A DNA stretch of 58,538 bases, taken from contig JAUWPC010000001.1 of NCBI GenBank assembly GCA_030611815.1, forward strand, positions 1-58,538, read 5' to 3'. This document shows positions 1-58,538 of this stretch, piece by piece (position 1 is the first letter of the stretch; every line of letters begins with the position of its first letter). The DNA is from Desulfobacteraceae bacterium (GTDB lineage: Bacteria; Desulfobacterota; DSM-4660; Desulfatiglandales; Desulfatiglandaceae). The notes beneath the pieces are model-generated. The model did not search any database. It was given only the letters and a program-made list of their open reading frames with translations, and was not told the origin of the DNA. The position numbers and the translations under genes were made by a program.

Positions 1-716
1 CATATCTTGAAACCAAATACCGTGACCCTGATTTTTTTGATTCTTCCCCTGCGTCGCCTGAGTTCAGGGGCTTTTTCCTTGGTCACCTTGCCCCGGCCCT
101 CGCATTGCTCGGTGGATTCAAGGTCGGAGGCATCAAGCAATACTTTGATTTTACGAGGAAAAAATGAGTTGGCCGCTAATATTGAAATGATTTTATTGAA
201 AACCCGGTCCAGGGTATTCTTGGCAATGGCGACAATAAACGATGCTATAAATTCCGGACAAACCGGCCCTCTTATCGCGGTGTTGTTTTTGTCCTCCCAG
301 TCCGTTTTCGATTTATCAAGGCTCCGCCGATTAACACCCTGTTTGACCTGATGGCCATTAAACCCTACGAGACGCATAAGGGATTGAGATTGCAAAAAAA
401 CCGGACCAGTATGCAGAAAAAACTTCAATCCTGCTACAATGCGCATCAAATAGATGAGCATAACCGCGGAAAAAGGAACTGGGCTATGCCGCTTGCGATG
501 GCGTCGCGGGGCAAGCTGTTCAAGAACTTTCATGATTCCGAGTTCGCGCAGGAAACAGAAAAATTCATCGAATAATCCGGCATCACCAAGCCCGTATATT
601 TCATGAACTTCCTGTTCATTTGCGAGTTTCTCAGCGATCCCGGCCTGATCTCTTTTGGCGGTGTGCCAGACAAGCCGCTTGAATATAGCTTCTGATGCGT
701 TTTTAATAGTATCCAT
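1..716 (-). mobile_element. DDE transposase gene (IS4-like), N-terminal 238 codons; runs off the left edge, so it is absent from the ORF track
   Basis: The minus frame from ATG 716-714 is open down to position 3 (checked triplet by triplet), with an in-frame upstream stop at 786-788. The translation is MDTIKNASEAIFKRLVWH...PFSAVMLIYLMRIVAGLKFFLHTGPVFLQSQSLMRLVGFNGHQVKQGV...KIKVLLDASDLEST. From memory this resembles the N-terminus and first catalytic Asp region of IS4-type transposases. Confidence 0.55.
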
Positions 717-1091
717 GGCGCCACCATACAGTACAAAAGGCTGCCTGTCAAGGGGCTGGGTCTCATAACATATTGATATTATTGACTAAATAAGCCTTCA
801 GATTTTGCTTTCCTTGCGTCTTGTGGAAGGTGAATGAGAGGGGGTATGTCAACCTAAAACGCCGTCGCAAGAAGGAGGCGTCAAGGGCTTTGTGGGGCCT
901 GATTTGAGCAAGGCTCAAGGTGAGAATGAATTTTTACTTCTGCGGTTTTGTTGAACTTTTTTTAGTTTTTCCCTAAAAATTATGGCTTACGTCAAATATC
1001 CAGAGGCGCATAAGACGTTGATTGATTTTAAACTGTATTTATGTCAAAATCAAATAAATGGGTTTTTTGTTAACTGTTAACGGAACGGCAT

Positions 1092-1310
1092 ATGGATCTC
1101 CGATGCAAACTCGCTGCGATTTTGAGTGCTGACGTAAAAGGTTACAGCCGGCTCATGGGCGACGATGAGGAGGCCACTGTCAGGACAATAACCGCCTACC
1201 GGGAAAGGAAGTCAAAACAAGGCTTGAAAAAGCCGTTAAGGGGCTGTATTAAAGGCATTAAATCTTATAAGCTTTCTCATTATCAAAGCAAATGGAGGAA
1301 TATTCCCTGA
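1092..1310 (+). pseudogene. 5' remnant of a class III adenylate/guanylate cyclase gene (only about 38 codons recognisable, 1092 to ~1205)
   Basis: MDLRCKLAAILSADVKGYSRLMGDDEEATVRTITAYRE matches the typical start of the cyclase homology domain (LAAILxADVxGYSRLMGxDE). After that the frame becomes unrelated basic sequence and stops at 1308-1310. Confidence 0.5.
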
Positions 1311-4180
1311 TGGTTGAAAGGCCAACATCCGAACAGCTTAAGCAGAGGGTTAAGATCTTAGAAAAGGAACTTGCCGAACGGAAAAGGGTAGAATCATCGT
1401 TCAGGGAGAGCAAAGAGAGGCTTTCCCAAATCCTCCAGGAAACCTCGATCCCGACTTTTGTCATTGACAACAACCATATAGTTACCCATGTCAACAAGGC
1501 CTATGAGAATCTGACAGGTATCTTAGCCGATGAAATCATCGGGACCCGAAAACAGTGGTTAGCTTTCTATCCTACAAAAAGGCCTACAATGGCTGACCTT
1601 ATTGTGGACAACGCCCCCGAAGAAGAAATTGCGAAGCATTATCAGGGTAATTACCATAAATCCGCTGTTACAGAGGGAGGCTATGAGGCTGAACGACTTT
1701 TTGGCGACCTGAGGAAAGGGAGCAAATGGCTTTTCTTTACCGCGTCACCCTTAAAGGACGACAGGGGGAACATCACAGGCGCCATAGAAACCCTTCAGGA
1801 TATCACCGCACAAAAAACAGTGGGACAGGCATTGCGCAAATCTGAAAAGCGCCTGAGAATCCTCCTTGACTTTGTCCCATACCCGATAGTCGTATTCACC
1901 CTGGATGGCAGAGTCTACTATCTGAATCCATCATTCACCGAGACCTTCGGTTGGACCCTTGAAGAATTAGAAGGAAAGACCATTCCCTATACGCCACCAG
2001 GTTTGGAACAGGAAACCGGTGATATGATAAAAGAACTCTTTGAAAAAAAGGTTATACTCCGCCATGAAACCAGGAGACTGACTAAAGATGGGCGGGTACT
2101 GGATGTGGTTATGAGAGCCGGAGTCTATTCAGAAGACAAAGACGAACCGGCAGGGGAACTCGTTCTCCTAAGGGACGTTACCCGGGAGAAGAGGGTCGCT
2201 CGCAACAACGAGGCAATACTGCGGATCAGCACTGCCCTCCCTGAATACCCGGACATGGAAGACCTCTTAGATTACGTCAGCAGGGAAATTAAACAGCTTT
2301 TAAACACAGAGGGCGCCCTTGTCATACTCTTAGATGAAGAGAGAAAAGAGCTCTTCTACATGGGCGCGGCATATGACGACAGCACCACTCAGGAGAGGAT
2401 AAAGGAAATCCGCTTTCCTGCAAATAAAAGCGTGGCCGGCAATGTCATCAAGACCGGTAAGCCGATTATTGTACACGACACTTCCAAAGATCCCCATTTT
2501 TATCCCGGGGTAGATAAGAGACTCGGATACCACACTAAAAACATGCTTGAAGTGCCCCTAAGGAGTGGTGATAGAATTATCGGGGCTTTATGCGCCCGCA
2601 ACAAAAAGGAAGGTGCTTTTGATGAGACGGATCTTGAGCTATTGAGCATGATAGCCGGGACCATTGCCCTCTCCATAGAAAACGCCAGGTTCTCGGAAGA
2701 AATAATAAGGGCCTACGCGAATAATGAGGCGCTCCTCAGGATCAGCACGGCCCTCCCTGAATACCCTGACTTGGAGGAACTTCAGGATTATGTCAGCAGC
2801 GAGGTAAAACGACTCATGGGATCAGAGGGCGCTATCGTCATGCTGTTAGATGAAGAGAAGGAAGAACTCTTTTTTGTGGGAGCGTCCTATGATGACAGCG
2901 CGACTCAAAAAAGGGTAAAGGAAATTCGTTTCCCTCTTGATGAGCTTGTAGCGGGCCAGGTCATCAAGACCGGGAAACCCTTAATAATATCGGACACTTC
3001 TGCTGATCCCGAGCTTCATCGAGAGAGAGATAAGAAGCTCGGATACCATACTAAAAACCTCCTCCTTGTGCCTTTGAGAAGTAGCGATCGAATCATCGGT
3101 ACCTTATGCGCTATCAACAAAAAGGAGGGGCGCTTTGATCAGGCTAATGTGGAATTGTTGAGCATGGTAGCGGGAACCGTCGCCCTTTCAATAGAAAACG
3201 CCCGGTTTTCTGAGGAGTTGAAGAGGGCCTACATAGAGGTCTCGAGTATGAACCGCGCAAAGGACAAGGTGATTAACCACCTGTCTCATGAATTAAAGAC
3301 CCCTGTCTCCGTTCTCTCCGGCTCCCTTAAAATATTAGAAAAGAAATTAGAGTTACTTACCGAAGAAAGCTGGAAAATCACCCTGTCGAGGGGTAAGAGG
3401 AACCTGGACCGCATTGTAGAAATCCAGAACCAGGTAGAAGACATCATGCGGGAGAGGCACTACAAGTCTCATCATCTTTTGTCTCAGATGCTTGAAGAGT
3501 GTGCTGATGAGCTGGAAACCCTGATCGCTGAGGAGGTTGGAGAAGGGCGACTCGTTGAAACCATAAGAAAACGGGTTGATAAACTTTTTGGCCCCAAGGA
3601 AATTGAGCCAAAAAGGATTATCCTGAATGAATACGTCAAGGAGAGGATTGCAGCCATCAAGCCACTGTGTTTCCATCGCCAGGTTGATATCATAAGCGAT
3701 CTGGAAACGGTACCACCCATTTGTATCCCCCAGGATCCACTGCAAAAGATTATCGACGGTTTAGTAAAAAACGCCATAGAAAATACTCCCGATGAAGGTA
3801 AGATTGAGATCATCTTAAGAGAAAAGGATGCGGGCATTGAACTGGTGGTGCATGACTATGGGGTAGGCATCATAGAAGATGCGCAAAGACGGATATTTGA
3901 AGGCTTCTTTGCCACACAGGATACCATGGCCTATTCATCCAAGAGGGCCTTTGATTTCAATGCCGGGGGAAAAGGGGCGGACCTGTTACGGATGAAGATC
4001 TTTTCCGAGCGGTACAATTTTAAGATAGAGATGAAATCTTCAAGGTGCAGGTTTATACCGAAAGAAACAGATTTGTGTCCCGGGAGGATCAGTGACTGCG
4101 CTTTTTGCGCCAATGTAGAGGACTGCTACGGCTCAGGAGAGAGCTCCTTTTCTATCCATTTCCCTGCCGCTTCGAATTGA
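1292..4180 (+). CDS. Sensor histidine kinase: PAS-PAS-GAF-GAF-HisKA-HATPase with a Cys-rich tail
   Basis: 962-aa ORF with two PAS-like regions (aa ~45-300) and two GAF units. It has the H-box NHLSHELKTP and an ATPase region (LVKNAIENTP, HDYGVGI, GGKGADL). ATG 1310 may be the true start, because GGAGGA at 1294-1299 lies 10 nt upstream. Confidence 0.9.
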   Translation: MEEYSLMVERPTSEQLKQRVKILEKELAERKRVESSFRESKERLSQILQETSIPTFVIDNNHIVTHVNKAYENLTGILADEIIGTRKQWLAFYPTKRPTMADLIVDNAPEEEIAKHYQGNYHKSAVTEGGYEAERLFGDLRKGSKWLFFTASPLKDDRGNITGAIETLQDITAQKTVGQALRKSEKRLRILLDFVPYPIVVFTLDGRVYYLNPSFTETFGWTLEELEGKTIPYTPPGLEQETGDMIKELFEKKVILRHETRRLTKDGRVLDVVMRAGVYSEDKDEPAGELVLLRDVTREKRVARNNEAILRISTALPEYPDMEDLLDYVSREIKQLLNTEGALVILLDEERKELFYMGAAYDDSTTQERIKEIRFPANKSVAGNVIKTGKPIIVHDTSKDPHFYPGVDKRLGYHTKNMLEVPLRSGDRIIGALCARNKKEGAFDETDLELLSMIAGTIALSIENARFSEEIIRAYANNEALLRISTALPEYPDLEELQDYVSSEVKRLMGSEGAIVMLLDEEKEELFFVGASYDDSATQKRVKEIRFPLDELVAGQVIKTGKPLIISDTSADPELHRERDKKLGYHTKNLLLVPLRSSDRIIGTLCAINKKEGRFDQANVELLSMVAGTVALSIENARFSEELKRAYIEVSSMNRAKDKVINHLSHELKTPVSVLSGSLKILEKKLELLTEESWKITLSRGKRNLDRIVEIQNQVEDIMRERHYKSHHLLSQMLEECADELETLIAEEVGEGRLVETIRKRVDKLFGPKEIEPKRIILNEYVKERIAAIKPLCFHRQVDIISDLETVPPICIPQDPLQKIIDGLVKNAIENTPDEGKIEIILREKDAGIELVVHDYGVGIIEDAQRRIFEGFFATQDTMAYSSKRAFDFNAGGKGADLLRMKIFSERYNFKIEMKSSRCRFIPKETDLCPGRISDCAFCANVEDCYGSGESSFSIHFPAASN
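2204..3235 (+). repeat. Intragenic tandem duplication of a 516-nt (172-codon) GAF unit
   Basis: aa 305-476 (NNEAILRISTALPEYPDMEDLL...ENARFSEEIIRAYA) and aa 477-648 (NNEALLRISTALPEYPDLEELQ...ENARFSEELKRAYI) align without gaps. Identity by eye is roughly 70 percent. Confidence 0.85.
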
Positions 4181-4415
4181 GGCATCCTCTATGGCATGGA
4201 AATCAAAGACCTCAAGTTTCGCATCCCATAATTAGAAATATAGAGCTAACTTCGGCCACTTGATCCAATTATTCTAAAGTTGCTAATAAACTGTAGGTTT
4301 TCTTTGCGTCTTTGCGCCTTTGCGTGAGACCTTTTCTGTTCCCCGCTTCTGGTTTCATAAATGCGGGATCACCGTTTCACTGAGACCGGTTTATCCGGGT
4401 AAGGGGTTTGTTACA

Positions 4416-5567
4416 GTGAATTTTGATCTGACCAATGAGCAAATAGATATTAAGAAGGCAGCAAGAGATTTTGCAACCGGAGAATTTACAGACGTTGCGC
4501 GAGATTATGACCTGAACGAGACCTTTCCCTTGGAGATCTTGAAAAAAGCAAGGGGCTTAGGATTCATAGGCCTTTTTATTCCCGAGAAATACGGGGGGCC
4601 TGGGTTTGGTTTTCTGGAACATGCCCTGGTCTTGGAGGAATTCTGGAGTATAGACCCAGGGATCGGCCAGCAACTCTGTTCCGTCACGTTCGGTGCCGAA
4701 GAGCTTCTTCTATATGGCTCCGAAGAACAGAAAAAACAGTATCTGCCTCCAATCTTTGATGCTGAGGGTATCATGGGTTTTGCCATCACCGAACCCGATG
4801 CAGGGAGTGACACGGCCTCGGTCAGCACAACGGCTGTCAAAGATGGTAACGATTATGTAATCAATGGGAATAAAGTGATGATTGGCAACGGGACTGTAGG
4901 GACATTCCTGTTAGTATACTGCCTGACGAATCCCGAAGAAGAATCCAGGACCTCCCGTCACAGCATCATAATAGTAGAAACAGACAGGAAGGGTTATGAT
5001 GCCGACAAGATGGAAGGAAAAATGGGGATCAGGTGTTCGGACACCGCCATGGTCTATTTCAATGATGTTCGGGTGCCCCGGGAGAATCTGGTGGGGAAGG
5101 AGGGGAACGGCTTTATCCAGTTGATGCACTTTTTCGACCGCTCACGGGCATACGTGGCCGCTCATGGATTGGGCCTGGCCCAGGGTGCCATGGATATGGC
5201 CATCAAACAGGCCAAGCAGAGAAGACAATTTGGCCGACCTATTGGATCCTTTCAGGCCACTCAGTTCAAACTTGCGGAAATGGCGACTAAAATCGAAAGC
5301 GCCCGCAACATGGTGTACAAGTCGGCATGGGTACTGGACCAGGGTAAACCGGATACAAAACTGACCGCAATGGCCAAGCTGTACGCCTGCCACGTGGCCG
5401 TTGAAGTGGTTGATGAGGCCTTGCAGATCCACGGTGGTTATGGTTACTTCAATGATAATGATATCGAAAGGTTCTATCGGGCGGCCAAGGTACTGGAAAT
5501 TTACGAAGGGACCAAGGAGGTGGAAAAAATAATAATCGCACGGGAGATCTTGGGTAAACTCGGATGA
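4416..5567 (+). CDS. Acyl-CoA dehydrogenase
   Basis: ACAD-like throughout (FDLTNEQ..., ITEPDAGSD, QIHGGYGY, EIYEGT). GTG 4416, preceded by AAGGGG, gives a normal ~383-aa length. The track ORF starts earlier, at TTG 4320. Confidence 0.9.
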   Translation: MNFDLTNEQIDIKKAARDFATGEFTDVARDYDLNETFPLEILKKARGLGFIGLFIPEKYGGPGFGFLEHALVLEEFWSIDPGIGQQLCSVTFGAEELLLYGSEEQKKQYLPPIFDAEGIMGFAITEPDAGSDTASVSTTAVKDGNDYVINGNKVMIGNGTVGTFLLVYCLTNPEEESRTSRHSIIIVETDRKGYDADKMEGKMGIRCSDTAMVYFNDVRVPRENLVGKEGNGFIQLMHFFDRSRAYVAAHGLGLAQGAMDMAIKQAKQRRQFGRPIGSFQATQFKLAEMATKIESARNMVYKSAWVLDQGKPDTKLTAMAKLYACHVAVEVVDEALQIHGGYGYFNDNDIERFYRAAKVLEIYEGTKEVEKIIIAREILGKLG

Positions 5568-5597
5568 ATTGAGGAATTACGAATCCCTAAAATCCCT

Positions 5598-6527
5598 ATG
5601 AAAAGATATCGCGACTTCAATACTTACTTAAAAGAGATCTTCGGTGAACGTGTTCAGAAAATATCCCTGGATGCCGGGCTCGGCTGCCCCAACCGTGATG
5701 GAACCATATCCCGCAGTGGGTGTATTTTTTGTGATCGCCGGGGATCAGGCACCGGCGCCTTAATTAATCACGGCCTTTCCATTACACGGCAAATCGCTGA
5801 GGCCAAGGGTTTTATCCAAAAGCGCTACAAGGCCAAGAAGTTTATTGCCTACTTTCAATCCTTCACCAACACCTACGCCCCTGTTTCCCATTTGAAAGGC
5901 CTCTACGACGAGGCGTTAGCTCAAAAGGATATGTTGGGTCTTTCGGTGGCCACACGACCGGACTGCGTGGACAGGGAAATTCTGACGCTTCTAAGCTCTT
6001 ATCAGGCCGATCATCTTGTCTGGCTTGAATACGGCCTCCAATCTTCACACGACAAAACGCTTAAACTGATAAACCGTGGACATGACGTATCCTGTTTTGA
6101 ACAGAGCGTCCTGATGGCCGATGAATACCCAATAAATATATGCGCCCACATCATCCTGGGGCTTCCTGGTGAAGACCGTGAAATGATGCTGCAAACCGCC
6201 CGATTTCTCTCAAACCTCCCCATCCGGGGCGTAAAGATACACCTTCTTTATGTGGTCAAAGATACCCCGCTTTCCGAGCTTTACCATAGAGAAGGATTCC
6301 GATGCCTGAACAGAAAAGAATACGCAAACCTTGTAGTGGATTTCTTAGAGCTACTACCTCCGGACATGGTGATTCAAAGATTGACCGGTGACCCTATTCA
6401 GTCCGAGCTTGTGGCTCCCTTGTGGGCCAAGGAAAAGCAGTTAAACCTCAAACTCATCCAGACAACCCTTGAAAGGAGAGAGACATGGCAGGGAAGAGAT
6501 TACCGGAAATCTACTGCTGGAAAATAA
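5598..6527 (+). CDS. TIGR01212-type radical SAM protein
   Basis: N-terminal GLGCPNRDGTISRSGCIFCD cluster and about 300 aa, typical of this family. Confidence 0.8.
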   Translation: MKRYRDFNTYLKEIFGERVQKISLDAGLGCPNRDGTISRSGCIFCDRRGSGTGALINHGLSITRQIAEAKGFIQKRYKAKKFIAYFQSFTNTYAPVSHLKGLYDEALAQKDMLGLSVATRPDCVDREILTLLSSYQADHLVWLEYGLQSSHDKTLKLINRGHDVSCFEQSVLMADEYPINICAHIILGLPGEDREMMLQTARFLSNLPIRGVKIHLLYVVKDTPLSELYHREGFRCLNRKEYANLVVDFLELLPPDMVIQRLTGDPIQSELVAPLWAKEKQLNLKLIQTTLERRETWQGRDYRKSTAGK

Positions 6528-7009
6528 AAATTGATCGTCTGACCATACATTTAGCTTCCACAAGGAAAGGGGCGATTCGGGTCGGACTGGATTTGAACGG
6601 GCGGGGCGACTCCACTATCTTCTTCAGAAGGCGATTCCCAAACGCAAATCTTATAGAGGACCATCGTATGAATCAACCGCTCGTAGAAGCGATTGAGGCG
6701 GTTTTATCAAACAACCCAACAAAAAAACCTCTACCTTTAGATTTCTCACGCACCCCATTTCAATGGTCGGTATTGAAGGCGATCGCCACAATACCTTTTG
6801 GAGAAACAAGGACTTATGGGGAGGTGGCGTCAATGGTTGGGAAGCCCGGAGGTGCGAGGGCGGTGGGTCAGGTCATGGGCAAGAATCCCCTGCCCCTGAT
6901 TTTTCCATGACACAGAGTTGTTGCTGCCGGGGGACTCGGCGGTTTTGGAAGCGGGCTTAATGTCAAGAGGTATCTGTTAGGGCGTGAGGTGGAGTCTGAA
7001 ATTATGTAG
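6485..7009 (+). CDS. ogt: Methylated-DNA-protein-cysteine methyltransferase (Ogt/MGMT) with in-frame TGA (6908-6910) at the catalytic Cys position; possible selenoprotein or pseudogene
   Basis: TPFQWSVLKAIATIPFGETRTYGEVA...GKNPLPLIFP-TGA-HRVVAAGGLGGFGSGLNVKRYLLGREVESEIM-TAG. The canonical PCHRV motif is interrupted only by TGA, and the downstream frame is intact. Confidence 0.7.
6923..6943 (+). other. SECIS-like RNA hairpin 12 nt downstream of the in-frame UGA
   Basis: GCUGCCG (6923-6929) pairs with CGGCGGU (6937-6943), giving 7 bp including 2 G-U pairs. The loop is the G-rich GGGGACU. Confidence 0.45.
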
Positions 7010-7015
7010 CAACAC

Positions 7016-7561
7016 CTATTTCTGCGGGTCCCCCACCCTTTCGCGGAGGAGTTGATCCATGGCAATTTGATACTCTGCCGAACCGGGTAACATGGATTTT
7101 TTTTGTGCTAATTGGGCCACGATTTCCTCTTCGACCTTGTCGAACTGGATATGGCTCTGGCTTATGACCCGGTTTATGACATGGTATACCTCTTCATCGG
7201 TCCCATAAATCTCTATTACATGCGGATCATTGATAAGGACTTCCATAAGGTATTGTGTCATATATAGAGAATAGGGATTTGGACGGGGAACAAGGTTGCG
7301 AATGGGTGAGACAAAGTACTCGAAATCAAATTCCGAGCTGTGTAAGGCCTTTTTTAGGCCCTTGAGGATGGAATCGGTAATAGCAGCAGCATTGTCCGTT
7401 TCAATAATCTTTTCCTGCAGCAGAACCTGACGAAGCTTATTATGTATTTCAGGAAGCTTAAACCTGAAAAACCTCCCCTCTTGAAAGGCCCTCTGCTTCT
7501 CCTGCCTCTCAAGTCGATTAATTAACTTATTATGAACCCTGCCAGCATCCCTTGTATGCAT
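7016..7561 (-). CDS. Conserved hypothetical protein (possibly DUF507-like)
   Basis: 181-aa ORF with uninterrupted coding-like composition, in an operon with the two genes upstream. The family call is weak recollection only. Confidence 0.55.
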   Translation of the reverse strand: MHTRDAGRVHNKLINRLERQEKQRAFQEGRFFRFKLPEIHNKLRQVLLQEKIIETDNAAAITDSILKGLKKALHSSEFDFEYFVSPIRNLVPRPNPYSLYMTQYLMEVLINDPHVIEIYGTDEEVYHVINRVISQSHIQFDKVEEEIVAQLAQKKSMLPGSAEYQIAMDQLLRERVGDPQK

Positions 7562-7586
7562 CGTCAGCCCTTATGGCCCGTATTAA

Positions 7587-7910
7587 CTATTCTTTATTCT
7601 TGGAAGGAGCCGGCGTATCTTTCTTGCTCGAACTCTCCGTCGCACTCTTTCCCTTTTTATCAGGGTTCGCCTTTTCTGTATTCCCGCTGGCGCCCTTTTC
7701 CTTGCCCTCCTTATGGGTGGAGCCGGACTTGGAGGCATAATCGGTTACGTACCAGCCTGTCCCTTTCAGGTGAAAGGTGCTATGTGAAATGAGCTTTTTC
7801 AGCTTATTAGAATGGCACTCCTCGCACTCTGCGATCGGTGGGTCTGAAAATTTCTGCAAGGCCTCTAAATGGTGCCCGCATTCATCACATTCATATTCAT
7901 AAATCGGCAT
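7587..7910 (-). CDS. FmdB-family zinc-ribbon protein
   Basis: MPIYEYECDECGH...CEEC has the two CxxC pairs at the N-terminus. The tail is low-complexity and Lys/Ser-rich. Confidence 0.85.
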   Translation of the reverse strand: MPIYEYECDECGHHLEALQKFSDPPIAECEECHSNKLKKLISHSTFHLKGTGWYVTDYASKSGSTHKEGKEKGASGNTEKANPDKKGKSATESSSKKDTPAPSKNKE

Positions 7911-7937
7911 TCCTGCTTTCCCTCCTACGTATCACTG

Positions 7938-8459
7938 TCAAACACCAACCTGGCATATCCTGTGTCCCTGATATGAGTCAAGGACATAGTCCAGGTTGGA
8001 AAGAGAAAAATCTTTTAATATTTCATAAGTGGTTGAATGAACGACCTCTTCTTCCTCAACCCTTTCCTTGTCCGGAACATCAAATCTCTGAAAAAAATTG
8101 CAGAATCTGACGATATGAACCAGCTCATGGGTGAAAATATATACAAGAAGGGGCAAGAGAGCCAAATTTCCGTCTCTATTGAGCGCTCTTAAAATAAGGT
8201 GATCCTGCAAGCAGATAAAATAAAAATCGCGACCTTTTGTTTTTGACTCAAAATCATTTAACACCCTCATCCCCTTGGCTAAGACAGCGAGGGCAAAGTT
8301 GCTTATCTCCCCTCCACTCAAAGATGAGAGCGTCTTCACGTCATAGCCATATTTCTTCCATTGCCCACTTGAAAACTTAAAGAAATTCCCGGTGGCATCC
8401 TCGGCAATATCGAGGGCATCGCTTAGAATTATGAGCTCATCTTGTTTGAAAGGGGCCAT
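7938..8459 (-). CDS. Hypothetical protein with an HExxH motif (THELVHIVRF)
   Basis: 173-aa ORF, first gene of a three-gene minus-strand operon. The HELVH motif hints at a metallopeptidase-like fold. Confidence 0.55.
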   Translation of the reverse strand: MAPFKQDELIILSDALDIAEDATGNFFKFSSGQWKKYGYDVKTLSSLSGGEISNFALAVLAKGMRVLNDFESKTKGRDFYFICLQDHLILRALNRDGNLALLPLLVYIFTHELVHIVRFCNFFQRFDVPDKERVEEEEVVHSTTYEILKDFSLSNLDYVLDSYQGHRICQVGV

Positions 8460-8644
8460 CTATAGTATTCCAATTTTTGTTTCTGCAAAATTGAAATGTC
8501 ATTAATAGTCCTTTATCGTCATTCGCTTCGCTGTAATTAGCCGCCTAAGCGAAAGCGGTTGCGATAAAACGAGACTCATCATCGGATCCGTGCAGAAAAA
8601 ATAAGGCCTGACAGGCCAATGTCAATGCCGAAGCATGCTTTTCT

Positions 8645-8721
8645 TGGTGGCGGTGACTGGATTTGAACCAGTGACCCTGCGGATATGAGCCGCATGCTCT
8701 GACCACCTGAGCTACACCGCC
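8645..8721 (-). tRNA. tRNA-Met (anticodon CAT), elongator type; the Ile2-lysidine type cannot be excluded
   Basis: The reverse complement is GGCGGTGTAGCTCAGGTGGTCAGAGCATGCGGCTCATATCCGCAGGGTCACTGGTTCAAATCCAGTCACCGCCACCA. It folds as a full cloverleaf (acceptor GGCGGTG/CACCGCC, anticodon loop CTCATAT, T-arm ACTGG/CCAGT) with an encoded CCA. Confidence 0.9.
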
Positions 8722-8838
8722 TGTAAAGTTACCCGGCCCATTAATTTATTTATGTTTTTCCTCTTGTCAATCAAATGAGACCTTTGCAAAACGCCCAATT
8801 CCTCAATTCCAAAATCCTTAAATTCCCCAATCCTTATC

Positions 8839-9822
8839 TCACAGGTATTTCTTGATCTCTTCAGTTAAGGCAGGAACAACGTCAAAGAGGTCGGCCACCA
8901 CACCGTAATCGGCCTTTTGGAATATGGGGGCATCCTCATCCTTGTTGATTGCAACGATTACTTTTGACGTGCTCATGCCGGCTAAATGCTGAATTGCCCC
9001 TGATATGCCGCAGGCCACATAGAGGTTCGGTGAAACCACCTTTCCTGTCTGCCCTACCTGGTCTGAATGGGGTCTCCAGCCCGCGTCCACTGCCGCACGG
9101 GATGCTCCCACGCTGGCCCCTATCAGATCGGCCAACTCTTCTAAGATCTTGTAATTTTCCGGGTCTTTCATGCCGCGCCCGCCTGAAACAATTTTGTCCG
9201 CTTCAGTCAGATCAACCTTGCCACTCTCATCCTTGGCCACATCAACGACCTTTGTCTTGAGATCGCCATCGTCAAGAGTAAAAGAGGCATCAATAACCTC
9301 TGCTGATCTGGACACATCAGGTTCGTTAATGCTCATCACTTTCGGCCTGGCTGCGGCCATTTGTGGCAGGCTGTTTTCAAAGGTAACTTTTGCGTAGGCC
9401 TTGCCCGCATAAATAGGCCTGGTCGCCACAAGATTTCCGTCCTCTATGGCAAAGACAGTGCAATCTTGGGCCATTCCAACATCTAACCTGGCCGCTAATC
9501 TGGCAGCTAAGTCCTTCCCCTGAACAGACCCACCCAAGATCAATATTTGTGGGTCATTGGCCTTGACCAGTTCAGAAATCACAGACACATAAGCGTCTGT
9601 GGTATAGGGTTCCAGTCTGGAGTCGTCAGCAACCAAGACCTTGTCAGCGCCGTACTGGCCAAGTTCGGCGGCCTTCTCCTTGATATTGGAACCGAGCAAT
9701 ATCACAGTCACCTCCTGACCCAGGGCATCAGCCAGACGCCTCCCCTCACTGACAATTTCGTAAGTTATCTTCCGGATCTCCCCATCCCTTTGCTCAGCAA
9801 TTGTCCAAACTCCCTGTGCCAT
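8839..9822 (-). CDS. etfA: Electron transfer flavoprotein alpha subunit
   Basis: 327 aa with the C-terminal FAD-binding signature (VSGGRG...GASRAAVDAGW...QVGQTGK.V.P.LY.A.GISGAIQH). Confidence 0.92.
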   Translation of the reverse strand: MAQGVWTIAEQRDGEIRKITYEIVSEGRRLADALGQEVTVILLGSNIKEKAAELGQYGADKVLVADDSRLEPYTTDAYVSVISELVKANDPQILILGGSVQGKDLAARLAARLDVGMAQDCTVFAIEDGNLVATRPIYAGKAYAKVTFENSLPQMAAARPKVMSINEPDVSRSAEVIDASFTLDDGDLKTKVVDVAKDESGKVDLTEADKIVSGGRGMKDPENYKILEELADLIGASVGASRAAVDAGWRPHSDQVGQTGKVVSPNLYVACGISGAIQHLAGMSTSKVIVAINKDEDAPIFQKADYGVVADLFDVVPALTEEIKKYL

Positions 9823-9935
9823 TTTTTATCTCCTTAATTGTTATGAGTCATTTCAAATATATCTCAGGGATTGTTTAACTGTAAGACGTGATTATTATTT
9901 CTAATCCCGCAATTCCTCAATCCCTCATTTCATCA

Positions 9936-10730
9936 TTATAGAACTTTTGCCTCATCGTGGAGCAACTTAGCCAATTCAGCGGCCTTTTCCTGCGGTGTCT
10001 CTCCTTCAACAATCTTGCCTGCCGCTCTGTCAGGAGGCGACGTCAATTCCAATATTTTCAGCTTTCTTGCCCCTTCTCCAAATTCCGCACTATCCAAACC
10101 CAGATCAGCAAGGGTTTTTTCCTCAAGAGGCTTTTTCTTGGCCTTCATAATCCCTGGCAACGAGGCATATCGCGGTTCATTCAGACCTTTCTGCGCGGTA
10201 ATTAGGGCAGGGAGAGTCGATTCTATTATAAGAGTCTCTCCCTCAATAGGCCTGTCGACTTTGACGGATTTCCCATCCTCTGCCACTTCTACCTTATTAA
10301 TCAGTGAAAGCTGTGGAATACCCAACAGTTCCGCAATGGTAGCCCCAACCAGGCCGAGGTCATCATCCATGCCGCGCTGGCCGGTAAAGATCAGGTCATA
10401 ATCGAGGTCCTTAACAGCCTCAGCTATTGCCTTTGCATTGGCAAGAGAATCACTCCCATCCAAGGCCTCATCGCTGATCAGGATCCCCTTGTCCGCACCC
10501 ATGGCCAGGGCAGTACGTAATGATTCTGTCACCCTTTTTGGGCCAAGACCCACTACAGTAACCTCGCCCCCATGTTTTTCTTTAAGGCGCAAGGCCTCCT
10601 CAACGCCAAACTCATCATATGGATTCATGATCCATTTGATATCATCGGTCACAATTGATTTGCCATCCGAACCGATCTTAATCTGGCTTTCCGTGTCCGG
10701 CACCTGTTTCAGACAAACTATAATATTCAC
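9936..10730 (-). CDS. etfB: Electron transfer flavoprotein beta subunit
   Basis: (V)NIIVCLKQVPD... is a typical EtfB N-terminus. GTG 10730 follows GGAGAA. The track ORF begins 8 codons earlier. Confidence 0.92.
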   Translation of the reverse strand: MNIIVCLKQVPDTESQIKIGSDGKSIVTDDIKWIMNPYDEFGVEEALRLKEKHGGEVTVVGLGPKRVTESLRTALAMGADKGILISDEALDGSDSLANAKAIAEAVKDLDYDLIFTGQRGMDDDLGLVGATIAELLGIPQLSLINKVEVAEDGKSVKVDRPIEGETLIIESTLPALITAQKGLNEPRYASLPGIMKAKKKPLEEKTLADLGLDSAEFGEGARKLKILELTSPPDRAAGKIVEGETPQEKAAELAKLLHDEAKVL

Positions 10731-10789
10731 TTTATTCTCCTTCCCTACAACCAAGTTTGGGTTAACAAATTATGGTCGCCTTTATTCTT

Positions 10790-11380
10790 TTAGGCCCTAA
10801 TACCATTCAAAAAATATTCGCTGATTTGCTTTGCGACCGTTCTGATATCATATTGCCTTCGAGTTGACAATACCCAAAATCTGGACACCTCATCCAAGGC
10901 CCCAAAAAATGCCCTTTTGGCCACTTTGGGGATCACATCTTCCTTGAAAATACCCCTTTTTTGGCCCTCGCTTATGATATCCTCAATTATGTTCAAATAC
11001 TGAATGAATTTTTCATTCTTATATTCCTTCATAAACTTGTTACTCTGCCGCAGCTCCACCTGAATAATCTCTGCCATGTCTTGGTTCTTTTCAATAAGCC
11101 CAAGATGGGTTGATGCAAATCGCTCAAGCTTTTTTGCAGGATCATCTATTCCAGAGATCTGGACTTCCATATTATCAATTACGGCCTTCATCTGTTCCTC
11201 AAAAAGAGAGATCAGGATATCATCTTTATTTTCAAAATAGATATAAATGGTACCATCCGCAACCTTAGCCTCTTTGGCAATTTCCGATATCTTGGATTGG
11301 TAGAAGCCGTTTTTTGCAAAAACCTTGGTAGCCGCCTCTATAATTCGATAATATTTTTCGTTATTTTTTCTTTTGCTCAT
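10790..11380 (-). CDS. TetR/AcrR-family regulator (FadR/YsiA-like)
   Basis: N-terminal HTH (RIIEAATKVFAKNGFYQSKISEIAKEAKVADGTIYIYFENKDD), directly upstream of etfB-etfA. Confidence 0.85.
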   Translation of the reverse strand: MSKRKNNEKYYRIIEAATKVFAKNGFYQSKISEIAKEAKVADGTIYIYFENKDDILISLFEEQMKAVIDNMEVQISGIDDPAKKLERFASTHLGLIEKNQDMAEIIQVELRQSNKFMKEYKNEKFIQYLNIIEDIISEGQKRGIFKEDVIPKVAKRAFFGALDEVSRFWVLSTRRQYDIRTVAKQISEYFLNGIRA

Positions 11381-11397
11381 AGTTTATCAACCGCCAG

Positions 11398-11415
11398 TGA
11401 ATGATTATTCATTCA
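11398..11415. promoter_or_regulatory. Candidate TetR/FadR operator, perfect inverted repeat TGAATGA-N4-TCATTCA
   Basis: TGAATGATTATTCATTCA lies 18 nt upstream of the TetR start codon and just downstream of the putative -10. Confidence 0.5.
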
Positions 11416-11420
11416 TAAAG

Positions 11421-11449
11421 CGAATACCATTGCCTGCAAACAGTGTCAA
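11421..11449 (-). promoter_or_regulatory. Putative sigma70-type promoter of the tetR-etfBA operon
   Basis: On the minus strand: TTGACA (11449-11444), a 17-nt spacer, then TATTCG (11426-11421). Confidence 0.35.
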
Positions 11450-11541
11450 GACTTTTTCTATGCTTTTTTCGCAATTCGCTATCCCTGAACCGATGTAAGA
11501 GGGTTTTTTAGATCGGCATGAAATTTATTTGGAATAACTTC

Positions 11542-11571
11542 TTGACAAGAAATTAGTGGCTGAACTAAATT
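11542..11571 (+). promoter_or_regulatory. Putative sigma70-type promoter of the plus-strand ABC/CoA-ligase operon
   Basis: TTGACA at 11542-11547 and TAAATT at 11566-11571, with an 18-nt spacer. Confidence 0.35.
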
Positions 11572-11585
11572 TTGCAAACTATTCG

Positions 11586-11820
11586 GTAACCGTTCATAGG
11601 TTCAAAGGTTCAGGGGTTCAAGGTTCCATTCTCGCCCCCGGACTTCACTTGGGATACGTATTTACGAGAAAAGTGTCAGCTTCGTCAGGCCTAATCCAAA
11701 CTTTGGAGCTAAATTGGCAATTACTTGGGAAAATGAGCATTTTAAACGAGGACTTCGGGTTTTTAATGCCTTCTTTGTCCTTAACCCTGAACGTTGAACC
11801 CTGAACCTGTGAACGGTTAC
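11586..11820. repeat. 235-bp element bounded by ~38-bp imperfect inverted repeats (family B, GTAACCGTTCA.AGGTTCA... arms)
   Basis: The left arm is gtaaccgttcataggttcaaaggttcaggggttcaaggtt. The reverse complement of the right arm (11783-11820) is gtaaccgttcacaggttcagggttcaacgttcagggtt. Solo arm copies lie at 28775-28800 and 55076-55099. Confidence 0.75.
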
Positions 11821-11823
11821 AAG

Positions 11824-12663
11824 ATGGCTAACGATCATAAAATGAAAGCCTTTCGCGGGGAGCCGAGCATCTTCACCTCCACCCGATCAGAAGAAAGCCA
11901 GGCCGAGCTGAAGGTGAAGGACCTCACCCTGAAGTTTGGTGGCATTACTGCGCTGAACAAAATCGACCTCTCTGTCCATGACGGAGAGTTGATTTCCATA
12001 ATCGGTCCAAATGGCGCAGGGAAGACAAGCCTGTTGAACTGTATTAGCGGCTATTATAAAGCACAAGAGGGCCGGATTTCTTTCAACGGAAAAGATATAA
12101 CTCACCTCTCAACCAATCATCTTGCTAAAATCGGAATCGGCCGAACCTATCAGAATATCGAGCTTTTCCCAGGCATGACGGTGCTGTCAAATATGATGTT
12201 AGCCCGACATGTTCACTATAAATATAATGTTGGACAAGCCTCTCTTTTCTTAAAGAACGTACGAAACGAAGAGGTTCGCCACCGAGAGGTTTTGGAGGAA
12301 TTAATCGACTTCTTAGAGATGCAATCAATCCGGAAACAGCTCGTGGGCGGCCTGCCTTACGGGACGAGAAAGCGTGTGGAACTCGGCTGTGCGTTGGCAT
12401 TGCAACCGAAACTTCTCATGCTCGACGAGCCGTTTGCGGGGATAACATTAGAGGAAAAGGAGGACATGGTACGGTTTTTGGTTGAATTAAATGAGGCCTG
12501 GAACCAGACCATAATATTAGTTGAACATAACTTGTCCATCGTTATGAGCATCTCAGATAGAGTAGCGGTGTTTGATTTCGGAGTCAAAATTGCGGAAGGA
12601 TCTCCAGATTTCGTTCAAAACCATCCTCAAGTCATTAAGGCATACCTCGGGGACACCTCCTAA
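11824..12663 (+). CDS. ABC transporter ATP-binding protein (LivG-like)
   Basis: Walker A GPNGAGKTS, signature and Walker B LLMLDEP, and a C-terminal LivG-type tail. The track start (TTG 11794) lies inside the repeat arm, so ATG 11824 is preferred. Confidence 0.85.
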   Translation: MANDHKMKAFRGEPSIFTSTRSEESQAELKVKDLTLKFGGITALNKIDLSVHDGELISIIGPNGAGKTSLLNCISGYYKAQEGRISFNGKDITHLSTNHLAKIGIGRTYQNIELFPGMTVLSNMMLARHVHYKYNVGQASLFLKNVRNEEVRHREVLEELIDFLEMQSIRKQLVGGLPYGTRKRVELGCALALQPKLLMLDEPFAGITLEEKEDMVRFLVELNEAWNQTIILVEHNLSIVMSISDRVAVFDFGVKIAEGSPDFVQNHPQVIKAYLGDTS

Positions 12664-12692
12664 GTCAAATAGAGGGCGTTGGTTTTAACATC

Positions 12693-12798
12693 GGCCATTA
12701 GATTATTTTCTTACTCATAATCTTAATCGTAATCATAATCGAACATCCCTAAAATAGACTGTAAAAGAGTATGATTACGATTAAGATTATGAACTTTC
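12693..12798. repeat. Family A hexamer-hairpin element, copy 1
   Basis: A 22-bp perfect stem forms between CATAATCTTAATCGTAATCATA (12716-12737) and TATGATTACGATTAAGATTATG (12770-12791). The flanks are shared with copy 2 (ggccatt.agatt...cttactcataatc / gagtatgatta...gattatgaacttt). Confidence 0.8.
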
Positions 12799-12805
12799 AA
12801 ACGTA

Positions 12806-14788
12806 GTGTCGAATAATTGGATCAAGTGGGCGACAAAATTGAATGCCATCAATAACAAAATTGAACAGATTGACGAGGAATCTTTATCGTCCTTAGGGCA
12901 GTTTACCTTGCCCCAGATCTTGCTGAGACAGGCGGAGAAGCTGGGGTCTGACAGGATCGCCCTCAGGGAAAAAGCATATGGGATATGGCAGACTTATAAC
13001 TGGAGAGATTATTTTCGCTACGCGAAACTTGTTGGGATGGGTTTATTTGCTCTCGGTCTCAAAAGAGGAGAAAATATAGGGCTAATCCTCGAAAATCACC
13101 CGGAATGGCTTTTTGCAGAGTTGGGGGCCCAATCTGTGGGAGGAGTTGTACTCCCCCTCTTTACCTCATCCGCAGCCAAGGAACTGGTTAAAGTGCTCAA
13201 CAGCGTTGAAGCAGCATACATCTTTGCCCAGGACCAGAAGCAGGTAGACAAGCTTCTTGCATACAGGGAAGACCTTCCACATACAAAGTGCGTCATTTAC
13301 ACCGATCCGACCGGAATGAGGACCTATCGGGATAATCCCTGGCTGATCAGTTTCAGTCAGCTCCTTGACCTGGGGGAGGAATTGGATAACGAACAACTTG
13401 AACTTTTTAATAAGGAATTGTGGGAAGGAGATCCAGATGATATTGCGCTGATGCTGATGACATCAGGCACGACCGGAGAGCCCAAATTGGCGATGTTGAG
13501 TCACAGCAATTTTACCGATATCGCCTCCAGATGGATCAAAACCGCCCCCATAGGCATAGGAGACAACTGGATTTCCATGACGCCTACGGCCTGGATCATA
13601 GACCAGATGTGGGGCGTAGGGATCACTCTCTGCGGCGGTTTGATCATTAATTTCCCCGAGACCTTTGAAACCGCAGTAGAGGACTTCAGAGAGATCGGGC
13701 CTACCGTTATCATCACATCTTCCAGGTTCTGGGAGGATCTCGCATCAATAATCAGGATCAAGATAAATAATTCAGGTTTTATCAAACGTCGTCTTTATAA
13801 TCTGTCCCAAGATATAGGAAGAGAGATTGTTGATCTGGAATCAGAGAAAAAAAGGATCTCTGCGCGTCTGAAAGCCCTGAGGTGGCTAAGTACCCTGATC
13901 GTGTCGCGGCCTCTCTTGGATCGTATCGGCTGCCTCAACTTCCGTGTGGCCTACACAGGAGGACATCCGATCAGCCCCGATGTAATGCGATTTTTCAGGG
14001 CCAACGGACTGAATCTTAAACAGTGCTACGGGATGACAGAAACCTGTGGAATGTTTCAGGTTCAGCCTGATGAAGAGGTTAATCCGGAAACAGTGGGAAA
14101 GCCGCTTCCAGGGACTGAAATCAAAATCACCGAAGACCAGGAAGTCTTGGTCCGGAGTAAATCGAATTTTGTAGGATACTATCAAGACCCTGATGCTACG
14201 GCCGGAGCATTGAAAGATGGCTGGTTCTACACTGGGGATACGGCCTATCTTGATGATGATGGGCGCCTCTATATCACCGGTCGAAAACAAGATATTATGC
14301 AGACCCGCGAGGGTGATGCCTTTTCGCCTGATTTTATTGAAACAAGGCTGAAATTCAGCCCGTATATTAAAGAGGCTGTTATCTGGGGAGAAGGGAAAAA
14401 TTATCTCACGGCCTTCGTCAATATCGATTTCGGCAACGTTGGAAACTGGGCAAAAAACAGAAAAATCCCCTACACTAACTACACAGATCTGTCCCAGCAG
14501 CAGGCCGTCGAGGGTTTGATCCGGGGAGAAGTGGCCGAAGTAAATAATCAGTTGCCCAATCCGATGAAATTAGTAAAAATCATTCTACTCTATAAACTCT
14601 TAGATGCAGATGACGGAGAATTGACGAGAACGGGCAAGGTGAGAAGGAAATTTGTGTTTGGCCAGTACAAAGATCTCATTGATGCCATGTATTCCGAAAA
14701 GACTGAATTGTCCATTAAGTGTGAAATGCCGCACAGAGACGGGACTGTAAGGGCCATAGAAACAACGGTGAGGATATTGACAGTGTAA
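12806..14788 (+). CDS. AMP-dependent acyl-CoA synthetase (long-chain fatty acid-CoA ligase-like)
   Basis: AMP-binding motifs (LMTSGTTGEPK, YGMTE, GWFYTGD) in a 660-aa ORF embedded in the ABC operon. Confidence 0.85.
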   Translation: MSNNWIKWATKLNAINNKIEQIDEESLSSLGQFTLPQILLRQAEKLGSDRIALREKAYGIWQTYNWRDYFRYAKLVGMGLFALGLKRGENIGLILENHPEWLFAELGAQSVGGVVLPLFTSSAAKELVKVLNSVEAAYIFAQDQKQVDKLLAYREDLPHTKCVIYTDPTGMRTYRDNPWLISFSQLLDLGEELDNEQLELFNKELWEGDPDDIALMLMTSGTTGEPKLAMLSHSNFTDIASRWIKTAPIGIGDNWISMTPTAWIIDQMWGVGITLCGGLIINFPETFETAVEDFREIGPTVIITSSRFWEDLASIIRIKINNSGFIKRRLYNLSQDIGREIVDLESEKKRISARLKALRWLSTLIVSRPLLDRIGCLNFRVAYTGGHPISPDVMRFFRANGLNLKQCYGMTETCGMFQVQPDEEVNPETVGKPLPGTEIKITEDQEVLVRSKSNFVGYYQDPDATAGALKDGWFYTGDTAYLDDDGRLYITGRKQDIMQTREGDAFSPDFIETRLKFSPYIKEAVIWGEGKNYLTAFVNIDFGNVGNWAKNRKIPYTNYTDLSQQQAVEGLIRGEVAEVNNQLPNPMKLVKIILLYKLLDADDGELTRTGKVRRKFVFGQYKDLIDAMYSEKTELSIKCEMPHRDGTVRAIETTVRILTV

Positions 14789-14804
14789 AGGGGTATTTCC
14801 TGAT

Positions 14805-15683
14805 ATGGAGTTTTTTCTTCAGATTTTGGCAAATGGGATTTCTTTGGGTTTTCTTTACGCCCTTTCAGCGCTTGGATTTGCCATGATTTTCAAGTCGAGC
14901 AATGTTCTAAACTTTGCCCATGGGGGACTTATGGCAATGGGGGCCTTTATCTTTCTCGCCCTCTCTGTCTGGGCCGGTCTGCCCATTATTTTGGCATTTG
15001 CATTGACGTTAGCCGGAAGCTTCACACTCGGTTTTTTACTCGAGAAATTTTTCCTCCGCCCTTTGATCAAAAAAACCCTTATCTATGCAATCATGTTGAC
15101 CTTGGGGTTAGCACTCATGTTTCGGGGGTTGTTGACCTTCATTTTCGGAGGAGATATCTACAGTTACCCTAAGTTTTTGCCCGAAACTCTTTCTTTGAAG
15201 TGGGGGGGCATTCAGATTTCAGCCGTTTACGTCGCTGCATTCATAATCGGAGCTGTGTCCCTTATCCTGTTTGGGCTCTTCTATAAATATTCTTCACAAG
15301 GGATTTATATGAGATCCGTGGCTGACAACAAACCCGCAGCCCTCTCTCTCGGAGTTCATGTAAAAAGGAGTTTTGCCCTTTCATGGGCCATTGCTGCGCT
15401 GGTTTGCGCCATAAGTGGCGTCCTCTTTGGCATTATCAACGGGGTCAGTGTTCACACACTGAACTCGATAGGTCTAAAGATGCTCCCCGTTGTGATCTTA
15501 GGCGGTCTGGGGAGTATCCGAGGAGCCATTTTAGGCGGTATTACTATAGGCCTGTTAGAGACCTTTACCGGTGGGTACATCTCCTCCTCTTTACAGGAAA
15601 TCATGCCCTATATTGTACTTGTCTTCATCCTTATGGTAAAACCGTACGGTCTTTTTGGTCTGGTGGAAACAAAAAGGGCATAA
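14805..15683 (+). CDS. Branched-chain amino acid-type ABC permease (LivH-like)
   Basis: 292-aa polytopic membrane protein with a typical LivH N-terminus (QILANGISLGFLYALSALGFAMIF). Confidence 0.88.
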   Translation: MEFFLQILANGISLGFLYALSALGFAMIFKSSNVLNFAHGGLMAMGAFIFLALSVWAGLPIILAFALTLAGSFTLGFLLEKFFLRPLIKKTLIYAIMLTLGLALMFRGLLTFIFGGDIYSYPKFLPETLSLKWGGIQISAVYVAAFIIGAVSLILFGLFYKYSSQGIYMRSVADNKPAALSLGVHVKRSFALSWAIAALVCAISGVLFGIINGVSVHTLNSIGLKMLPVVILGGLGSIRGAILGGITIGLLETFTGGYISSSLQEIMPYIVLVFILMVKPYGLFGLVETKRA

Positions 15684-15744
15684 TTTGGGTTTCGGGTTAC
15701 GGGTTGCAGGTTTTTCGATCAACAATCATCAATTCTGAAGAGAC

Positions 15745-16821
15745 ATGAAAATGCATAAATTCCAGTTTCGTCCCTGCGGCAATTTCAGAACAAGCTACCA
15801 GGATGAATTGGCGATCTTTAATACAGACTTTGGCAGGCTCTGGATCAGCATAGGCATTTTGCTCCTTTTCGGCGTTGTGCCATTTATCAGCAGCGCCTAC
15901 ATCCTTCATATCCTCAACTCCATCGGGATTTATGCCATTGCGGCTGCGGGGCTCAATCTTCTCATAGGCTATACCGGCCAGATTTCACTATGTCACGGGG
16001 CCTTTTTCGGCGTTGGAGCCTATACTGCAGCCATCTTGCTGGTAAAGGGAGGGCTTCCTTTCTTCCTCACAGTGCCAATTGCGGGGGTCGTATCTGCAGC
16101 GGTAGGAATGGTCTTTGCCCTCCCTTCAGCCCGTCTTAAACACCTATACCTCTGTATCGCCACATTGGCAGGGCAGCTAATCATTGAATATGTCTTAGTA
16201 CATTGGGAGAGCCTTACAGGGGGCGCAGAAGGAATTGTGATTCCAAACACCAGTCGGTTTGGGCTGGATCTCGGGAGTGACCGCGCTTTTTTTTATGTGA
16301 TATTTATATGTTTTATTTTGATGACATGGATAGCCGTTAACCTGACTCGCACGAAGATAGGTCGAGCTTTTGTTGCCATCCGAGATAATGACCGGGCCGC
16401 TGAGGGGATGGGAATTCCGATTTATCCATACAAACTGCTTTCCTTTGCCATTAGTTCTTTTTACGCTGGTCTTGCAGGCGCTCTTTATGCCTGCCACATG
16501 ACAAGCATTACTCCAGAACACTTTAATTTATGGTTGTCCATCGAATACATTGCGATGATCATAATTGGGGGCCTTGGAAGCATCCCCGGCTCTGCCTTCG
16601 GCGCGGTGTTTATTGTTACGCTGAATGAAGTATTGAACCATATTCCGGAATACCTGATGAACATTGGCATATCGACCGGAGCAGAGCTAAATATTGCCCC
16701 TTTACAGGATTTCTTCTATGGCCTGGCCATAGTCCTGTTTATCATTTTTCAACCAAAGGGCCTTGCGGAGGTATGGCGCATTATAAGGTCAAGTTTCAGA
16801 CTGTGGCCGTTTTCTTACTAA
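15745..16821 (+). CDS. Branched-chain amino acid-type ABC permease (LivM-like)
   Basis: 358-aa polytopic protein with GYTGQISLCHGAFFGVGAY, typical of LivM. Confidence 0.88.
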   Translation: MKMHKFQFRPCGNFRTSYQDELAIFNTDFGRLWISIGILLLFGVVPFISSAYILHILNSIGIYAIAAAGLNLLIGYTGQISLCHGAFFGVGAYTAAILLVKGGLPFFLTVPIAGVVSAAVGMVFALPSARLKHLYLCIATLAGQLIIEYVLVHWESLTGGAEGIVIPNTSRFGLDLGSDRAFFYVIFICFILMTWIAVNLTRTKIGRAFVAIRDNDRAAEGMGIPIYPYKLLSFAISSFYAGLAGALYACHMTSITPEHFNLWLSIEYIAMIIIGGLGSIPGSAFGAVFIVTLNEVLNHIPEYLMNIGISTGAELNIAPLQDFFYGLAIVLFIIFQPKGLAEVWRIIRSSFRLWPFSY

Positions 16822-16952
16822 TCCGGACAAGCCGGTCAAAGTGCAACGGAGATCCCGTCTTCAGTGAAACAGATGCGGGGAACCAAACAGAGATTTTACC
16901 AGGAAGCATACGAAGAGCATGAAAAAGGGTTCTATGAATTGGCTTTAGCGTT

Positions 16953-17095
16953 GGCCATTCAGATTTTTTTCTTACTCATAATCATAATCTTACTCATAAT
17001 CAAACATCCCCGCCTGCCTCGCGTTGCGAAGCATTGCGGGCAGGTCTCAAGCTGACTGCAAAAGAGTATGATTAAGATTATGATTATGAACTTTG
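16953..17095. repeat. Family A hexamer-hairpin element, copy 2, with a nested GC-rich hairpin insert
   Basis: Same flanks as copy 1. The loop is replaced by ccgcctgcctcgcgttgcgaagcattgcgggcaggtctc (CCTGCC/GGCAGG stem). Confidence 0.8.
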
Positions 17096-17183
17096 CACTG
17101 GATAGGCTATTAGCGTCTTGTATTAAAAACGACCAGCACAAGGTCCCTGCATCAATCTATCTACCATTGGAGGACTAAGCTTC

Positions 17184-20100
17184 ATGGTTTATACCACATC
17201 CCTTCCCAAAGAGACCCTTTGGCAAAAGGACCCTTTTCAATTTATAAACCCTGATGATTTTGATGCATTAGGGATCGATCCGGCATATGTCCCTATAGGG
17301 ACCTATGTCTCTTTCAAACACCCATCCCAACTACGGAGCAGATTTGGTGGCAATGCCTATGGGGTTGGCCTTTTTGAGGACTATGATCGACTCAAACCGA
17401 AAGAGATAAGACAACTCCATGCCATCAGCCTCGAAAATCCTGAAGAGATAAGGCTATTTTACAAGGAACTCAATGAAATATATCGCAAGATGGGGCTTTT
17501 GATCAGGTTTTCCAGCCTCGGGAAAAGGTATTACCTGATCCCCGTTCATCTCATATCCGATTCCCTTACCCACATCAGAGCCAGAGTAGACGAGATTAGC
17601 AAGATCGTCGGTTTCCACAGAAAAAAATATCTGAAAGAGTCTCATCGTATAGGTGTGTTGTCGCATCATGACGACTTAATCCTGAATGAGCTTTCTTTTC
17701 GCTTTATGGAGCACAATATTATCGTCTTGGACTCTCTCGATAAATTGTCTGGACTGAACCAGAGCCTGGACCTCGTCATACTGCCGAGCGATCTATACGA
17801 AATTGCCCTCATGGAGGAATTCAGCCCTCTTGCTCAAGAAACGCTTTCAAAAAGGCGGCTCGACCAGTATTGCACCAACATCCTCTGGAAGGTCCGCAAT
17901 TTGCTAAAAACAGACGGCGAAGTTTTTTTGATCGCAGACCATTTTACAGCCAAGACCAATCGAACCGCAGAACTCGTTTTCAAGACAGAGCAGGAAGAAA
18001 AAAACTTCGCGTTGTTCAGTCATATCTTTGGTACTAAGAAAAGATACAAGATCAAAGATCACACCGTCACAGCAAACATCTTTGATTTGCAGAAATATTT
18101 GAGTGGCTCTTATGTAGAGCAGGAAATTGTAGACACTTTACTTGGGGGGAAATCTCTTGAAAAAATGACCCTTGAGGAGATAAATGACCTGCCATATATC
18201 AATACGCAATTCGAAGATTGGCCTTTTTTTATTAACCAGGAAAAGGCCTGGCCCAAGCTCTTATCAGTTTTTTTTGACCGGGTATTTCTTAAGCCTGTGG
18301 TACCTGATCCAGTGAAAAAAGAGTGGAAAAAAAGATTTTCCTGTAGGGACTATTCCCCAAAATACATGATTATTTATTTGGGCCAGAAAAAACCTGTGAA
18401 GACAACTGTAGCGGATGTCAAAAAGGACGTCATTCGATCAAATCTGAGCGGTTGTCCCATTGAACTTGTCGCTGACTACAGGAACTCGTTCGAGTATCTG
18501 ATTCGGACCCTTACGATTGTTCAGGGGAGACTTAAAAGGGGGAGTTATCAGATTCTGCCGCAGGTTTTTATTGATCGCTTGAAATTGCCTTTGGAAAGCA
18601 AAAGCAGGAGATTCAGTGCACTTAACGATGTCATCAAACTCACAACAAAGATTAATCGCCTTGAAAAAATAAGGGGTTACCTGAACCCCGACAAGGTTGA
18701 AGGCTCAAAAACCAGACTGTTTGAAAATTTGGAGGCCCTGGCTCTCTTTGGGTTTACCCACAATGAACTGAAGGAAATAATCCTTATCGCCTTGGGACAT
18801 ACTGCCTTAGGCCGGATCATCTCCGGTAAGGTGACAGAAAAGGCCTTGAAACCTGTTTCTGACCTGGCCCGAACCTATGACCCGCAGCAGGCCCTTAACC
18901 TGCTCCGTTATTGCCGATTGATGACCTTGGCCGAAACAGAGGCGGCCCGTGGCTCTGAGCTTACTCATGAACAGCTCTCACAACTCTTTGACCTTTATGA
19001 ATCGACAGTAAGAGTTGTGGTCAATCAGGAATTGGACTGGGATCAGCTTTTGGATGAGAAAATAGCCTCCATAGGGGGGATACACAACAAAATTGTTCAA
19101 AAAATTCTCATGATGATGAATTATTTTGAGTTCCTCGATAACTGGGCTGAACTCAGGCAAAAAGGTGGGATGGAAAAAGAATCCTTGGCTGATTATGATG
19201 AACGGAGATTGGCCAGGATAGAGAACGTTATAAAACTTGTTAATAAAATGGAACAATTCGAAGAGATGTATCTCAAGTTCGACCGTTTGCAACTTCCCGT
19301 GTTTTACAGAAAATTTCTCGAATTGGAGTTCTATGGGACATGGCATCTCTTTGAGAGAATGGATAGTCAAAATGTCTTTGTGCTTCTCTGGATTGCAGTG
19401 AATGTAGCAGAGGGGGAAATCGTCAATTTTAACCCGGTGCTGGCTGATGTGGAGACAAGGGAAATCGAAGATCGGGTGAAAAAAATTGAGCAGGAGGCAT
19501 CGTCCGTCAATATTGAGCGCCTCGATCTGGCGATCCTCACACAGTTTAGAGATCAGTTGAGCCAAGAGAAATCCTCATTTATAATGGGGACCGGTTTTCA
19601 GCTAAGCATCTCATCAAAGACACAGGCATTGGAGATTGCCTATAAGGACATATCCCGGGATATTGAAAGGGTGGCCTCCCTGTCAAAAATAATATTTACC
19701 CGACCAATTTCCGAAATACCACAGGAAGAGCTGAAGAGCCTGGAGAAATTGTTTTCTGATCTTGAGACCTTTTTCCAAAGCCATCTCAGGGTCGTTAAGG
19801 AAATCGATTCTACATTGAAATTGCCTGCAAAGCAGAAGAGATGGTTTCAGGAGACCAAGGAACTTAGAGAAACCTTGAGATCAAATTTCCTGAGCGTCAT
19901 GTTTCGTCCTGAGCATCTATATGCTGATCTTGCCCTCCTTTTTTATAACGCGCCCTCTCTCTTGAATTTTCTGCTCCCCGAATTCATGGCCCTTCAGGAC
20001 CTCGATATCTCCGGACATATTTACTTAACTTCTCCTGTCACTAATTACATTCTTGCTGCAACAAGAAAATTCCAGGCCTTGATTACGCATGACAAGCAGG

Positions 20101-21893
20101 GTTTCCAGGACATAGACTTCCTGCACAGGTTGGCTCAAAAGGAATTTGGGCCCATGGCCACTGGCATCGTGGGACTCAGTGAACTACAGTTGGAAAACCT
20201 TGGGGAAATTATTGAGGGCTTTAGAAGCAACCCTGCCCTCGTTGACGCACTCGCCAAATCATTCATATTTCAGGATCTCGGAAGAGTGCCCGCTCTTAGA
20301 AAAAAGTACAGCGAAGAAATCAACCCGGCAGACCTGGCCGGGGCAGGCGCACTTTTTGTGGAAAGGGAAAAAATTGCTGAACGGTATGGTCTTAACGAAG
20401 ATGAAAAATCGTATCTTATTTTCTTGGTTAGGCATCACGCCTTGCTCCATCATACTGTACGGGGAGAAATATCGCTTTCTGCCATACAATCGATCCTCGA
20501 CCCCCATGACAAGGAACTCTTTGACGCATTTCTTGTATTTTCATTCATAATGCTTTCCGCAATCAGGGAAGATCTGATCCTTGAGGATTTAGCAGTCCGG
20601 TTTTTCCAGATAAGGGCCATGTGTCATAAGATAATTGATGGTGAAATGACCCTTGAAGGAGAGTTGAACAAGGTTTTTGAGGAGAGGGGTTCCCTTTTTT
20701 GCGCCCTTGAAAGGCACCAAACCGAAGGACTTCCTGAGGGTATTTCATTAGCTGATTACTTGGAATCAAAGGAATGGGAGGAAATAGATAGATCAAGAAT
20801 TCTCAGGGCTGGAAGGATGATTTTTGCGACAGAAAGGATCTTCAGGTTGCGGGGTATTAGGCATGTTGAATTCCAAGATCTCGCAAACCTTATGTTAGAG
20901 GTCCCCCTGAAATATATTCACAAGCAAAGAAAATTTCACAATGTGGGGTATGCGACTTTTGAAAAGGAGGTCTATGAGGCCTTTCGTATATACAGAACCC
21001 TTCAGAATTTAGCAGAGCCGGTGAGGCATTTCATGTTAGACCAACTCATCGGGGATAGAGTGCGTATCTTTGGATATGAGAAAGTAGGCGGTTATTTGAG
21101 CTACGAGAGCCAGGTTAAACTCCTCTTGGTGGGACTATTGGGAACAAAGAAGATCAGATCAAATGATGAGCCGGTCTCTCTAAGTTTTTTAGGCATGAGC
21201 GAAGAAATTGAAAAACGTTATGAGGCGGTTAATGACTGCCTGAACGAGCTTTCCATAGAGAAACTCTGGGAAGAGGGCTACCAGTTGACCCATCTATTTA
21301 GCGCCAAAACCGGGATCTTACTGAGGAAGGGAAGTTTTCCCAATTTTCTTTCCGTGGATTTTCAGGACCGCATATCTATCTCTCGTAAGATATCTTACCT
21401 GTCGTCTATTAATGATCTGGAACAACTGAAAAACTATTTTCATTACAGCTTAAGCTCTCTGCGAAAACATCTCTTTTATACGGATGATTATGAGCTTCTC
21501 CTTGAAAAGGCCTTTGAAAAGAGGATGACTGAAATTACGGATATGATATTGGACCGCGCAGAAAGACAGATGGGCCTGGTCAAAGATTTTGGAGATCTCC
21601 ATAATCTGGCAAATGACCTTCTTGATCGATCCTGGGATATCGGCTTTTCCCGAGAGCAGAAACACAGGCTGAACGATTTTTACGAGATGAGAAAGGATAC
21701 CTTGAAGAAGGAAAAGCTCTCGGAAATTGAAGGGATACTTGATAGCATCCATGATCCGCAGGAGTTGAAGGACTACTGGCAGAGCATCAAATGGTATCTG
21801 CAGGCAAACCGTCGATTTTTCGGAAAGGAGTTTGAAAATCTCATTGCCAAAAAGTTTGACGCTGTTAGCGCTAAGATAACTGGTAACCTTTGA
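17184..21893 (+). CDS. Very large (1569 aa) protein of unknown function with two degenerate HD/GlnD-like regions
   Basis: Single uninterrupted ORF with GGAGGA 11 nt upstream of the ATG. No Walker, nuclease or transmembrane motifs were seen. The regions LIALGHTALGR...LLRYCRLMTLAETEAA and FIFQDLGR...LIFLVRHHALLHH recall GlnD-type HD domains, but the HD dyad is substituted. Confidence 0.8.
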   Translation: MVYTTSLPKETLWQKDPFQFINPDDFDALGIDPAYVPIGTYVSFKHPSQLRSRFGGNAYGVGLFEDYDRLKPKEIRQLHAISLENPEEIRLFYKELNEIYRKMGLLIRFSSLGKRYYLIPVHLISDSLTHIRARVDEISKIVGFHRKKYLKESHRIGVLSHHDDLILNELSFRFMEHNIIVLDSLDKLSGLNQSLDLVILPSDLYEIALMEEFSPLAQETLSKRRLDQYCTNILWKVRNLLKTDGEVFLIADHFTAKTNRTAELVFKTEQEEKNFALFSHIFGTKKRYKIKDHTVTANIFDLQKYLSGSYVEQEIVDTLLGGKSLEKMTLEEINDLPYINTQFEDWPFFINQEKAWPKLLSVFFDRVFLKPVVPDPVKKEWKKRFSCRDYSPKYMIIYLGQKKPVKTTVADVKKDVIRSNLSGCPIELVADYRNSFEYLIRTLTIVQGRLKRGSYQILPQVFIDRLKLPLESKSRRFSALNDVIKLTTKINRLEKIRGYLNPDKVEGSKTRLFENLEALALFGFTHNELKEIILIALGHTALGRIISGKVTEKALKPVSDLARTYDPQQALNLLRYCRLMTLAETEAARGSELTHEQLSQLFDLYESTVRVVVNQELDWDQLLDEKIASIGGIHNKIVQKILMMMNYFEFLDNWAELRQKGGMEKESLADYDERRLARIENVIKLVNKMEQFEEMYLKFDRLQLPVFYRKFLELEFYGTWHLFERMDSQNVFVLLWIAVNVAEGEIVNFNPVLADVETREIEDRVKKIEQEASSVNIERLDLAILTQFRDQLSQEKSSFIMGTGFQLSISSKTQALEIAYKDISRDIERVASLSKIIFTRPISEIPQEELKSLEKLFSDLETFFQSHLRVVKEIDSTLKLPAKQKRWFQETKELRETLRSNFLSVMFRPEHLYADLALLFYNAPSLLNFLLPEFMALQDLDISGHIYLTSPVTNYILAATRKFQALITHDKQGFQDIDFLHRLAQKEFGPMATGIVGLSELQLENLGEIIEGFRSNPALVDALAKSFIFQDLGRVPALRKKYSEEINPADLAGAGALFVEREKIAERYGLNEDEKSYLIFLVRHHALLHHTVRGEISLSAIQSILDPHDKELFDAFLVFSFIMLSAIREDLILEDLAVRFFQIRAMCHKIIDGEMTLEGELNKVFEERGSLFCALERHQTEGLPEGISLADYLESKEWEEIDRSRILRAGRMIFATERIFRLRGIRHVEFQDLANLMLEVPLKYIHKQRKFHNVGYATFEKEVYEAFRIYRTLQNLAEPVRHFMLDQLIGDRVRIFGYEKVGGYLSYESQVKLLLVGLLGTKKIRSNDEPVSLSFLGMSEEIEKRYEAVNDCLNELSIEKLWEEGYQLTHLFSAKTGILLRKGSFPNFLSVDFQDRISISRKISYLSSINDLEQLKNYFHYSLSSLRKHLFYTDDYELLLEKAFEKRMTEITDMILDRAERQMGLVKDFGDLHNLANDLLDRSWDIGFSREQKHRLNDFYEMRKDTLKKEKLSEIEGILDSIHDPQELKDYWQSIKWYLQANRRFFGKEFENLIAKKFDAVSAKITGNL

Positions 21894-21907
21894 ACACTGT
21901 CGAAGAT

Positions 21908-21926
21908 CCCCGCACATAGTGCGGGG
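21908..21926. terminator. Hairpin between convergent genes (possible bidirectional terminator)
   Basis: CCCCGCA-catag-TGCGGGG lies 15 nt after the stop of the 1569-aa gene. The U-tract is weak. Confidence 0.45.
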
Positions 21927-21941
21927 CTACGTTTATGACCG

Positions 21942-23519
21942 TTAATCAAGCTTCTGGAATGCCTCTCTCCGGCCTGTGTATTTCTCCCTCATCTGGGGTT
22001 TCATGAGCTTACCCGTGGGGTTTCTCATGACCTGATCAAGGACCACCCTGCGTGGCACCTTATACATGGAAAGTCTTGACTTGGCAAATTCGATGACTTC
22101 CTCTTCTGTCATCTCTTCACCTTGCTTAACCTGTATAATAGCCATCACAATTTCCACAAGACGCTCGTCAGGATATCCTATGCAGGCGATGTCATCGATC
22201 TTGGGATGCTCCATCAAGGCATCCTCGATTTCCACCGGGAAGATATTCTCTCCACCGCTGGTTATCATATCCTTCTTGCGATCAACTATATAGAAGAAAC
22301 CTTCATCATCGGTTTTAAGAAGGTCACCGGTGTAAAGCCAGCCATCCCTAAGGCCCTCTTCAGTCATTTCCGGGTTATTAAAATATTCCTTCATCATGCG
22401 GGTTGTGGTGAATATTAGCTCTCCCACCTCACCGGGTGCCAATTCTTTATCAGAATCAACGATCTTTGCCTCAACACCAAAGGTAGGCTTCCCTATAGAT
22501 CCGGGTTTTCTTAGTACGTCTTCAGGATAGAGATTAAATGTGCCCCCTCCCCCGCCCTCGGTGATGCCATAGATATTGGAGACGGCGCATGGGAGTTTTT
22601 CAACAAGACTTTTCATGACATCAAAGGGTACAGGCTGTGCACCGATCTCCATATATCTCCAATTAGAGAGATCGTAATCTGAAAGGTTAATTGTACCATC
22701 CTTAATGGCGTTCAGGATTGCAACTGCAATTGGCACAACAAAGAGGACGTCCGTTCCCTTTTCCTCGGCTATGGCCTCAATGATCCATTTGGGGTCTTTC
22801 AATTCCGTAATCATGGTACCGGTAGCGCCTGTTGCGTAAAAGGGGGCCCACAGAAACATGGTCCCGCTGTGATAGAGGGGGAGGAAGAAGACATAGTTGT
22901 CGTTCTTCTCCACAAAATAACTCATGCCGTTGCCTATGGCTGTATTATTCAGGGAATAATGGGTGTGTAAAACAGGTTTCGGTTTACCGGTGGTGCCTGA
23001 GGTGAACATCATGGCCAGATTATGCTGATCATCCACATCCACCATCGCCTCTGAAATATCATCATAGGCAGCAATAGTCCTGTAATCGATCATATCGTCC
23101 GGCACCTCATCCCCTACACAGATGTACTTCTCTACGGTTGTCAGTTCATTTTGAACGGGTTGGACAACGGGAAGAAACTCTGAACCCAGCATAAACACCT
23201 TAGGATCACATACCTCAGCAGCATAGAGGATATCAGGCCCCACAAACCTGAAATTCAGAGGTACGATCACTCCACCGAGCTTGATGATGCCATAATAGGT
23301 GATCAACCACTCAAGAGAATTGTTCTGCAGGTGCATGACGTAGTCGCCATCCTTTACCCCCAATTCTTTTGACAGGTAATTTGCCACTTTATTGATGCCA
23401 TCATTAAACTCTTTCCATGTAAGGGTCCTCCGCCTGTTTATAGAAGGGGCCCGCTCAATCAGACATATCTTATCAGATAAATGACGGGCATGAATTGTGG
23501 CATATTTTGCGTAATTCAT
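21942..23519 (-). CDS. AMP-dependent acyl-CoA ligase
   Basis: 525 aa with MFTSGTTGKPK, YGITEGGG and GWLYTGD motifs. Confidence 0.9.
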   Translation of the reverse strand: MNYAKYATIHARHLSDKICLIERAPSINRRRTLTWKEFNDGINKVANYLSKELGVKDGDYVMHLQNNSLEWLITYYGIIKLGGVIVPLNFRFVGPDILYAAEVCDPKVFMLGSEFLPVVQPVQNELTTVEKYICVGDEVPDDMIDYRTIAAYDDISEAMVDVDDQHNLAMMFTSGTTGKPKPVLHTHYSLNNTAIGNGMSYFVEKNDNYVFFLPLYHSGTMFLWAPFYATGATGTMITELKDPKWIIEAIAEEKGTDVLFVVPIAVAILNAIKDGTINLSDYDLSNWRYMEIGAQPVPFDVMKSLVEKLPCAVSNIYGITEGGGGGTFNLYPEDVLRKPGSIGKPTFGVEAKIVDSDKELAPGEVGELIFTTTRMMKEYFNNPEMTEEGLRDGWLYTGDLLKTDDEGFFYIVDRKKDMITSGGENIFPVEIEDALMEHPKIDDIACIGYPDERLVEIVMAIIQVKQGEEMTEEEVIEFAKSRLSMYKVPRRVVLDQVMRNPTGKLMKPQMREKYTGRREAFQKLD

Positions 23520-23536
23520 GGGTACTTCTCCTTTTT

Positions 23537-24250
23537 CTATCCTCCCAGGTAGGCTTCCTTGACCCTGGGATTGTCTGAGAGTTCTTTGGCCAGCCCTTCC
23601 AGGACTATTTCACCCGTCTCCAGTACACATGCGTGGTTTGCAATCTTAAGAGCGGCCTTCGCATTTTGCTCAACGAGCAGGATCGTGGTACCTGTCTCGT
23701 TGAGTTTTTTAATGACGCCAAATATGTCCTTTACAATTATAGGGGCTAAACCCATTGAAGGTTCGTCAAAAAGGAGCAGTTCAGGTCTGCCCATAAGGGC
23801 GCGTGCGATGGCCAGCATCTGCTGTTCACCACCGGAAAGTGTCCCTGCAATCTGCTCGGAGCGTTTTTCCAAGATGGGAAACATCCTGTAGACACCCTGA
23901 ATTTTTTCGTTGATATCCTTGCGATAGCGCCGTTTGTGGTAGAGGTAGGCCCCAAGATGAATATTGTCCTTCACCGAGAGACGGACAAAAAGCTGTCTTC
24001 CTTCCGGCACCTGGGATATACCCAGGCCTACAATCCGATTTGCAGGGAGGTTGACAATATCCTGATTTTTAAAAAGAATCCGGCCCATTTTGGTTTTAAT
24101 AAGGCCGGAAACGGACTTCAGGAGAGTGGATTTACCCGCCCCATTTGCGCCTATGATGGAGAAGATCTCCCCTTTGGGTACCTTTATGGAGATCCCTTTA
24201 AGGGCCAGGATACTATTATAAAAGGCATTGAGTTCTTCAATCCTCAGCAT
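23537..24250 (-). CDS. ABC transporter ATP-binding protein (LivF-like)
   Basis: MLRIEELNAFY..., GANGAGKST, LSGGEQQMLAIARAL, LLLFDEP. ATG 24250 lies 1 nt after the upstream TAA. Confidence 0.9.
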   Translation of the reverse strand: MLRIEELNAFYNSILALKGISIKVPKGEIFSIIGANGAGKSTLLKSVSGLIKTKMGRILFKNQDIVNLPANRIVGLGISQVPEGRQLFVRLSVKDNIHLGAYLYHKRRYRKDINEKIQGVYRMFPILEKRSEQIAGTLSGGEQQMLAIARALMGRPELLLFDEPSMGLAPIIVKDIFGVIKKLNETGTTILLVEQNAKAALKIANHACVLETGEIVLEGLAKELSDNPRVKEAYLGG

Positions 24251-24251
24251 C

Positions 24252-25055
24252 TTAGTCTTCCCCTCCCAAATAGGCCTCAATCACCTTCGGGTCATTTTGT
24301 ACCTGTTCAGGGGGGCCCTCTGCAATCTTTTCTCCGTAGTTAAGTACCATGATTTCATCCGAGAGATCCATGACCACTTTCATATCATGTTCCACCAGAA
24401 GGACAGTGATTCCTTTCTCCCTGATTAACCTGATCAGTGAAGACGCCACTTGAGTTTCTGTCTCATTAAGGCCGGCTACGGGTTCGTCCAGGCACAAGAG
24501 ATCCGGTTGAGTGGCCAGTCCCCGACCGATTTCAAGTAGCTTCTGTTCGCCTAAAGGCAGACTGTCCGCAGGTTCGTTGAATTTATCCTTGAGATTGATA
24601 AATTCCAGGATATCCATCGCTTTTTCCTTGATTTTGTTCTCTTTTCTTTTTACCTGTGGCAACTTGAAACCAGTGGCCAAAAAGGATGACCGTATTCGGG
24701 TGTGACAACCAACCATAACATTTTCAAGGACAGTCATGTTGTCAAACAGCTCAACCGTCTGAAAGGTGCGGGAAAGTCCCCGGCTCGCAATATCGTGGGC
24801 CTTCAGGTGTTCAATGGCCTGTCCCTTAAAGCGAATTGTCCCCTCTGTTGGGGGAAAGAAGCCCGTAATGACATTAAAGAGTGTGGTCTTGCCCGCACCG
24901 TTGGGACCGATAATGGCCTTTATGATTCCCTTTTTCACCCGGAAATTCTGGTTGATAAGGGCCATTAGCCCACCGAAGGCCATGGCAACCTGCTCCACTT
25001 CAAGAATATTCTTTTCCAATGACTCTCTCACCTGAAATTTTAATTCCTGAACCAA
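24252..25055 (-). CDS. ABC transporter ATP-binding protein (LivG-like)
   Basis: GPNGAGKTT, LPLGEQKLLEIGRGLA, LLCLDEP. Confidence 0.9.
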   Translation of the reverse strand: MVQELKFQVRESLEKNILEVEQVAMAFGGLMALINQNFRVKKGIIKAIIGPNGAGKTTLFNVITGFFPPTEGTIRFKGQAIEHLKAHDIASRGLSRTFQTVELFDNMTVLENVMVGCHTRIRSSFLATGFKLPQVKRKENKIKEKAMDILEFINLKDKFNEPADSLPLGEQKLLEIGRGLATQPDLLCLDEPVAGLNETETQVASSLIRLIREKGITVLLVEHDMKVVMDLSDEIMVLNYGEKIAEGPPEQVQNDPKVIEAYLGGED

Positions 25056-25993
25056 CCCTTTATAATCCCTGGAATGCCTGCAAGACCATCGGGCAAAAAG
25101 ATGGTGACTAAAAGGAGGATTCCGCCATATACGATAATCTCAAATTCCCCAAAAAAATGCAGCCATTCATAACTTAAAAATGTAATCAGAAAAGCGCCTA
25201 TGATCGCGCCCCAGATTTGATGCATCCCCCCCAATGCGATCATGATTAATAACTTAATGGAAACGAAAAGGTCAAAGGTGGAGGGGTTTATGAAATTAAG
25301 GTAATGGGCGTAAAGGCTCCCTGCCAGGGATGCCAATACAGCCCCGTAGATGAATACAATTATCTTGAACCGGGAGATGTTAACGCCCATGGCGCTGGCT
25401 GCCGTCTCACTGGAATGGATAGCCCTCAGGGCCCGTCCTGTACGGGACTGTATGATATTTATGGTAAAGATAAAGGCGGCAAAAACAAAGGCCCAAACAA
25501 GGTAATAATATTTATTAACGGAATCAAATTGAAACCCGAAGAGGCTCAGCCCTGGAATACCGCGCATACCATCGGGACCACCGGTCAATTCAACTTCTTC
25601 ATTGAAGATGATGAAGACGATTATACCGAACGCCAGGGTAGCCATGGCGAGGTAATGTCCCTTTAATTTAAGGGAAGGCGCTCCTACTAATAAGGCTACG
25701 AGTGCCGATATCCCCATGCCGATCAACATGCAGAGCCAGGGATTCATGCCGTATCGGACGGTGAGGATGCCGGATGCATAGGCCCCGATACCGTAGAACG
25801 CCGCCTGGCAAAGTGATATCTGACCAGCATAACCCATAAGCAGACTGAGACCAATGGTGATCAGACAATAGATCCCTGCGAAGACCATGAGGTCGGGATA
25901 ATGGCCAATAGCAGGAATATGTTTTGCAATCCAGGGAAAGCAGATGATGATGGCAAAAAAGATGGCAATTGGAAGTTTACTGATTCGTAACAC
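25040..25993 (-). CDS. ABC permease (LivM-like)
   Basis: 317-aa polytopic protein with GYAGQISLCQAAFYGIGAY. Confidence 0.9.
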   Translation of the reverse strand: MLRISKLPIAIFFAIIICFPWIAKHIPAIGHYPDLMVFAGIYCLITIGLSLLMGYAGQISLCQAAFYGIGAYASGILTVRYGMNPWLCMLIGMGISALVALLVGAPSLKLKGHYLAMATLAFGIIVFIIFNEEVELTGGPDGMRGIPGLSLFGFQFDSVNKYYYLVWAFVFAAFIFTINIIQSRTGRALRAIHSSETAASAMGVNISRFKIIVFIYGAVLASLAGSLYAHYLNFINPSTFDLFVSIKLLIMIALGGMHQIWGAIIGAFLITFLSYEWLHFFGEFEIIVYGGILLLVTIFLPDGLAGIPGIIKGWFRN

Positions 25994-25995
25994 GC

Positions 25996-26898
25996 CTAAA
26001 ACCTTTTCATCTTGCTGATTTCTACGCTGCCTAAGAGTCCGCTGGGCTTAAAAAACAGAACAGCCAGAAGTACAATTAATGCAAAGGCATCCTTGTACGC
26101 GGAGGAGATGAGGCCGGCACCGAAGGACTCGATAGTCCCCATGATCAGCCCCCCCAGGATAGCGCCGGGAAAACTGCCGAGGCCGCCAAGAATAGCAGCC
26201 CCGAATCCCTTTATAGCCAGTGAGACTCCACGGTCATATTCCATTAAGGAGATGGGGGTGACGATTATGCCGGCAATGGCGCCGATGGCGGCAGAAAGGG
26301 CAAAAGAGAGTAAAATCATCTTCTTAGTGTCAATGCCCACAAGGCTGGCCGCATCCGGATTGTCTGCGCAGGCGCGCATGGCCTTGCCGATAATGGTGCT
26401 ATTAAAGAAGATGGACAGAGATATTGTGATGAGGATCAAAAAGCCTATTACCCAGAGATATTGGGGTTGGATTATGGCCCCAAAAAATGAAATGGGATCA
26501 CGCCCTGAGAAAGCCTGAAGGTCAAAAGGGTCCTTGCCCCAGATAACCATGGCCACGCCCTTCATCAGGATCGAGGCAGCAATAGTGGCGATAATCAGGG
26601 TAAGGACCGAAGGCTTTCTGATGGGTCGGATTGCAAGCCGGTCCAGTAGAATTCCCACCAGCATTACAAGGACAACTGTGGCGGGGAAGGCGATAACAAG
26701 AGGAAGGCCGGCGGAGACGTGAAAGACAACCATGACAAGGCCCCCCAATACGACAAACTCACCCTGGGCAAAGTTGATGATCTCGGTCACGTTATAGATG
26801 ATAATGAACCCGAGAGCCACCATAGCATAAATGCTGCCTATGGTGAGCCCGGTGATGAGATACTGCAGGAGCTGGGTTGCGAATGTGATTTTTTCCAT
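25996..26898 (-). CDS. ABC permease (LivH-like)
   Basis: 300-aa polytopic protein with a LivH-type N-terminus (LLQYLITGLTIGSIYAMVALGF). Confidence 0.9.
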   Translation of the reverse strand: MEKITFATQLLQYLITGLTIGSIYAMVALGFIIIYNVTEIINFAQGEFVVLGGLVMVVFHVSAGLPLVIAFPATVVLVMLVGILLDRLAIRPIRKPSVLTLIIATIAASILMKGVAMVIWGKDPFDLQAFSGRDPISFFGAIIQPQYLWVIGFLILITISLSIFFNSTIIGKAMRACADNPDAASLVGIDTKKMILLSFALSAAIGAIAGIIVTPISLMEYDRGVSLAIKGFGAAILGGLGSFPGAILGGLIMGTIESFGAGLISSAYKDAFALIVLLAVLFFKPSGLLGSVEISKMKRF

Positions 26899-26972
26899 GC
26901 TAATTCCGAATTAAAAAGTGAGGGTGGATATAATCTCACCCTCACTCTCTGATTTCCCTGACAGGAATCTCT

Positions 26973-28136
26973 TTAATCAGCAAGCGTAAAGTCGTCACCC
27001 TTCACAACGGTCATGTAAAAAGCGTCCTGCCAAGTCAGACCGATGTGATTATCCGGGGAGAAGTTAAAGACACCGTGCTGGCCAACAAAGTTTTGGGTTT
27101 TTTCAAGTTCATTCCGAATACCTTCCTTGTCGCAGCCGGCGGCTTTAAGTGCATTCGCCACAAGATAAAGGGCGTCCCAGGCATGCCCGCCAAAAGTGGA
27201 TATGGGCTCATTATATTTAGCCTGGTAGTCTTTATTGTACTTCATTGTAACATCTTTTTGTGTTGATGCCGGCAGTGCTGTAGCGACGACGCAACCGCCA
27301 AGAGGAGAGAGGACGCCTTCCGCAGCCCCAGCCGCCAATTTGATATTTTTACGGCTCCCGAAACCGTGGCTCTGGTAGAAGGGGATACTTGTCATACCAA
27401 GGGCTTTCCAGTTCCGGAGCACTACAACCTGGGTCGGGCCAATGGACCAGTTGACAATTGCCTGGGGAGGATTTCCCTTGATTTTAGTCAATTGCACAGT
27501 CATATCCTGATCCTTAGGGCCATATTTTTCATCTGCAATAATGTCCATCCCATACTTGGGGGCAAGCCGGACCAGCTCCCCGTGTCCACTCTTCCCATAC
27601 CCGGAAGTAACGCTCATGATTGCGATTTTGTTGATGCCGCGCTTTTTGAGGTAGGAGTAAATAGCCTCCACGGCCATGGTGTCCGTCTGGGGTGTCTTGA
27701 AGACCCATTTGCGCTGCTTTTTTGTCTTTGCGTCGTAGACAATCTTGTAACTGGCGGCGCAGGAGACAAGGGGCGTTTTAAGTTTTTTTGCTTCATCCAC
27801 AATTGCAAGAGACGTCCCAGACAAGGAAGGTCCTATTACTGCGCACACTTTATCCTGATTAACCAGTTTTTTAAAGAAAAGCATGGTCTTGGTGGCGTCT
27901 CCCTCAGTGTCGTAAATGATCAGTTCCAATTTTTTTCCATTAATCCCGCCTGCCTTGTTGATCAGCTCAGCCACCATCACTGCCGTCTTTTTTTCCGGGT
28001 CCCCCAAAAAAGATGCGCGCCCGGTTACGGCAAAAAGGGCCCCCACCTTATATGAATCTGCCGCAAATGTTGTGTAAGGGAGGATAAAGGAAAATGCAAT
28101 TAAGGCTCCCAAAAAAATAAACATATGTTTTTTCAT
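26973..28136 (-). CDS. Periplasmic substrate-binding protein (LivJ/K-type, type I PBP)
   Basis: 387 aa with a signal peptide (MKKHMFIFLGALIAFSFILPYTTFA) and SD AAAGGAGAA upstream. First gene of the minus-strand operon. Confidence 0.88.
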   Translation of the reverse strand: MKKHMFIFLGALIAFSFILPYTTFAADSYKVGALFAVTGRASFLGDPEKKTAVMVAELINKAGGINGKKLELIIYDTEGDATKTMLFFKKLVNQDKVCAVIGPSLSGTSLAIVDEAKKLKTPLVSCAASYKIVYDAKTKKQRKWVFKTPQTDTMAVEAIYSYLKKRGINKIAIMSVTSGYGKSGHGELVRLAPKYGMDIIADEKYGPKDQDMTVQLTKIKGNPPQAIVNWSIGPTQVVVLRNWKALGMTSIPFYQSHGFGSRKNIKLAAGAAEGVLSPLGGCVVATALPASTQKDVTMKYNKDYQAKYNEPISTFGGHAWDALYLVANALKAAGCDKEGIRNELEKTQNFVGQHGVFNFSPDNHIGLTWQDAFYMTVVKGDDFTLAD

Positions 28137-28807
28137 TTTTGATTCTCCTTTGCTTTAAGGTTGATAGTTCATTCTCTTACCTCACTAATTATTATTACAC
28201 CTCCTTCCTCGCTACTCCTGAAATTTTCGATGTAATGTGAACTAAAATCCCCTTATAAGAGCTTCCTTTTTCAGAAACGACAGCTAACCAGCCTGGAACC
28301 CCACGTCAAACAAAACCATGTTTTCAAAATCATAGCATAGAAGAGGGAAATATTACAATTCTTTTTTGACCTGCCGGCATCATCTCTACAGACAACGGCA
28401 GGATGGCAGTGGCTACCTTACCCCGGTCCTCTCCTCTACGAGCTTGAGACCTTCGAGCGTAAGGGAGTCCTTGGACTTCTTACAAGACTATCAATGCTTA
28501 ATGAGGAAGAAATATGAAAAATGATAAGATCAAATTTAGAGTGGAATTTAACCAATTATTTGCAGAAAATGAAATAGGGCAAACCCCCTATTTCCATATA
28601 AGCATAAATTCCTATATGGGGAATCTGTCAGACGTTTTCAGTTGTTGATCGAAGTGTACCCCATTTATGGTATATTTAGTGAGGTCTGCAGTGCTCTTAA
28701 GACCGAGTTTCTTTCGTCACTCTAATTCGTAGGGCGGTTCAGACCTGCCCGACGGATGGCATGCGGGTTTTCAGTGAACCCTGAACCATTGAACAGTTAC
28801 AGAGAGA

Positions 28808-29075
28808 CTATTTAGTGTCTGAACGAAAACTAGGATTTTTTGTCAAGGTCAAGGAAGATCAAAATTTTAACCGCAGGAATACATCGGGTATTTTGAGGAT
28901 TAAAATTTTTATCTGACGTCCCGCCGAGATATCGCCATATGGCAATAAAAAGATGCCATATGTCGATATCTATTTTGTGCCATATGCCATATATTGTATA
29001 AAAAATCAATGAGTGTCATATGGCCCAATAGAAGGCGGGAGCGAAAAAGACAGTTTTCGTTCGGGCACTATTTAT
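28808..29075. mobile_element. MITE-like non-autonomous element (~268 bp) with ~24-bp terminal inverted repeats
   Basis: The TIRs are ctatttagtgtctgaacgaaaacta (28808-28832) and the reverse complement of 29052-29075 (gataaatagtgcccgaacgaaaact). An internal 80-bp module (28837-28918) is about 80 percent identical to 36941-37020 in the opposite orientation. Confidence 0.65.
28928..29024. repeat. Array of four or five CCATATG-core palindromic sites
   Basis: GCCATATGGC 28934-28943, GCCATATGTC 28955-28964, GCCATATGCC 28979-28988 (overlapping GCCATATATT 28986-28995) and GTCATATGGC 29015-29024. The first two form a 16-bp inverted pair with GATATC extensions. Confidence 0.8.
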
Positions 29076-29241
29076 CCAGCGGTTTTGCCTCATCAATCAG
29101 CATTATAGGGATGTCATCTTTGATCTCGTATAGTAATTTACATTGATCGCAGATGAGTCCGTCCCCGGCATCAGTGAGATAGATATCCCCTTTGCACTTG
29201 GGGCATGCCAAGATATCGAGCAGTTCTTTACTTATGGCCAT
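29068..29241 (-). CDS. Trm112/YcaR-family small zinc-ribbon protein (57 aa, below the ORF-track cutoff)
   Basis: MAISKELLDILACPKCKGDIYLTDAGDGLICDQCKLLYEIKDDIPIMLIDEAKPLDK. Its ATG overlaps the upstream stop (ATGGCCATAA). Confidence 0.8.
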   Translation of the reverse strand: MAISKELLDILACPKCKGDIYLTDAGDGLICDQCKLLYEIKDDIPIMLIDEAKPLDK

Positions 29242-30293
29242 TTATCGCTCCTTTCAGTTATCACCTCTCTAACTCCTTCAAAAACCTTGTCCACCGTTAT
29301 CTCCTCCATACATTTCGTATGGTCACACCTCTTTTTGAAACATGGGCTGCACTCAACATCAGCCCTGATGACTTTATGGCCCTTTCCATATGGTCCGGTC
29401 CGCCACGGGGCCGTGGGACCAAACAGGGCAACCACAGGACATCCCATGGCAGCAGCCATGTGCATGGGGCCGGTATCAGTGGTTATGAGGAGCCTGCACC
29501 TGCTATAGAAATAGGCTAATTCTTTTAAATTGGTCTGCCCGGCGAGATTAAGGAACCTGGCCTTCATCATCCCAGTAATATCTCCAATAATTTGTTCATC
29601 CAGGTTGCTCCCCGTAAAAATAACCTCACACCCCATTTCATTTCTGATCCGGTCTGCCAAAATTGCAAACCGCTCAGGGCGCCATAGCTTTGTCCTCCAC
29701 CTGGCAATGGGATTGATGGCCACGAGAGGCTCTTTTTCCATCCCACTGCTCACCAGGATCTGGTCAATCAACCGCCTGTCAGGCCCTGAAACCGGGATAT
29801 GACCATCCCACTTGGCCGAGTCGCACCCCAAAGATTCGGCCACTTTCAAGTAACGATCGATGGCGTGTTGATCATAATCTACTCGTATCGGCCGCTCATT
29901 CAAAAAGAGTCTCGCCCCCTCTCGAGACCCGCTCATGCCTACCTTTCTCTTTCCTTTCGAAAGACCGGCCAGAATGCCGCTTTTTACCAGCCCCTGCAAG
30001 TCAATGATTAGATCGTACTCTCTTGACCGGACATTTTTCAAGAACCGGGCGGCTTCACCAATCACAGGAAAAATGTTCCGGCCCTTGCGCATTTGGTCCT
30101 GCCACGACCTCCTCCGGGATATGATGACCCCACTGATGGCAGGGTGCCCTTCAATGATCCGGGAGGCTGCCTCCTCCACTAACCAGTCAATTCTCGCCTC
30201 GGGGAAGCCTTTTTTGAGTACTTCTAAAAACGGAAGTGTGTGTACCACGTCCCCGATTGCGCTCAATTTTATAATTAGGATATTAACACCCAT
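29232..30293 (-). CDS. waaC: ADP-heptose:LPS heptosyltransferase I-like (GT9)
   Basis: ILIIKLSAIGDVVHTLP...IDWLVEE resembles the WaaC N-terminus. GT9 C-terminal DTGPMHMAAA motif present. Confidence 0.75.
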   Translation of the reverse strand: MGVNILIIKLSAIGDVVHTLPFLEVLKKGFPEARIDWLVEEAASRIIEGHPAISGVIISRRRSWQDQMRKGRNIFPVIGEAARFLKNVRSREYDLIIDLQGLVKSGILAGLSKGKRKVGMSGSREGARLFLNERPIRVDYDQHAIDRYLKVAESLGCDSAKWDGHIPVSGPDRRLIDQILVSSGMEKEPLVAINPIARWRTKLWRPERFAILADRIRNEMGCEVIFTGSNLDEQIIGDITGMMKARFLNLAGQTNLKELAYFYSRCRLLITTDTGPMHMAAAMGCPVVALFGPTAPWRTGPYGKGHKVIRADVECSPCFKKRCDHTKCMEEITVDKVFEGVREVITERSDKWP

Positions 30294-30313
30294 GTAAAAA
30301 GTCCTTTTTACAT

Positions 30314-30481
30314 GAATTCAGGGATTTAGGGATTCAGGGATTGTGAATTATTATAAGAATTCAGAGCTAAAGACACTATTCCATCCGCAGATCATCGCAG
30401 ATTGCTTAAAGACCCGAAACTTATGGTCAAAACTCAATCCCTAAATCCTTCAATCCTTCAATTCCTCAATCCCTAAATCCC
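30314..30481. repeat. Inverted pair of short-period arrays (GGGATT-type left, AATCCC-type right)
   Basis: The left arm is gaattcagggatttagggattcagggattgtgaatt (30314-30349). The right arm is actcaatccctaaatccttcaatccttcaattcctcaatccctaaatccc (30432-30481). The right arm overlaps the last codons of gmhB. Confidence 0.8.
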
Positions 30482-31046
30482 TTTTAACAATCCACTTAGC
30501 CGCATCGAGGAGATGATCAGTGGCATGAAAAGGTTTAAAGGACAAATGGGGGAAAACATATTCCAGGTCCCCGAGACCGTAACCAGTCTTGACCAAGATA
30601 CCTTTCAGGCCGGCGTTTCGAGCCAGTTCAATATCAGTGCAGCGATCACCTATGACATAGGAGTTTGCCATGTCAATATCAAAATCTCCGCACGCCATTT
30701 TTATCAACCCGGTTTTGGGCTTTCTGCATTCACAGACCCTGCTGTATTCTGGTAGCTTTCCCTTGGGATAATGGGGACAGAAAAAAATCCCGTCGACCCT
30801 TGCATTGTCTCTTGCTAACAACGCCTTCATATGGTCATGTACCTCATTGACCAGCCCCACTGGGAAATATCCCCGGGCGAGCCCGGACTGGTTTGAAACA
30901 ATGATCACCAAATATCCATAATCGTTCAATAGCCTGATCGCCTCAGCGCTCCCCGGAAGGAGCACAAACCGGCTGATATGATTGATATACCCCATCTGCT
31001 CGTTTATGGTGCCATCCCTGTCTATAAAAACCGCGGGTTTCTTCAA
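30450..31046 (-). CDS. gmhB: D-glycero-D-manno-heptose 1,7-bisphosphate phosphatase (HAD-IIIA)
   Basis: FIDRDGTIN, VSNQSG, CPHYP...CECRKP and GDR.TD motifs. A TTG start at 31046 would overlap the upstream TGA. The track ORF begins earlier. Confidence 0.82.
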   Translation of the reverse strand: MKKPAVFIDRDGTINEQMGYINHISRFVLLPGSAEAIRLLNDYGYLVIIVSNQSGLARGYFPVGLVNEVHDHMKALLARDNARVDGIFFCPHYPKGKLPEYSRVCECRKPKTGLIKMACGDFDIDMANSYVIGDRCTDIELARNAGLKGILVKTGYGLGDLEYVFPHLSFKPFHATDHLLDAAKWIVKRDLGIEELKD

Positions 31047-32113
31047 TGGACCTCCCTCCGCAACCTCTCCATCGCTTCCCAGACCTCGTCCGACCCTATG
31101 CTCAACATACACCTGTGATCAGTAGGGCATTCAGGTTTCAGGCAAGGCGCGCACTCTATTTCATGCTTTACAATCCTGGTTTTCGGGCCTCGCGGACCTG
31201 TGGCCACATGGTCAGTGGGACCAAATATGGCCACTGTTGGCACACTCAGGGCAGAGGCTATGTGCATAAGGCCTGAATCATTGGTTGCAAAAAAAAGGCA
31301 CCGGCTGATCAGGCCCATGACTACACTCAATGATGTGCGGCCACAGAGGTTCAGGGACTGGTGACCCATTGAACTGCAAACACTGCTGCAAATCTCCTTC
31401 TCCTTGCCGCTCCCAAATATGAGGATCTTGGCCCCCCACTCTTCAACTGCCCTGTCTCCGATCTCTGCAAAACGATCCGGGGGCCACCGTTTCGCCCCTC
31501 CGAAGATCGCGCCAGGGCTCAGGCCCACCAAGAGATCTTGCTCTTTTATTCCCTCTGTGCCGAGTATCCTGTCGGCCGAGTCCTTATCCTCTTGAGAAAC
31601 ATGGATGGTTGGATTACGGCTCTTTGCCTCCCATCCCATTCCCCTCAGGATGGAGAGATAATATGCCGACTGGTGGATTTTAAGGACCTCGTCACTTGGC
31701 ATGATCCTATGCGTAAGCAGAAAACCACGCCCGTCCTTACTATAACCAAGTCGATATTTAACCCCCCCCATATATACCAGAAGGGCCGCTTCAAATGCGT
31801 TTTGGAAGAGGATGGCCAAGTCAAATCCGCCTTTTCGAATCAACCTGATAGCCCTGATCATCTCACCAAGACCGGTGAAAGCCCCCTCCCCTTTCCTGAA
31901 TGTTAATATCCGATCCACTGCGGGATGTTTGCTGAAGATCGGCTCAACCCATGGTTTTGCTAAGACGGTGATGGTGGCGGAAGGGAAATTCTCTTTGACG
32001 GCCTCTAATGCCGGCAGGGTCATCACCGCGTCCCCCACCCAGTTGGTGGCGCGGATAAGGATCCGTTTGACCTTTGCCTTATCAATCTTTTTGCGGGCCA
32101 GGAGTTTAAGCAC
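31043..32113 (-). CDS. waaF: ADP-heptose:LPS heptosyltransferase II-like (GT9)
   Basis: ILIRATNWVGDAVMTLPAL N-terminus and NDSGLMHIASAL C-terminal motif. GTG start. Confidence 0.72.
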   Translation of the reverse strand: MLKLLARKKIDKAKVKRILIRATNWVGDAVMTLPALEAVKENFPSATITVLAKPWVEPIFSKHPAVDRILTFRKGEGAFTGLGEMIRAIRLIRKGGFDLAILFQNAFEAALLVYMGGVKYRLGYSKDGRGFLLTHRIMPSDEVLKIHQSAYYLSILRGMGWEAKSRNPTIHVSQEDKDSADRILGTEGIKEQDLLVGLSPGAIFGGAKRWPPDRFAEIGDRAVEEWGAKILIFGSGKEKEICSSVCSSMGHQSLNLCGRTSLSVVMGLISRCLFFATNDSGLMHIASALSVPTVAIFGPTDHVATGPRGPKTRIVKHEIECAPCLKPECPTDHRCMLSIGSDEVWEAMERLRREVH

Positions 32114-33251
32114 GACCGGCTAACCCTCTGCGTTCTGAAAGGCCATTTCTGATTATTCCAAAAATGCCCTCTTGCCCCGGCAAGAAGGCGAATCTAACAG
32201 ACAAATAAGCTAAGTCATTATGCATCGGCGCAGCCGTGGTAAAGGCGAAAGGGGCGATTCTCATCCAGTCTTTTTCCGTTGTAAGAAGGTACCTGGCGCC
32301 AATCCTCTCCTTCATACGGATCAGTTCCCTAATTTCATCCCCATCGAATGGGTAGTGATCTCTGAACCCCTTGAATTGAACCACATCCGCGCCCAATTCG
32401 ATCAAACTCTCTTGAAACTGTTCAGGGTGGGCAATGCCAGCAAAGGCCAATACTCGCGTTCCTCTCAAAAATCCAGGAGTATGAACCTCACCCGAAATGG
32501 GAAAAACCAACTTGTCCGGTATATGATCCGCACAAAAAATGGGTATTGAAGGGAATTTCCCCTTTAGAAATGTTACAATCCTTTGCGTGGAGTGGTCCTT
32601 GGCGTTACTCTTTGCGCTTTGCCCTCTGCTAAACCGTGTAAGGATGAAGGCATCTGCCCTCTCCAACTGACTTAGGGGCTCTCTCAGGGGACCCCATGGA
32701 AGCAGATGGGCGTTTCCAAAAGGCTCCGAGGCGTCTATCAGCACCAGATTAAGATTCCTCTCCAATCCTAAGTGTTGAAATCCGTCATCCAAGATAAAGA
32801 AGTCAGATCCGAATTTTTTATGGGCATACATCCCTGCCAGGTAACGGTTTTTGGAGATCACTACGGGACTTCCCGAAACCTCTCGCGCAAGAAGAAAGGG
32901 CTCATCTCCGGCCATTTGGGAATCTGCATATATATGTTTCCCATCAGATACCTCTAAAACCTCCTGTTTGTATCGCCCTCCGTAGCCCTTCGAAAGAATG
33001 GCCACGCGATGCCCTTCACCGAGCGCCCATTTGGCTAACATTGCGACTGCCGGTGTTTTGCCCGTCCCACCCGAGGTTATATTTCCAACGCTTATGACAA
33101 AGCCTGGAAGAGACTTTCCCCTGAAAATCCCCTTCTCATATGCCTTAAGACGAAACCGGACACCGACGCCATACAAGAGAGAAAAAAAGGCCAGGGGAAG
33201 AGACCATCGGCTGAATCGTCTTTCCTGATGAATCCTGGACCAGTCAGGCAT
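32106..33251 (-). CDS. lpxK: Tetraacyldisaccharide 4'-kinase
   Basis: VISVGNITSGGTGKTP P-loop and the expected length. Its start overlaps the waaA stop by 8 nt. Confidence 0.9.
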   Translation of the reverse strand: MPDWSRIHQERRFSRWSLPLAFFSLLYGVGVRFRLKAYEKGIFRGKSLPGFVISVGNITSGGTGKTPAVAMLAKWALGEGHRVAILSKGYGGRYKQEVLEVSDGKHIYADSQMAGDEPFLLAREVSGSPVVISKNRYLAGMYAHKKFGSDFFILDDGFQHLGLERNLNLVLIDASEPFGNAHLLPWGPLREPLSQLERADAFILTRFSRGQSAKSNAKDHSTQRIVTFLKGKFPSIPIFCADHIPDKLVFPISGEVHTPGFLRGTRVLAFAGIAHPEQFQESLIELGADVVQFKGFRDHYPFDGDEIRELIRMKERIGARYLLTTEKDWMRIAPFAFTTAAPMHNDLAYLSVRFAFLPGQEGIFGIIRNGLSERRGLAGRA

Positions 33252-34647
33252 CGCTCATGTTTCCCCTCACATAGTCCACAATCCTTTTGAGCGCTCCCCG
33301 ATTATTCTCAACAAACGCCTTTGCCAGCCCCCCCATCCGGGCCCGCATCTCTGCATCTTCCAAGAGCGTTTTCATGGCCTCATGGAGTTCATTTCCGTCC
33401 CGGACCCGCCAGCCTCCACCAGCCTCCAACAGCGCCTCTGACATGGATACAAAATTGCGGGTATGAGGACCGAAAAGGACAACATTGCCACAACTGGCAG
33501 GTTCCAACAGGTTGTGCCCTCCGACAGGGACAAGACTGCCACCGACAAAGCTCACGCTCCCTAACCCGTAAACGCTCCCAAGTTCACCAATCGTATTAAG
33601 AACCAGTACATCATAGACACCATTATTCTCCGATGGCGTATGGCGGGTTGTCCCGCTGAAAGCGGGATTGCGAGTTGCGGGTTGCACTCTGCGCTTTTCG
33701 CTTTTCGCTTTGCGCTTTTCGCTTTGTTCCGAAACCCCGGTCCTCAGAACGGCCTTCAGACCCATACCATTGGTCATTGTCACGATCTCATCGGATCGCC
33801 CTGTGTCTCTCGGGGCAAGGATAAGGCGCAAACGAGGAAAAAGACCGCGGAGCCTTTCAAAAACGTTGAGCAGAATCTCCTCCTCTCCCGGATGGGTGCT
33901 GCCTGCAACCCATAAGGGAGCAGAAGGTTCGAGGGCCAGGATATCAAACCAGTCCTGACGTTCTTCATTACTCATGATTGCCATATCCCGGTCAAACTTG
34001 ATATTCCCCACCGTGATAACCTTCTCCTTGTTCAAACCAACTTGCAAGAGTCTTTCCCTGTCTAAGTCTGATTGCATGAGGCATAATTCGAGTGGGTCAA
34101 ACATCTTCCGGGTGAAGAAGGGAACTCTTGCGTAGGACCTGAAAGTCCGGGGCGAAACACGTCCGTTTACCAGGATGCTTCGTATACCTTTTCTCTTCAA
34201 AGAGCAAAGCAACGCGGGCCAGATATCTGTCTCAATCAGGATGAAAACAGAGGGTTTGACAAACTTGACGATCCTCTGAACAGACCACCACGCATCAACG
34301 GGCATGGTAAGAACTGCCTTGACCTTTACATCTAATTTCTCCCTTGCAATGGCCATCCCGGTAACAGTGGTTACCGTGAAAACTATGTCCTTGTCTGGAA
34401 ATTCAATCTGTAGGCTATCTACTAATGGAATGGCTGAAACAACCTCTCCCACAGAAAGTGCGTGAACCCATATATTTCCCTTGGCAGGGAGGGCCTGAGG
34501 AAGTCTCAACGCAAATCTTTCGCGAGCTCGCTCTACAAGGCCCAGGCTACTTCTACTATCCAAATGCCTCTTCTCTAAAATCCAAATTACGGGCAGGCAG
34601 AAGATAAGGCATATGGTCCAGAGAAAATGGTACAAGAGCATGAACAT
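33244..34647 (-). CDS. waaA: 3-deoxy-D-manno-octulosonic acid (Kdo) transferase, carrying a ~32-codon repeat-derived insert
   Basis: WVHALSVGEV near the N-terminus and NTIGELGSVYGLGSVSFVGGSLVPVGGHNLLEPA near the C-terminus. ATG 34647 is preferred over the track start (TTG 34677). Confidence 0.88.
   Translation of the reverse strand: MFMLLYHFLWTICLIFCLPVIWILEKRHLDSRSSLGLVERARERFALRLPQALPAKGNIWVHALSVGEVVSAIPLVDSLQIEFPDKDIVFTVTTVTGMAIAREKLDVKVKAVLTMPVDAWWSVQRIVKFVKPSVFILIETDIWPALLCSLKRKGIRSILVNGRVSPRTFRSYARVPFFTRKMFDPLELCLMQSDLDRERLLQVGLNKEKVITVGNIKFDRDMAIMSNEERQDWFDILALEPSAPLWVAGSTHPGEEEILLNVFERLRGLFPRLRLILAPRDTGRSDEIVTMTNGMGLKAVLRTGVSEQSEKRKAKSEKRRVQPATRNPAFSGTTRHTPSENNGVYDVLVLNTIGELGSVYGLGSVSFVGGSLVPVGGHNLLEPASCGNVVLFGPHTRNFVSMSEALLEAGGGWRVRDGNELHEAMKTLLEDAEMRARMGGLAKAFVENNRGALKRIVDYVRGNMSDA
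33640..33735 (-). repeat. In-frame repeat insert inside waaA: 5 x GAAAAGC-type heptamers, 3 x GCAAyyC heptamers and a hairpin
   Basis: The sense strand reads gcgaaaagcgcaaagcgaaaagcgaaaagcgcagag-tgcaacccgcaactcgcaatcccgctttcagcgggacaacccgcc. It encodes SEKRKAKSEKRRVQPATRNPAFSGTTRH. Confidence 0.75.
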
Positions 34648-34654
34648 GGCTCGC

Positions 34655-36886
34655 TCATATCCTGGTTGGCAGTTCAATAATAAACTTAGTTCCTTTAGGC
34701 TTATTATCCTTAACTCTTATAAAGCCATTATGATCTGTAATGATGGTGCTGACGATAGCAAGGCCCAAGCCCGTTCCCTGTTTTTTTGTTGAAAAGTAAG
34801 GCTCAAAGAGGCGGGCCTTGTTTTCAGGGCTTATCCCTCTCCCGTTATCTACCACCTCGATTCTCACCATTTTAAGGATATTGTCGTAATGAAGATCTAT
34901 AACCACCTTTCCCTCCCCCTCAATCGCTTCAATGGCATTGTCAAAGAGATTAATCATGACTCTTCTTATCTGCTCCCTGTCCAAATCAAATACAGGGACC
35001 TCTTTTGAATCATTAAATACGAAGTCCACTTCTTTATGCGTCTCCCTGTAGAGGCTCAGGGCTTCATTAATAATCTTGTTAATATCTGACGGTGCAGGAT
35101 TGGCCGCGGGCATGCGGGCAAAACTGGAGAACTCGTTTACAAGGCGTTTTAATTCCTCCACTTGCGTGATAATCATCCCTGTGCACTCGTCAAAGATCTC
35201 TGAGTCTTCGCTATCTAAGATCTTTCCATATCTCTTCTTGAGCCGCTGGGCAGACAGTTGAATCGGCGTCAGAGGATTCTTGATCTCATGGGCTATACGC
35301 CTTGCCACTTCTCTCCATGCAGCCATCCGCTGGGCCTTTTCAATTTCACTCAAATCCTCAAAGACAACAACAAGACCTAAGTACCTTCCACGATCATCAC
35401 GAAGCACATTGAGAGAAACGAGGAGGGTCAGCCTCCTGTTTCCCGCAGATAAGCCTATCTGTTTCTCTATGTAGCCCTTTTGAAAAAGAGCCTCATCTTT
35501 TAGAAATCCATCAATTACCTTGCAATAATCGTCTGACAGGATTTCTTTGTACTGTTTCCCGATAATTTCTCCCGCCCTTATGTCCAACATCCTCTCTGCG
35601 GATTTGTTGATAGTAAGGATCTTCCCGCCAGCATCAGCAGACACCACGCCTGCAGCAACATTCGCCAGGACAATCTCCATATAAAGCCGCCGCTGTTCCA
35701 ATTCAAGATTGCTCTCCATGAGTTCTTTATTGGCCTTTTCGAGCCTATTTTTGCTCGTTTTCAGGTCCATAGTCATCCTATTAAACGAATTGACTAACAT
35801 CCCCACCTCATCCTTTGTTTCTAAGTCAATAAAGAAATCATAGTCACCTGATGCGATACGATTCGTTCCTTCGGCTAATTCCTTGATGGGGACGGTTATC
35901 TCTTTTGAGAGGTAGAATCCGAACCATACAGATGAAAAAATGATAAGGAGCGAAACAATGGAGAGGGTGATCATGTGGCTGGCTATTATCGGAGTTTTGA
36001 GCATCTTCAACTGACGGTACTCCTCCAGGCCCTTTGAGATAGCCTGGAGACGGTTTACAAAGGCGCCGGGGACAAATTTAGCTGACGCCACGAGACCAAC
36101 CACAGCCTTCGATGCGGTCCTCGAAAAAACTGGAACGATGCCACTGACGAGATCTCCATGCGGCGAAGGTTGGATATACTGGCTGTCAGCGCCCTTCTCA
36201 ATACTTTTCTTCAAGATATCCGGCCCCGGCCCTTTAAATGCAGTAAGATCAATTCTGTGGTCCTTGGAAACGGCCATTAAGTCCAGTTTTGTCGAAAAAA
36301 CTTGGAGGGAGGCCAGACCCAGCTCTTTTCGCTTTTCGTCAATAAATTTCTCAAGCTTCTCTTTTCTGGATGGGATCATAAACCCCTCGTAGGTGATTAC
36401 TCGACCCAGATTATTGCCAAAAGAGAGGATCTCATCCGTAATCTCCTTGTAGTAATCCTGGCCAACTTCTAAGGAACTCTTTAATGATCGCTCGATCTGA
36501 AGGCTGAACCAGTACTCGATGGATGAGGAGATGAACTGCACCGAGACGAAAAAAAGGATGACCGTGGGCAATAGGGAGAGAGTAACAAAGGCCAGGACCA
36601 ATTTGGTCCTCAGCCTGGCTCCCATAATACTCTTTTTTCTCTCAAAGAGCAGTTTGACCAAATTCCTGACAATGAGAAAGAGGAGGAGGAGGAGTAATAT
36701 CACATTGATATTGATCAGTGCAAAAGCGATAATACTGCTTGAAAAGGGAAGGGCCTGCCCTAAGTGAAAGATACGCATCCCAAGATAGACCAGAAAAGAT
36801 ATCACCACGCCTAAGAAAATAATCAGGTATCTTTCTCTGCGTCGTCTCCTGAGATCTTGTTTTTCAGCCTCTAAGTAATCTTTCAT
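34655..36886 (-). CDS. NtrY-like sensor histidine kinase (TM-HAMP-PAS-HisKA-HATPase)
   Basis: 743 aa with N-terminal transmembrane segments, a HAMP region (ITVPIKELAEGTNRIASGDYD), the H-box IAHEIKNPLTP and a GTGLGLAIV G-box. Confidence 0.85.
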   Translation of the reverse strand: MKDYLEAEKQDLRRRRRERYLIIFLGVVISFLVYLGMRIFHLGQALPFSSSIIAFALININVILLLLLLFLIVRNLVKLLFERKKSIMGARLRTKLVLAFVTLSLLPTVILFFVSVQFISSSIEYWFSLQIERSLKSSLEVGQDYYKEITDEILSFGNNLGRVITYEGFMIPSRKEKLEKFIDEKRKELGLASLQVFSTKLDLMAVSKDHRIDLTAFKGPGPDILKKSIEKGADSQYIQPSPHGDLVSGIVPVFSRTASKAVVGLVASAKFVPGAFVNRLQAISKGLEEYRQLKMLKTPIIASHMITLSIVSLLIIFSSVWFGFYLSKEITVPIKELAEGTNRIASGDYDFFIDLETKDEVGMLVNSFNRMTMDLKTSKNRLEKANKELMESNLELEQRRLYMEIVLANVAAGVVSADAGGKILTINKSAERMLDIRAGEIIGKQYKEILSDDYCKVIDGFLKDEALFQKGYIEKQIGLSAGNRRLTLLVSLNVLRDDRGRYLGLVVVFEDLSEIEKAQRMAAWREVARRIAHEIKNPLTPIQLSAQRLKKRYGKILDSEDSEIFDECTGMIITQVEELKRLVNEFSSFARMPAANPAPSDINKIINEALSLYRETHKEVDFVFNDSKEVPVFDLDREQIRRVMINLFDNAIEAIEGEGKVVIDLHYDNILKMVRIEVVDNGRGISPENKARLFEPYFSTKKQGTGLGLAIVSTIITDHNGFIRVKDNKPKGTKFIIELPTRI

Positions 36887-36892
36887 GGTAGT

Positions 36893-37054
36893 AGATTAGG
36901 TAGTGTCCATCCATAAATGGCTATTTTTCACAATCTCTGCGTCATATTCGGATTTTAATCCTCGAAATACTTCAACGTATTCCTGTGGTTAAAATCCTCA
37001 TCTTCCTTGACCTTGCAAAAACTATCTCATTTCTGGATGGACATTAGGTAATGG
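36893..37054. mobile_element. MITE-like element (~160 bp), second copy of the family at 28808-29075
   Basis: The TIRs are ttaggtagtgtccatccataaatgg (36896-36920) and the reverse complement of 37026-37050 (ttacctaatgtccatccagaaatga). The internal hairpin module is 36941-37020. Confidence 0.65.
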
Positions 37055-37084
37055 TGGCAGAGCCGGGATCAAATCCCTGAATGC

Positions 37085-37669
37085 TCAATATCTGAAATCA
37101 ACCGCATACCAATCGGTCTCAAAATCCCACAGGGAGAGGAAGAAGAAGACATAATGGAAATAAAAGGGAAGCCTGATCTTGTCAAGTTCAGCCATCATGC
37201 TGATCTGGTAATGGTTTCCTCTCTGAAGATTGCGAAGTTCGGTAACTTTCAGGCCCACAATCTCGGACATCAATTTTTTGGCCTCATCGAAATCCTTGAC
37301 ATAAATCACCTTATTGTCTTTTGATGACAGCCTCACAATGTAGACCTTTTTCAGGTTGTCATACTTTATCTCGTGGCTCACCTTCAGATCGGCAATGCTC
37401 CTATCCCACCACCAGTTTCTAACCTCATACAGTTTTACAAAAAATCTGAAAGTGGTACTGACGCCGTTGTCAATCGCCCTTTTCATGTCCTCGGTAAAAC
37501 AGTCGGCCACGCTGAAATATGCGAGTAGATAGTCCTGGGTGTTTGTGATCACAATATCAGTTAGTCGAGCCTCTGCGGCCAATGCGGGCCTACTCGAAAC
37601 TAAACCGATAAAAAAGAGAATCGGCAGGGCAAATTTCAGGCCTTTATAAATAAATGGGCTCTTCTTCAT
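37085..37669 (-). CDS. DUF4390-like secreted protein (commonly paired with NtrY-type kinases)
   Basis: Starts MKKSPFIYKGLKFALPILFFIGLVSSRPALA (signal peptide) with AAGGAA upstream. The family call is from memory. Confidence 0.65.
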   Translation of the reverse strand: MKKSPFIYKGLKFALPILFFIGLVSSRPALAAEARLTDIVITNTQDYLLAYFSVADCFTEDMKRAIDNGVSTTFRFFVKLYEVRNWWWDRSIADLKVSHEIKYDNLKKVYIVRLSSKDNKVIYVKDFDEAKKLMSEIVGLKVTELRNLQRGNHYQISMMAELDKIRLPFYFHYVFFFLSLWDFETDWYAVDFRY

Positions 37670-38081
37670 CTTCTGTTCCTTATGGAGAGCCAGAGACCTT
37701 TTCAAAACGTCCCCTTTCGAAGGTCTCAGCCATATGGCAAAGTTCGTACAAACAAAATATAAGAAATTTAAGAAAGAGATAATAGGCGAGGGGCCCGTAA
37801 AATGCAAGCCCTATCCGAACCGAATTTGGGAATTGCGAATTGTGGAATTAAAAGCGGTTGGCTTTGAGATAAGCGTTAACAGGGATCAAATCGTTCCGCA
37901 ATCTCGTGTGGATGAATTTGCTGCACACTGAATTCATAGATTCAACTCGAAGTAGCACATCAAGTTCAAGGCTGAGGAATGCCTGCAGGGGTGGGATTTA
38001 GATTTGTTGGGCGAACCTTAAACCCTGTCGAAGATCTCGCTGGGCGGGAAAACCGTAAACGGTTACGAGGTGTTTTAACCA

Positions 38082-38127
38082 AAAAATAAGGGGTATCTCA
38101 ACGGACTGGCCTTAAGAGATAACCCCT
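38082..38127 (-). terminator. Rho-independent terminator of lpxC
   Basis: On the minus strand: AGGGGTTATCTC...GAGATACCCCT stem followed by TATTTTTT, 29 nt after the lpxC stop. Confidence 0.65.
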
Positions 38128-38155
38128 CGTTTTAATTAGGAAAGCTTATCTGTTC

Positions 38156-39085
38156 TCAGCCAAGAGCAGGCTCCGGCAGACCAAAAGCGGGGATTCTTAC
38201 GCTGTTTTTGCTACATTCCTCCGGTGAAACAAATGCATACACCTTCCAGTGTCTTTTTGACTGCATCAGCGAGGCCAGCATCTGCTGGTTAAGGAAATGC
38301 CCGGATTTCTTAACAACAAAGTGGCCGATTACAGGAGACTGAATAAGAGAAAGATCTCCAATAAAATCGAGGATCTTATGCCTGACGAACTCATCCTTGT
38401 ATCTAAGCCCGTCCTCGTTAATTATTCTGAAATCGTCAATAACCACAGCATTGTCGAGGGATCCGCCTCTCGCAAGCCCGTTTGCCTTAAGAGTCTCAAC
38501 ATCTTTCAAGAAGCCAAAGGTCCTGGCTTTGCTGATCTCCCTCACAAAGTCGCCCCCTGAAAAACGCAACTCGAATTCCTGATTTCTCAAAAGGGGATGT
38601 TGGAAATCGATCATATAGCTGATCTTGAGTTCTTTTGACGGATAAACGCAAATGGATCGGTTTCCATCGTCAATCTTGAATGTCTTTTTGATGACAATAA
38701 AGCGTTTTGGATCCTTCTGCTCCTTAATCCCAGCACTCTTTACAAGGAATACAAAAGGGGCCGAACTACCATCCATAATAGGCACTTCAGGGCCATCTAA
38801 TTCTACCACGGCGTTGTCAATTCCTAACCCGTAAAAGGCCGCCATCAGATGCTCAATAGTTGAAACCCTGCAATCATCAAAACCGATGCTCGTGGCTAAG
38901 GTGGTATCAGATACGTTATCAAAACGAGCCTCAATAATCGGATGTCCGGACAGGTCAGTCCTCACAAAACGTATTCCGGTATCGCACGGGGCGGGTCTGA
39001 TATTTATTCTTACCTTTTCACCGGAATGAAGGCCAATCCCGGTACAACCAATCTCGTCCTTCAACGTGCGCTGTTTATAATCCAC
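38156..39085 (-). CDS. lpxC: UDP-3-O-acyl-N-acetylglucosamine deacetylase
   Basis: MDYKQRTLKDEIGCTGIGLHSGEKV...TTL...STIEHL...HFLNQ is canonical LpxC. Confidence 0.95.
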   Translation of the reverse strand: MDYKQRTLKDEIGCTGIGLHSGEKVRINIRPAPCDTGIRFVRTDLSGHPIIEARFDNVSDTTLATSIGFDDCRVSTIEHLMAAFYGLGIDNAVVELDGPEVPIMDGSSAPFVFLVKSAGIKEQKDPKRFIVIKKTFKIDDGNRSICVYPSKELKISYMIDFQHPLLRNQEFELRFSGGDFVREISKARTFGFLKDVETLKANGLARGGSLDNAVVIDDFRIINEDGLRYKDEFVRHKILDFIGDLSLIQSPVIGHFVVKKSGHFLNQQMLASLMQSKRHWKVYAFVSPEECSKNSVRIPAFGLPEPALG

Positions 39086-39446
39086 GATCCACTCCTCAAT
39101 TAGCGCTCACTTTAGAATCTTGCGTAATTGTTAAGCAAATAGCATGCCAATAGGTCACAGTGGCAACTGAAAAGGAATGATTGAGCCTATACTGTTAATA
39201 TTATAAAGATAATTTATGCGGCAAAATTTATGCCCCTCTTTGAGGTCATCTATATAGACATATATCTGTGGCAAAAAAAACACATATGAATTATCGCACG
39301 TACTTTAAAACACACTCAGTGGTTTTTTTCGCCCCCCGCTTGATAAGAACAGCTCTTTATATTATGGTGGGGGTCGTCAAATTGCTGAGTCCCACCTGAG
39401 ATGAAATTGAGTTGAAAATATACAGGATTTTTGCTTTGAGGCGCCG

Positions 39447-40652
39447 ATGCTGACTGGCAGAATAATTTATTTAAAACCTCTCATTCTGATAATCTTCATA
39501 ACTCTTTTTGCGTGCTACCCTGCCCTGAAAAGGGAGGCCCGACATCCTGAAGAGGCTTTGGCACCTGTCCGCTTCTTTTATCCCACCTTCCACGATGATA
39601 TGGACAGGGAGTCCCTTATCTCTGTCATAAGAAAAAATCTCGACTACCTTAACAGGCTTGACCCTGAAAAACCATTTTATTATGGATCTCAAATATTTAC
39701 CTCCAAACACGTCAAGAAAAGCCAGGAGGCCTTTCTGTCGCTCATAGAAAAGAATGTTAGCCCGGAACAGTTAAATAAAGAAATCAGGGAGAATTTCTTG
39801 ATTTATCGCGCAACCGGTCGGGTGGGGAACAATCAAGTCCTCTTTACCGGGTATTTTGAGCCGGTTTATGAGGCCGGCCTGAAGCCTGATGATTCCTTTA
39901 GGTACCCGATCTATAAAAGACCGGACGATTTGATAGTAACTGACCTTTCGCTGTTCAAACGCGAATTCAAGGGTAAAAAAATAATCGGTCGGATTAAAGG
40001 GACAAAACTTCTGCCGTATTTTTCGAGACGTCAGATTGTTGAAGAAGATGTGTTAAAAGGACAGGGCCTCGAGATCGCCTGGTTGAAGGACCCTGTAGAC
40101 GTAGCCTTTCTTCAAATACAGGGTTCGGGGCAACTGAGGTTGCGCAACGGCGATATAATCAGTGTAGGCTACAGCGCGTCCAACGGCCTGGCATATCGCA
40201 GCATCGGGCGGTATATGTTAGACAAGGAATTTCTGACTAAAAAAGAGATGTCCATGCAGTCTATCAGAAGATATCTCTCAGAGCATCCCGCAAAAGTTAA
40301 GGAAATTCTTAACTACAACCCTTCCTATATATTCTTTCGACGCCTGAGAACGGGGCCTTTGGGCAATATAAGCGTTCCCCTGACACCCGGCAGATCCTTG
40401 GCCTTAGATTCTAAGCTATTTCCCAAGGGGGCTCTGGCCTTTATTTCATGCAAAAAACCGACCATTAATGAGCGGGGCGAAATAACAGGCTGGAACGAAT
40501 TTTCCCGTTTTGTCGTGAATCAGGATACCGGGAGCGCAATAAAAGGGGCAGGCAGGGCGGATATTTTTTGGGGAAACGGCCCATACGCCGAAATGGTAGC
40601 AGGCCATCTAAAACATGATGGGGAACTCTATATCCTGATCAAGAAACCATGA
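39447..40652 (+). CDS. mltA: Membrane-bound lytic murein transglycosylase A
   Basis: Lipoprotein signal (LFAC), MltA-type core and a 3D-domain C-terminus (VNQDTGSAIKG..RADIFWG). Confidence 0.82.
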   Translation: MLTGRIIYLKPLILIIFITLFACYPALKREARHPEEALAPVRFFYPTFHDDMDRESLISVIRKNLDYLNRLDPEKPFYYGSQIFTSKHVKKSQEAFLSLIEKNVSPEQLNKEIRENFLIYRATGRVGNNQVLFTGYFEPVYEAGLKPDDSFRYPIYKRPDDLIVTDLSLFKREFKGKKIIGRIKGTKLLPYFSRRQIVEEDVLKGQGLEIAWLKDPVDVAFLQIQGSGQLRLRNGDIISVGYSASNGLAYRSIGRYMLDKEFLTKKEMSMQSIRRYLSEHPAKVKEILNYNPSYIFFRRLRTGPLGNISVPLTPGRSLALDSKLFPKGALAFISCKKPTINERGEITGWNEFSRFVVNQDTGSAIKGAGRADIFWGNGPYAEMVAGHLKHDGELYILIKKP

Positions 40653-40680
40653 CTTGAAAGGCTTAAACGTACCAGCTCAA

Positions 40681-40786
40681 TAAATAGTGCCTCAACGAAA
40701 TAACTTCCCTATTTCATAATCGTAATCATAATCGTAATCTTACTCAAAACGATTATGATTACGATTACGATTAAGAGTATGAATCC
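40681..40786. repeat. Composite repeat: 33-nt module M1 (40681-40713) plus family A hexamer hairpin, copy 3 (40713-40786, inverted orientation)
   Basis: taaatagtgcctcaacgaaataacttccctatt matches 55043-55075 at 30 of 33 positions. It is followed by cataatcgtaatcataatcgtaatcttactc-aaaac-gattatgattacgattacgattaagagtatg. Confidence 0.8.
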
Positions 40787-40828
40787 AACTTCAAACACTT
40801 TAATTCACTTTAGTTTCTTTAGCTCACT

Positions 40829-42907
40829 TCAGATGGAAAACTTGGAAAAATCCGCAATCAGGCGCATAAGACCGGCGATCTGCTGTAACAACCCCACCCT
40901 GTTTTCTCTCAAGGCCTGATCATCCTTTGTCAAAACCTCTACCCCGTCAAAGAAGTCGTCCACCGGTTTTCTGAGCTTCACCATGAGGCCTAAGGCATCA
41001 AGGTACCCTTCTCCTTCAAGGGATCTGTAAACATCATCCTTGAGGGCCTGAAACGTCTCCCAGAGGGCCCCCTCACAATCTTCCCGGAACAGGGCCGGGT
41101 CCGCCTCAAAGGATTTGTCCTGTTTCTTTAGGATATTGCTCACCCGCTTAAAGGTCAAAGCCAACTGGTTGAACTCCTCTGATTCAAAAGAGAACTTCTT
41201 GAGCTGATCGATCTTTGGACGGAGTTTCTGGATGCGATCAAACTCTACCGAGATGACGGCCTCGATCAGATCAGATTCATAACCAGACCTCAGCATCATG
41301 TTCTTGTACCGCTCCCTTACAAAGGCCATGACCTTAGAAAGTATCTGGGCCTTATCAAACTCAATTTCCTCCTTCAAAAGCAATAACGCCTGCCCTATGA
41401 ACTCCTTTAGAGAAAGGTCCCAACCCATATCTTCTACTATCCTGATGATGGCAAGGGCATGCCTGCGAAGGGCAAAGGGATCAGCGCTTCCTGAGGGCTC
41501 AAGACCAACAACAAAACAACCGGCGATGGTATCCATCCGATCCGCTATCCCGACAACGGCGCCTATCTTAGATGTTGGGAGTTGTCCTCCAGCCCTTAAA
41601 GGAAGGTAGTGCTCGTATATCCCTGAACAGACCTCATCCGGGTATCCCTCCAATTGGGCATACTCTTTCCCCATAACACCCTGAAGGGATGGAAATTCGT
41701 TCACCATCTGGGTAATCAGATCGCATTTACAAAGATTTGCCACCAACCTTACATTGTCCGCTTCTTCCGGCAGGACTATCCCGGCCAAATACCCGGCAAG
41801 CTTCGTGAATCTTTGGACCTTGGCATGGGAAGTTCCTAAATCGGCCTGGTAGACAACCTGCCTGAGGCCCTCTAAACGATCTAAGAGCGGCCTTTTCCTG
41901 TCCTCTCTCAAAAAGAAATCCGCATCAGAGAGCCTGGCCCTAAGAACCCTTTCATGGCCTCTTTGAACAATCGATTCATCCCTTGCTACAGTGTTATTGA
42001 CAGCGACAAAATTGGGCATTAACCGGCCCTTTTCATCGTAAACAGCAAAGTATTTCTGATGTTCCTTCATGGCCGTTATCAAGACAACATCGGGAAGATC
42101 CAAAAACATCCCATCAAAACTGCCGCAAACCGCAGAGGGGTATTCCACAAGATTAGCCACTGTGCTGACTAATTCCGGATCCTCAATAGGTTTGCCACCC
42201 GCCTTTTCAGCCACTTCCCGGGTTATCCGCTCTACCACCCGCTCCCTTTCCTGCTGATCAATAACCACAAAGGCCTGCTCCATCCCGGTGAAATAGTCCT
42301 GAACGTTTGAAACCTCCATCGCCTCCGGGCTCATGAACCGATGCCCCCGGGTAGTACGACCACTACTTACCCCGGCCACCTCAAACGGGATTACCGCACC
42401 ATTAAACAGACACAATACCCAATGAATGGGCCGCACAAAAGGGAAACCTATGCTCCCCCAGCGCATTGACTTTGGCCAGATAATATCCGCAATCAGTTTG
42501 GGCAACGCCTCGGCCAAAATCTCTATGGTTTTCCTCCCCGGAATCTGACGTTTCACATACAGGTACTCCCCTTTGGGCGTTTCAATGGATTGCACCTCTT
42601 CGACGGGCACCCCCTGCTTCTGGGCGAAACCGAGGGCTGCCTTTGTAGGCCTCCCTTCTCTGTCATAGGCCACGCTTTTTGGAGGGCCGGTGATCTCCTT
42701 CACCAGATCTGACTGCATCTCCGAAATGCCCTTCCCGATCAGGACCAGACGCCTCGGGGTTCCATAGGTAACCAGCCCGCCCGTCAGCTCTATCCGATTC
42801 TCTCTCAGGCACGCTTCCGCCAGCCGCTGCAATTCCCTCAATCCCCCCTCTAAATAACCGGCAGGGATCTCTTCCGTTCCGATCTCAAAAAGTAGTTCAG
42901 CTACCAT
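40829..42907 (-). CDS. glyS: Glycine-tRNA ligase beta subunit
   Basis: MVAELLFEIGTEEIP... is a canonical GlyS N-terminus, about 690 aa. Confidence 0.95.
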   Translation of the reverse strand: MVAELLFEIGTEEIPAGYLEGGLRELQRLAEACLRENRIELTGGLVTYGTPRRLVLIGKGISEMQSDLVKEITGPPKSVAYDREGRPTKAALGFAQKQGVPVEEVQSIETPKGEYLYVKRQIPGRKTIEILAEALPKLIADIIWPKSMRWGSIGFPFVRPIHWVLCLFNGAVIPFEVAGVSSGRTTRGHRFMSPEAMEVSNVQDYFTGMEQAFVVIDQQERERVVERITREVAEKAGGKPIEDPELVSTVANLVEYPSAVCGSFDGMFLDLPDVVLITAMKEHQKYFAVYDEKGRLMPNFVAVNNTVARDESIVQRGHERVLRARLSDADFFLREDRKRPLLDRLEGLRQVVYQADLGTSHAKVQRFTKLAGYLAGIVLPEEADNVRLVANLCKCDLITQMVNEFPSLQGVMGKEYAQLEGYPDEVCSGIYEHYLPLRAGGQLPTSKIGAVVGIADRMDTIAGCFVVGLEPSGSADPFALRRHALAIIRIVEDMGWDLSLKEFIGQALLLLKEEIEFDKAQILSKVMAFVRERYKNMMLRSGYESDLIEAVISVEFDRIQKLRPKIDQLKKFSFESEEFNQLALTFKRVSNILKKQDKSFEADPALFREDCEGALWETFQALKDDVYRSLEGEGYLDALGLMVKLRKPVDDFFDGVEVLTKDDQALRENRVGLLQQIAGLMRLIADFSKFSI

Positions 42908-42916
42908 TTTTGTCAC

Positions 42917-42983
42917 TCGTTATTCGTTATTTGTTATTTGGTATTTGGTGCTGGGTATTTGTCAATCATCAATCATCAATCCC
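42917..42983. repeat. Short-period arrays filling the glyQ-glyS spacer and the glyQ 3' end
   Basis: tcgttat tcgttat ttgttat ttggtat ttggtgc tgggtat ttg, followed by tcaatca tcaatca tcaatcc. The second array encodes the last glyQ codons. Confidence 0.8.
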
Positions 42984-43843
42984 AAAGGGTATCCCATCTC
43001 CTCCCTCTGGGCCAGATAGTTCTTTGCTGCGAGACGTGCCAGGTTCCTGATACGATCTATATAGAGGGTCCTTTCCGTTACACTTATGGCCCCCCTTGCA
43101 TCAAGGAGGTTAAATGTATGAGAGCACTTCAGACAGTAATCATAGGCAGGTAGAACCAGCCCTTCCTTGCCCACCCTCTTACCCTCTTCTTCATACAAGT
43201 GAAACACCTTCAGGAGCATCTCCACGTCCGCCATTTCAAAATTATACACAGAAAGTTCCCACTCCCCCTTCTTGTGGACGTTGCCATAGGTCACATGGTC
43301 GTTCCACATGAGGTCGTAAACATCTTCCTTCTCCTGCATATACATGGCGATCCTTTCAAGACCGTAGGTTATCTCTACGGAGATCGGATCTAACCTGATA
43401 CTCCCAGCCTGTTGAAAATAGGTGAACTGGGTAATCTCCATCCCGTCGAGCCAGACCTCCCATCCGAGACCCGAGGCCCCGAGGGTGGGTGATTCCCAGT
43501 CATCCTCCACAAAGCGTATATCGTGCTCTAAGGGATCGATCCCTAAAGTCTTCAGGCTTTCGAGATAGACGTCCTGTATGTCAATCGGAGATGGCTTGAT
43601 AATAACCTGGTACTGGTAGTAGTGCCCTAACCGGTTCGGGTTTTCACCATATCGGCCGTCGGTGGGACGTCTTGAAGGCTCTACATAGGCGACAGACCAC
43701 GGCTCCGGGCCTAAGACCCTCAGCAAAGTCGCAGGATTAAAGGTCCCCGCCCCCACCTCTAAATCATAGGGCTGCTGGATCAAACAGCCATAATCGGCCC
43801 AATACTTTCCGAGGGCCATAATCAGTTCTTGAAAATTCACCAA
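42962..43843 (-). CDS. glyQ: Glycine-tRNA ligase alpha subunit
   Basis: [36 protein letters not shown] is canonical GlyQ. Confidence 0.95.
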
Positions 43844-44235
43844 ATCCTCCTGGTCCCCTTTTTTGATGGGGCTGTAGAATTAATAAAGCATAAATGAAAG
43901 GTTGGGAACTTACCACCGGCACAGGTAGTTGTCAAGGCTGGATTGACCAGGATGAGCAGCAATTGCACCATGGTTCACATGCAAAATGAACTGCATCACA
44001 AGCAGTCTCTCTCTTCAGCCTCAAGTAGGAATGGGAGGATTAGAAGTGGTATACAACGGCCCCAAAACCCCGTTTCTTATCTACAAGAGGCGGGGTTTTT
44101 TCCGCCGGTATCCAGGGCAATACCACTCTTTCTTTGGGATAGATACTGAATTTTATGGATGTCCTGGAGGCCCGCCACAATATTACTGAAAACGAGGAAA
44201 ATAAACGAAAAGGAGAAGCCAATTTGAACTTTTGC

Positions 44236-46725
44236 TTATTGGGACCGTGTCACATGCCGATAAAACTCAACAAATGATTTTCTCTGCCACTCCTGAAAAA
44301 ACAGATCGTTGTGCCCCCCCTCCACGCATTTAATCTGGTCCGGCGGCACCAATTCTTCTGCATGTTTCAGGGTAATATGGGCAGGAACCACTTGATCATA
44401 AGTTTGGAGGAAAAAACAGACTTTATACCCATAATCCTTCAGTTCTTTTAAAGGCGTTTTAATCCGGTAATGCACAATATCGTTAACTTCCCGCAGACTT
44501 CTAATAATATTGGTCAATGATTTTGCCGTCCACGTGCGAATTCCGACTTTCTCTTTTTTCGCAAAACCCACCTTGTCCGGATGACAAGATTTTGGATTCA
44601 AATACCCTTGAATAACGTGTCTCCATAAGAAGCGAAAAATGTGTTTTGGCATGTTTAAATTTTCATCGAATCCTGGGGGGTTAACCAAAATAATGCATTT
44701 CACAAAATCCTTATACCGATGTGGATCTTCCTGAAGCACTCTAACCAATTCAAACGCCGAGTAAGATTGTGCAACAATGTTGATTTCCTTAACCCCGTGG
44801 GAGTTTCGTAAATGCCCCATATAATCCTTTAACGCTTCCGGCCTTTCTTTCGCGGGGTTTATTCGAAAATCGAAGGCCCTCCCAATCGGGTTTTCAAGGG
44901 AAGCCACTTCGTTCCCGGCTTCCAAGAGAGATTTGATCAGTCTCTTTCGATCCGAAATGGGTATGCTTGTCCCACCAAGAAGCAATATCGGCTTATGCAG
45001 CTTTTCGCTGGGGACCTGGAAGCCATATTTCCGAAGATCAATACCATCGACGTAAAACGTTCCATACCCTTTTTGCCCTCGACGGTTTTTTTCCGGGACT
45101 ATTTGATATGGGCTGCTTAAGAGCTTGTCCTCGTCGCCAAGACTTACGTTTTCGGTGATAAACCGGCCTTCTTCCCGACGGGCAAAGTCATCGTAATCGA
45201 GACAAATTGAAATCAGCTCCATGGCGTAGAAGGTGCCTTTGCCAAGCAGTAGATAAGGCATCTTGTAAAGCGACCATGCGGCAGGTTTCACGCGTACTCT
45301 ACCACGCAAAAACAAGACAAGCAGGGCGAAAAGAAAGCCTCCAAGTGCGGGTAAGCGGAGATAGAAAGGGAGGGATAAGCGACCTCCAAATTTCAACAAC
45401 GGCTTTCCGCGTTCATACGACGAGCGGTAGTTGAAAATCGACCGGCAAAGCCATACATACATCTCTTCCAACTGTTCTTTCGCAATATCTTTTGGCTTAA
45501 ACACCACATTTCGAATGTTATACTTCTGAGGATTGCGTTTTAGCAGTCTTTTTTCTTTGACGAACTCATCACGCAGTTCCGTGCCAGGGTATGGCGTCAA
45601 AATATTCACCAGCACGTGCAAAAGATTATTTTCATCCAGAAAGGACTTTAAGGTTTTCGTGCTTTCCCATGTGGTTCCGTCTTCTCCGATAATCGTGGAA
45701 GCAATCACGCGGATACCGTGCTTCTGTATATTCCCTACCGCCTCGGCATACTGTTTTGGCACATTCATCTGCTTATTCATTTTCCTCAGAATATCAGGAT
45801 CAACGCTTTCGATGCCTACGAATACATGAAGGCAATTCGAGTTTGTCATGGCTTCCAGCAGCTCTTCGTCAAATCCGACCCCTATATTTACCTGCGTGTA
45901 CCACCCGATTATAATGTTATGGTCTTCCTGATACTTTGTTAAGGCATCGCATATGGCGAGTGCATGGTTTCGGTCTACGGCGAAGTTGTCGTCTATAAAG
46001 GCGATGTTACCCACAAATTTCTTGCACCGCCCGTCTTTCCTGTCATGAAATACAAACTCCTTCTTTCCCTTTAGCTTAAGTAGAGAATGCAATTCACCTA
46101 TTACCTGTTCCGGCGATTTCTTGCGTATTTTTCGTCCATTTTGTTTGGTAACCGTGCAGAACTTGCAATTGTACGGACACCCTCGGGTCGTTTGCAGGTA
46201 CGTGTATACATAACTGCCATTTTTCACCAAATCATACCTTGGAATTTTTGACCCTTCCAGATTGGGAAATCCATCGGCCTTATAGATTTGGTTTAATTTT
46301 CCGTTTTCAGTGTCAGAAATAACTGCCTCCCATATGTCCTCTGCCTCGCCAACCACAACGCTATCAACATATCGCAAAGCTTCATCCGGGCACATGGAAG
46401 CATGTATACCTCCCATTACCACTTTCGCACCGCGCTCTTTGAATTCGCTCGCGATTTCATACGCCCGTTTAGCTTTAAACGTCATTGAAGTAACGCCTAC
46501 TAAATCGACCGGCTCGTCAAAGTCGATTTTCTCTATTTCCTCGTCGATAATCTTCACCTCGTGATGAGAAGGCGTGTGTGCCGCCAGTGTAGGAAGGGCA
46601 AGGGGCATCCCCAAGGTGACTTTCTTAAAGGGCTGCATCGTAAATAGCGCGCTAGCCACGTCAGTTGTATATAAATCACGCCCTTCTTCGACGGCACAAC
46701 TAGGATTTATTAGAAATATTTTCAA
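44236..46725 (-). CDS. Fusion protein: B12-binding radical SAM enzyme, hydrophobic linker and alpha/beta-hydrolase domain
   Basis: (M)KIFLINP..., a B12-type Rossmann region (VGVTSM...GGIHAS) and a CxxxCxxC cluster (GCPYNCKFC). TM-like LPFYLRLPALGGFLFALLVLFL follows. The C-terminal ~280 aa carries PILLLGG, AQSYS (nucleophile elbow), TYDQVVP and GGHNDLF. A TTG start at 46725 follows GGGGAG. Confidence 0.8.
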   Translation of the reverse strand: MKIFLINPSCAVEEGRDLYTTDVASALFTMQPFKKVTLGMPLALPTLAAHTPSHHEVKIIDEEIEKIDFDEPVDLVGVTSMTFKAKRAYEIASEFKERGAKVVMGGIHASMCPDEALRYVDSVVVGEAEDIWEAVISDTENGKLNQIYKADGFPNLEGSKIPRYDLVKNGSYVYTYLQTTRGCPYNCKFCTVTKQNGRKIRKKSPEQVIGELHSLLKLKGKKEFVFHDRKDGRCKKFVGNIAFIDDNFAVDRNHALAICDALTKYQEDHNIIIGWYTQVNIGVGFDEELLEAMTNSNCLHVFVGIESVDPDILRKMNKQMNVPKQYAEAVGNIQKHGIRVIASTIIGEDGTTWESTKTLKSFLDENNLLHVLVNILTPYPGTELRDEFVKEKRLLKRNPQKYNIRNVVFKPKDIAKEQLEEMYVWLCRSIFNYRSSYERGKPLLKFGGRLSLPFYLRLPALGGFLFALLVLFLRGRVRVKPAAWSLYKMPYLLLGKGTFYAMELISICLDYDDFARREEGRFITENVSLGDEDKLLSSPYQIVPEKNRRGQKGYGTFYVDGIDLRKYGFQVPSEKLHKPILLLGGTSIPISDRKRLIKSLLEAGNEVASLENPIGRAFDFRINPAKERPEALKDYMGHLRNSHGVKEINIVAQSYSAFELVRVLQEDPHRYKDFVKCIILVNPPGFDENLNMPKHIFRFLWRHVIQGYLNPKSCHPDKVGFAKKEKVGIRTWTAKSLTNIIRSLREVNDIVHYRIKTPLKELKDYGYKVCFFLQTYDQVVPAHITLKHAEELVPPDQIKCVEGGHNDLFFQEWQRKSFVEFYRHVTRSQ

Positions 46726-47352
46726 TGTTAGGCTCCCCAAACGGAAACGACATTCAGTTCCCGAAAAAGATAGTTTTGCCAAGGAATATCGTGCGATGCG
46801 TAATCGAATTCAATACCCCTTGAACTCACCGCACTCCATTCACTGTTACCGATCGTACCTCGGACATTCCTGATTGCCAAGACTGCCCAATAAGATATGA
46901 CGCCCGATCAATCCTATATAAAAGATGGTGAACTATACAGAAAAATTCAGAAAAAGTAAAGATATAACTACTCAATTGACACAAAAGGATCCAAGGAATC
47001 AAGGTTTAGAGGGACCGGCATAAAATCACAGCTTTGTCTATATCCGAATTTGTGAAAAGCCATAAGGCATTAAAATACATCATATTATTGGTCACTGCTG
47101 TCCGTTAACTTTTTATTATGGGCTGTAACTTATTGATATACAGACCAATAATCTGCCTAACCCTGTGGAATGGTTATCCTTTTTTAATCATAACCTTCCC
47201 CTGCTGGTGGACTTTTGTGAAGAGGTCCGGGAGGAGGTATCGATCCAGCACCGCCTGAACAGGTCCCAGACCAGGGGGTTGGCTGAGTTACTTACCCCAG
47301 AAATTATAAACCAAAGATTGACATTGTCTCTATAATGCCATACACTACGAGT

Positions 47353-47634
47353 ATGGAAATATTTAGTTGGAATGCGGAAAAAAATGAAATTCTTGTCAGG
47401 GAAAGAGTAATTACATTTGAAGAAATAGTTCGTAAAATTGAATCCGGAGCTAAAGTTATTGAAACAGATCCTCCCAACAAGAAAAAATATCCAAATCAAA
47501 AAATACTGATAGTTGATATGGATGGATATGCCTATTTAGTTCCATGTGTTATAGATAAGAACGAGTATTTTCTTAAAACGATTATTCCCAGCAGGAAGGC
47601 GACCAAGAAATACCTTGGAGGAAAAAATGGCTAA
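47353..47634 (+). CDS. brnT: BrnT-family (DUF497) ribonuclease toxin
   Basis: MEIFSWNAEKNEILVRERVITFEEI...FLKTIIPSRKATKKY matches the BrnT pattern (F.WD..K...N..KHG.SFEE ... IISARKAT..E). Its stop overlaps the downstream start (ATGGCTAA). Confidence 0.72.
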   Translation: MEIFSWNAEKNEILVRERVITFEEIVRKIESGAKVIETDPPNKKKYPNQKILIVDMDGYAYLVPCVIDKNEYFLKTIIPSRKATKKYLGGKNG

Positions 47635-47905
47635 AAAACAAAAAAGAATAATCCTTGATGAATACGAGAAAGAAATCTTAGAGGCATACGAAGATGGGAG
47701 ATTAAAGCCCTCGAAATCGCAGGCTGATTACCAAGCAATAGCCAGGAACACAATGAAAAAGAACCGCAAGATCAATATAAGAATTTCAGAAAATGACCTT
47801 TCCGCCTTACAAAGAAGAGCTGCAAGGGAAGGCATCCCCTACCAAACATTAATCGGAAGTGTGCTTCACAAATACGCCAGTGGATTTTTAAAAGAAGCCA
47901 TATAA
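47627..47905 (+). CDS. brnA: BrnA/CopG-type antitoxin
   Basis: KINIRISENDLSALQRRAAREGIPYQTLIGSVLHKYASGFL is the typical RHH C-terminal module. GGAGGA lies upstream of the ATG. Confidence 0.72.
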   Translation: MAKKQKRIILDEYEKEILEAYEDGRLKPSKSQADYQAIARNTMKKNRKINIRISENDLSALQRRAAREGIPYQTLIGSVLHKYASGFLKEAI

Positions 47906-48041
47906 CAAAACCAACGCCACCAGTACCCAATCAGACGTTTGAACAGGTGTGCCGGTTCGCAGGGGCTGTCATCATTTTCCCCAAGTCGGGGGGCAGCTCA
48001 TCTCGCGGCCGTTATGCCGAAAAAACGAAACGAGAAATGAC

Positions 48042-48860
48042 ATGCTTAGAGTTGGATTTTTTCAGTTTGCTCCAAAGTTTGGGGAAGTGGCAACTAACCT
48101 ATCGAAGGTAGTGTCTGCTTTGCGCGGCGCTAAAGCAGATATCATTGTTTTACCGGAACTCCCGTTCACTGGATACTTCTTTCAGGATCGATCCGAACTT
48201 GCTTCCCTGGCACAAGACCCGGCCAAGTCTCCAACTGTTTCCAGCCTGATTGCATTGTGTCGCGACCATGACTTCTTACTGGTTACCGGATTTGCCGAAA
48301 AAAGTGCTGACAAGATATTCAACAGCGCTTTAGTCATTGGGGGCGATGGCATTCTCCATACTTACCGCAAGTTACACCTCTTTAACACAGAAAAGGAATA
48401 TTTCGATCCTGGTGACACTCCCCTCGATACGATTGAGTCGCGTGGTGTAAAACTTGGCATAATGGTCTGTTTCGATTGGGCATTCCCAGAGGTTGCACGA
48501 GTGCTTGCCCTGCAAGGTGCTGATCTCCTGTGTCATCCATCCAATTTGGTTCTTACATACTGCCAACAGACCATGCTCACACGCTGCTTAGAAAATTCTG
48601 TTTTTGCAGTCACTGCAAATCGATTTGGTTCGGACATTAGCCCGAGGGGCACTTTGACTTTTACCGGTCAAAGTCAATTGGCGGGGCCAGAGGGCGAATT
48701 GGTTTATCGTGCGAAACCCACGGAGGAGGAACTTTTTATAGCTGAGATCGACTTGAGCAAGGCTCGGGATAAGTCAATGACTCAAAGGAATGATTTGCTT
48801 GAAGACCGTCGTCCCGAATACTACACTGCATTAATTGAGAATTATACAACCATGACATAA
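48042..48860 (+). CDS. Carbon-nitrogen hydrolase (nitrilase superfamily) protein
   Basis: Glu-Lys-Cys triad context: VLPELPFTGY, YRKLHLF, GIMVCFDWAFPE. Confidence 0.85.
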   Translation: MLRVGFFQFAPKFGEVATNLSKVVSALRGAKADIIVLPELPFTGYFFQDRSELASLAQDPAKSPTVSSLIALCRDHDFLLVTGFAEKSADKIFNSALVIGGDGILHTYRKLHLFNTEKEYFDPGDTPLDTIESRGVKLGIMVCFDWAFPEVARVLALQGADLLCHPSNLVLTYCQQTMLTRCLENSVFAVTANRFGSDISPRGTLTFTGQSQLAGPEGELVYRAKPTEEELFIAEIDLSKARDKSMTQRNDLLEDRRPEYYTALIENYTTMT

Positions 48861-48907
48861 CAAGGCTCTTGCAGCGGACAAATGAACACTGCGGCTGAAG
48901 AGTCCGG

Positions 48908-50209
48908 CTAAGTGCCTTTCCTGATAATCATTTTGCTGCTCGTTATTAGATAAATCAAAAAAGACATGAGGAGTAAAGCCCCCAACATTTCAGGATCCCT
49001 TGCTTTTATAAGATAGGCAATGATGAATACGATAATAAAACCAAATATAACAATAAAGACTCGTGGAACACGCCGTAATATCACCCTTCCAAAATGAACA
49101 AACCTAATATGGCTCACAAGCAGGTAAGAGATTAAAAGGATAACGGCCCATATCATCCACAAATTTTCCCAGAATAAACAAGTACCCAAAGCAACCATAG
49201 CGCCAGCAGGGCTGGGCAATCCATTAAAGACACCAGGGGGCAGCGTCTTGTCATCCTTGTCATGGGTCAGATATCGCCATAAACGAAACCCTATGGCAAG
49301 GAAGTAGAGAATCCCGAAAATAAAAGAGGGCAGCTCCAAATTACCCTTAAAGAGGATCAATAAGCCCGGGCACATGCCAAAGCTGACCAGATCCGCTATA
49401 TCGTCAAGCCACGGCCCAAACCTTGTTCCTCCATGCTTTTCAGCCATCCTGCCATCAAACAGGTCGAAGATCTGTCCAGCCAAGATAGCAATAGCCGTAT
49501 ATACATATCGACCTTGAAAGACCAGGAATATCCCGGTTATGCCGCATAATAAATTAAAAATCGACAAAATATCTGCATAGAAACGGTTCGGTATGGTTTT
49601 GAAAACACTCGATGAAATTGACAAAACGATGCATACATAAAGCATTTGCGCTGAAAAATCCGGGATTTGGAAGGCATCACCCAGAAGCGCGCAGTAAATG
49701 ATCAAGGCAAAGCACAACACCGCTTTAATCTTTCCAAAATTATTCGCAGCCACAGAGAATTTTGTAAAACGCTTAATAATATATCTGATCAAGAACTGCC
49801 CGCAAGCTTCTGTGATCACTAGGACCCATACTGCCGTCAAATTCAGCAGGCCCATATAAGCGAAAAAAACCATGGGAGGTAGATAGGTTAATTTGTCACA
49901 TAGGGGATCGATTTCTTCGCCAAAAGGGGTTATAAGGTCGCATCTCCTGGCTATTAGTCCGTCAACACCGTCTAAGACCGCTGAAACGGTAAACAATAGG
50001 ATGCCCCAGGCGTGCTGTCCGGCCACAAAATATAGCAATATACCTGACAGACCGATGAATACTCTCCAGACACAGATTGCATTTGGGTGGTAATACCAAT
50101 GTCTGCCCATATAGCCTCTAACTCTCTCGCTTTTTAAGGCGACCACAAAACCCAGATACATCAGGAGAGAAAAAGACACTGATATGATAATTGAAACAAC
50201 CTTATCCAT
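48908..50209 (-). CDS. Tandem fusion of two CDP-alcohol phosphatidyltransferase domains (PgsA-like N-half, PssA-like C-half)
   Basis: Motif 1 is DGVDGLIARRCDLITPFGEEIDPLCDKL (aa ~79-106). Motif 2 is DLFDGRMAEKHGGTRFGPWLDDIADLVSFG (aa ~249-278). The protein is polytopic throughout. Confidence 0.8.
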   Translation of the reverse strand: MDKVVSIIISVSFSLLMYLGFVVALKSERVRGYMGRHWYYHPNAICVWRVFIGLSGILLYFVAGQHAWGILLFTVSAVLDGVDGLIARRCDLITPFGEEIDPLCDKLTYLPPMVFFAYMGLLNLTAVWVLVITEACGQFLIRYIIKRFTKFSVAANNFGKIKAVLCFALIIYCALLGDAFQIPDFSAQMLYVCIVLSISSSVFKTIPNRFYADILSIFNLLCGITGIFLVFQGRYVYTAIAILAGQIFDLFDGRMAEKHGGTRFGPWLDDIADLVSFGMCPGLLILFKGNLELPSFIFGILYFLAIGFRLWRYLTHDKDDKTLPPGVFNGLPSPAGAMVALGTCLFWENLWMIWAVILLISYLLVSHIRFVHFGRVILRRVPRVFIVIFGFIIVFIIAYLIKARDPEMLGALLLMSFLIYLITSSKMIIRKGT

Positions 50210-50558
50210 TGAAGTTCTCTACCATAATTTGAAAATTACATCCTTTTTGGTGGTCCAAGCGTTGATGGTCTCGTAAAAAGTCTCCAAGGCAGTCTTTCGT
50301 AAGAGATCCGAAACGTCATGGTGAAGCGATAAGAACCTCCTTTTTGTAGAGTAGCATAAGCAGAAATGGATTTGTGTGTCAAGGGTAAGAGCATATAAAA
50401 TCGGGCGGCATATAGTTCAAGATGTTGTGGTGCCTGGCGTATATGATTTTATCAAAAAGGAAGCCACAATTCCAAACGGGTAGCCGCCTTCTTCAGTTTA
50501 CATTTACGACGATAGTGTGTTATGGTCGTTTAAAATTACCCCCTTGAGAGAAACAGAA

Positions 50559-51212
50559 ATGGCCCGCAAACTTGATTACCGCCTGGCCAGGGAAAAGATG
50601 GTCAAGGCCCAACTGATTCCACGTGGGATTAAGGACCAAAGAGTTTTAGAGGCTATGGAAAAGGTCCCAAGAGACCGCTTTGTGGAAGAGGCCCTGGTGG
50701 GGGAAGCGTATAACGACCATCCATTGCCTATCGGCCATAAGCAGACCATTTCACAACCTTATATTGTGGCCCTTATGACAGAGGCCTTAGCGCTCAAAGG
50801 GGATGAAAAGGTCCTTGAAATCGGCACAGGAAGCGGGTATCAGACTGCCATTTTGGCCGAATTGTCCTACAAGGTCTATACTGTTGAAAGAATCAGGGCC
50901 TTGATGGTCGGAGCAAGGGATATTCTGGCCCGGTTGAATTATAATACTATACTGTTTAAGGCCTTTGACGGTACATTGGGCTGGAAGGAATATGAGCCCT
51001 ATGACGCCATCATTGTCACCGCAGGCTCGCCCAAGCTTCCCCAGCCGCTTCTTGATCAACTTGCCGAAGGAGGCCGCCTCATTATTCCGACCGGGGACAG
51101 GTCCAGCCAGGAGCTGATAAAAGTCACAAAAAGGAAGGGTAACTATATTGAGAAAAACTTAGGCGGCTGCCGTTTTGTGAATCTAATTGGGGTTCACGGT
51201 TGGAATGAATAG
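50559..51212 (+). CDS. pcm: Protein-L-isoaspartate O-methyltransferase
   Basis: TISQPYIVALMTE, VLEIGTGSGYQTAILA and a LIIPTG...Q.L C-terminus. Confidence 0.9.
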   Translation: MARKLDYRLAREKMVKAQLIPRGIKDQRVLEAMEKVPRDRFVEEALVGEAYNDHPLPIGHKQTISQPYIVALMTEALALKGDEKVLEIGTGSGYQTAILAELSYKVYTVERIRALMVGARDILARLNYNTILFKAFDGTLGWKEYEPYDAIIVTAGSPKLPQPLLDQLAEGGRLIIPTGDRSSQELIKVTKRKGNYIEKNLGGCRFVNLIGVHGWNE

Positions 51213-51241
51213 AAATTCATAGTTAAGGAGATAACCGTCAA

Positions 51242-51598
51242 ATGAACACACGAGAAGCCATTATGGCCTTTTCTCAGAGCGAAAAGATAAAATCAGGCAT
51301 TATCTGGGTCTCCCATGCCCTTGAACTGCTTAGAGGCCTTCCAATACCCGAGAAACCTGGGGCGGAAAAGACCATTAAGATGAAAATCGACATGATCGTG
51401 CAGGAGATACGATTAGCCAAGAACGTCACAGGGGATCCTGACTGGAACGATATTGAAGCAGTTATTGATCAGGCAATGGTGATGATCAATTCCGGCGTTG
51501 CCCCCGAATCTGTAGTTCATCTCACCCAGGCCTTGAGCAGGGTGACAAGTATTGGCCACCGTTCCATGTCCATCCTGAAAGAAAAGGGGCTCCTTTAG
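51242..51598 (+). CDS. Hypothetical protein
   Basis: 118-aa ORF, co-directional and tightly spaced with pcm. No motif recognised. Confidence 0.5.
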   Translation: MNTREAIMAFSQSEKIKSGIIWVSHALELLRGLPIPEKPGAEKTIKMKIDMIVQEIRLAKNVTGDPDWNDIEAVIDQAMVMINSGVAPESVVHLTQALSRVTSIGHRSMSILKEKGLL

Positions 51599-51698
51599 GA
51601 TTGTTGATTGTAGATTGCGGATTGTTTACCCGGTGAAATCCCTGCCAGATCGGGGGCCCCATTTCACCGGAACTGATTGAAGCAAAGGAGGTTTTGAA

Positions 51699-52181
51699 AT
51701 GCAGATACTGGTTCTTTATTTTTCAAAAGGTGGAAATACCAAAAAACTGGCTGAGGCCATCGCCAAAGGTGTCGAAGAGGTCGAAGGTGTCAAAGCGGTC
51801 TTGAAAAAGACCAGTGACGTTACCAAGGAGGATTTCTCGGCCTCTGAGGGCATCATTGCGGGCTCTCCCGTCTATTTCGGGCTAATGGCTGCCGAGTTGA
51901 AGAAGATCTTTGACGATTTCGTGGGTGTTCGCAAGAAAATGGAGGGAAAGGTTGGCGCAGTCTTTGCCACCTCAGGAGACCCCACGGGAGGTAAGGAAAC
52001 CACCATGATGTCCATCATCCAGGTGCTTTTGATCTATGGCATGGTCATAGTGGGGGACCCCATGTCTGCCACCGGGCATTATGGTGTGGCTTGCGTGGGG
52101 GAGCCGGATGCAAAAACCGAAGATAACGGGATGAAGCTCGGCAACAGGGTAGCGGAATTGGCGAAAAAACTCTGCGAATAA
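51699..52181 (+). CDS. Flavodoxin-like NAD(P)H-dependent oxidoreductase (WrbA-like)
   Basis: MQILVLYFSKGGNTKKLAEAIAKG...GSPVYFG; AAAGGAGG SD upstream. Confidence 0.8.
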   Translation: MQILVLYFSKGGNTKKLAEAIAKGVEEVEGVKAVLKKTSDVTKEDFSASEGIIAGSPVYFGLMAAELKKIFDDFVGVRKKMEGKVGAVFATSGDPTGGKETTMMSIIQVLLIYGMVIVGDPMSATGHYGVACVGEPDAKTEDNGMKLGNRVAELAKKLCE

Positions 52182-52200
52182 AAACGAGGTCTCACTGATA

Positions 52201-52950
52201 ATGAATCAAGACGTCCTGAGAAGTCTATTGGAACGCCTCAGCAGAGGCGAGATAACAGTCGAAGACTCTCTTGAAAGGCTCAAAAGCCTTCCCTTTGAGG
52301 ATTTGGGGTTTGCCTGCATTGATCACCACCGAGCCCTTAGAAAGGGGCTTTCAGAGGTCATTTTCGGCGAAGGGAAAGAGGTCCAGGGAATTATAGGGAT
52401 AATGGAACAGATGCTTGCTCAGGAAGAAAACGTCCTGGTGACCCGTCTCTCCCGGGAAAAGTCAAAAGAGATCCAGGACCGTTTTCCTGAAAGCACCTAT
52501 TATGAAAAGGGAAGGATGCTGACAGTGATCAGGCGGCCCGTAGAGATTTCGGGCAGGGGGACAATCCTGATCATGACGGCAGGGACGTCAGACATCCCGG
52601 TTGGCGAAGAGGCCGCTGTTGTAGCAAGGTTTATGGGGAATGAAGTGGATACGATCTATGATGTGGGGGTAGCCGGCCTTCACAGGCTCCTTGGACACTG
52701 GGAAAAGATCACTGGGGCCGCTGTTATTGTGGTGGCGGCCGGAATGGAAGGGGCCCTGCCGAGCGTGGTAGGCGGCCTGGTTGACAAACCCGTCATTGCG
52801 GTCCCGACAAGCATAGGCTACGGGGCAAGTTTTCAGGGCATTGCCGCCTTGTTAGGGATGCTAAATTCCTGTGCCGCAGGGGTTACTGTAGTAAATATCG
52901 ATAACGGTTTTGGGGCAGGGTATGCCGCAGGTGTGATAAATAGGGCGTGA
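52201..52950 (+). CDS. larB: Nickel-pincer cofactor biosynthesis protein LarB (AIR carboxylase-like)
   Basis: LGFACIDHHRALRKGLSEVIFGEGK and a C-terminal PurE-like ILIMTAGTSDIPVGEEA...VVAAGMEGALPSVVGGL. Confidence 0.82.
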   Translation: MNQDVLRSLLERLSRGEITVEDSLERLKSLPFEDLGFACIDHHRALRKGLSEVIFGEGKEVQGIIGIMEQMLAQEENVLVTRLSREKSKEIQDRFPESTYYEKGRMLTVIRRPVEISGRGTILIMTAGTSDIPVGEEAAVVARFMGNEVDTIYDVGVAGLHRLLGHWEKITGAAVIVVAAGMEGALPSVVGGLVDKPVIAVPTSIGYGASFQGIAALLGMLNSCAAGVTVVNIDNGFGAGYAAGVINRA

Positions 52951-53101
52951 TTGGATTGTTGATTGTTGCTTGGCGATTGGCGATTGTTGGAGCGCAGCGG
53001 AAATCCCGGTTCATCGGGGGGATGATTGGACGTTTTGGTAATCTGCGTAATCTGCGGATGGAATTGCGGAACCTTCCATCACAAGTATCCAGTATCCAGA
53101 A
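52949..53101. repeat. Short-period arrays between convergent larB and the radical SAM gene
   Basis: gattgga ttgttga ttgttgc ttggcga ttggcga ttgttgg ... taatctgcg taatctgcg gatggaattgcgg ... gtatcca gtatcca gaatcac. Positions 53039-53067 match 30378-30405 in the opposite orientation. Confidence 0.75.
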
Positions 53102-54460
53102 TCACCCAGACCTGTATCTCTCACGGATTTGGGAGACTAAGCCCTTCAACCGTGGAAGCTCCCTTTTTTTGGATTCATCCCAGCAGGGCAAGAGGGTGTT
53201 GTTATGAAACAGAGGCTCCGATGCAAGGTCATATTTGGAGCAGGTCAGGGCCTTTTTCCACATAGGGGTGTGGGGAATGGGGGAATATTCTGATAAATAA
53301 GGAATGGCCCCATTGGCTCCTACAAAATTGATGGTTTCTATTACCGAATCTACCGTTTGTCCCGGTAACCCGATCAGGATGTAAGCCCCGATCTGTCTGG
53401 TGTCAAAACCGGCCTTGAGCAGGTTATAGATAGCACGCTCGAAATCACCTTTGGAGAGCTTGTTATCCAGATCCCGATGGAGCGAGATATCAGAGGTCTC
53501 TAAACCGAGACGAATCGTTTGAAAACCGGTCCTATGCATGAGCCTCGCGATCTCTCCTGTGATCTCTCTCACATGGAGGGCGTTGGGCGTGTGAAATCTG
53601 AGATTCAGGTCGAGACGTGTAAGGCCTTCCAGAAAAAACCCCACATGGTTTTCAGGTGCCACTAAGAGCGCATCGTCATAAAAGGCAAAGTCCTGAACTG
53701 CAAACTCCTTGTGCCAAAAAACGATCTCTTCTAAGACCTCATCCGGTTCTCTCCTGATCAGATTTGGCTGTAAAAAATGACTGGCACAGTACTGACATCT
53801 GTACGGGCACCCTAATGATGTCATAACGCAGACGTACTCAATCCGTGTCAACAGATCAAATGCAGGATATGTTAGCCGGCCGACATCAGGGCGGGTTGCC
53901 GGGACATGGATGCCATTTTCATCCAAGGCGGCTAAAAGGGATGCGGCACCGTGGCCGGAAACCACGCTGTCTGCCCCCGAACTCATGAGGGCATGGTCAC
54001 GGCAAAGCCTTGCATAGATCCCCCCGAGAATGACGGGAACCCCGGGATGGACCCTTTTAGCTAAGCTAACGGCCTTTCTAACGCCCGGGTACCAGTAGGT
54101 CATGAGAGAGGTTATCAGAATCGCAGATGGTTTCCTGATCTTTCTCAGCTCTTGTTCAAATACTTCGGGTAAAAGCCCGTAGCGACTGTAAGGCCTCGGA
54201 ATATCCTGTAACGGGGAGGGCTTTGGGACTACCTCCCTCCAGAATTTGCCGGTTCCATACAGGCGCCTCTTAGGAGGTGTCAGGGAACTGTTCCCTGGCA
54301 TGTTAGGATGGTGTACGTCTAAGCAGTCTATAAGATATATATCAAACCCACTCTCCCTGAGCCAACCTGCAAGATATAGAAGGCCGAGCGGCTTGGACCA
54401 GAAGTCATAGGCCGCAAAGTCGTAAATCCAGGGATTGATTAAAATGAGTGTGGGTTTCAT
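53102..54460 (-). CDS. B12-binding domain radical SAM protein
   Basis: MKPTLILINPW...; LGCPYRCQYC cluster. Confidence 0.85.
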   Translation of the reverse strand: MKPTLILINPWIYDFAAYDFWSKPLGLLYLAGWLRESGFDIYLIDCLDVHHPNMPGNSSLTPPKRRLYGTGKFWREVVPKPSPLQDIPRPYSRYGLLPEVFEQELRKIRKPSAILITSLMTYWYPGVRKAVSLAKRVHPGVPVILGGIYARLCRDHALMSSGADSVVSGHGAASLLAALDENGIHVPATRPDVGRLTYPAFDLLTRIEYVCVMTSLGCPYRCQYCASHFLQPNLIRREPDEVLEEIVFWHKEFAVQDFAFYDDALLVAPENHVGFFLEGLTRLDLNLRFHTPNALHVREITGEIARLMHRTGFQTIRLGLETSDISLHRDLDNKLSKGDFERAIYNLLKAGFDTRQIGAYILIGLPGQTVDSVIETINFVGANGAIPYLSEYSPIPHTPMWKKALTCSKYDLASEPLFHNNTLLPCWDESKKRELPRLKGLVSQIRERYRSG

Positions 54461-54494
54461 AGCTCAAAATTTTCCATCGGAGGGCTGCATTTCA

Positions 54495-55049
54495 ATGAAG
54501 ATCTATTTTGACGGTTTCAAAAGGATTCTTTGTTCGCTGGTCTTTGCTCTGCTTATAGTTAATCTGGCAGAAGCCGGAGTAAAAACTATAAATCCTGAAA
54601 AGAGGGTAGATATCAGGAAGTTAATTGAACTAACCGGATTGGAAGAGGTTGTTATTCTGTCCGCTGACAGCGTAGTTGACAGAATCTTTCCTATCCTGAA
54701 GAAGGCGATTGCAAGAGACAACCCGGCAGTTACTGATGCTGTTCTTGCGATCATGAAAAGGACGACCCTATCATTGGTGAAGAGACAGATCTCATCCCCT
54801 GGAGGTCTGGTGGACAGGGTGATTCCCATATATGACAGGCATTATACACATAACGAAATACGAGCGCTTATCAAATTCTACGAAAGCCCCCTGGGGAAGA
54901 AAATGGCCTCCATCAGACCTGAGATAACAAAGGAAGGGATAGTTGTCGCCGAACAGTGGGTTAGATATCTCGAGCCCTTGTTGATTCAGGCAATAGAAAA
55001 GAGCCTTGAAAAAGAGGGATATGTCGTTATCAAAAAGGAACCTAAATAG
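54495..55049 (+). CDS. DUF2059-like periplasmic protein
   Basis: Signal peptide MKIYFDGFKRILCSLVFALLIVNLAEA. YTHNEIRALIKFYESPLGKKM is typical of DUF2059 (from memory). Confidence 0.7.
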   Translation: MKIYFDGFKRILCSLVFALLIVNLAEAGVKTINPEKRVDIRKLIELTGLEEVVILSADSVVDRIFPILKKAIARDNPAVTDAVLAIMKRTTLSLVKRQISSPGGLVDRVIPIYDRHYTHNEIRALIKFYESPLGKKMASIRPEITKEGIVVAEQWVRYLEPLLIQAIEKSLEKEGYVVIKKEPK

Positions 55050-55099
55050 TGCCCAAACGAAACAACTTCCCTATTAAACCCTGAACCCGTGAACGGTTA
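55043..55099. repeat. Composite repeat: module M1 (55043-55075) plus a family B arm (55076-55099)
   Basis: The sequence is taaatagtgcccaaacgaaacaacttccctatt + aaaccctgaacccgtgaacggtta. It contains the stop codons of both convergent flanking genes (TAG 55047-55049 and TTA 55097-55099). Confidence 0.8.
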
Positions 55100-57052
55100 A
55101 TCCTCCTGAAGTTCTTTCAAATTCTCATAGAAGTCGAGGGATTCAGGATTGCCCAAGGCATCTTTGTTCAGGACGGGCTGACCCTCAATGACTTTTTTTA
55201 CAGCCAATTCGACCTTTTTCATATTTAGTGTATAGGGCACTGCAGGGGTTTCAATAATCTTGGCCGGTACATGCCGCGGTGAGGCGTTGTTTCTCAGGAT
55301 CGTCTTGATCTTCTTTTTCAGGTCGTCAGTCAAATCATATCCTTCAGCCATCTTGACAAAAAGGATAACCCGGACATCATTTTTCCAGTCTTGCCCAACA
55401 ACGATACTATCCTCAATCTCCTCCATACCTTCTACAAGCCGGTATATTTCGGCGGTTCCGATCCTCACTCCTCCGGGATTCAGCGTGGCATCCGACCTTC
55501 CGTAGATGACAACGCCCCCGTGATCATTGATCTCTATAAAGTCCCCGTGTCGCCATATGTTGGGATACACATCAAAATAGGCGGCATGGTATTTTTCCCC
55601 TTTGGGGTCATCCCAGAAATAGATCGGCATGGCTGGAGAGGGCGCGGTACAGACCAGTTCCCCCTGCTGATTGATGACCGCTTTCCCGTTTTCGTCAAAG
55701 GCTTCCACCTTCATGGCCAGGTCCCTGCACTGGAGTTCACCGGCATAGACCGGGCCCATGGGATTGCCCCCGGCAAAACATCCGTTGATGTCTGATCCGC
55801 CGGAGATGGAAGCTAACTGGAGATCCTCCTTAACCTCTTTATAAATATATTCAAATCCTTCAACAGAAAGGGGAGACCCCGTTGACATAACGGCCTTTAA
55901 AGGGGTGAGATCATACTCCTTGCCGGGTTTGACACCTGCGTTCTGGAGGGCCGCAATATACCCGGCGCTGGTCCCGAAGATAGTTATCTTTTCGTCCTGG
56001 GCCATTTTCCAGAGGGCCCCCGGGTTCGGATGAAAGGGGTTGCCGTCAAATAGAACCAGTGTTGCACCCACACTCAAAGAACTCGTCAACCAGTTCCACA
56101 TCATCCACCCGCACGTGGTGAAGTAAAAGATGGTGTCCTCCCGCTTCAGATCGGCATGCAACATAAGCTCTTTCATGTGGTGCACTAAAATACCGCCAGC
56201 GCTCTGTACCATGCACTTGGGAAGGCCTGTGGTGCCAGAGGTGAACATAATATAGAGGGGATGATCAGCGGGGAGCTGCTCAAATTCAATCTCAGAGAGT
56301 GAATCTGTGGATTTGAATTGCCTGTAATCAACGGCATTGGGCAATGGGCTGAGATCGGGATTTTTACCTGTGTAAGGAATTACTACAACTTTCTCAATGG
56401 AGGGTATCTCCTTCAAGATATCGGAGACTCTCGCGAGGGAATCAAAGCTCTTCCCTTTGAAAAAATAGCCGTTGGCCGTAAACAGTACCTTAGGTTTGAT
56501 CTGACCGAAACGATCCAGCACACCCTTAATTCCGAAATCAGGGGAGCAGGAAGACCAGGTCGCCCCGAGACTCGTGGCAGCTAACATGGCGATTATCGTC
56601 TCTGGCATGTTGGGCATAAAACCCGCCACCCTGTCTCCGGCCTGAACTCCGGTCTCTTTCAGGGATTTGGCAACATGTGCCACTTCATCATATAGCTCCG
56701 AATATGTTATCTTGGTTGAATCCTGTGACTCCCCTTTAAAGATAATGGCAACTTGGTCGTCCCGGTAACGAAGAAGGTTTTCTGCAAAATTGAGACGTGC
56801 CCCCGGAAACCAACTGGCTCCCGGCATTTTGGTCACGTCATCAACAACCTGCGCGTAGGGTTTCGAGGCCTTTATTTCGGCAAATTTCCACATGGATGCC
56901 CAGAAATCGGGGATATTTTCAATGGACCACTGGTAGAGCGGGCCATATTCATCAAAATCTTTATTGTATTTCTCATTAATGAACGTCATGAATCGATACA
57001 TGTTGGTACTTTTAATTCTCTCTTCCGACGGCTGCCATAACAGTTTAGCCAT
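55097..57052 (-). CDS. Acetoacetate-CoA ligase (acetoacetyl-CoA synthetase)
   Basis: MAKLLWQPSEERIKSTNMYRFMTFINEKY..., FTSGTTGLPK, about 650 aa; typical of the family. Confidence 0.88.
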   Translation of the reverse strand: MAKLLWQPSEERIKSTNMYRFMTFINEKYNKDFDEYGPLYQWSIENIPDFWASMWKFAEIKASKPYAQVVDDVTKMPGASWFPGARLNFAENLLRYRDDQVAIIFKGESQDSTKITYSELYDEVAHVAKSLKETGVQAGDRVAGFMPNMPETIIAMLAATSLGATWSSCSPDFGIKGVLDRFGQIKPKVLFTANGYFFKGKSFDSLARVSDILKEIPSIEKVVVIPYTGKNPDLSPLPNAVDYRQFKSTDSLSEIEFEQLPADHPLYIMFTSGTTGLPKCMVQSAGGILVHHMKELMLHADLKREDTIFYFTTCGWMMWNWLTSSLSVGATLVLFDGNPFHPNPGALWKMAQDEKITIFGTSAGYIAALQNAGVKPGKEYDLTPLKAVMSTGSPLSVEGFEYIYKEVKEDLQLASISGGSDINGCFAGGNPMGPVYAGELQCRDLAMKVEAFDENGKAVINQQGELVCTAPSPAMPIYFWDDPKGEKYHAAYFDVYPNIWRHGDFIEINDHGGVVIYGRSDATLNPGGVRIGTAEIYRLVEGMEEIEDSIVVGQDWKNDVRVILFVKMAEGYDLTDDLKKKIKTILRNNASPRHVPAKIIETPAVPYTLNMKKVELAVKKVIEGQPVLNKDALGNPESLDFYENLKELQED

Positions 57053-57189
57053 TTTTACCTCCTCCAGTGAAGTGGGGTTTCAGTATATGGGTTAACGAGC
57101 GGTATAGTTCTTGATCATGCCGGACATCATCTTCAATCCCGCTTCAGCTTTTTAAACTTTAGTCACTTTAGTTCACTTAGATCTAATTT

Positions 57190-58068
57190 CTATTCCTCGC
57201 CGTTGAGCGCCTTAAGGGCAAGAAACAGCGCCTGGGTCCCTGATCGGCCATGTCCCTGCGCTTGGACCGCTATGTACAGTTGCTGGACCAGGGCGAGTCC
57301 CGGAAGAGATAGGCCGACGGCGGCGGATTCTTCCAATGCGATCTTCATGTCTTTGATAAAATGCTCCACAAAGAAACCGGGGCCGAAATCTCCCTTGACA
57401 ACGCGTGGTCCTAAGATGTTTATGGCCCACGAACTGGCCGCGCCCTTACCGACAATGTCGATGACCTGTTGCATATCAAGCCCCTGTTTCGCCGCATAGA
57501 GGAGGCACTCACATGCCCCTATCATGTTTCCGGCAACAAGGATCTGATTGGCTACCTTGGTGTGCTGACCGGCGCCGGGTCCGCCCATGTACGAGATGGT
57601 TGGCCCCATGAGTTGAAAAAGGGGAAATACTTTATCGAAAATCTCTTTTTTCCCGCCGACCATAATAGCGAGTTTAGCATCTCTTGCGCCGACATCGCCG
57701 CCGGAAACAGGCGCATCAAGGGATTCGATACCTTTTTTCGCGGATTCCTCGAACAGGGTCTTGGCCAGACTGGGCTGACTCGTTGTCATATCGACCACAA
57801 CGCTGCAGGCGGGTTTTCCACTCAGGATACCCTTCTCTCCCAAGTAGACCTCCCGGACATCCGAGGGAAGCCCGACGATAGTGAAGACGATGTCGGCGTT
57901 TGCCACCACCTCTGCCGGTGAATCATACCAGCGAGCGCCCTTCTCGATCAGATTTTCCGCCTTCTTCTTGGTACGGCTGAACACCGAGAGATCATGACCG
58001 GCCTTCTGAAGATGCCCTGCCATAGAGGCGCCCATGACGCCAGTGCCAATCCATCCGATATCCATCAT
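57190..58068 (-). CDS. NAD(P)-dependent 3-hydroxyisobutyrate dehydrogenase-family oxidoreductase
   Basis: IGWIGTGVMGASMAGHL Rossmann motif and HIBADH-type length and core. Confidence 0.85.
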   Translation of the reverse strand: MMDIGWIGTGVMGASMAGHLQKAGHDLSVFSRTKKKAENLIEKGARWYDSPAEVVANADIVFTIVGLPSDVREVYLGEKGILSGKPACSVVVDMTTSQPSLAKTLFEESAKKGIESLDAPVSGGDVGARDAKLAIMVGGKKEIFDKVFPLFQLMGPTISYMGGPGAGQHTKVANQILVAGNMIGACECLLYAAKQGLDMQQVIDIVGKGAASSWAINILGPRVVKGDFGPGFFVEHFIKDMKIALEESAAVGLSLPGLALVQQLYIAVQAQGHGRSGTQALFLALKALNGEE

Positions 58069-58278
58069 CTTAAACTCCTTTATGAAAAACTTGGCCTTTC
58101 TTTCAGACAGTGCGCCTCATGGACCGGAGGCTGGTTCAGTCCCGCCTGAGGGATCAGGCCCTCTGGGCCAGAATTTATATTTTAAAGAGGGGGCGGAGCC
58201 GATTAAAAGAAAACCCTCTGTTAGGAGAGGTCCCAGGATGCAAACCATATGTCTATGGCGATTCTTACCCTTTTGATG

Positions 58279-58328
58279 TGGTGGGCGGTGGGGGATTTGA
58301 ACCCCCGACTTCCACCGTGTGAGGATGG
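58279..58328 (-). other. 3' portion of a tRNA (anticodon arm CAC = Val, T-arm, acceptor 3' strand, CCA); probable integrase attachment-site remnant
   Basis: The reverse complement is CCATCCTCACACGGTGGAAGTCGGGGGTTCAAATCCCCCACCGCCCACCA. The 26 nt upstream (GGGTGAAAGAGGGTAGCCTGTGAGTG) give neither a matching acceptor 5' strand nor a D-arm. Confidence 0.6.
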
Positions 58329-58365
58329 CACTCACAGGCTACCCTCTTTCACCCTATCATTTCAG

Positions 58366-58538
58366 CTATTTATCTCCCCCCATTTTTTCAGTTGTAGAGG
58401 TTTTGTAGAGAGTTTCCCTCCCATACGCCCCCTCCATTTCTTTTACTAGCATCTTGGCGTAATGCTCAGTCATTTTGATAGTGGTGTGACCCAGGATTTT
58501 AGAGGTCTGCCATATGTCATACCCTTTACGCAATAACC
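58366..58538 (-). CDS. Tyrosine-type site-specific integrase, C-terminal 57 codons (partial; runs off the right edge, not in the ORF track)
   Basis: ...LLRKGYDIWQTSKILGHTTIKMTEHYAKMLVKEMEG...GGDK-TAG. LGHxxxxxTxxY is the catalytic-Tyr motif of phage integrases. Confidence 0.8.
   Translation of the reverse strand, partial: LLRKGYDIWQTSKILGHTTIKMTEHYAKMLVKEMEGAYGRETLYKTSTTEKMGGDK

What the first reader, a model, noticed from the sequence alone, without database searches (positions are those of the whole stretch)
6485..7009. TGA replaces the catalytic cysteine codon of Ogt/MGMT and is followed by a SECIS-like hairpin: candidate selenocysteine DNA alkyltransferase
The listed ORF ends ...GKNPLPLIFP at TGA 6908-6910. 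Reading on in the same frame gives HRVVAAGGLGGFGSGLNVKRYLLGREVESEIM, then TAG at 7007-7009. Ogt/MGMT proteins have the invariant alkyl-acceptor motif P-C-H-R-V, followed by a Gly-rich stretch and K..LL..E. The TGA therefore sits exactly on the catalytic Cys codon, and everything after it is still conserved in frame. That pattern fits a Sec/Cys pair better than decay. Twelve nt after the UGA a hairpin can form between GCUGCCG (6923-6929) and CGGCGGU (6937-6943), with loop GGGGACU. The G-rich apical loop begins about 20 nt after the UGA, which is the geometry of bacterial SECIS elements. A selenolate acceptor in a suicide alkyltransferase would be mechanistically notable. I vaguely recall that MGMT-like Sec candidates appeared in metagenomic selenoproteome surveys, but I cannot verify this. 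I know of no characterised example.
Basis: partly seen in the sequence, partly recalled or inferred. Interest (0 to 1): 0.85.

Follow-up and report, generated by a model that had tools for sequence, protein, structure and literature searches.

The report
Selenocysteine-encoding Ogt/MGMT DNA-repair gene
This is a genuine DNA-repair alkyltransferase gene whose catalytic cysteine codon is a UGA that is almost certainly read as selenocysteine with the help of a hairpin just downstream, but this kind of selenoprotein has been predicted in genome surveys since 2005, so it is a new member of a known (still biochemically untested) family.

Summary
ORF 6485-6910 ends at TGA 6908-6910. The frame continues for 32 codons (HRVVAAGGLGGF...K.YLL..E) to TAG 7007-7009, and the hairpin 6923-6943 lies 12 nt after the UGA.

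Comparative evidence supports selenocysteine decoding rather than decay or error:
- 41 species-level genomes, nearly all Desulfobacterota MAGs, carry TGA at this codon.
- The downstream frame is open in all of them. pN/pS is 0.256 downstream against 0.251 upstream.
- Relatives have Cys at this column, and it aligns with the catalytic Cys of solved OGT structures.
- The hairpin meets all four published bacterial SECIS criteria.
- It is kept in TGA-type genes (88.6% of stem cells paired; 38/43 pass). It is absent from the closest Cys-type orthologues encoding nearly the same peptide (53.5%; 0/11 pass).
- Stem-paired wobble bases are nearly fixed only in TGA-type genes.

The window holds no selA, selB, selD, tRNA-Sec or second selenoprotein. 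The rest of the genome could not be reached.

The family is not new. A Sec-containing MGMT was predicted in Carboxydothermus hydrogenoformans in 2005 and is listed in later selenoproteome surveys. Engineered human AGT with Sec145 is active. I found no study characterising a natural Sec-MGMT.

Verdict: real, well supported, and a new member of a known predicted family. Interest is moderate to low.

The parts
6485..6907 (+). Codons 1-141 of the ogt/MGMT gene. This covers the N-terminal domain and the first part of the DNA-binding/active-site domain, ending ...NPLPLIFP.
   Evidence: ORF list. The Pfam PF01035 match starts at residue 91. All homologues start MAG... and are colinear.
6908..6910 (+). 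In-frame UGA at the catalytic position (codon 142), inferred to encode selenocysteine. It is the P-[U/C]-H-R-V acceptor residue.
   Evidence: Cys occupies this column in full-length relatives and in solved OGT structures. TGA is kept in 41 species genomes and in 60 of the 120 closest homologues.
6911..7009 (+). The C-terminal 32 codons (HRVVAAGGLGGFGSGLNVKRYLLGREVESEIM) plus the TAG stop at 7007-7009. The stretch carries His143 and Glu168, the equivalents of human AGT His146 and Glu172.
   Evidence: The frame is open in 40/40 TGA-type genes, whereas 33/40 and 23/40 have stops in the other two frames. pN/pS is 0.256 here against 0.251 upstream.
6923..6943 (+). SECIS-type hairpin inside the coding sequence. 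The stem is 6923-6931 paired with 6935-6943, the apical loop is GGA (6932-6934), and the loop begins 21 nt after the UGA. It is built from the Ala-Ala-Gly-Gly-Leu-Gly-Gly codons.
   Evidence: Energy is -12.8 kcal/mol and all four published bSECIS criteria are met. In 38 TGA-type genes 88.6% of stem cells are paired (0/500 shuffles reach this), against 53.5% in 11 close Cys-type genes. Wobble bases are constrained only at paired positions.
5598..6527 (+). Upstream radical-SAM gene of the tRNA-modification MnmL/YtqA family. Its end overlaps the ogt start by 43 nt. It is genomic context, probably co-transcribed, and is not part of the Sec mechanism.
   Evidence: NCBIfam TIGR01212, E=9e-109. The same gene order and overlap occur in TGA-type and Cys-type loci.

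Best explanation
Window 6485-7009 (+) is one intact 174-codon gene for an O6-alkylguanine-DNA alkyltransferase (Ogt/MGMT). Its alkyl-acceptor residue is selenocysteine, encoded by UGA 6908-6910.

Inferred mechanism: during translation the hairpin at 6923-6943, a bacterial SECIS element embedded in the Ala-Ala-Gly-Gly-Leu-Gly-Gly codons, recruits SelB with Sec-tRNA(Sec). The ribosome then inserts Sec instead of terminating. The full-length protein would bind alkylated DNA and transfer the alkyl group from O6-alkylguanine irreversibly to the selenolate, as Cys-type Ogt does with its thiolate.

Shown here:
- The TGA sits at the Cys column.
- The downstream frame is under the same purifying selection as the upstream frame.
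- The hairpin is conserved and selected specifically where the codon is TGA.

Inferred, not shown:
- SelB/tRNA-Sec-dependent insertion in this organism.
- Actual selenium incorporation.
- Alkyl transfer to Se by the natural protein.
For: 1. Family and position.
- PF01035 E=6.6e-29 and TIGR00589 E=1.4e-26, both spanning the TGA.
- The best solved relative is M. tuberculosis OGT (E=7e-27), whose PCHRV Cys aligns to the TGA.
- Full-length relatives read ...LIFPCHRVV....

2. Not an accident.
- A codon-level DNA pattern found TGA at this codon in 41 species-representative genomes.
- 60 of the 120 closest database homologues are called as exactly 141 aa.

3. The downstream sequence is translated.
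- The frame is open for 27-51 codons in the 46 of 48 loci where the next stop could be read; L031 has none within the 80 codons translated and L002 ends at the contig edge. The HRVV..GG.GGF..G...K.YLL..E core is conserved and the tails diverge.
- pN/pS is 0.256 downstream and 0.251 upstream. In-frame stops occur in 0/40 genes, against 33/40 and 23/40 in the other frames.

4. SECIS.
- The window hairpin has a 9-bp stem, loop GGA, 21-nt spacing and -12.8 kcal/mol. It meets the published model (for the criteria, for the test).
- 38/43 TGA-type genes pass, 0/11 close Cys-type and 8/39 other Cys-type.
- 88.6% of stem cells are paired in TGA-type genes (0/500 shuffles; slid controls 28-55%), with compensatory changes at two stem pairs. 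Close Cys-type genes reach 53.5%, equal to the shuffle mean.
- The codon-7 wobble is C in 41/41 TGA-type genes and 7/21 Cys-type. Wobbles of unpaired codons 4, 5 and 9 vary freely within the same TGA-type genes.

5. TGA is an ordinary stop in this genome: it ends 16 of 38 long ORFs.

6. Chemistry is feasible. Engineered human AGT with Sec145 protects E. coli from MNNG (PMC4150793).

7. Taxon. Thermodesulfobacteriota (formerly Deltaproteobacteria) are among the most selenoprotein-rich bacteria (PMC13188914).

8. Precedent. The same kind of gene was predicted in C. hydrogenoformans (CHY0809) and in metagenomes.
Against: - No selA, selB, selD, tRNA-Sec or second selenoprotein gene lies in the 58.5-kb window.
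- No tRNA-Sec lies in 43 related loci.
- The rest of the genome could not be examined.
- The hairpin in this one sequence is not significant on its own (z=-1.52).
- Part of its pairing follows automatically from GCN/GGN codons. High-GC Cys-type genes sometimes form it by composition (8/39).
- TGA-type genes form one clade, so some shared features could be inherited. The free variation at unpaired wobble sites argues against this for the stem.
- There is no protein-level evidence for any natural Sec-MGMT.
Confidence: 0.88

Rival explanations
1. Pseudogene or truncated product: a nonsense mutation killed the active site, and only a 141-aa fragment, or nothing, is made.
For: Gene callers annotate the 141-aa form everywhere. 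No Sec machinery is visible in the window. One relative (L014) has a 7-codon deletion downstream of the TGA that removes half of the hairpin, and it may really be decaying.
Against: The same stop is kept in 41 species. The downstream frame shows the same pN/pS as the upstream frame (0.256 against 0.251) and no in-frame stops in 40/40 genes. A structure-preserving wobble constraint lies just after the stop. A decaying tail would show none of these.
Confidence: 0.04
2. Sequencing or assembly error: the true codon is TGC or TGT.
For: A single base separates TGA from TGC or TGT. Nested Cys-type relatives with TGC exist. Raw reads for the window were not available.
Against: Independent assemblies from many samples and pipelines show TGA. 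These are the 41 genomes, and clusters such as P0001 (93% identity) and P0002 (90% identity, read on 18 contigs). The closest relatives (L003-L006, L008, L037) all have TGA together with the same hairpin.
Confidence: 0.02
3. UGA is read through as a standard amino acid. This could occur by genome-wide reassignment (code 4 or 25), or by hairpin-stimulated near-cognate read-through inserting Trp. Trp would give P-W-H-R-V, which I recall from my own knowledge as the motif of alkyltransferase-like (ATL) damage sensors.
For: A downstream hairpin could in principle stimulate read-through. ATL proteins are distant relatives (PDB 3gva, E=1.2e-7).
Against: TGA terminates 16 of 38 long ORFs in the window, so the codon is not reassigned. 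The hairpin has the spacing, the loop G's and the stability of SelB-type SECIS elements. The protein matches true OGTs far better than ATLs (7e-27 against 1e-7). The interchange seen in the clade is TGA with TGC (Cys), never TGG.
Confidence: 0.04

Closest known systems
Predicted Sec-containing methylated-DNA-protein-cysteine methyltransferase. First reported as CHY0809 / ABB14497.1 of Carboxydothermus hydrogenoformans (Wu et al. 2005, PMC1287953). Later listed in the Olavius-symbiont and GOS selenoproteomes (PMC1976440, PMC2398784) and in the 2022 and 2026 reviews (PMC9312934, PMC13188914).
   Same: Both are PF01035 alkyltransferases with UGA in place of the catalytic Cys codon and a stem-loop immediately downstream. 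Both were predicted by Sec/Cys homology and have not been verified experimentally.
   Different: The host lineage here is Desulfobacterota, not a thermophilic Firmicute. In 2005 the C. hydrogenoformans case was described as unique and recent, whereas here the TGA form fills a broad clade of at least 41 species. The rooting of the clade among deltaproteobacterial Cys forms suggests an independent origin, but this is inference only.
Cys-type Ogt/MGMT: E. coli Ogt and Ada-C, M. tuberculosis OGT (PDB 4wxc, 4bhb), human AGT (1eh6, 1t38)
   Same: Same fold family and same motifs. The correspondences to human AGT are Tyr111 (Tyr114), Arg125 (Arg128), Asn134 (Asn137), P-x-H-R-V, and Glu168 (Glu172). 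These come from the sequence and from hAGT numbering as cited in PMC4150793. The expected single-turnover alkyl transfer is also the same.
   Different: The acceptor is encoded by UGA (Sec) instead of Cys, and the mRNA carries a SECIS hairpin that close Cys-type orthologues lack.
Engineered human AGT C145U (Haruna et al. 2014, PMC4150793)
   Same: Sec sits at the acceptor position of an AGT. The variant protects E. coli from MNNG, which shows that a selenolate can do the chemistry.
   Different: It is artificial, made by UAG/EF-Tu-dependent insertion without a SECIS. In that study Sec made Asn137 dispensable, whereas in the natural clade the equivalent Asn134 is still invariant.
Bacterial SECIS elements (bSECISearch consensus; E. 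coli fdhF)
   Same: It is a hairpin within the coding sequence just 3' of UGA. It has a 3-9 nt apical loop starting with G followed by G or U, a 4-16 bp stem, 16-37 nt spacing and an energy of -7.5 kcal/mol or lower. All of these are met.
   Different: The sequence is specific to this gene family (stem GCYGCCGG/YCGGCGGU). There is no Rfam model for it. SelB binding was not tested.

Membership tests
Ogt/MGMT O6-alkylguanine-DNA alkyltransferase (PF01035 / TIGR00589) | Significant match to the DNA-binding/active-site domain model, above the curated cut-off | tested here: met
   PF01035 scores 100 bits against a cut-off of 27. TIGR00589 scores 92.3 bits against a cut-off of 46.4. Both used the read-through protein with C at position 142.
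Ogt/MGMT O6-alkylguanine-DNA alkyltransferase (PF01035 / TIGR00589) | Acceptor motif P-C-H-R-V with a nucleophilic residue at the C position | tested here: inconclusive
   The motif is P-[UGA]-H-R-V. The codon aligns to the catalytic Cys of solved OGTs and of relatives. Whether a nucleophile (Sec) is actually inserted is inferred, not shown.
Ogt/MGMT O6-alkylguanine-DNA alkyltransferase (PF01035 / TIGR00589) | Supporting active-site and DNA-binding residues: the equivalents of hAGT Tyr114, Arg128, Asn137, His146 and Glu172 | tested here: met
   Y111, R125 and N134 are invariant in alignment A1. H143 and E168 are present downstream of the TGA and conserved in 40 or more TGA-type genes. The hAGT numbering is taken from PMC4150793.
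Ogt/MGMT O6-alkylguanine-DNA alkyltransferase (PF01035 / TIGR00589) | Stoichiometric alkyl transfer from O6-alkylguanine DNA to the protein | not testable with these tools
   This needs a biochemical assay. The only indirect support is that engineered hAGT U145 is active in vivo.
Bacterial selenoprotein gene (UGA-Sec decoding) | In-frame UGA aligned with Cys in homologues | tested here: met
   (60 TGA-type and 60 Cys-type among the 120 closest homologues).
Bacterial selenoprotein gene (UGA-Sec decoding) | Protein-level conservation continues downstream of the UGA | tested here: met
   pN/pS is 0.256 downstream and 0.251 upstream. In-frame stops occur in 0/40 genes.
Bacterial selenoprotein gene (UGA-Sec decoding) | [quoted passage not shown] | tested here: met
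   The window has loop GGA, a 9-bp stem, 21-nt spacing and -12.8 kcal/mol. 38/43 TGA-type genes pass against 0/11 close Cys-type.
Bacterial selenoprotein gene (UGA-Sec decoding) | selA, selB, selD and tRNA-Sec present in the same genome | not testable with these tools
   None are in the window, and no tRNA-Sec is in the related loci. The window's contig is not on record, so it could not be extended. The phylum is reported as selenoprotein-rich.
Bacterial selenoprotein gene (UGA-Sec decoding) | Selenium demonstrably incorporated (75Se labelling or mass spectrometry) | not testable with these tools
   This is an experiment. I found no report for any natural Sec-MGMT.
Alkyltransferase-like (ATL) proteins | The catalytic Cys is replaced by a sense codon for a non-nucleophile (Trp or Ala), and there is no N-terminal domain | tested here: not met
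   The position is TGA, not TGG or GCN. An N-terminal domain of about 90 aa is present. The PDB ATL match is weak (E=1.2e-7) against 7e-27 for OGT. The ATL motif itself is recalled from my own knowledge.

The most novel reading that the evidence does not exclude
In a large Desulfobacterota clade (at least 41 species) the selenocysteine form is the standard, long-maintained Ogt, not a recent oddity. This would make it a selenoprotein that is consumed stoichiometrically, one Sec per lesion repaired, unlike the catalytic use of Sec in other selenoproteins. Such a persistent cost would imply a real functional gain. Candidates are much faster or broader alkyl-adduct repair, activity in sulfidic, reducing or low-pH conditions, or, most speculatively, a Se-alkyl adduct that can be removed so the protein turns over. 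None of these properties was tested here. Only the breadth and age of the clade are shown.
Probability: 0.12. Interest if true: 0.7.

Novelty: new member of a known kind. Interest (0 to 1): 0.35.

Why it matters
The practical point is annotation. Gene callers truncate this gene at 141 aa in the databases: 60 of the 120 closest homologues are called that way. As called, the product lacks the acceptor residue and the 32 C-terminal residues, so these organisms may wrongly be judged to have no working Ogt.

The biological point is that MGMT is one of the few non-redox, single-turnover proteins predicted to use selenocysteine. The data here show that the Sec form is not a one-off. It is a broad clade under purifying selection in Desulfobacterota, with a well-defined SECIS built from the Ala-Ala-Gly-Gly-Leu-Gly-Gly codons. 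Cys forms nested in the clade still carry the fossil hairpin.

That gives ready natural Sec/Cys pairs for testing what a selenolate acceptor buys a suicide repair protein. The family itself has been in selenoproteome lists since 2005, so the finding confirms and extends known work rather than opening something new.

Tried and rejected
1. Sec machinery in the window. ARAGORN and Rfam found only tRNA-Met. A Pfam scan of 40 ORFs found no SelA, SelB or SelD.

2. A second selenoprotein in the window. I screened all six frames for long TAA/TAG-bounded frames with an internal TGA and inspected the ORF-poor gaps. Apart from ogt, the candidates I inspected were neighbouring genes in the same frame, opposite-strand frames or upstream non-coding sequence (for example 57190-58338); the rest were judged from the gene map alone.

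3. Extending the window to reach the rest of the genome. One end protein is known only from a 2.6-kb contig, and the other is not on record.

4. tRNA-Sec in 43 related loci. None was found, only a syntenic tRNA-Met.

5. The hydrogenase gene next to ogt in the complete genome CP070710.1 as possible independent evidence of Sec use. It is a Cys-type NiFe large subunit (DPCVACGVH) beside a masked stretch, so this was a dead end.

6. A permissive Rfam scan of 6800-7100 gave only chance hits to eukaryotic lncRNA models. Rfam has no model for this element.

7. Single-sequence folding significance is weak (z=-1.52), so I did not rely on it.

8. I did not compare with C. hydrogenoformans CHY0809, because its sequence was not obtainable with the scans that remained.
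Full report
**Observation**

- ATG 6485 opens a 141-codon ORF ending ...GKNPLPLIFP at TGA 6908-6910.
- The same frame continues as HRVVAAGGLGGFGSGLNVKRYLLGREVESEIM to TAG 7007-7009.
- The arms GCTGCCG (6923-6929) and CGGCGGT (6937-6943) flank GGGGACT, and the stem starts 12 nt after the UGA.
- Folding adds two more pairs, giving a 9-bp stem (6923-6931 paired with 6935-6943) with loop GGA.

With Cys substituted at the TGA, the read-through protein matches Pfam PF01035 across residues 91-168 (E=6.6e-29) and NCBIfam TIGR00589. Its best solved relative is Mycobacterium tuberculosis OGT (E=7e-27), whose PCHRV cysteine aligns with the TGA.

In this single sequence the hairpin is not significant: z=-1.52, and 19 of 200 shuffles fold as well.

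**Is the TGA real and conserved?**

A protein search returned dozens of homologues called at exactly 141 aa, spanning 57-93% identity. It also returned full-length forms of about 172 aa at 52-61% identity. In an alignment the full-length forms read ...LIFPCHRVV..., with Cys at the column where the short forms stop.

I then searched one genome per species with a codon-degenerate DNA pattern for P-L-[IV]-F-P-TGA-H-R-V-V. It hit 41 genomes, nearly all Desulfobacterota MAGs such as Desulfobacteraceae, Desulfatiglandales and Ca. Desulfacyla. Independent assemblies of close relatives show the same codon. This excludes a sequencing error or a private nonsense mutation.

TGA ends 16 of the 38 long ORFs in the window, so the codon is not reassigned genome-wide.

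**Is the sequence after the TGA translated?**

Wherever the next stop could be read (46 of 48 loci), the frame stays open for 27-51 codons after the TGA. L031 shows no stop within the 80 codons translated, and L002 ends at the contig edge. The frame encodes the conserved HRVV..GG.GGF..G...K.YLL..E core, followed by divergent tails and a stop.

Over 780 pairs of 40 TGA-type genes:

| Measure | 24 codons downstream | 24 codons upstream |
|---|---|---|
| pS | 0.657 | 0.721 |
| pN | 0.168 | 0.181 |
| pN/pS | 0.256 | 0.251 |

No gene has an in-frame stop in the downstream stretch. In the two other frames, 33/40 and 23/40 genes have one. The tail is therefore under the same protein-level selection as the body of the gene. 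That is incompatible with a pseudogene or a truncated product.

**Is the hairpin a SECIS?**

The published bacterial SECIS model (PMC13188914, Fig. 2A) has four requirements:
- a 3-9 nt apical loop with a 4-16 bp stem;
- a G in the first two loop positions;
- 16-37 nt between the UGA and the loop;
- an energy of -7.5 kcal/mol or lower.

The window hairpin has loop GGA, a 9-bp stem, 21-nt spacing and -12.8 kcal/mol, so it meets all four.

A strict, bulge-free implementation of these criteria gave:

| Gene set | Pass |
|---|---|
| TGA-type | 38/43 |
| Closest Cys-type orthologues | 0/11 |
| Other, mostly high-GC, Cys-type genes | 8/39 |

The stem pairs wobble positions of the Ala, Gly and Leu codons with fixed first and second positions. 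This makes a sharp test possible.
- In TGA-type genes the paired wobbles are nearly fixed. The codon-7 wobble is C in 41/41 genes, the codon-10 wobble is C in 37/41, and the codon-11 wobble is C or T in 39/41.
- In the same genes the wobbles of unpaired codons 4, 5 and 9 use all four bases.
- Cys-type genes encoding a matching peptide show no such constraint. Codon 7 is C in only 7/21.

On a gapless alignment of 38 distinct TGA-type genes, 88.6% of stem cells pair. No shuffle out of 500 reaches this, and slid controls give 28-55%. Both-side changes occur at three pairs: G-C to A-U at columns 19/33, G-C to C-G or A-U at columns 22/30, and G-U to U-G at columns 16/36. On 11 close Cys-type genes only 53.5% pair, the same as their shuffles.

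So the structure is selected only where the codon is TGA. Rfam has no matching model.

**Evolution**

Among the 120 closest homologues, 60 stop at the Sec column and 60 have Cys. A neighbour-joining tree of the N-terminal 141 residues places the TGA forms in essentially one clade, rooted among Cys forms. A few Cys forms are nested inside, and at least four state changes are needed.

Three nested Cys forms (L108-L110, codon TGC) still keep 7-8 of the 9 stem pairs; two of them (L109, L110) keep the full mnmL-ogt arrangement with the 43-nt overlap. This looks like a fossil SECIS left after a recent TGA-to-TGC switch.

The tree is a quick distance tree and should not be over-read.

**What could not be shown**

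The window contains no selA, selB, selD or tRNA-Sec, and no second selenoprotein gene. None of 43 related loci has a tRNA-Sec. The window's contig is not on record, so I could not look further into the genome. A hydrogenase gene next to ogt in a complete relative genome turned out to be Cys-type.

Genome-level Sec competence therefore rests on two things: the comparative signature above, and the report that Thermodesulfobacteriota are among the most selenoprotein-rich bacteria.

**Mechanism**

The best-supported reading is SelB/SECIS-dependent insertion of Sec at codon 142. This would give a 174-residue Ogt whose selenolate accepts the alkyl group from O6-alkylguanine in a single-turnover reaction.

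The residues around the active site are intact. Tyr111, Arg125, Asn134, His143 and Glu168 correspond to human AGT Tyr114, Arg128, Asn137, His146 and Glu172.

A selenolate can do this chemistry. Engineered human AGT with Sec145 protects E. coli from MNNG, and it tolerates loss of Asn137, which the Cys form does not (PMC4150793). In the natural clade the equivalent Asn134 remains invariant.

**Comparison with what is known**

A Sec-containing methylated-DNA-protein-cysteine methyltransferase was predicted in Carboxydothermus hydrogenoformans in 2005 (CHY0809). It was described then as unique and probably recent (PMC1287953). The family was later found in the Olavius-symbiont metagenome and in the GOS data. 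It appears in the 2022 and 2026 inventories of prokaryotic selenoproteins, outside the block headed "Experimentally verified". I found no experimental study of a natural member.

The window's gene is thus a new member of a known, predicted family. What this analysis adds:
- the size and age of the Desulfobacterota clade;
- the anatomy of its SECIS;
- the Sec-specific wobble constraint;
- the nested Cys forms with fossil hairpins.

Whether this clade and CHY0809 share an origin was not tested.

**Verdict**

Confidence that this is a Sec-decoded Ogt is about 0.88. It is not novel in kind, and interest is 0.35.

Noticed in passing
window 17184-21893 (+): A 1569-aa ORF, the largest in the window, has no Pfam match at E<=1e-5. 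Its function is unknown.
   Followed up: no
window 5598-6527 (+) with 6485; also L001, L003-L006, L109, L110: The upstream radical-SAM gene is a tRNA-modification MnmL/YtqA equivalog (TIGR01212, E=9e-109). Its 3' end overlaps the ogt start by 43 nt. The arrangement and the overlap are identical in TGA-type and Cys-type loci, which suggests translational coupling of a tRNA-modification enzyme with a DNA-repair protein.
   Followed up: partly
window 8645-8721 (-); most of L003-L047: A tRNA-Met(CAT) gene lies within a few kb of ogt, downstream of it in the window, L003 and other loci in ogt orientation, in most related loci. This shows long-range synteny across the clade: ogt, DUF507, zinc ribbon, a hypothetical gene, tRNA-Met, then ETF.
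   Followed up: no
L109 1-1956 and L110 1-1984: In two nested Cys-type loci the mnmL-ogt pair sits next to a LexA gene, a Y-family polymerase (IMS) gene and a PHP/DNA-pol-III-alpha-like gene. By their Pfam domains these look like an SOS mutagenesis cassette. The window does not have this neighbourhood.
   Followed up: no
L014 (JAFDHL010000261.1), about 849 onward: One TGA-type relative reads UHRVVAFSSGLAVKRYLL. It lacks seven codons (the GG.GGF segment), which removes the 3' half of the hairpin. It may be a decaying copy or an assembly artefact.
   Followed up: no
L023, L033, L046: Three bins labelled Bacteroidales, Anaerolineales and Pseudomonadota carry TGA-type ogt sequences nearly identical to that of a Desulfobacteraceae bin (L024). 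They share the ...GREK tail and the same hairpin. Mis-binned contigs seem more likely than transfer between phyla.
   Followed up: no
window 47194-47902 (+): A 1.1-kb stretch (46782-47949) has no long ORF but holds two small overlapping ORFs of about 146 and 116 codons. They are not annotated, and I did not identify them.
   Followed up: no
window 3-785 (-): A 261-codon open frame runs off the left end of the window. It was not scanned against any library.
   Followed up: no
alignment A2, column 27 (window 6934): The wobble base of the loop Gly codon (codon 9) is U in 20/41 TGA-type genes but in only 2/21 Cys-type genes. This gives a G-G-U loop. From memory, it resembles the G-U contact motif of the E. 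coli fdhF SECIS loop. It is suggestive only.
   Followed up: partly
window 44236-46782 (-) and 53102-54460 (-): The window holds two B12-binding radical-SAM genes (848 aa and 452 aa). The 452-aa gene ends in TGA with 72 further open codons, but the extension overlaps a gene on the opposite strand. I judged it to be chance.
   Followed up: partly
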